From Pavona decussata (taxonomy: Eukaryota): DNA of 64,000 nucleotides. Below the pieces are notes generated by a model. It did no database searches. It saw nothing but the letters and a program-made list of their open reading frames with translations, and was not told where the DNA came from. The position numbers were made by a program, and so were the translations under genes. How positions within the stretch are numbered: position 1 is the stretch's first letter; each line of letters opens with the position of its first letter. Location of the stretch: assembly GCA_977016875.1 (NCBI GenBank), contig CDRNST010000104.1:5084001-5148000 (forward strand). Direction: 5' to 3'. This document shows positions 1-64,000 of this stretch, piece by piece.

Positions 1-868
1 AGGTTACGTAAAAGAGGAAATACAGTATTGTGTAAAATATTGCATATAAAAGTTTCTTGGTTTGGTGCACGTAGGCTCGCGGCTTGCCGGCCGATTTCTT
101 GTACAAACAAGGTGATTCTGAGAAACAAACAAAACGCACAAACAGGAAACGTTTTGGAAAAAATGTATAATTCATAAATATTTTCTGCAACAATATTTCC
201 GCATTCGTAATACAAATACTTAGCTTCTCACGAGCTATGAACTTCCTCGCCAACCCCAAGGAATTATTACGTTTATTATTTCATGAACCGAAAACATTAC
301 GTTTGTTACTAAGGAAGATACGGGCAACCACCTTGTGGAACAGGAAGTTAATCGCGTTGCTTGCATGAGTCCGTTGTGGAAATGAACACAGGCAATTATG
401 GCAGGACAGAAAATCTCAAATTTTTCTACGTTTAGGCTTGCTCTAAAATTACTTCACAATCATTCAGTCACTTTATATACTCCACTATGCATCTATTTTA
501 ACTAAAAGGGAATTTGATGAGTTCGGTAATCTAACTTTATTAATCAAGCACTCACGAAACAAAACGGAGATCGAACACAATCGAAGGTTCAATCAATTTA
601 GCGGAAATGGTCAAGGTTTGATTGATTTCAATTAGTCGAAATACGTATGGCATAGAATGGGATCGGAGTGCGGCCGAAGCAAGAGATTTGTTTGGGTTTA
701 GATTCAGTTCGATTACCGAACCCAATCGAACCCACTCAATCGCCTGAGTTCGTTTACCGAACGATTCGATTAGTCTACGTGCAACGTCATACCAGCCCTA
801 CGTGCTGATAGCAACGGCACAAGGCGTGTTGTATCCAGAATGCTTCAGTGTGAAAACTGGACTGCATG

Positions 869-1143
869 CCCAAGGGAGGGGGGGGGGGGGTGGTACTCTC
901 CTATAGAAGTTTATAGGTATTTGCGGTGTCAAAGGGTATGTGTTTTTTTAGCTGCTTTGGTCTAAAATAGGGTATAGATTATAACTGTTTTGGTCTGAAA
1001 GTCTGAAAATGGGTATGAATCTTAGAGGCCACTTCTGAAAAGGGTACCAAAAAAATTCTTGTTTTGGTCTGCAATAAGGTCAGGGTTTGGAGAACCGAGC
1101 CCCACAACTCACTAAAAATTCCGAAGAGTACCAACCCCGGGGG
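869..1143. mobile_element. MITE with CCC..(G)n..GTACTC / GAGTAC..CCCCGGG termini
   Basis: Imperfect terminal inverted repeats; internal repeated TTTGGTCTGAAA/GGGTA units. Confidence 0.65.
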
Positions 1144-2604
1144 TTACATGTCAGCCATTTTCGTACTATCAGTCCACAAACCCAAACTTACTCATGTTTC
1201 TATTAACGGCAACGGGATCCAGTTTTGCTTTAAATTACTTTGTGCACTGAAACTACCAACACGTGACTGATGTGCATTTGTCAAAGCTCTCGAAGAGCTT
1301 TTGGTCGCAAACAGTATTTTCTTATCCCGTTTCTACAGATTACCGGTTGTTCTTCGTGCAAACTAACTCAATGTGTTCTTAATCTTTAATAGAAAACTTT
1401 TGATGAATTTGCTTTCAAATTCAAGTGTCAACAATTTTATTTTTGGTAATGAGTGTCGTGCATGGAAAATAGTTTCTCGGGTCCGAAATCTTTTCGGGAG
1501 TTTGAGAAACGCACGCCAGGTCCGGGAGAGCAACTTGAAAAGTTACTAATCAAACCAACTTGTACACTGAGATCTTTCCTTTGAGACGTCTACTACCTAG
1601 ACAACGGACGTTCTTATCCTTTGAGTGTTGTAGAAGCATTCCATGTCTGAGTAAAAATACTGAATGACTCAGTTATAATTTTCTGGCACATTCCAATATA
1701 AAAACAACAAAGCCTTTGCTATTGCCCCTTAAGGTCAAGACGCAATTGTTTTGTAATTATTTACGCAGGTTATTACGAAATGGCTATGACGGTCTTCGCG
1801 GAAGTTTTGCGAATGATATGCGGCATGTATCGTACGTGAGCATTACAGGAGCGGAACATGAACTTCCTCGATTCGTGATGTTCTCTGCCTGTCGTCTGTC
1901 TCTGTTTATTTTACGTTTTTCTTTCATTAAAGGCAATTATTTTGTCACATAAATCATCTTTATTTTCATGTATTGGGATAACCATCTAATGAGAATATTA
2001 TTTCATACAAATACTCCGTACTGACTTCCATTTGTGTGTTATACAACTTATGTAAACGATAGAAACCGAGTAAAAAAAAAATGAAGAATATTTAAGATGC
2101 AAGGCAACAAAGCAAAATGTTATTAATATTCACTTGGAACCAGAAATAAGCGGAGTCGGTACTGGGTGCTATTAATAAGGACGCAGAGATTCATCTGCTG
2201 GCTATTAATTGCAATTGGCCGGAGGAAGATTCCGTGGATGAAAAATGGCCAGAACTGAGAAACGAAACACTGTTTTGTAACTGAAGGACAGAAGTCTTAC
2301 TTTCAGAGACTCCAGTAAGTCGTATTTCTCCTTTGGTGTCGCGTTCTTTTTCGTCCCATAATCTACTTGTTCAACTTAATTTAGTCTATTTTAGTTTGGA
2401 TAAGAAAAAAACTGTCGATCAGACTTCATGAACGTGTTATTACTGGACCCCCTTGAAGCTGATGGAAATTCAATGTTAAATTTGCTCCTTGAACCGGGAT
2501 CCAAATCTGACCGTTGTGGAAGTAAGTAACAGGAGCAGGCTTGGAAAGTGGAATAAATGACATAAATACACTTGACGATTTTTACGATGCATTCCCCTCA
2601 GGTT

Positions 2605-2733
2605 GTCGAAATGTCGGTAGACAAAGTCTTTGTCAGGACCATGTTCCCCCTGAAACTTCCATTCCCTTCTCAGATTGTCAAATTGCCAGTAGACAAAAGT
2701 TTTTTCAAGACCATGTACCCCCTGAAACTTTCA
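2605..2733 (+). repeat. Two-copy tandem duplication, ~72 bp unit
   Basis: GTAGACAAA..GACCATGT.CCCCCTGAAACTT occurs twice in succession. Confidence 0.75.
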
Positions 2734-3078
2734 ATCTTTAAACATGCAACGAGGAACAATCATCAACCCACTAACCATGAAACCAGAGGGTCGGTCTTTT
2801 TGGGTGTGTTGTCCTTTTAGTGGTTAGAAGATCTGAATTGTGGGGTTCAAGCCGTAACATGGTCAAAAGATTCATGTAATGAAAATTTGTCTGATCAACC
2901 TCTCTCTCATCAAGAAGAAAACAAAATAACATAAAATAAAATAAGACAGTGGAATCACGAAAAGTTGGCTGATATCATGCAGGCTGACGAATGAGCTAGG
3001 CGCTCCATCCCAAACAGTTCAACCCTTTTTTTTATCGTGACGAGCGCGAATGCTTGGATTATCAACAGAGTTTAAAAC

Positions 3079-3254
3079 TATAATGAACTCCCTTTATTGC
3101 GGACACCCTCGGAACCGCGAGTTAGTGTCCTTAATAGCGACAGTCTGTAATAGCGGGGGTTTATTTCAGTTAAACGTCTGTACTCTATTTTTGCCTGTGA
3201 TTTAGCTGCTGTGTCCGTACTATCGGTGTGTCCGCAAGGCGTGAGTTCACTGTA
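3079..3254. mobile_element. Tc1/mariner-type MITE
   Basis: TATAATGAACTC..TTGCGGACACC at left is the inverse of GTGTCCGCAA..GAGTTCACTGTA at right; TA at both ends. Confidence 0.7.
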
Positions 3255-4045
3255 AAGGGAAATTGGCCAACACTGGACACAGCACCACAGTTCCATTTTT
3301 CTCCTGACGATAACTTCAACAAGGACACTGTAAAATTTAAATCAAGGATGTTTTCGGTCATGTTCATATTTGTCAATTTGCGTCTAACCTCAGCGAACAG
3401 AATAGCTGTGGCAAAACTCCGGAAGACAAAAATCTGCAGCGTAGGAGGGGAGATGGAACTTACTGAAGGGAACCGGTTATGTCAATCAATTCAGTTCCAG
3501 AGAGCAAATATCAGAAGTTGTATCGTTACTAAGACGCCCCCATGCTTATGTGAACTGATTCACGCAGAGCACAGCAACCGTAACTTTCCAGCATCTTGCA
3601 AGCGATCTAATTTAAAATTCAGCTGATACATATTAATTTTTTGATCAGTATTAATCACATTTAACAACAAAAAAAACACTTGATCTTTTGATATTTGATT
3701 CGGCGAGTGAAGGAAAGCATATTTCTGGAGAAGGAAAAAGGTCAAGGACACCACGAAGTTTTATAAATTGACTCAACAAACGTAAGCAGCTTTTGTTTAG
3801 GTTAATCACAGGAAGGCCAAGGAAACAGGACCCAAACATCAGCACGCACTTGTGGGAAAAGTACTTCATTGCGCAGCAAATTAACCGTAGGTCATTATCA
3901 TGTTAATTCCGGAGTCTTATGCTTGAGCGAACCCTTTGTGACGAAGGTTCAAAGTCATTTAACTCTGTAAAAACTAGTCCAAAACATTCCACATACCTCT
4001 GAAGGCGAATCATTTCAAGTTGGCTCAAACACACAAAGGAGCAAC

Positions 4046-7000
4046 ATGGATGCTGATGCGAATCTTCAAGAACATTTGAAAAAATGTCGCTGGGTGCGTA
4101 TAAACTGGCTGTGGTCGAAAGTTGGAAGAGTGAACCTTGGTATATTTTTAAGGTTCAATCCGCTCGTTAGCTTGCTCTCGGCCTGTATCATCTGGGGTTT
4201 CGTGGCATGGTGTATGGTGAAGTCAGATGCTGCTAACGAAGAAATGGGAAAATGGAAGATCTGGATTACTGAGAAGTTCACTTGGATGTACATCGGTACA
4301 CAGGACATCTGGGCTGTGATTATCATCATGCTGTACTTCTCTAAGTATTCCAACATGAAGCTCGGACGAGACGATGAAGAACCTGAATTCAACGATGCGA
4401 CTTACTTCACGATGTTGTTTGCGGCTGGTATTGGCATCGGCCTTTTTTACTTCGGAGTTGGTAAGTTAGTTTCGAATTCTTTTATTGAGACGCAACCAGT
4501 ACAGACGATTGGGGGGGAAGTAGTTAAAAACGTGCGAGAGTCGCCTTACCATTCGAAAGTTTGGCGAAAAGGCAAACACCGAGTTTCGTTCGCGTTTATT
4601 TCCGTTCGAAAGTTATAATCTAAAGTTAACTTACAAATCGGCATGGTAACATTCCTATAATGTATTGCGGAACTTTCTTCTTTTCAACCTACGCAGTGCA
4701 GATTGTTAAAAGTCAGGACACGTTCTTTGAGGTTTGTTTCCTAACGCCTTGATCATGCCCTTGACCTTCTAGAACTAACGCTGATGTGTCCAATCGCATA
4801 CAAGTGAACACGACACAGCCGTTAGTTTGCAAAGTTTTTAAACGTAAAACACGCGACCTTGGTAATAAGTGATACACGTTCCCACCTTTCTTTGCTGAAC
4901 GTATAAAGTTTATCAATGTTTTGAATTCAAAGAGAAGATTTTGAAGGCCTCATGTGAAATTTTCAGTGTATGAATAATTTAACTACATGTAAAAAATCAT
5001 GCGTCTTGATCTAAAACTAACAAACCTTTGCTACGTGTCGCAAGACTTTACTTTACGAACTACGTAATGTTGGTGCAAATTTCCCGTGAAATCTTAGTTT
5101 GTTTGTTCCGTTCAAATATGCAAAGATTACTTTCTTTGTAAATACCGGACCGAAAAACGGATAACAAAATCAAACTTATTACGCCGCAAATGTTTGATTT
5201 CAGAACAAACTCTCTCACGCATGAAACTGACTGGGGCTACACGAAACCCAAGAACCTTCTAAATCTTTCCAGCCTCTCTGTGTGTATTTTACACGCCTCC
5301 TTGCGCAGAGTCAACTTAATTGATGACTTTTGTCGGTAAAAGTGCATCAATGGCCAATAGCCTGCTATTGTTTTGGTGGTAGCAAAGAAGACAACGGAAA
5401 TTTACTGAGCACAGAAATACACGATTGAAAACTGCAGTGTCATAAAAACTCATGATCGTTATTTCAGGTTAAGATTACAATCCGTTATGAATCATTGCCC
5501 GCGTTAAGTCAACATTTGCTCACTTCCAATTTGAGATAACGGATCACGTCTACTTTGGCACCTTGTGCCGGCGTCACGCTGATAAATAAGGTGCACAAAT
5601 CTTAACTTAGTAGGCCGCTTGACCAAAAGCAGGTAAAATTCTTTGAAAATCGCGGAAACATACATAACGTCTCTCATAAGAGACCTTAGTTGATTCTAGT
5701 CGGTGTCAATGCCGGTGGACCAAATACAACAATGTGACATTCGAAGAACAGCTATAGCCCCTGATATTTCTTGTGGTGATTAGTTTTGTTTTTCAATATG
5801 ATTTCGCAAAGCAAAACTTATAAAGATTCAAAATCCTTGGAAATAAGGCAAACTGACCACTAGAACGACTTGTCAGATGACAAGGAAGAGCGATCCAAGA
5901 TGGGTTTCGAAGTTGGACAATAATGTGTTACATTGTTGACATCACAGGAATTTTCGAATTTGGGATCATAGCACGGAGGCAATATCGTTTTCGTGCACGT
6001 AGCGTCTTTTCGTTATTTTCCAGCGGCGCTTACAAGAAGATCTTTCTTTGTTATAGTGAAGCTATTAATCAAAGACAAGGATAATACAGCCACCCAAATG
6101 GGAACGTAAACTAACCAACATTAACTTCCGATCTTAGTTCTAAGGTATACGTGAGCATTACATTGCGTATTAAGCACATGTCATCTTGGTAGAGGACCAA
6201 TATTAACTGCAGCCTTACGCAGCAATAAAAGCCTTCTTGTTGATAAAAATTGTTCAAGCGTTTCTTCTATGCCGCGGCATGCCATTATTTGCATACTGAT
6301 TGTATATGGAAGAATGTTTTTCCCTTTTGAGTTGACAAGAGTGGCAGATCTTTGTTTCAGTGAAGCATAAGGCATGATTCGCCATATTTCTCTGGTTTTA
6401 GCCACACTGATCAGCTGCAGGGTTTCCATTTGCGAGAAAAAAATTTCAGTCCGATCCAAGTTTTCTCACGACAAACTAATTCAGCGTCATTTGTTCTTTT
6501 TTTATCGCAACAAGGGGCAAGGCTTTGTTTGCCTGTTGCTTAACGACGCAGATTAATGACCATTAATAAGCGTCAATGAATCGTTTCATTTGTTTTGAAT
6601 TGTTGTTTAAGTTAGTATGCATGCAGCCGTTTTAATTCTTATCTGCTTCCCGCCCAGACACAGTCAACATGGACAGCTTTATTTAGGAAAAAAAAAAAGG
6701 GCGGCCCCTTTAGAGATCAAAGCAGCGGGAGCCCTCATAATTATAACATAATTATATCACAACAAAACTATAAAAACATATGGAAAGATTTCAGCACAGC
6801 CCCATACAGTTATTATACATGCATCACTGTCATACTAACCCTCTTACACAAAGAACGAGCATGAATAGAGTTTGAGCCGCAAAATGTACACACAATTAAT
6901 GTATGGGGCCCGGGCCGTGCGGAAATCTTGGCAAACTTATACCCGCTAACAGAAAAGGACTATATAAAAGGTTATTTTAACACTAGTCACAAAAGTATAT

Positions 7001-10000
7001 CGAAAAAACACAAAGCAATAGAAAATTAAAAACCATCAAACTTAAACCTACGGACACTATATATCAATTAGAGTAAAAAGAACGTTTGCAGTTTTGGAGC
7101 TAATCCTCAGTTAGTGAAGTAAGTTACCTCCAATTGCCTAGTTGTGCGAGATGAGGAGCATTTTCTTTTCCTTTTCCTGGAAAACATAAAATAACTACAG
7201 TGAACTCTCTCTCGGATGTAAATATTCGGCAGCATCCCTTTCTACATGAACACAAAAACACCGCTCGACAGTTGTCATTGTAAATGTAAATGTAAAAAAA
7301 ATGTAAATGTAATTTATTTACCCACAAAGCACCAAAGAGCTCGAGGAAATTGTTCAAAGGTGTCCGTGCTTTCCAGGTCGAATTGGAATTTGGAAATGTT
7401 GGTTTTTGTGGCGGCAGGAAAACCGGAGAACACGGTGAAAAACCCTCGGAGCAATGACGAGAACCAACAACAAACTCAACCCACATTTAACGCCGAGGCC
7501 GGGAATCGAACCCGGCCCACATTGATGGGAGGCAAGTGCTCTCAACACCGCTGCGCTATGCCTACTCCCCTGCTCTCATTCGTATTCGTGATCAAACGAA
7601 ACCACAAAAGAACTTTCAACCGATCGACTAAAGGCCAAGACGCTACTGTTTTGCAAACTGGTCTGTCACTAGTGAACTCTTGATCTTTCTCATTATAACT
7701 CTGTTCCATTCCTCTTTTCTTTTTTCAGCTGAGCCCATTTTCCATTACGCCCCAGGAAACTATGGCAATCGTTACTTCGCAAGGTAAGCTTGAATTTGAA
7801 TATTCGTTACACGCTTTGTTCAGTTTAAAAAAAGCCACATGAATATTTGGGCATCTTAAAAGAATTATATTTCACCGAACTTCTTCTTCCTTTAAGCGTA
7901 CGGGATAAAGGACAACGAACAATACACAGGCATTAAAAAAAAAGAGACTGCAGACGTACATAGAGGAGAAAGGATTGAGAATATGGAAAATTTTAAGATT
8001 GCCGGTTTCTTTGTCCACCAATTCCTGACTGAGTTGCCATTCTTCGTCAAGGCGCTAGCTACCTACCCATGTTTTGTAGAGCATTTTTAAAATCATTTAA
8101 TTTGTTGCAAAGTTCATTTTTAAAGAATCCATGTGGATTGATCACAAAATTGTTCTAAAAACTAGTAAGTTTTCAAGAAGCATAAACCATGACGAATGAC
8201 CAAGATTTCTTGTGTTTCCTTAAGGTTACCCTATACCTTCAGAGGTGTCTCGTGTTTAAGTGATGTAGCGCGTCCAGTTTAAATTGTAGATAACTAAACC
8301 CGTATATCAAATTAAAGCTTATAGAGCTGGCTATCAAACTATACCAAGAATTTTGAAATAGAATAAATCGTCAAATTTTTTCACGACCTCTAAATGCGAG
8401 CGTCCTAATCACCTTTTTAAAGCTACAAGTCAAACCGAATTTTGTTTTTCGCTAATTTAATTTGCTCCTCAGTTTCCGGACCCAAAGCGCTAAAAAACGT
8501 GTCTGCGTTTTCCCATATTCAACCTCAATGAAAAGTTATAGAGCATTTTCGAAATAGGATGAAAAAATGTGGAGTGATCGTACAAAAATCGCTCTGGGAG
8601 AAAAAATATTTCGAAAGAACAGTTCGCAGACACAGTTTTGTTGTTTATATGTTAAACTAGCTACTGTCCATATTTGAAGGCAAACGAACAAATTCCTTTT
8701 GAGTTTTAACTCTTTGAAGTGGCTCCTCCAAGTGAAAAAATTGAGTCGAGAAAACAGAGCTAAAAATTCTGCAATTCGTTTAAATTCAAAATTCTTGGTT
8801 TAGTTTGATAGCCAGCTCTATAAGCTTTAATTTGATATAAGAATTCAGGTATCTACAGTTTAAACTGGACGCACTACTGTACATCGCGTGGACGCGAGAC
8901 ACCTCTGAAGGACACATTTTGACCTACCCACGGATGCACACTCGTTTGCCGGGGATACCATGGTGTACTGGCAACTAGAAGATCCCAAATGATCCGTTAG
9001 ATCGGCGCTTAAATCCTTTTATCAAGATGAGTTTACCATGATTTAGGACATTTAAAGGCATAACCTTTTATTTTGACGTAGCAAGGGTTTCGTTTTGTGT
9101 TATCAGTGAGTCCGTCTTACAGCCATGTGGTTAAGAATGAGCCTGCAAAAGTTGAGATTAGTTTTCTTGCAAGAAGCGTACCCATCATCCACAGGGTGTA
9201 ATGAATAATCGTGAATTTGTCACGTTTTGAAGCGACCATGTTTGATACTGTTTGATACTATTTAGGTACACTGATAACCAGCTGGCCCAAGATGCCATGA
9301 ATCTGACTTTCTTCCATTGGGGTGTTCATGGATGGATTGTGTACGTAGTGGTCGGTCTACTCTTGGCTTTCGTGTGCTACAGGCAAGGCCTTCCCATGAC
9401 CGTCCGCTCCTGCTTTTACCCACTCATTGGAGACAAGATCTACGGATGGATGGGCGACGTCATCGACGTCCTCTCGGTCTGTGGTACCATGTTTGGGGTC
9501 TGCACCAGTCTTGGCTTGGGCGCCATACAGCTTAATACAGGTGACATATGGGGTTGGGGAATAGGGCCGAACCACGGTGCTATATACTGGAATGGCGTTC
9601 CTTTTTATCTTTAATCTATATCCGGATGCTGCCAACAAACTTTCTCCTTTTAGTTGGGTTCGTTTACAGACAAACCAACTTGATATAAAAACGTTTCTTA
9701 GCCAAGAAGTTCGTGATACAAACATGCCTACAGACATCGAACCCATAAGAGAACAGCCGATTCCAACAGAATAATAAATTTGGACAGACGGTTTTTCGTG
9801 TCCTAAAAAGCGAGTATGTTAATTGTTGCAGGGTAATAATTACTCCTTTCCCTAAAATCTACCACTGAGATTAATCCTTTCCCTAAAAAATTTATATAGC
9901 AGAACAAAATTTTGCGGCCTGTTGATGAACTGACTTCGTAAAAGGAATTTTGAAATTGAAGCTAGGAGTACTTTTCATGGAAATGTTTATTATACTGTAT

Positions 10001-11884
10001 GCCGGGTGGTATTATTGAACTTTCTATGCTTGGATTAAATCCTGAAGGCTCATTTCTTTGGAGCTCTTTATTATACTGTTAGCAAGGTGGTTTTAAATTT
10101 TGTGTTAGGATGAAATCTTCAAGTGTGACAATTCAAATGAAAGTTATAGACTAAGGAACAACCAGTCACTCATAGGTAGCGGAGAGCGTTGTCTTCTCCG
10201 CATTACCTACGGATAGAATAAACCTATTTCTTTCTTTGCAACGTTTGAGAAAGGTTGGAACATAGGCTCTTATCAACAGTTGCTTGACCCGGATCATTTT
10301 CAACATTTACTTTAATTAAGACACAATTCTATTGCCTTTCCTTGTCATTAGCATTAGTAATGCATGTACCCCCGTAATATTTAATTGATATTCCTTTATG
10401 GCACAGGTATCCATCGCCTGAACAAGGATATTGAGGTCTCCACCACCAATCAAATCATCATCATCTGGTGCGTGACTGCCTGCGCTACCGTATCTGTGAT
10501 CACTGGACTCAAGCTTGGAATTCGACGACTAAGCGAGATCTGCTTTTCAATTGGCATGCTTCTCATGCTTGTTGTGTTCTTCTATGACGATACCTGGTTC
10601 CTATTGAACTTGTACGTACAGAGTTTTGGTTACTATATTCAGTGGATCATACAGCTTGGTTTCCACACGGACGCCTTCGCACAAATGGGCAATTCTCAGG
10701 ATAAAAAGGAAGTGATCAACTGGATGAATGACTGGACCATCTTCTACTGGGGATGGTGGATTGCTTGGAGCCCTTTTGTAGGAATGTTTATTGCCAAAAT
10801 TTCCCGTGGTCGCACCATCAAGCAGTTTATTAACGCCACAATGACGGCTCCCATTGTCTATTCTTTCATGTGGCTGACGATCTTCGGTGGAGCGGGAATC
10901 AGAATGGAGCGTTTGGCATTCCACGCCAACGTCACCTGCGACTCTATTCTCGGAGGGAAGACGTCCACTGAAGGCTTTCACAAATTGTACCGTCTGTCCT
11001 GCCGCAGTAAGGATGATATGTGGTTTGATGTCGTGGAGCAGTATGGCGACATTGGCTCAGTCCTGTCCGTCATATCCCTGTGTGGCATCATACTTTACTT
11101 TGTCACCAGTTCTGACAGTGGATCTCTAGTCATAGACTGCCTCTCTGCAAATGGTGATCCAGACCCCCCAATCCTTCAGCGTGTATTCTGGGCGCTGACA
11201 GAAGGAGCCACCGCCACGGCCCTGTTGTTTGCCGGAGGTCCCAAGGCGCTAACAGCTCTACAGACGGTGTCCATAGCAGCAGGCGTCCCTTACACCATAC
11301 TTCTGTGCTTCATGTGCATTGCATTATGGCGTGCTGTCCATATGGAAGCTGGCGTCCTTGACCCTAATGGACCAGCTTTCAGCGTTGATCTTCTAGAGGT
11401 TGTCAGCAACCCGACTTGTCAATCCGTGGGGAAGGTTATCATTGCAATATTCTTCCCATGGTATCCCCTGGGAATGGCTGCTTGGAGGCTCAACAACTCC
11501 AAAGGAAGTAAAGTGTCCTACATGCTGACCCTGGCCGTCCCATTCTACTTGTGGGTCCTCGGTATGGCCTTAGAACCAGCTGTCGAGGGCTTGAGTTACC
11601 TGGCCTGGACAGTGCTGTTCGCATTTTTCGCGTATGGCACTGCGATCCGCATCGGCATCCGCGAAAAGTATGGCATCAATGGCAACATGGTGGAAGACTT
11701 CTTCGCTGTGATGTTACTGTACCCTTTTGCCGCCTACCAAATGGATCACTACATGGATAATCCTCCCTACCCTCCCCTGTATGACACCCAGAACGTCGAC
11801 GGCTACGGTAACGGAAAGGGCGTGGCCTACGAGAACAAGGGTGTTGATGACGTCCCACTCCAGAAAATAGACACTGCATTTTAA
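4046..11884 (+). CDS. BCCT-family (BetP/OpuD-like) glycine betaine transporter, 4 coding exons, with C-terminal PLAC8-like extension; 740 aa
   Basis: Exons 4046-4460, 7729-7783, 9266-9540, 10407-11884 all have GT-AG boundaries with compatible phases (1,2,1) and total 2223 nt. BCCT motifs: TM3 MLFAAGIGIGLFYFGVAEP, TM4 FHWGVHGWIVY, TM8 signature WTIFYWGWWIAWSPFVGMFIAKISRGRT, TM10 YFVTSSDSG. Start context gcaacATGg. Confidence 0.93.
7279..7573 (-). mobile_element. tRNA-derived SINE, near full length, in BCCT intron 1
   Basis: Minus strand has A-box-like TAGCGCAGCGG, B-box GGTTCGATTCC, body TGTGGGTTGAGTTTGTTGTTGGTTCTC and a (TTTACA)n tail. A related fragment lies at ~13110-13255. Confidence 0.8.
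8236..8911. mobile_element. Non-autonomous DNA transposon with ~120 bp TIRs, in BCCT intron 2
   Basis: CCTTCAGAGGTGTCTCG...TATCAAATTAAAGCTTATAGAGCTGGCTATCAAACTA..CCAAGAATTTTGAA is mirrored at ~8785-8911. No clear TSD. Confidence 0.85.
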
Positions 11885-13352
11885 ACTAAACAATGAAACC
11901 TCCTGAGTTTTACAATGTAATATGCATTAATGTTTTAGTAGTTTACAGTTGCCCTTCGTGTAACTTGATCATTATAGAACTAAGCATTTTCTAGTCTAGA
12001 ATAAACAGGGAGTTTTAGGCAAGTCGTCGGAGACGCCCGGCTGAGGATGAAATGTAACTTGAACAATGACACGCTTTTGTTTTGGTGATTACCTGTAGTC
12101 TCACTTATCTTGACTCTTGATGGTAGTTTCGAAGTTTTCATATCAGTTGAAGGCAAAACAAGAGCACTGAAAACCTTTACCACCCTAATTCATGCGTTCT
12201 GCGAGTTCCCATCGACATTTTATTCTTTATTGACCGTTGCGTGGAAGAAATCTAAAGGTTTTGTTGCCGTCGGGGTCCCGGCCGTTTAATTAATCTCCTT
12301 TACAAAATTTTAAGCGAAACGTTGGCCCGGCTGAACGTTCTAATGTTGCTGTAAAACACATTTAAAATTATTTTCTTATGTGAAAAGGTTGGACACGCAG
12401 CTAAGTGTCATTTGACATCTCGTTAACACTGAAATGTTGCCCACTGAGAATTTTTTATCGAAAGCAGAGTATTCATTCGGTATTGAGTGTAAAAAGGTTG
12501 GTAAAAATAATCTAAAATGGGATGTTAAACGCTTTGGCGTTGTTTAACCACCGAAATGTGATGTACGACAGAATTAGAATGGTTATCTGGGGGTTACGGA
12601 AGCTAGTCACTGGACTATTTTCCCCATTTTTTGTGAAAGTAGTTATAAGCTCCAACATAGGAGAATTTTATACCGCAGACAATAGCTGAATACTTAAGCT
12701 GGATAGCGAATTTTTTAGCTAGCAGGAAATGTTTCTCATCAAGATCGTACATATTTTTGGTATTTTTACAATGTAGTGAATGTGTCTTGAGTATGGCTTT
12801 TATCTTAGTATATTCCAATGTAAGGGGAAAAACTCTTTTTTAGATTGAAGATAATCTAAGCACCCTAGGAAGTGGATGGGGGTGAGGGTGAAGTTTGTGG
12901 CCAACCATCTACGTTTTTCGCTTTGGTGGCCTTGCTTTTTGAAAAAATTGAAAGAGGCCCCACTCGCTTTTTAACAGGCAGAGTTAGCTGCGGTAGGCAT
13001 CGAGAGGAAATAGAATGTATTGCACATTTCAATAATAAAAAGAATTAATAAATCACTTCATTTAATTGTCACCTATGGCATTTTTCACGGAGTAGCATAA
13101 TTGGTAACGCTAACCAGTTCCGGGATTGGAAATTGGATGGAAATGGTGCTTTTTGAGGAGAGGGGAAAACCCGAGTACCAAGGAGAAGACCATATACAAA
13201 TTCAGCTGCGAACTGAACCCACATATGATGCTGCGAGTCCGGTAGTCGAAGCACTGTTCAATCGCTCCTATTGACCGTTAATGTCCTAAAGTTTTCAATC
13301 CTAAGCCTTGTATGTGTTGCGCTCCATTGTCCGATTGCGTAAAGCATCTGAA

Positions 13353-13927
13353 CCCTATCTAGACCGGGGGGGTTGTGCCGTGGCGACTTTAAACCTGAAT
13401 AACTTTTTAAATATTTTAGCAAACGCCCTTGAAAACTTTAGGACTTTTTCAGAAATTTATCTGGGAAAAAATTTGATGCGGTCGGTTAGTGTTCATAGAC
13501 TTTAATGTTACCAAGGCAACCGATTCTTGACAGGCAGTTTTTTCAGACTAGAAAATCCCTTTTTAAAATGAAGAAAAATCACTTTTCCTCCCGTAATTTT
13601 TATTTTTTAACTCATAATAAAGTTCCTGTATTTGTTTTGATTGCTTCTCTTTCAATTTCGGCGCTTTCCTGAAGTTTTGGGAAAATCCAGAAATCCTAGA
13701 TGGCGGATCCAAGATGGCCCCCATTTGGCTACCACATGATATGACATCATCACTTTGCGTTGCCGACCTCGAAGGAGACATCATTAAACTTACTATCTAT
13801 TCTCCAAGTCTCACTGTCATAGCTTTAATACTTGCAAAGTTATGGAGGGTGGCACAATCCACCTCCCCTGGCCCCAGAAGACAAGAAAATTTTAATTTTC
13901 TTAAAAATAAAGCCCAGTCTAGATAGA
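13353..13927. mobile_element. piggyBac-like (TTAA/CCCT) non-autonomous element
   Basis: CCCTATCTAGACCGGG ... CCCAGTCTAGATAG termini with degenerate TTAA flanks. A related fragment starts TTAACCCTACTCAGCCTGG at ~53099. Confidence 0.6.
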
Positions 13928-15001
13928 TCAAACAACCTAGCTTAAAAGTCAAACCCCGAAGCAGTTTTTGTGCACTTGTTATTGCAAATAAAGAAATCAA
14001 CCCTAAACGTAGAAACTGTGCACTCACCCAATCAGGAACAAGTATTTTTGTCGATCCAATATGATGATGATAGTTCTGCCTCTCGACCAATCAGGAGAAA
14101 GTAATTTTGCCCCCGGTAAAAAAGAAAATTAAGAGAAAACGCACTCCATCTGGGTCAATTTTGCCCTCCATGTTGATTATAACAAGGCTACTTACAATTT
14201 CAGCCAGTTTCAACCCTTGAAAAACAGGAAATGCAATGCGGGAAGCCTCCTCCGCTTGCGATGCCAACAATAAACCCGCGTGCCGACAGCTATGTATTTA
14301 CTCAATTTTACTGATTACTCGAGACACAAAGTACCCTAAAACTCGAAAACAAAACACGCTCAACAATGAAAGACAACCCTAACTACTCTCGCGTAAGCGC
14401 AGTGCAATCACACATGCATGCACCCATATAGCAATAAAGACAGTCCAAACATACGAACAACCCGCAGAAAATTGTATCCTAGTTGTAACGTCAACTAGCA
14501 GCATTAACGTTCGTGGTCCTTTGCAGTTTTCACGTCTATCCTAGTTGACTGATTTGGGTCTGGAAATACTGGAATGCTGATGTCATCACGGATGAGTGCA
14601 ATATTTGCTTACATCTTTTCAGATTTCTTATGAAAAAATTGCCAAGCAAACAGCGGGTTCAACCTGTGTTTTTTATTGGTTCTTTAAATCAGAGGCGGTT
14701 ATTGCAATAAAGATTATTTATTTCCCTGATGAAGTTTCCACTGTACAGTCCGACTATCACACTAAATAGTCGATAGAAATTATCTTGTTACATAATATAT
14801 CGTCTTGTTATTGACTCTTTGAATTCCTATTTTGGTAATCTATATTTATGTCGGTGTTGGTGGTTTCCGGATTTTGTCGGACTTAGGGTGTTTCGTTTTC
14901 GAGTCGAGGGTGCGTCAGTTTTCGACTTGGGCTGTTTCGTTTTCGAGTTCAAGATGCTTTCAACTGCCTTCCTTTTCCATTACTCCTAGTTGTAGGTCTT
15001 T

Positions 15002-15155
15002 TAGACTACAAGCAGCGAACTACGTGAACTACGCGAACGCGCGCGAAAATTGCCTCCCGTGGGGTGCGTCTCCTCGCGGGAGGTAATTTTCGCGCGCGCT
15101 CGCGTGGAGCTCGCTTTACTATCCCTGACAACGAATCAGGGACTACTCGTAGTCG
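15002..15155. mobile_element. TAGACTAC-family MITE upstream of DEAF1
   Basis: TAGACTACAAGCAG ... CTACTCGTAGTC ends; internal palindrome CGCGCGCGAAAATTGCCTCCCG..CGGGAGGTAATTTTCGCGCGCG. Confidence 0.7.
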
Positions 15156-15539
15156 CAGTCTTTCCTGATTGAACAATTCCACCGAACGATAGTACATTGT
15201 GTTTAGATAAATACATTTTCTATCTTGATTTGAATTACATTCCACGATAAATGTACTGTATAGCTGTGATCATGTGAGAGCCCCTTTAACTTTTTCAGTG
15301 CTCGTGAACTGGGACTAGTCACGTTTCGTCGGCCACGAACACAAAAGACCCCCAGCAAACAGGTAAAGAACGAAGTGTTATATCGGGTCCAAAACACCGC
15401 TAAATTCCACTTAAAAAGCCTGAAATTCAACTTTTTCAAGGAAAATAGCAAATTGGTGAGCTGTTTTGACTTTTTCATTCGTTCTTGAAGTTTTCCTTGG
15501 GCAAAATATCGATCTGCATCGCTCCCGCAACGCAAAACA

Positions 15540-18204
15540 ATGGACGACAACGTTGGCGTTCCGAGGACGAGCGAGGGATTATCGGTAGTGTCTTCGTTAT
15601 CTGAAGTCAACGAGCAAATCGCCATCGCCGAGCACATACCGACAGAACACGAAACTGCCACAACTGCTGTCTTCCATCCAGGCGAAGAGGCTTCGAGCAC
15701 GAATGTTAGCGGCCATCCTCAATGCGAAGTGCAGGTCGTGAAAGTCACGAACGGGAATGTCAGTATTAGTTTCGCTACCCCCGCTCCGTCGGCGTCGCAT
15801 ATCCAAGCTTCTCAGTCCACCCTGCAACCTATTCAGGAAGTCATCGCTGACAGTCCCGCTCATTCCACGAGGTCGTCCAGTCCGAATTTGCAAGATTCAC
15901 AAGCCGTTGCGACGATACAACAAGCAGAGCAAGATGAAATGTCCGCAGGAAACCAACACGACGACGGTTCGCCTTTATCGAGGGCAAAATTCGAGACCCA
16001 GGGAAAATCGCCGTGGGATGGAGCCATGAACGCAGACGTGCTCATTGTTCGCTGCAGGAATGAAACGGCTGAGCTGTATAAGAATAAGCTGGGATCTGGA
16101 GGTCGTGGAAAATGTATAAAGGTGAGAAACGAGTTACAAGAGATCTTTGTTGTGTTTAATAAAGTGATTTTCGATTAGCTGGTGAGTGTACACTCTTTAA
16201 ACACCCGTTATATGCAGTGTGAAAATTTACGCTCTATTACGAAGTCCGTAACTTGCCTTATGCCGATTTACGGGGTGGTTTTTACAGTAAGAATGTTCAA
16301 GGATTTAGATATAAGTTGATTAGTTTTGTTTTACATGTATACCGTGGAATGAAATATTATTAATGAGCTTAATATTAGTATTGCCCCTTACGTAGGTGCA
16401 GGACATGACATGTTTAGCTAGCCCTCCCGCTGGTAAGTTGTCCCAAGGCTGCAAGGGGAACCCAGGCTGAGGAGGGGCACTTGCCTTTTTTGAAATGTCC
16501 CACAACTACAAAAATGTACCTGAGGCCCTTGGGCTTACCGTTGATTTCACTACTAGACCTATGCCAACTTTGAAATCAAAACTGGTCTTCCATCAATCAT
16601 TTGTGGTACCAGTACCTCACAAGACTTAGGTTGGTTACGTGGCGTGTCGAAAGATGGCACATTGAACTTGATAGTTCACTACATACCAGTTATGCAATGC
16701 TTTCGAGTGGTATACCGTGAAATATCCCACAAATGACTTGATTTTTCTTAGTATACATGAGTGGGATATTCATGGTATACCACCAGAACGCAAATTGCAT
16801 AACTAATTTATCCCATACCACTCATTGAATTAACACAAAACATCACTCTGTAATACTTTAACAGCAAATACAATCAGTGAAAAAATATTCAACAGATTGG
16901 CAACATTTCTTAAAAGTACATAATTTTGATAAAAAAAATTAAAAAATATAAATAGGTACTGCTCATTAAATGTAGAAAAGTCTTTCAACGAAAGGTAAGA
17001 AGTAAGCCGGGATTTTTTTGTGGAAAACTACCCCTTGCATACCACACAATATGCAACAGGTTTCTAGCTTTCTGATTGGCTGTATTCTCTATGGCATGGG
17101 TAAACATGCATGTATGTATGAAACATTGGAAATGGCTGTTACCATACCATACCTAGATCTGTTACAGTTTTTTTTTGTTATTGGATCCTCCTGTCCTTTT
17201 TTTCTTGGGGGGTGGGAGGTGCATAAGGTACGTCTAGGGACATTTTCTGGAACTGTGTAATCAATAACATTTGATAGAAAATCTACAGACATTGTAGCCA
17301 GGTTTCCATTGGTATCAGCTACAGATGAGAAAAAGGAATTTTGAGTTTGATATATTTTTTATGGTGCATGTTCAAATTACAGTATCAAGAACACTGGATG
17401 ACACCATCAGAGTTTGAAGCTCGCTGTGGAAGGGCATCTTCGAAGGATTGGAAGCGCAGTATTCGTTATGGTGGACGCACCCTTCAGTCTTTAATTGAAG
17501 ATGGAATCCTTGTTCCTCATGCCATCTCCTGCACATGTGCAACATGTTGTGATGATGATACACTGGTATGAAAAATTGTCATTTTCTCAAGTGTTTACAA
17601 TGAGACAGGAGAGCAAAACTACATTTTACATAACATAAATAATGCCTTTTATTCAGCAAGGGTTTTAATTTTTTTTTTCATTAGTACATTGTACATGTAA
17701 TGTTGATGACAGCAATAAGTAAAACCACAAAAATTATTTCCCTTAACAAAAAAAATAAATAAATAATAATAATAATAATAATAAAATAATCAGATTAATG
17801 AGCAATTTCACCCAGCAGTTTTCATATCTGACAAGATCTAGAACTTTTTTGAGATTGAAGAGCATGGGTATATCTGGAAAGCTTTTACTGACATACTGAA
17901 CCACTGTCAGAGCAGGCCCACAGCCTGTACAGTTTTTAAAGCTGACAAATTATCACAGTGAATATAAGAACTTAACTTACAGTCCTGAGTGTACTTGGCA
18001 GAGACAGTTTTCATGTCTTTTGTCCTCTATTGTTATTTTTCTTTTTTTAGATTTTTATTAGCCTAAGACACACAATACAATTTTTACAGTACTACGCACT
18101 ATTTTTAGTACTTACAAAGTTACAATACTTACAGTGTTCACAATACTTGCAGTATCTTACAATATCTCGCTTTACTAATTAACAATTTTATTATTCCATG
18201 AACA

Positions 18205-18235
<31 letters not shown>

Positions 18236-21200
18236 TCGGCACTCATGTCCAACAAGTGCGAGTGGAATAATTGTTTTATTGAAAACAATTAAGAAATATT
18301 GCTAGATCTTACTGATTTTGCTGTGCAAGAATGACCAGCAGACAATTTAATGATCGCCATTTCCCGGCCATGGTATAATGGCTCATATACCATGGCCGCT
18401 AAGCCAATCAAATCCCTCAAATTGCATTATACAATTATTCAGTTTTTAATAATAATATTTACAGTGCTTACAACATTACACATACATTTAATAGGGAAAG
18501 AAGCCAAAAGATAGATAATTTATAAGAAAGAAATAAATAAATAGCTAAATATACTAAATGAAAGAAAAAAAAAACATTGAGGGAAGTTAATCAACTAAAG
18601 AGGAGGTCTTTGTAGCAAATATATATATTTAGAGAGGAAAGTTATAAATGTACATGTACCCCATGTTGTATTTAGTTGAATTGAGCTTTCATGTCTGTTA
18701 TGTTTGTTAGGCTGGTCCAATCAGGTTGTTTGTCCCATACAAACGTAGAAAGCGCGAGTCCTCCCAGTCTGGCTCACCAGTTCTCAAGAAAAGTTTGTCT
18801 CTTAGTTCTGAGAATTCCAGGCGTGAAGGTAAAATTGCATCATTTTTCTTCTTTAGTACATAGTCCAGTAATTGAATTTAGTAATCTGATCAGTTCTGGC
18901 TCAAATGTCAGGGCAAAAATTTGCACTGTCCAAGTTTGCAGCATGGGGGACTTTTCTGATAAGGGAGAATTTAATGTCAATTGTTCAAGCTGAGGGAGTT
19001 TTACATGCAGAAGTCTGTCTTGAGTTTAAAGATCAATTCTGGCCTGTTTGGATACACAAGTACGGTAGCTCTTTCAAAAAGAACAATTGACATAATTTTG
19101 TGTACATCGTGAGCATGTTTGAGTTTGCTCTTTGAGGTTGGTCTCCCTGTACATGAAATTCTTTACGAGACCTGCTGCATAGAATATTAATTAAGGGCAC
19201 CATATTAGAAAATAAATGAATCCTTGACTGGAAAATTTCAACCCCTTACTAGGTATTGCACGATGTAAATTTACAATAATTATTATTCTAGTATATGTTG
19301 TATAGTTTTTTTTCCTTGCACAAGTACTGTAGATTTGTGGTCTGAACAAGTAGAAAACACATTCCACTTGTCATGTGGACAAGTGGAAATGAATAAAAGT
19401 TTCTTGCCCTGAAAGTTTTGTATATGGACTGCTCAAGTACATTGTACATGTACATTGTTGTTATTTTGTTTATTGGCTAAAATAATTAATTTTGTCTCTT
19501 TTCTTATAGCACATGGGTTCATGGTGCGATCTGTAAGGTAATTTCAATTTTATACAATCATTTATTACAACCCCATTCTTCATTCAAAAGGATTTAAATG
19601 AAGTTCTATCTCTTTACTAGTAGCAAACAACATGTTAGTCAGCACATCTGTAGGTAATTATCTAGAAATGTTTAAAGTAGGTAACTGGGAATCATGATCT
19701 TGTTCATAAAATTTACATTTCTTTTGTCCTAGGGGTCATTTTTTGATTTGTAAAAATCAATTAAGTAGTACTTTATTATATCAGCGAGCCATGAAGGTCT
19801 TGCAGAAATACAGATGATTGTAGTCTCTTAATTGGCTGTCTTCCAGTAGTGCAATGTTAACTGTTTCCTGGAATAAATTTCACTTTCACTTCTGATGGTA
19901 AAATTTGAGATTATCTTCCCCCACTCCCCCTCCCTTTGTGCAGACAGGCAACAGGGTGATGTTAATCTTCTGGCGGGCTATCTTTCCCATTATGGTGTCT
20001 CTATGTTAGGTGTTGAATGCATGTATACTGTTATCCACATCTTACTCTCAAGAGGGCTGCAGGAAAATAATCTCCCAACTTGAATGCTTAGGGCTGTTAC
20101 TCCCTATATCTTAAACCAGTAAATTGGTACTGAAGAATATAATTTATTTATCTTGACTAGTACTTAGAACTTAAATAAGAATTGGGCAGGCAGTGTTTTA
20201 AGCATACACACATCGCAAAGGATTTCAAGAATAATTTTAATTTATGTGTAATTATTACATTATTGTATAATGAAATACTGTATTGTCTTATGTGATGTAG
20301 CAAAGAAAATAAATGCATATTAATTTTGTGATTGTTTCATGACAAAAAAACAAGATTTGTACTTTCTGTCTGCCTTGCCAATCTTTTGTCCACTGTTGTG
20401 GCATGACACAAAATATTTAACTTTTTAGCACATTATACATTTGCAAATTGGTCTGTTAAAATTTATAGCTATTTACTTATGTGTACTATAATAAAAATTA
20501 TTGGGTTTACACTGTAGCTACTTGTGGTAAAGTTAAATGATCATTTGTCTTTTTTTTTTTTATGTGCTTGCAGTGTTGATTCAGCATCTGGAGCTTTTGC
20601 GTCCAATGATGAAGGGGCTGTGATGGATACAGGAGGTACAGTATGCTTAACCGCATTATAGGACTATTTTAGAAGTACAACGTTGTTACATGTACATGTG
20701 AGTTACATGTTTGCATTGTTAATTGTTGTATGGACATGCAATCATGTGTGCAGGGATTTCATTAAGATTTTGAACAGGTGGCAAAGGTTAATAAACCTGG
20801 GCAGGATAGTTAACTTGGATATATGTTCTTTTAAGGAAAAGTCAGAGGAGATGTTAAAAGCAGCTGTGTTTCATGATACATATAAAAGGTTTAGTTTTCC
20901 TACATGTATACATTCTGTTTGAGTGCTGTAACAGTCTAGCGGTTGAGTAATAATCACAATAATATGGTGATTGTTTCTTCATAGATCTATCAAGTGGTCT
21001 TGTAGCAGTCAGTACCTGTGTCACAAGCGCAGTGCCACCACACACCCCTGCCACTCCCCTCACACCCATGATGAGTCCCTGTCCTTCTGCTATGACGCAA
21101 GGTGTCCGACCTGAGAATCAGACTATAACCGTGACATTACCGGTCACCCCCCTTGCAACAACTGATGGAATGGCAGACCAGAGAAGGCACTGGTGGCATA

Positions 21201-24200
21201 TTGAAGAGGTGAATTGCCAACAACAATCCATAATAAGTTACAAAAATTAAATAAACAAGGGATAAATTAAATGACAGAATAAACTGGGAAGACCATCAGT
21301 ATCTCATTTAATCATATTCATTGAAGTATGTAAATAATGTAATTAGCTTGGTGTCACAAGCTTTTTCAGTAAATTTACTGAACTGTAAGGCGAATCTACA
21401 CAAATGTTGAAATACAGTAAATTTACAGTAAATTTACTGAACTGTAGGGCGAATCTACACAAATGTTGAAATACAAGTAACAGGCCTCAAGGATAAAAGC
21501 ATTTATTTCAGAACTGATTGAATTTTTAAAGTCATGTTAACAAAGCAATGTATATGTACCTATAATATTTGTAAGAGCATTGATATTGAATTTGCTAAAA
21601 AGGTCACGGTCCTGAGTCATTATTATTCATAGTCATATTGTTTCTAGTTTGGGGGAAATTTTTCATCAAGTTGTCCATGGAAATAACTAGTTTCTTCCAG
21701 GACTTGAACTGTACATGTGTGTCGAACTACTTGGAAAATAAGCCTTTTGATGAGAAACATTTACAATGTAAGACACAGGTTCAGATATTTAAACAAGTTC
21801 CACTCCTTGCTTGGTGAAAATCATCCATCAATCCTTTCTTCTTTAGGTTACAACTCAACTGCTGGGCAGCCTCAATTCTATCAATGTTCTTTCAATCATT
21901 TAAATTAAAATTTAGTAATATAATTGACATTAACTGCTACCTGATTAGCTCAGTTGGTAGAGGACTGGACTGCAGAGTAGGAGGTCATGGTTCAAATCCT
22001 CACTGCATCAACAGTCAGGGTCTTTAAATAATGTGACTGAGGCTCTCCTTTCTTTGACAACTGAAAATGGCTTGACTTTCATCTGGCTTGGATGACCACA
22101 TACTACATACTATACAAATAGAAATGGCAGCTGTGTCTCCAATTTGGTGCCATTGTAAAAGCACCGCTGAGGATGTACAGTGTACTGTTGTGAACTCTGG
22201 CTGTGGTCATCCTCAGTCCCAGCATGTGGTTGGCTTGGCATGATTTCTCTGGAAGGCTTCTCAGTGAATGAGATGGCAAGATCTCTGTGTAGCAGCCATA
22301 TGTTAATTTGAGCTTACCAAGAGCTTGGAAAACATTTAAACTTAAATGTACATATAAATGAAAACAACTTGAACGAAGCATGTTTTGTTTTATTACACAA
22401 AGATGGTGAACTCATTGTTGAACACAGCCCAGCAGTTAAAGGGAATGATTGAACATGCCAAGCTACAGGCTGAGGCAGCTAAGGATGCTGCCATCACTCA
22501 GGTGAAACTACAAGCTGAAGCTGAAAAGAAAGAGGTCAGTGCAGTACATGTGTGGCAGTTGTTTTTGAAGGGAAGCATGCATGTACACTACACCCAGGGA
22601 TGAGGGACTCTTCCGCTGTATTTTTAAAGCACTTGACATATATAGAGTGGTGCTCTTCAGCAGTTGGACAGGAAGGACTTGAATGGCACCAGAATCTCAT
22701 TTTGTGGTTTTGTTTTGAATGTTCTTTCACCTCTTAGGAAAACCAGTTCTTCTCTACAACTAGATCCTGTCTGTATTTTTTCTGGCTTATTTTTCTGAAG
22801 GAACTGGTTTACTCTCTAATTCTAATGCTGGTCACTTTGAATTTTAATAATTATAAATGCTAAGTGTTACCAAAATAATGACAAGTTTTCACTCAATCAC
22901 CCCTTCTGCTTTTACACCTGGAATCTCCCTTCTGGAGACACTAGCACATGTGTTTTAAAATTATTATTAGTAGCCAATGGACACAACACGACTGGGACAA
23001 CCAGGTTAAAACCCAAGTTCAGTTCACACCATCTGAATAGGAAACGTCTAGAAGATTGGTGGTTCATTTCAGGACTACCCTCTGTTCCTGATTTGTTTCT
23101 TTAGTAGTGCTTTGTGCCACATTGTCTCTCTCCATTGGCATGTATAAATGAGTACCAGCAAGCCCTTAGCAGCCCGGGGGAAAGCCCTGCAATAGACTCA
23201 CATCCCATCCAGGGGAGAATAGCAGCACTCTTGGTTACTTTCTGCTACAGAAACAAATAGCAAAAGCACTGGCACTCTGTCACAGTGCCACTGGTTTATA
23301 AAAATTAATGCTTTGTCTCCATGGCCTTAAATGAAGAGTTGCACATGTTCAAGTACTTTTGAGTTCTTTGAATGTGACCTGAGTACTTGCAGATCATGTT
23401 TTACAGTAGACTGAAACAAATTTTGTCAAATAATCAGATAATTTGTTTAACTCAACTGAACTTTTCAGAGGATATGGTTTAGAAATAAACATGATAATGC
23501 AAATAAATGCATTATACATGTAAATAAAGAATAAATTTAAAATAATAGGGAGTGAGGTGGGATCATCCAAATAGCAGAGGCTAATTATTCTAATAAAATT
23601 GCACGCATGATACAAGTAGGGGAAGAACAAAGGTCTTCTACAGCTGTGTGCTTGATATTTTCTCGTAGGCCTTAGCACAAGCTCGTATGAACTCCTTGAT
23701 GCAGTTATCTCGTGCATTAAATGATGCTCGAGTGGAGAAGGAAGCTGCTGTCGCTCAGGCCGTGGCACATGCTAAAGCAGAGAAGATGGAGGCTGCTGCT
23801 GATGAACGCCAGGAACAACTTATTAAGGTAGAAAAGTCACACTTTCTTCATCCTTTAATGGAAGTACCAATGACTTAAGAGATCATCAGTTTCCACAACA
23901 CTAAGACAACAGGGCTCACACGGTCATGGAAAGGTCATGGAATTTGATATTTGCATTCCAGGCCTGGAAAAGTCATGGAGTTTAGACAGATTTGTTTGCC
24001 CGATGGGTCATGGAAAAGTCATAGAATTGCAGATGTTTTCCAAAATTGTGTTAAGCTGATGGTTGAAAAGTAAAGAAATTTAGGGAACTTTGTGCCAAGC
24101 ATCAAAACGTTTAGCCAGTGAGGCACCTACTCATTATTTTCACCAGTCCTCTTGTCACCCCGTTAACTTCGGCGGTCAATTTTGAGGGGATACAATTGAA

Positions 24201-24667
24201 AAAAAAGTAATGAAAAGTTGTTGAAAAGTCATGGAAGTATCTTTCCCAGCTCCCCCCTTTCCCCCCCAATTATCATGCTTATTGCGTTCGACGTAGGAAG
24301 AACGTACTCCTAATACGGATTGGGGTCGAGATTGTATGGGACAGTCGATCAACGAATGAATGGACCTTAAGACGCGTATCTGGCACGCCCCCAGGTTTTT
24401 TTGCAGGGGCGGATGACATCATCACCAACTTGGCAAAGTAGAGAGAGCCAGGGATCGAGATCAGCGAACGCACTCCCTAATCTTTGATTATTAGTAGTTA
24501 TAATGACATTTTTAGCCGGTTTTAGCAGTGTTTGGTTTGGAAGTGTCTCCAGTTTCTAATCAGATTATTGGTTGTATTCTTAGTCCCTCAATGGTGGTGA
24601 CGGTGAAATTACCATGGAGGAGGCACCGGCTGTTGGCGAGGAAGTTGAAAAGAACGGAGTGGACTGA
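15540..24667 (+). CDS. DEAF1: DEAF1-like SAND-domain transcription factor, 9 coding exons, 523 aa, no MYND finger found
   Basis: Exons 15540-16121, 17383-17565, 18711-18828, 19510-19537, 20574-20635, 20985-21208, 22403-22534, 23669-23827, 24584-24667 join in frame (1572 nt) with GT-AG sites. SAND domain [47 protein letters not shown]; Zn motif [11 protein letters not shown]; [16 protein letters not shown]; DEAF1-specific [15 protein letters not shown]. The two small exons and the last exon are less certain. Confidence 0.9.
16680..17101 (+). repeat. Interspersed repeat, copy 1 (DEAF1 intron 1)
   Basis: Near-identical over ~400 bp to 26791-27304 (TTTCGAGTGGT..AATATCCCAC..CCCATACCACTCATTGAATT..TATTCTCTATGGCATGGG). 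Confidence 0.85.
21367..21475 (+). repeat. Two-copy tandem duplication, 59 bp unit
   Basis: CAGTAAATTTACTGAACTGTARGGCGAATCTACACAAATGTTGAAATACA at 21367 and 21426. Confidence 0.9.
21940..22100 (+). mobile_element. Decayed tRNA-derived SINE
   Basis: A box TAGCTCAGTTGGTAGAG, B box GGTTCAAATCC, followed by non-tRNA body CAGGGTCTTTAAATAA; CpGs decayed. Confidence 0.65.
23910..24236. mobile_element. hAT-like MITE fragment
   Basis: Starts CAGGGCTCACACGG; repeated AAAGTCATGGA subterminal motifs. Confidence 0.55.
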
Positions 24668-25204
24668 AGAAGGAAGCTAACAAGGTGTCATTGAGCTGAA
24701 CTGAGGAGCTTATATTCTCAGGTGCACTTTTGGACAATGGAGACGTAACCGTGTGAGTTACGTGGCTTGGACGTGGTGGCATTGTGAGGTGTTGTGAATA
24801 CATGTCTCGGGTATTACATGTACTCTGCATGTATTTTGCCTTTGAGTTCATATATGGTGACTTTTATTTCTTTTGTGTTGTTGTTGTTGTTGTTGTTTGG
24901 GTTGTCTACACTATGTTTTATTCAAACAGGTGGATTCACGTAACTTGTCTTTCATACGGATCATCACCAAACCATGTTCATAATTACAGACATTTTTACT
25001 CTAATCGATATCTGTTGAAATTTCACTCGGCATAAATGAGAATGAGTCACATGAAGCTTCAGTTTTTAGTGACTACATGTACTGGGGCAATGTTTGAGTT
25101 CATTCTGAAACCTTTGATGTGTTTTAGGTGTTGTAATTAGATCCCTTGTTGAGGTACGAAGACTTGTACATTGTAGTTACATTCACATGATGCTAACTTT
25201 GTAA

Positions 25205-25210
25205 AATAAA
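25205..25210 (+). terminator. Candidate polyadenylation signal of the DEAF1-like gene
   Basis: AATAAA about 540 nt after the TGA at 24665-24667, just before a block of repeats. Confidence 0.45.
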
Positions 25211-25328
25211 CACTCTTAAAATTTTTATGCGGCCCTTGAAATGTTTTAATCTTGCCTACTTTATCATTGAACACTATTAGCTGAGCAGATTCTGCCCTTC
25301 CCCCTTCTTTTAACTTTGGGGTCCTTAA

Positions 25329-49652: not shown

Positions 49653-52600
49653 TTTAAATACTTCTACACTGAGCCGTATTTTTAGGACGTCTGACTAAAA
49701 AGGTAAAACTTGAACCCACGTCAGTGACGCTTCTCACTGTTATGAATGAGTTCAACACGGTAACAGAGATCAGGCTTGAACCACTAGCCTTCAAACTCGG
49801 ATGCCGGCTCTAACCACTTTTCACGCTACGGTTTAGTCTACCCTGAATACAAGGCAGATGGTTAAACAGCTGGAAAGAGCTCAAATCGCAGGCAAACGAC
49901 ACGAAAACTCGATATTGTCCATCCGACGTAACTCCTCAATGATCGTCTCGTTCCATTTTTACAGTAACTTAAGGTCCCTCAGTTTAATGATTGGCTGTAG
50001 TGAGGTGAATTTCTTGTATTATTCACTTCATATTCCACAAATTATTGAACTAGACCAAATTTAACCGGGATGAACAAGATAACCGCACACACTATATGTC
50101 GGCCACTATCTTACAATATATGAAAATGAATACGTTGCATCGATATAACAAAATTAAGAATGGAGCTGTTTTTATGCTAACGACAAATAGGAGGACGGAA
50201 ATAATTTCATGAAAACGATATTTTTTGGCGACCCTTGGTCTGCCTTATTGTCGTTCAGTGCTGAAATGACCGACGAGCCAAATTTGCCTTTCTTTGGATC
50301 GATTTTTCAGTTGATTATTATCCTTTTTAATTTCAGTTTTGCTTTTCTGTTGTTGTTTACTTTCTCAGTTATTCGACAGTTGAACGCTATAGATGGCATT
50401 TTATACCACCATTTAGTTACACCGATAACGACTAATCGAACAGATGGCGAACTTCTAACCACAAAATTAGAAAACGAGGTCTAGAAACGATGACAGAGAT
50501 TAACGTAGTGTTCATGGCACAAAGGAAGCTTACAATGTCGATGTTTTGAGGAAGCATAAGCATATAAGCAAAGAACAAACGAACATGTTGCTTATCTTGG
50601 TACGTTAAACCCGTTTTCAATATGTCAAAAGTATAGATTTTTTTAGCTTCCGCTAAAAATGTCGAATTTCTCTCTTGGTGTAAAAGCATGTCACCTGGCG
50701 TTATTCTTGGACTATTCGATATTTTTTGCCAAGAATCGGCTCCAATATAAGCTATTTACAACGTACAAAGAGGTAAAGAAATTTGAACATACCGTACCAA
50801 GCTCGATCACGAAGCTGTTTAGAATTCAAGACGTTAATGATAATACTAGCTAAGCAGTGTATTCCGCTTATTATAAGTGTTTTCACACCAACTGAGGCAG
50901 AAATGCTAATTCTAGTTTCAGCTACTTGAATATTACTTGGTATTTACGCAATCATGCAAAAGCGTTTTGAAAGTTACCGAGGGCCAATCATCTCGCAGAT
51001 TTTAGGCGCCATTTTGCTTTTGAGAGAAGAGGCTCTTGATTAAAAAACAATATATGTATTTAATCTAAGTAATTATAAGCTATTACCTGTTGTCACGAGA
51101 ATGCACAGAACTTTCACTTTTCAAAAATATGTATCCTATGATCCTCAAAAACCGATCACAGCTTTACTCACGATATGATTGAGTTTAACCCATCTTTGTT
51201 TGTTGCTGTGCGCAACATATTCTTTCGCCGTTTTTATCGATCTCTTACACCTGTTTTGTAGATAAAATTGTACAGTGTGTTTACTCTATTTCAAGCAAAT
51301 AGCTATAACGAAAATTACAATTAGAAAATTTAAATAGGAAAAATGAGGTGATGGAGAACTTCTCAGAGAAGTCGGAAAATTAAATCCCGCTTGTTAAAAT
51401 ATAAATATAGCTATCAATCAGTGTCAACTGAGTAGGACATGTTCACGATGGCCGTTTAACTTTTCATCCCACAGTGGTGTAATAGTATTGCGCAGATCAC
51501 AAGCAGGAATTGCGAGTGTAACGAATTTTTGTACAAGTAGTTTACATTTATAAACAGGTTATGTTCAAAATGCTACCAAACGCAAATAAAACCGACGCCC
51601 CTGACCTTGAAAAAAAAAATCAAAAGATAAAGATTCTGTGGTCGCATCCAAGCGTACAAGCCTTGTAGAATATTCGTTTACTATATTTTGACTTTCGAAA
51701 GATCAAAAATAGATTTATTTTGACAGTTAAATCGCATTCATTTGCATTAGAAAATTCGAGAGGCTTGAATTTTGTGGAACAGCTGCAACTGTAAATAATA
51801 TTTACTCTGGTTATCTTATGCTTCGCGCATCTTGAATTTTTCTTCCTTTAGCTCGACTGCCGGATACAGAGTTGCTGGTTTTCGTGAGAACACTTGAGGT
51901 TTGCAGTATCCAGTTCGTTACGCTCAGAAATACAATTTACAGCCGGTTTACAATTTCTATTTACAATGGCGTTAGTTGCTTTTCAGCTACACTGATGAAC
52001 GAAACTGAAAAAAAATTGATTTTGCAGACAAAAAAACCACTAGACACATTTAGTAAATAATGTTCAGAGACAAATAGAAAATATTGGCGGAACCCACTGG
52101 CAAAAATCTTAGTGGAAATATATTAATTTGAAGATGGAGGGCTAGCTGCAGATGTCAGTGTTTGCGGCTAGCTTTAGCATACACGCTCAAGAGGTTTTTT
52201 AAAACCGTCAATATTCGGAAGTGCTCAAATAGGAATATTTCAAAAAGGGGCTTCCATTTTGGCACACAAATACTTCGGCCTTTCAATATCATACCTTTCG
52301 TGGTTATCAACTGGTCTTGTGGTCTTTGGTATAAGGGACACTTTCCGCAAGAGTCAGCTCTCTGTTGAGCGATTGTGCGATTGCACTGAATTGTTTATGA
52401 CCTAACTGAAGGGAAACAAAACAGAGATGATCCCTGCTGTTGCTGTTATTGACCAGGCCTCGCCACTGGCTATAAGCACACAGGGGGTGACAGAGTTATC
52501 TATAATATCAGAACGACTCAGCGAACTACGATACAAAGAAGCAGAGCGTTTCAGGGGCTGCTATGGACAAATTTTGCTAGCAAAACTTTTCCCCTAATTT

Positions 52601-55162
52601 GACAATGGCAGGGCCGTGCATATGTCATAAGGGAACTTGCTGTTACTACACGGAACACATGCACAATACTTGCTTTGACAAATCTTTGTGCTTTTCTAGT
52701 ATAGTTTAAAGTATTCTTTATATATATATATTCTTTGTATATTAAAAACAAGAAAAAAACAATAACAACAAACAATGACAAGATAGCGATTGTCCTAATT
52801 AAAAAAAAAGGGGGAAGGAAAGAAAGAGAGAAAAAGAAAAGAAAAGATTCAATGCTAGTAACGTCTGTCGACGCATGCGCCAGTATATGGTCAATTATCT
52901 ACACTGAAACGGCCGGAAAACTACTCAGGCTCCTAATTGACTACATTATATCCTAGCAGAATACAGAATTGCAAGCTTATATGCATAGAATGGGATATTC
53001 CTATTTACTTGTTTTTCACCATTTTGTGGTTTATTCGCCGCTGTTTCTGTTGTCTATCGATCCCGCGATTGTCCCTAACATTTTCAAGTTCAATCCTATT
53101 AACCCTACTCAGCCTGGTCATTTTTTGACTTCCTAAACCTGAGAGAGATTCTACAGCTATGAAGCTACGTCAATGAAAACCCGAGGGGGATAGTACGTCC
53201 ACAATTGCTCCCTTAAGCGTCCTCAAAATTGGACGATGATGCAGTAATACGACGAGATGTCATTGAATCAGCACAGCCGCCATCTTGGATTTCTCGGTTT
53301 CTGCAAACCTCAGAGAACCGTTCGATTCATATTGGCTTAAAAATAATTACAACCAATAAAAAAATGCAAAAAGCGTTGAAAAATGTAAAAGTTAAGTTCG
53401 GCACACACGAGGGTATTAGTCGAAGCGACTTGTTACAGGGACTAGTTCCCCATTAGTGTTTACACGATGGAATGAGTCGCGGGGACTGAAGGGTTTACAC
53501 TGACGCGGGGACCTGTCACACCTAGAAATACCAAAATTTAGGGCGCTTTCACAGAAATTCGTTGAAACGTAGAGACGAAAAATCATCCGTCTTACACAAT
53601 GAAACCTAATTTACTGAATTAACCGCAAAACATTGAAATAAATCAGCTCAAAAAAACCAGGTTTACTGGAAAAAAGTGAAAGATTCAGTTAGATTTTGAT
53701 ACAGGACTGTCGGTCACGCAATGTTTGCAGCGGAAACATTTGGCGGGAACTCATAATGCTGATCAGCGATTGGTTTATTTTTTATTTGGTCGCTGGGACT
53801 TGTCCCATGAACAGTTGACACGAAGGGACAAGTACAATTTCAGGGAACACGTCCCTGGGATTTGTCCCACGAATTCAAACCAGTTTGGTTTCTTGGAACT
53901 AGCCGTAGGCATGTTTCTCGCGTTTTCGCTACTATGTTTACTTCCTGTGTACAGTTAAAGGCGGGACACGTTTTCCCCACATAAATAAGGTAGAAATAAT
54001 TCGCCTTTGCGTAAACAGAGCCTGAATATATCTCAAACAAACAAAACTGATCAGTTTTGCAGAGATTTGAGGCCTTTTTAGAAGAATACCTTCAATGTCA
54101 CAGTCGGTATATATAAAGAGGCACGGACTACGGACAAAGGAATGGGTATAAAGTGAAATTGTTTTGTTAATGATGATCATAAGAAACTATAGTCACCCTC
54201 GAATTTATGCTGTAGCACTTATGGCTAATTTCTTCGGGCAGACTTAATAGCAACACTACAAAATAAATAAAAATTACAGAGATTTCTTACGACAAAAAGT
54301 TACAAATAATTTCTAGATAAATATTTATACAGTAATTTTATACGACAGATTAAGTTGACGGAAGTAATTGTGTCAGGAAGTGCGTTTCAGCATTTAGCTG
54401 GTAAAGGAGTAAAGGCCATAAGTAGTTGTCGATACTCTGGGAAGGGATCAAATATCACTGCCTCTGAAAGAGTAAGTATTGAGGCCATTCTGCTCATGGA
54501 TTTCTTGATACGAAAGGCTAACAATGTGCTCGCTATGTTTTTGAGACAAACGTTGAGTAACCAGTTTCAGTCAAGTGAATAGGAGTGCCAAAGACCGGGC
54601 CCGTAGAACAATGTGATGATATGCGGAAATAGGCCCGCAGTAAACCGGGAAGTAGGCCTTTCAGAAATATATATTTAATTAATATTCTTCTCGGCCTCAA
54701 TCAAGCTTGTTACTTTCAAATAGTTGGAATGAGATACGGATTTAAAGGAACTCCTCCCAACAAAATGGTTTCGAACCGAACTATACTTAGTTTTTCACAT
54801 ACTTTTAAGGTATGTAAATTGGCGATTATGCGGATGATTTTACAGACGGGTGTTTCAGCTTAGCTGAAAACTTGCCAAATTACCTCAAGATGATACTTAA
54901 AAATCTATCAAAGATGGATTTTAGAATCACGAAAGCTTTAAACCTGAAATGGTGATCTGGCTTGTAGGTGACATGGTTTACTTATGAACTTGTTTATAAA
55001 ATGCAAAGAGCCTTGGGTAAAGGCCATTTATTGCGAAAGATCGCTGGGGCTGACAGCTTATAGTCACGACTGAATATACTTTGGTGTCTGTTTATAAGGA
55101 AATAGTGTAACCATATAGCGCTCCCATTTTTTTTGTGTGTGTTTTCGCTGCTGTGTTTACTT

Positions 55163-55800
55163 AATTTACTTATTTATTTATTTTGCCATACCACAAATAC
55201 AATGTAAACAAAAAAAAAAAAAAGAGAAAAAGATAGATGTAACAATGGCGAGGAGACCTAGAGGAAACTATGAAGCTTATATTAATTAGGTCTCCTCCGT
55301 TTTATTTTACAAGATGAAGTCAAAAAAGAAGATAAGAGCACGACTACGGATACAATTACAATTTCATACAACTACAATGTCAAACGGAAGGATATATTAC
55401 GAAAGGAAAAGCTACAAGAAAATGAAAACTACCAATAGTTATTATAGAAAAACACCTTAACTGCTTTCTTAAAGGAGATAGAGGAGGACGAGTCGACGAT
55501 TTCGGTACAAGAGGAGCTGTAAAATTTAGGTCCCTGGTAAAAAACGGAAAATTGTTTGATGTTAGTTCGACAAAGAGGCAAACGATATAAATGAGAGTTT
55601 CTTGTATGATACGAATGAATTTCTTTCTGTAAGGTGAATTTACTGTCAAATTTTAAAGGAAGGGTACGGTTTTGGTAAGAGTACTTGAATAAACCTAATT
55701 GAAATAGGTGTATGTCATGAAATTTTAAAATACTAAAGATTGAATCAGTATGTGCATAGAAATGGCTTTTAGCTATAGTTCTCACTACTCGTTTCTGAAA
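55163..55800 (-). mobile_element. 5'-truncated CR1/L2-group LINE (ORF2 C-terminus, 3' UTR and tail)
   Basis: ORF 55785-55429 RTIAKSHFYAHTD..HSYHTRNSHLYRLPLCRTNIKQFSVFYQGPKFY matches the post-RT C-terminal pattern; (TAAA)n tail. Confidence 0.8.
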
Positions 55801-58800
55801 AATTTCGCATTGAACCGGGAACTACGCGTTTCAGAGATATATATTACGTTTGTGATCTCTTGGTGTTGATTTGTATTGACATTCTTCCAAATTTTGAATG
55901 TGAACTACGAGGTCACGATCTGGTTGAGAACAGGAAGGGATCGAATCCTATCGAGCTTCTCTCCTCTCCCCCTTTAAAATCTTACACCACATAGAAACTG
56001 ATGGGGAAAAATACCAAAAATATCATAACATTTTCATCTTTAATATTTCCTAATCCGGCCTGGCTTGGGACGAAAATGTAACTTTGAATCCTTTAGCTTT
56101 TCAAAACTAAAATTGCTTTCATGATCACGGTTAACAAACAGATTTTATGCTCGCTTATTTAGAGCGATCTTACTATAATGGACAAAATGCAAAGGCTAGC
56201 TGCTTTGTGATCTTTAGCACGTGCCTACATTGCTAGAAAATATTAGCTCTGTTGCCCATTTTTCAAAATTAAACTCCTGAAGATTATGTGGGCCTAAAAA
56301 GTAATTTTTGAAATCAGCTGACTATCGATTAGTGGTATTTTTTAATGCAAACTAGACCAGTGTGTTTCTTGATATTGTAACGTTTTCAACGTCTTTGCTT
56401 TCAAAATGATTAAAAATCGAACTTCCTGTTATGAACATTGTCAAGTAAAATAGTTTTTCGCGCAGGAAGTGTGAGAGACGTACCCTTGTCCCTCGTTTTA
56501 TTCCCCGTCTGCATTTTATGCCCAGATATTGAGTCCACAGCGCGTGACTAATGCGTGGTCCACAGTCCGTAGTCCATATGTTAAATATGATCGTCTATCG
56601 TTCTGCGGTTGTTACAGACAGTAACCCACTTTGAAGAAAGAAATGCTGCTTTCAGTCAAAGAGCGACATAAATTTTAGAGCTTATTAGTCTCTAGCCTTG
56701 GATAGAACATGTTAACCTCATGCCACGCCAAGTAAGATCGAAAGAAAAGCAGGAAGTAAACACGACTTTGGTTCTGGCCGGCTGGTACACAAGACGATTT
56801 TTTGCCGCCATAAAACATTGCTGTAAACCTCAATGCTTCGAAATGATAAACGCGTCGAAGTTAGTGCAAACAGCGTATCTGAATAAACAAGATCCTAGTT
56901 TGCAAGCAAAAATTCCTGAGGCTACGAGAGACTGCAGTGACTTAAACTTTGGTCAAGCGATGAATTGATTCATGCCGACCCGACTTTACTGTTCAACTTA
57001 CCTGCTGGATTATGGGATAATCAAGTCTTGCTTTTTCTCGAGAATATTGCCTGATTGGGTATGCGTGCCGATAACGAATTAAATTAATATTGTCCTCGGT
57101 AAATAGCTCTGAAAACAAAGGACACGACCGCAGTGCCTTAATTTTCTTTTCAGTGAGACATCTATCAATATCAAATGTCAATGTGTCACATGAGTGAGTA
57201 ATGAAATGATTAAGTTTCCCACGGCATTTTTGTTTGCTTCAATTGTGCAGAATACAAAGGCGAAAGGTAATTAAGAGCTGTTAAAGGCCCACCATTTACA
57301 CTTCACTGACTGGAAGTTAGTAAAACAGGCCCGGACGTGAAGGCTGATGACTGTTGCATAAAGCGAAAATCAAAGTTTAAAAAGCTACTAGCAGCTGTCG
57401 GGCGACTCCTTTGGAATTTAAGGAATTCATGTCAGCTTCGAAAATTTTAAAAACCTTCAAGGAATGTCGCATCTGAAGTTTCAGCAGTTTCTAACTAAAT
57501 GCAGGCTAAATATAGCCATTTTAATGGGCCAGGTTAATAGTCTTAATAGTTGAGATGCACAGGAGGAAAGAGAGATAATCCACATTGCAATCGAACCTCT
57601 ATATCCAGATTTCTCGATTATTCCGACCCCTCTCTCTTGTCAATTTTTCTTGTAGTTCGTGAATATTAATTCGCTATAATCACGGACTTTTAAGTACTCT
57701 TTCAGCTGGACTTTCAGTTTGCGATGATACTATAGCTGTTATAGAAAATCTCGAATCAAGAAAGATTCTTCGAACATTTTTTCACAGTTCATTTAGATTG
57801 TATTAAGCTTGGGTTGCTTGTATAATTTTTTGTTTCTCACGGTTTACTATTTATCACTGATATTGATATTTTCGATTATCGGGGTTTGCACTGTGCTTTT
57901 AGGGTTTGCAAATGCTGGATTTTAATTCTTCCAAGCTATTTGGAATGATCACCAAAATGTTACATGCATTTTAATACGTGTAATATATAACTTCAAGGCT
58001 TAATGTAACACGATGAGTGAACTATGTGCAAGGAAACGAGAAATTAAGTGCATCGGAACGTTTCACATTATATTCATAGTAGATTGAACAAAAAAATCTA
58101 ACCAAAGCAAATTCCTGTAAGCTTGATTGTTAAACGTTCGTCCAAAAAATCTTTTCATTAGATGACGATGATATCTTTAAAAAAATTTCGAATTTTCTAC
58201 CAGTACCTAGGTAGGAATTAAACCCGTTTTGGCCCGCCATTTCAACTGGGAACGAGCAATGAGTTACAAAAAACAATTTTTTTTTTTACAAAAACTACAG
58301 AAAGATGTCATTGTCGTGAAAACAAACGTCCTCCTGAAATATTGTTGATCGTTCTATCTGGAGACATTCTTAGTTGGTAAAGTTCAGTGTCGTTTCCTGT
58401 GCAAAACATAATCAATTTACTCCACTGACTTTTGATCAACTGCCAAACCTGGAAAAAAATTGGTGTGTATTTGTGACTAGCGCGTGGATTTTACAACTAT
58501 AAAGGACCAAGAAGGGTGCACTTTAACGCTAATGATGAACTTTGTTGGGTCACACATTGGTTTTTTGATAAACATGGACTATGGAGGAAACTTGTCGGCA
58601 ATTCATAATAACGTGGAAACTTACGTCATTAGAAAGTTGGTGGATGACAAAAGTTGAGAGAAAAAAATTAATTTGTTGTGACTGGCGCGTGGATAAGTTC
58701 AAGGCGTACATTGATGGGGAGACTTAGAATACTAGCTTGGAGAGAGATTTTGTGAGTGCCGTTCGTTGTTTGGAGTGTTCAGGATCTTAGTAGGATCACT

Positions 58801-59076
58801 AAACGTCTAGGCAGGTATATTAACCACTGGAATAATGAATCGTATTTTATGTGACACTCATCTGCCTGTTCCCCATGTAATCTCTGACGATTTCTCAAAT
58901 TTTGAAGTCGGCATTTTCACTAGTTATGTCCCTAGGGATCTCGCCGTGTCTGAAAACTCCCATGGGAACCTAAAAAGTGTCTCATGGGACGTTTTCGGAC
59001 ACACTGATTCGATTAGAAGCTTTTAAAAGAATATTTGTATTACCTCCAAAAATCGACTTGTTTGCAAGGAGTAAGT

Positions 59077-59205
59077 GAGGGTAAAAGGAGGAATGAGTTT
59101 GCGGAATGGTATGTGGAATGACGTGCGGAATGGCATAATTATGCAAAATACGAGTTGCGGAATGACATAATTATGCGAGATACGATTTATGCATAATGAC
59201 TCACA
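59077..59205 (+). repeat. Candidate DNA-transposon terminus with GCGGAATG and CATAATTATG subterminal repeats
   Basis: Several GGAATG/GCGGAATG copies and two CATAATTATG palindromes in 130 bp, upstream of the CpG-poor block holding the MULE-like exons. No partner end in the window. Confidence 0.4.
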
Positions 59206-60448
59206 GAAATACATTAAACTGAAAATTGCACCTATTTGCTACAGAAGCGGTCTGATCAATACTGCGGGCTCAAAACGACAGCTGTTGCACGAGGGGCATG
59301 GCGGAACGCATGATGGAGGAAATTTCTTCCTGTAGCGGTAAGCTTTCTGCATTTTTCTCGCTTTATCCCTTCCATCCTGTGTAATATATAAGCATTGACA
59401 GCATATATTTCGTTTTGTTGCAATATTTAATTCGTATTTGGTGTTTTGGGCAAAATTTCTGCCCACCATTCTAATTCAGTCACATGTTTTACACGTCAGT
59501 CAAAATGATGATACTGTATTTTAATTTCAGACGAGGAAAAGATGCTGTTAAAGTGCCCATTTGAAAGGTGAAAATGGCTTATAACTTGATACACTATATT
59601 AGATATGTTTAAGATTGATAGTGCTAGAAAAGTTTAATTCTCAAACTCGTAGGAATCGATCGTGATGCGAGGGGCGCCTCTTTGGATGAGTAACAACGGG
59701 ACTTCTTCCCGAGGGAAATGGAACCCTTTTTACACCGTCAATGATACATTTTGAAACGCGAAAGACAAAGAATATCAAAAGGCTCTCTCGCAGAGAATAT
59801 TTGGGTAAAAAGGTAGAGGCTTCTTCAGGATATCTTGCACTTTTTTCTTGTTTGATTGGATACTTTCAGAGCTTCTTTTGATAGATGCGCTTTAAGATGG
59901 CTGGTCACTTTTTATTGCACCAGTGTGAAATGACATGTATTCATCGAACTGACTCACATTCTCCCAGCTATCAGTCCTTTACAGTTTTTTAGTGTAACAT
60001 TTGTAAGTAAGACTTTAGGTTTTTTAGTCGTTTTAGTGGCAATGTATAGTTTTGTTAGCTTAACGGTAGCTTTCATGCACATTTGAATAATTTTAGTATG
60101 TTAACTTTTACACAAAACCTAACCTAGGGAGTACATATACAATTAAATTGTATGCCATAATTTTACCACATAAATATACATAAAATTAATGACATTTCTG
60201 ATTATATAGAGACCCTTATCCTCATGGAACCACTTGAAATGAGACTGATGACATTGTGCAGAACACTTTTTTAATCCAGTGATGGCAAAGTGTGACACTT
60301 GTAGGATGTGGTCAGATGACAAAGTCACAAGTACCACACACGCTGCTCTGGTAAACTTGCAGCCATTAGCGGGCACTAATTGGAAACATTGGTATTAGGT
60401 GCTACCCCGTCAGTACCCCTTAATAGTTACCTTAAGAAAAAATACTGA

Positions 60449-60528
60449 CCCTGAGTGCGATGAATAACAGCTGTTTTGCCTTTATTAAGCCTCATCAGCA
60501 CGTCATTTATGGTACTTGGCACTATTTT
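60449..60528 (-). ncRNA. Degenerate type I hammerhead ribozyme motif (retrozyme-like remnant), probably inactive
   Basis: Minus strand: GACGTG CTGATGA GGCTT-AATA-AAGGC AAAA CAGCTG TT; palindromic stem III ACAGCTGT; core GAAA appears as AAAA. Confidence 0.5.
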
Positions 60529-62430
60529 AATCCCACTGTAGCTTGGACCTGAATCTAACAAACAATTTCCTTTGAAATGTAGGGGATGAATGGGCCCTGT
60601 GTGCCCTTTTCCAATGGCTCTGATTGTATTGGTTTTTTTCCCATAGGAGTCCTAGTGCTTCTCCAAAAAAAAAAGAAGTGAGTAGCCATTTTCTTTGTTC
60701 CTTGTAATGGTTTTTGGATTCCAAGAGGGGAGATCCATACTTTTTGTTTGAGTCCAGCCGACAAGAATTTAACTTGTTATTAAATTTGTACATACATACA
60801 ACAATCTATGGAAACCTGTATGTACATTTATATCAGACATGTATATGCCTTACATGGGAACAAGCAATGCTTGAATGTTCAAATCTGTTCCATGGTTGTA
60901 CCCGGAATCTGCATGACTGGCATTGCTTTGGCATGGTTGTAAAATACAAGGCATCCTCCCTCCCCCCCCCCCCCCCTATTAATCTCAAGTTGTTTCTTTT
61001 CTTTGAGAAACAGACTTTAAGATACGTGCTGGTTTCAGAGGAAATCATGTTTTAAAAAAGTGTCCTAAAAACAATAACTTTTATTTCAGGTAAATTGGTA
61101 GAGTTGACATTGGTTTGCTTTTTTCCATTGACAACTTTTATGGGTCCACATAGACTTTTTTATTTTCTTAAATGACTCCCCCCTCCCCACCCCTACCTCA
61201 TCAAAGCCATTTTTTACTTGTGCTTTTCCTCTCCAATTCCTCCAAACCCTTATCATAATTTGATCAGTCTATGTGATTATCATGTACCTCTTTCAGCATT
61301 TTTCCTCTTAATAACAAACAATATAAATTTACTTCCTTCTTAGGGGGGAGGGGTCAAGAATGGTGTAAAATGATAAAACGCTATGGGTCTTATAACTTGG
61401 AGAGAAAAGAGGGAGGGGTAATTAGGTACAGGCTCCCTGGGTTCCTACTTTAGATCCAGCATTGAACATATTTGATTATCTTACATGTTCAGGCAAAGAT
61501 ATCAAGATGTGGTTTTTATCAAAACAAAAGTGGAGGTGAGTTTGTAAATGTTTATTTCTAGATTTTTCGTACACAAATTTCCATTTTAAGGGTAGGTTAA
61601 TGGTTATTTATGGGTCTATCAATGTAGCATATGTACTTATTAGTCACCACTTTTTACGTATAAAATAAGACAAACCTCCTGGTGGTCCAAGAAAAATACA
61701 TGTTGTCTCAGGTCCAGTGTACACTACTTAACATGATATGTAAAGCATGAAAACGAACACCCCATATCCCCAAAAGCTCATGAATATATTATTTAGTAAT
61801 ATGCTTTTTACTTTTTAAAGGAGCCCTCAACTAGCTTTGAAGTAGACTCAGGAGGGAAGAAAAATCAAGAATTAAATCCAAGGTGTGTGCATGTGCAAAT
61901 TATGCTTTAGAGATCATATGGGCATGTTGTTGTTGGTTCTAGTTCTTCAACTTTATGCCCTTATTTATTTTGTTTTTCATTCGATGGGGAACGTTAGGGC
62001 CACAGATTGGTCAAGCATTAAGTACCATCCACAATAAACAGCTGAAATTTGATGACATCTATATTTTTATTGATTTATTTACAATAAATTATGTTCCCAC
62101 ATTCAGAAACAGATTTTATTCCATATAAAAACCCTGTCACTTTGATTATACAGTAAATTACTGGAAAATGCTACAGATCCTTTTATGGCTTGGGGTATTA
62201 TAACCACATGCATTTTGTATTTTAAATTATTATGACTAGGAGGGTTGGGGTTGGGGCAGGGGTCCCCTCCCCTGGCTTGGGAAATTTTAATTTTTGTTTT
62301 TAGTTTGGCAAGAGAAGTAAAATTGGGCAACTACTACCCGAATACGAGTTATCTGCTACTAATGCATTTTGCCCTTACTTGTATTGACTCTTTCATTCTC
62401 TTATCTTATAGTGTAAAAAGCCTATCACAG

Positions 62431-63729
62431 ACACAAGTGTGATATTATTGACCTGTGTTGCTCATCCAGTGATGAAGAAAGTCCAGCAATCCAGTCACTT
62501 AGCCTGACTTCAGATGACATACAACATGTCAAAAGTACACAAACAGACAGTAGTTCATCATCTGATGAGGAAGTAGAGTATTACGGTGGAAATGTAGCCC
62601 TACCTATTTTTAAAACTGGGTTTAAAGGGAATTCCCTTACTGCTTTGGACATTGCACAGCAACTCCTCTGGACAGACAAAAGTGAAGTCATCTGCCATAC
62701 AGTTCCAACAAGCATACAAGATGACGTGGTCTTCCTGGTTAACAGTGCATCATTTGACAATGTTGACGATTTGAAATGCGATGACCTTGGTGTCTGGAGA
62801 GCAAATAGAGTCCAATCTGACTTTTTTCATGTCTATGGGTGAGTTGATAATTCTGCGACTGCCAATTAATGCATTGTTCAGAGGTATTTAAGTATGTGAA
62901 AAAGAAAAGAATGCCTGGGATATTACCCAAACATGTACATCCTATCCAAGGGAAAGTTGCAATATTATTATCATTAGACTCCGAGCTGCTTCAACTTGGT
63001 AGTAAGTCAAGTCAAGTCAACTTTATTGTGTAGGTAGTAAAATTGGGTTTTCTTAGTTCCTTTCTCTTACCTTACTTTACCTGAATGATAAGTCAGGATT
63101 TGGTTTTTGTCCTATCAACTGGTGGTTTTTTTTGAAAAAGTCAAAAAACCCATATGCAATGGCAAAAAATGTGCAGCAAAATTAAATAATATAATAATGT
63201 ATTTGCATTAATTTTCACATAATTTATCCTTTTTTTTATAAAAATAATAGGCAGTTAGAGGAAATTGAAAAGCCAATGCATTTTGATGAGATAATTAGTT
63301 TTGGTGGAACATATTGAAATATCAAGATAAACAACTGTCTTCAGTATAAATTTGTAATGTTCAAAAGCTAATTTTGTGTACACTCAAAAATTTCTATACG
63401 TCTGTACAATTAATAATTCAAATTCTATTTATGACAGACATTTTTCCTTGCTTTTCACACTAGCATCTAAACTAAGCAATCAAGTCACAAATTATATAAT
63501 ATTTTAAATTTTGATAAAATGTTTCCACAGACTGGAGTTTCCTTTCTATTCACATGTAAGCCAATTACACTGTAGCCCAATTGTTACTTTGTTTGTTTCA
63601 GGAGCTCCATCTTAAGAAGTACAAAAGACAATTATGACAGTAAAAGAAATGGACACATTGTGCTGAAAAGAAAGTACTACTACAATAAGAGCTCTCCAGA
63701 TTTCAAAAAACGGATTGACTGCATTTTAG
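62431..63729 (+). CDS. Partial spliced ORF (two internal exons) resembling the N-terminal region of invertebrate Mutator/MULE-like transposase proteins; probably continues beyond the window
   Basis: Exon ~62431-62838 (donor GG|GTGAGT) joins in frame to 63602-63729 (acceptor tttgtttcag, donor G|GTAAC), giving ...FLVNSASFDNVDDLKCDDLGVWRANR...VLKRKYYYNKSSPDFKKRIDCIL. The DDxGxW...RxY...PDF pattern is recalled from MULE-associated proteins; the assignment is unverified. Confidence 0.55.
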
Positions 63730-64000
63730 GTAACTATGGTTCTTGTGAGTTATTAAAGGCAAACTAACCTAAATCTCTGATATCATAATTGTGTTGCTTT
63801 CCATGTTTAAGGCTATTTAATCAACCAAGGACAAAAGGGTTGTAACAAATTCGAATTTAAGATGTCTTCATAGTTCTGCAATGGAAACAATTGGTGCATG
63901 AGAAAGTAAAATATTTGGTCACTGACCCCCATCTCAGTGCAATGTTGAGTCCATCGTGGGACTTCAAAATTTAATGGGGGTAGGGTGAGAGGGAATACAA

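What the first reader, a model, noticed from the sequence alone, without database searches (positions are those of the whole stretch)
11378..11749. BCCT transporter fused to a cysteine-stripped PLAC8/cornifelin-like membrane domain
Seen: after TM12 the ORF continues ~170 aa within the same exon: FSVDLLEVVSNP..IIAIFFPWYPLGMAAWRL..two hydrophobic helices..AIRIGIREKYGINGNMVEDFFAVMLLYPFAAYQMD. Established: PLAC8-family proteins (PLAC8, cornifelin, plant PCR/CNR/MCA) follow W-S/T-x-G-L-x-D...FCPC..G...R..(I/M)RE(K/R)Y.I.G....D.....C.PC...Q(M). Bacterial BCCTs such as BetP instead end in a soluble osmosensing helix. Inference: a bacterial-type betaine carrier has gained a eukaryotic PLAC8-like module with the Cys motifs replaced (FCPC to FFPW, CxPC to LYPF). 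It could act as a replacement osmo/mechano-sensor, oligomerisation or trafficking domain. I do not know of this architecture being described, but cannot search.
Basis: partly seen in the sequence, partly recalled or inferred. Interest (0 to 1): 0.78.

Follow-up and report, generated by a model that had tools for sequence, protein, structure and literature searches.

The report
Betaine transporter with cysteine-less PLAC8 tail
This coral gene encodes an osmolyte (betaine-type) transporter whose last ~135 residues are a real, membrane-embedded PLAC8-family domain that has lost its cysteines. The same tail turns out to be a conserved, apparently undescribed feature of BCCT transporters in animals and several algal and protist lineages.

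Summary
The open frame 10385-11884 (+) is the last exon of a four-exon, 740-codon BCCT gene. After TM12 it runs straight into a domain that scores above Pfam's PLAC8 cut-off (43 bits against 34.4, E 8e-11).

Three other tests agree:
- A profile of the domain matches a canonical PLAC8 gene of the same genome (hhalign 93%).
- The domain folds confidently (pLDDT 92).
- Its nearest predicted folds outside BCCT transporters are PLAC8 and plant MCA protein clusters (TM 0.62-0.69).

The cysteines are almost all gone: 1 in the module against 11 in the genome's own free PLAC8.

It is not a cnidarian novelty. All 8 BCCT genes of this genome carry the module, as do BCCTs of corals, hydrozoans, a green alga, a brown alga and a labyrinthulid. 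In most of these it falls below Pfam's threshold. I found no clear free-standing copy and no prokaryotic copy. It evolves under purifying selection (dN/dS 0.07-0.22).

Databases already tag the two domains automatically, but no paper in the library holds both names. That includes two papers devoted to eukaryotic BCCTs.

I read it as a built-in accessory membrane domain of two extra transmembrane helices plus cytosol-face helices. It sits where BetP has its soluble C-terminal osmosensor. Its role is inferred, not shown. The scan had not noted this before on other DNA.

The parts
4046..4460 (+). Exon 1: ATG start, BCCT N-terminus and first TM helices, with the G-I-G-I-G substrate/Na+ motif
   Evidence: tblastn with orthologue P0001 residues 1-142, 85% identity. 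GT donor at 4461 read from the sequence. Pfam BCCT positions 1-103 hit here.
7729..7783 (+). Exon 2 (55 nt micro-exon, AEPIFHYAPGNYGNRYFA)
   Evidence: tblastn with P0001 residues 139-157. AG acceptor at 7727-7728 and GT donor at 7784-7785.
9266..9540 (+). Exon 3: BCCT profile positions 118-205
   Evidence: Pfam BCCT E 3.8e-37. tblastn 95% identity to P0001. AG at 9264-9265 and GT at 9541-9542.
10407..11884 (+). Exon 4: remaining BCCT helices through TM12, the PLAC8-like module, the disordered tail and the TAA stop (11882-11884)
   Evidence: Open frame with no stop. AG acceptor at 10405-10406. Pfam BCCT and PLAC8 both hit this one frame. The four exons sum to 2223 nt, i.e. 740 codons plus the stop.
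10407..11344 (+). BCCT core part of exon 4, including the WTIFYWGWWIAWSPFVGMF signature helix and TM12
   Evidence: Pfam PF02028 E 2.4e-85, profile positions 204-484 of 485. The orthologue model matches TmaT and BetP.
11348..11758 (+). Cysteine-poor PLAC8-fold module (module residues 1-137)
   Evidence: Pfam PLAC8 43.1 bits against a 34.4 cut-off. hhalign 92.9% to the genome's canonical PLAC8. AF2 pLDDT 91.8. TM 0.69/0.61 to a PLAC8 cluster.
11378..11401 (+). FSVDLLEV, counterpart of the PLAC8 N-terminal W-S-x-G-L-C-x-C motif with both Cys replaced
   Evidence: hhalign alignment to the canonical KEWSNGLCSC.
11417..11491 (+). Short helix-Pro-helix hairpin carrying FFPW at the position of the canonical xCPC motif; likely at the cytosolic membrane face
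   Evidence: AF2 helices at module residues 24-35 and 38-48. P37 is kept in 88/100 modules and W38 in 58/100; Cys occurs in 12/100 at position 36 and 1/100 at position 38.
11510..11569 (+). Extra transmembrane helix 13 (PFYxW motif)
   Evidence: AF2 helix 55-74. Kyte-Doolittle maximum 1.63. A K/R-rich loop lies before it and the acidic loop EPAVEG after it (sequence).
11591..11671 (+). Extra transmembrane helix 14, ending in the near-invariant R101 (99/100) and invariant R105
   Evidence: AF2 helix 82-108. W87 is kept in 90/100, R101 in 99/100 and R105 in 100/100 modules.
11687..11758 (+). C-terminal PLAC8 core helix (EDFFAVMLLYPFAAYQMDH) with the canonical CCPxC cysteines replaced
   Evidence: AF2 helices 114-123 and 125-137. 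D117 and Q131 are invariant, Y125 is kept in 91/100 and P126 in 92/100.
11759..11881 (+). Fast-evolving, probably disordered cytosolic tail ending in T-A-F (11873-11881), a class-I PDZ-ligand-like end
   Evidence: pLDDT below 50 for the equivalent residues 707-740 of P0001. Tail dN is about 1 between paralogues. The pattern [ST]-x-[VILFM] ends 49 of 70 distinct C-termini.

Best explanation
The window holds a four-exon gene for a 740-residue secondary transporter of the eukaryotic BCCT clade. Its likely cargo is a betaine-type osmolyte (glycine betaine, DMSP or choline), and transport is probably Na+- or H+-coupled.

Shown: directly after TM12 the chain continues into a PLAC8-family domain of about 135 residues. 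The domain keeps the non-cysteine core of PLAC8 (P37, R101, R105, I110, G112, D117, P126, Q131) but has replaced essentially all the family's cysteines. The module is found only on BCCTs, is present across several eukaryotic groups, and is under purifying selection.

Inferred: the module adds two membrane-spanning helices (TM13 outward, TM14 back). It also places a helix-Pro-helix hairpin and a hydrophobic C-terminal helix at the cytosolic face, so the chain returns to the cytosol. There a disordered tail ends in a PDZ-ligand-like T-x-hydrophobic motif.

Most likely role, also inferred: a built-in accessory domain that sits beside the transporter core in the bilayer. It would control activity, stability or placement of the carrier, in the position where bacterial BetP has its soluble C-terminal osmosensing helix. 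Because the Cys motifs needed for PLAC8 metal handling are absent, it is unlikely to move metals.
For: - One frame and one exon carry Pfam BCCT (E 2.4e-85) and PLAC8 (42.8 bits, cut-off 34.4).
- The gene model has canonical GT-AG introns and gives 740 codons, the length of the Montipora RefSeq orthologues (741 aa) and of transcript-length contigs (740 aa on 3.3 kb).
- All 8 BCCT loci of the genome carry the module in the same open frame.
- A profile of 26 modules finds 434 clusters (E<=1e-3) among 1.84 billion proteins. All 20 of the long representatives I scanned are BCCT with the module at the C-terminus.
- Of 60 representatives with at least 40 upstream residues, 57 show BCCT TM11-12 just before the module. 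Of the other three, two are broken BCCT models and one (P0177, 146 aa) has an unrelated, uninterpretable upstream sequence.
- Named taxa: Clytia, Hydractinia, Ulva mutabilis, Discosporangium, Mucochytrium, and a gene-dense contig with eukaryote-type neighbours such as LSM.
- hhalign of the profile against the genome's own canonical PLAC8 gives 92.9%.
- The module folds at pLDDT 91.8 and pTM 0.85.
- Nearest folds: a chlorophyte BCCT cluster (TM 0.83), a PLAC8 cluster (0.69/0.61) and plant MCA-PLAC8 clusters (0.62-0.66).
- Canonical Cys positions hold Cys in at most 13 of 100 modules.
- Module dN/dS is 0.07-0.22; for the young pair L007/L012 it is 0.096.
- Loop charges fit the positive-inside rule: RLNNSKGSK and IRIGIREK on the cytosolic side, EPAVEG outside (sequence).
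- The core of the orthologue model matches TmaT and BetP (Foldseek E 1.6e-20, target TM 0.73).
- Eukaryotic BCCT-like proteins average 765 aa against 581 aa for the prokaryotic BCCTs in the same paper, and a prasinophyte member transports DMSP (PMC13547399).
- Coral BCCTs keep the betaine-binding residues (PMC7240134).
Against: - No function of the module has been measured anywhere.
- The membrane topology rests on hydropathy, charge distribution and an AF2 model. TM14 (KD 1.48) and the hairpin (KD 1.36) are only moderately hydrophobic.
- I could not inspect how the module packs against the core. The full-length model of the orthologue is mediocre (mean pLDDT 64.7, pTM 0.61), and the docking job was not run by the tool.
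- There is no RNA evidence from this species itself.
- The prokaryote scan used patterns tuned to cnidarian sequences, so its negative is weak.
- The PDZ-ligand reading is a motif match only, and the sequences counted are related to one another.
Confidence: 0.6

Rival explanations
1. The module is mainly an assembly or trafficking device. It would drive or stabilise oligomers, as free PLAC8 proteins are reported to self-associate, or it would be needed for ER exit and sorting to a particular membrane. It would have no direct effect on the transport cycle.
For: Plant PLAC8 proteins are reported as oligomers (review PMC12467093). The module is followed by a tail with a conserved PDZ-ligand-like end (49/70). 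Coral BCCT clusters are predicted to go to different compartments (PMC7240134).
Against: Bacterial BCCTs trimerise without such a domain (BetP and TmaT structures). The very high conservation of polar residues at the cytosolic face (R101 in 99/100; R105, D117 and Q131 in 100/100) suggests more than a sorting tag. This rival is not exclusive of the main explanation.
Confidence: 0.25
2. The module keeps an ion-handling activity like that claimed for plant PCR and MCA proteins (Cd/Zn/Ca movement), giving a bifunctional protein.
For: Homology and shared fold with PLAC8, PCR and MCA. Two membrane helices, as in PCR proteins (PMC12467093).
Against: The CCXXXXCPC motif, held to be central for metal recognition, is absent. 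Cys occupies canonical positions in at most 13% of modules. The window's module has a single Cys, at a variable position.
Confidence: 0.05
3. Artefact: two neighbouring genes (a BCCT and a PLAC8) are read as one, or the PLAC8 resemblance is a chance match of hydrophobic sequence.
For: None beyond prior caution. Most distant modules fall below Pfam's cut-off (17-32 bits).
Against: The frame is continuous, with no stop or splice signal needed, in 8 paralogues. mRNA-length contigs and RefSeq models show a single product. E 8e-11 is above the gathering score. hhalign gives 92.9%. Structural neighbours are PLAC8 families. BCCT TM11-12 precedes the module in 57 of 60 representatives.
Confidence: 0.03

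Closest known systems
Cnidarian and other eukaryotic BCCT carriers (Ngugi et al. 2020, PMC7240134; phytoplankton DMSP transporter PaDT, Nat Commun 2026, PMC13547399)
   Same: Same gene family. The closest named orthologues are Montipora 'probable glycine betaine transporter' (741 aa), which share a 90% cluster with P0001; P0001 is 87% identical to the window's last exon. The family is multi-copy in corals, keeps the Gly-x-Gly-x-Gly and Trp-box residues, and is longer than the prokaryotic BCCTs.
   Different: Neither paper mentions a C-terminal domain or PLAC8 (0 occurrences of 'C-terminal' or 'PLAC8'). The module described here accounts for most of the roughly 180 extra residues.
Bacterial BCCTs with solved structures: BetP, TmaT, BetT, CaiT
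   Same: Same LeuT-fold core. The orthologue model matches TmaT at 36% identity and BetP at 32-33% identity, Foldseek E about 1e-20.
   Different: BetP ends in a soluble, charged C-terminal helix that senses K+ and lipids (established knowledge, Ressl et al. 2009). Here TM12 is followed within about 10 residues by a hydrophobic PLAC8-fold module with two more membrane helices. No solved BCCT structure covers it.
PLAC8 family (PF04749): animal PLAC8/onzin and cornifelin, plant PCR, FW2.2/CNR, and the C-terminal domain of MCA1/2
   Same: Profile match above the gathering score, shared core residues, and a shared predicted fold. As in MCA proteins, the PLAC8 domain sits at the C-terminus of a larger membrane protein.
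   Different: The Cys-rich motifs that name and define the family are gone. The module is never found free and is attached only to BCCT carriers. It is about 30 residues longer between the two conserved motifs than this coral's own 110-aa PLAC8, enough for a second membrane helix.

Membership tests
PLAC8 (Pfam PF04749) | Profile score at or above the curated gathering score | tested here: met
   42.8 and 43.1 bits against 34.4, E 1e-10 and 8e-11. Seven of the 8 paralogues are over the cut-off, and the eighth scores 34.0.
PLAC8 (Pfam PF04749) | Conserved non-Cys core: R..(I/M)R..Y.I.G....D, then P and Q in the last helix | tested here: met
   R101, R105, I110, G112, D117, P126 and Q131 are invariant or at least 90% conserved in 100 modules. 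They align to the same residues of the genome's canonical PLAC8.
PLAC8 (Pfam PF04749) | Cysteine-rich motifs (CCXXXXCPC / CLXXXXCPC and CCPxC) | tested here: not met
   The position of the canonical xCPC motif reads FFPW, and L-L-Y-P-F replaces CCPxC. The module has 1 Cys against 11 in the canonical coral PLAC8. Cys occupies at most 13% of canonical positions across 100 modules.
PLAC8 (Pfam PF04749) | PLAC8 fold (predicted models only; no solved structure found) | tested here: met
   TM 0.69 by query and 0.61 by target over 126 residues to a PLAC8 cluster, and 0.62-0.66 to MCA clusters. The PDB holds nothing similar.
BCCT (Pfam PF02028, TC 2.A.15) | Profile match over the 12-TM core | tested here: met
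   Exon 4 E 2.4e-85 (profile positions 204-484), exon 3 E 3.8e-37 (118-205), exon 1 E 4.1e-26 (1-103).
BCCT (Pfam PF02028, TC 2.A.15) | LeuT-type fold like BetP, CaiT and TmaT | tested here: met
   Tested on the full-length orthologue P0001 (87% identical over the last exon), not on the window's joined exons. Foldseek E 1.6e-20, target TM 0.73-0.75.
BCCT (Pfam PF02028, TC 2.A.15) | Gly-x-Gly-x-Gly motif and the Trp-rich signature helix that bind substrate | tested here: met
   AGIGIGL is in exon 1 and WTIFYWGWWIAWSPFVGMF in exon 4. Their role is taken from the BetP literature and PMC7240134.
BCCT (Pfam PF02028, TC 2.A.15) | Transport of a betaine-type substrate | not testable with these tools
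   Needs an uptake assay. A prasinophyte relative transports DMSP (PMC13547399).
BetP-type osmoregulated BCCT | Soluble, charged C-terminal helix acting as osmosensor | tested here: not met
   The sequence after TM12 is the hydrophobic PLAC8-fold module.

The most novel reading that the evidence does not exclude
The cysteine-less PLAC8 fold would be the universal built-in regulator of eukaryotic BCCT carriers: a membrane-embedded sensor of lipid, tension or osmotic state that replaced the bacterial C-terminal helix. By Rosetta-stone logic the fusion would then reveal what free PLAC8 proteins (PCR, FW2.2/CNR, cornifelin, onzin) do in general. They would dock on and tune membrane transporters rather than form channels themselves.
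Probability: 0.15. Interest if true: 0.8.

Novelty: new variant of a known kind. Interest (0 to 1): 0.55.

Why it matters
BCCT carriers are the only betaine/DMSP uptake systems proposed for corals and many marine algae, so they bear on osmolyte, nitrogen and sulphur exchange in reefs and plankton. Their regulation in eukaryotes is unknown. A conserved domain of about 135 residues, in the place of the best-studied bacterial osmosensor, is the obvious candidate regulator, yet two dedicated papers overlooked it.

For the PLAC8 field, the biochemical role of the family is still disputed and no structure exists. This is a natural variant that keeps the fold without the cysteines and is physically tied to a transporter of known fold. 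That makes it a useful handle for separating fold-dependent from cysteine-dependent functions.

It also shows that Pfam's PLAC8 threshold misses most members of this subfamily.

Tried and rejected
- The search for related loci in 185,579 prokaryotic genomes found no locus with the module. The patterns were cnidarian-like, so this is a weak negative.
- A PDB sequence search with the module profile found only noise, E at least 0.19. Foldseek against the PDB found nothing at E<=0.001. VIA-align against 48,161 chains gave a best Z of 4.6 to generic helical bundles. So no solved structure is available to lean on.
- Rfam on the whole window found no match.
- dN/dS for most paralogue pairs is unusable because dS is saturated. 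Only pairs with finite dS are quoted.
The full-length fold and its PDB comparison used the database orthologue P0001 instead.
- A PPxY-like PPLY in the tail (11771-11782) is not conserved in orthologues, so I dropped it as a functional lead.

Full report
**What is in the sequence.** The frame 10385-11884 (+) is open for 499 codons. Pfam places BCCT on residues 7-320 (E 2.4e-85) and PLAC8 on residues 345-454 (42.8 bits, curated cut-off 34.4). The last 168 residues alone score 43.1 bits, E 8.3e-11.

**Gene model.** tblastn with the 740-aa database orthologue P0001, plus direct reading of the splice sites, gives four exons with canonical GT-AG introns: 4046-4460, 7729-7783, 9266-9540 and 10407-11884. 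They sum to 740 codons plus the stop. Where a full-length protein was needed I used P0001, which is 87% identical over the last exon. P0001 shares a 90% cluster with the RefSeq 'probable glycine betaine transporter' of Montipora foliosa and M. capricornis (741 aa). The window therefore lies in a stony coral, as earlier notes on this genome also say.

**Is the PLAC8 resemblance real?**
- The same genome has ordinary, cysteine-rich PLAC8 genes: one on contig C56 (110 aa, 11 Cys) and a tandem cluster on C318.
- A profile of 100 BCCT-attached modules aligns to the C56 protein with hhalign probability 92.9%, E 3.8e-7. The alignment puts FSVDLLEV on WSNGLCSC, FFPW on CAPC, and the IREKYGINGN..ED....Q stretch on IREQKGIDGS..ND....Q.
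- Folded alone with that alignment, the window's module gives a confident model: mean pLDDT 91.8, pTM 0.85. Its helices are at module residues 24-35, 38-48, 55-74, 82-108, 114-123 and 125-137.
- In the ESM Atlas the nearest folds are a chlorophyte BCCT cluster (TM 0.83), an oomycete PLAC8 cluster (TM 0.69 by query, 0.61 by target, 126 residues, rmsd 3.1 Å) and two plant MCA clusters that carry PLAC8 (0.62-0.66).
- The PDB holds nothing comparable by sequence or by fold.

**The cysteines.** The window's module has one Cys, at a variable position. Across 100 diverse modules the canonical Cys positions hold Cys in 1 to 13 sequences. By contrast, R105, D117 and Q131 are invariant, and W87, R101, I110, G112, Y125 and P126 are at least 90% conserved. 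The fold's polar core has been kept and its cysteines dropped. The CCXXXXCPC motif is regarded as central to metal recognition in plant PCR proteins (PMC12467093). Its absence argues against a metal-handling role here.

**How widespread is it?**
- All eight BCCT loci of this genome (contigs C20, C78 x3, C80 x3, C104) carry the module in the same open frame as TM5-12.
- A word-index search with the C-terminal 180 residues returned 138 proteins. Of the 120 listed, 118 were already tagged PF04749+PF02028, including Pocillopora, Desmophyllum and Porites entries. Several sit on contigs of 2.7-3.3 kb, the size of mRNAs.
- An exhaustive HMMER search with a 26-sequence module profile found 434 clusters at E<=1e-3 and 136 at E<=1e-10.
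- I scanned 20 of the long representatives among the best 150, and all are BCCTs with the module at the C-terminus. In 19 of the 20 the PLAC8 score is below Pfam's cut-off or absent, so ordinary annotation misses it.
- Of 60 representatives with at least 40 residues upstream of the module, 57 show BCCT TM11-12 there. Two of the other three are mis-modelled BCCTs. The third (P0177, 146 aa) has an unrelated, cysteine-rich upstream sequence that I could not interpret. I saw no clear free-standing copy.
- Named members come from Clytia and Hydractinia (Hydrozoa), Ulva mutabilis (green alga), Discosporangium (brown alga) and Mucochytrium (labyrinthulid). One abundant metagenomic member sits on gene-dense contigs among eukaryote-type genes such as LSM and Ocnus.
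- A pattern scan of 185,579 prokaryotic genomes found none (weak negative).

The fusion is therefore an old attribute of the eukaryotic BCCT clade, not a cnidarian invention.

**Selection.** Most paralogue pairs are saturated at synonymous sites. Where dS is finite, the module shows dN/dS of 0.07-0.22. For the young pair L007/L012 (dS 0.14) it is 0.096, against 0.17 for the core. The tail after the module evolves freely, with dN about 1.

**Likely topology and mechanism (inferred).**
- BCCT C-termini are cytosolic in BetP (established knowledge).
- The loop before helix 55-74 is K/R-rich (RLNNSKGSK). The loop between the two long helices is acidic (EPAVEG). The segment after helix 82-108 is again R/K-rich (IRIGIREK).
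- By the positive-inside rule the two long helices cross the membrane out and back.
- The helix-Pro-helix hairpin and the last helix then lie at the cytosolic face, and the tail is cytosolic.
- Of 70 distinct C-termini in the family, 49 end in [ST]-x-[VILFM] (TAF here), the pattern of class-I PDZ ligands. This fits a cytosolic tail and polarised placement, but it is only a motif match among related sequences.
- The core of the orthologue model superposes on TmaT and BetP (E about 1e-20, target TM 0.73), so the transporter itself is conventional.
- I read the module as an integral accessory domain next to the core, occupying the place of BetP's soluble osmosensing helix. It most likely tunes activity, stability or placement.
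- I could not test packing. The full-length model is mediocre outside the module (mean pLDDT 64.7), and the docking job was not run by the tool.

**Literature.**
- No paper in the library holds both 'BCCT' and 'PLAC8'.
- Ngugi et al. 2020 (PMC7240134) describe multi-copy coral BCCTs and their betaine-binding residues without mentioning a C-terminal domain.
- The 2026 Nature Communications paper on the phytoplankton DMSP transporter PaDT (PMC13547399) reports that eukaryotic BCCT-like proteins average 765 aa against 581 aa for prokaryotic BCCTs. It allowed up to 17 predicted helices, but it has no occurrence of 'C-terminal' or 'PLAC8'.
- A coral cell-line paper (PMC8270879, Table 2) lists, as the counterpart of the Nematostella epidermis marker 'Plac8', an Acropora tenuis gene annotated 'Glycine betaine transporter OpuD'. 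That marker may therefore be one of these fusions. This is a lead on expression, not checked further.

**Verdict.** The architecture is visible in automatic annotations and gene models, yet as far as I could search it is undescribed.
- its spread across several eukaryotic lineages;
- its restriction to BCCTs;
- family-wide loss of the cysteines with retention of the PLAC8 core and fold;
- a topology proposal.

Function remains inferred. I rate it a new variant of known kinds, of moderate interest.

Noticed in passing
window 11873-11881 (+), and the C-termini of P0001-P0120: The protein ends in T-A-F. Of 70 distinct C-termini of the family, 49 end in [ST]-x-[VILFM], the class-I PDZ-ligand pattern, although the rest of the tail evolves freely.
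   Followed up: partly
window 11771-11782 (+): PPLY (a PPxY-like WW-domain motif) in the disordered tail. It is not conserved in the closest orthologues (P0001, P0004).
   Followed up: partly
G000 contigs C78 (1.13-1.16 Mb), C80 (3.67 and 6.20-6.29 Mb), C20 (2.40 Mb); loci L005-L020: There are seven further BCCT-PLAC8 paralogues, several in tandem or near-identical pairs (L007/L008, L009/L010). In all of them one large last exon holds BCCT profile positions ~112-484 plus the module, whereas the window gene has an extra intron splitting that block.
   Followed up: partly
G000:C318:262803-265700 (L002-L004, L011) and G000:C56 (L001:1459-1788:-): Canonical cysteine-rich PLAC8 genes occur as a tandem cluster on C318, in which two copies carry in-frame TAA stops, plus a single gene on C56.
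   Followed up: no
window 32020-32802 (+): Open frame of 260 aa with a rhodopsin-family GPCR domain (7tm_1, E 3.5e-31).
   Followed up: no
window 15540-16178 (+): Open frame of 212 aa with a partial SAND domain hit (30.1 bits, cut-off 22).
   Followed up: no
window 30996-31288, 47100-47230, 48004-48143: Runs of N (assembly gaps or masked stretches). Left as they are.
   Followed up: no
PMC8270879, Table 2: The Nematostella epidermis marker 'Plac8' is matched there to an Acropora tenuis gene annotated 'Glycine betaine transporter OpuD'. The marker may be a BCCT-PLAC8 fusion and not a free PLAC8.
   Followed up: partly
L026-L028 (contigs carrying P0244): In a gene-dense eukaryotic plankton genome the module-bearing BCCT lies next to a 659-aa protein with a PEMT (phospholipid methyltransferase) domain, conserved across three samples.
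   Followed up: no
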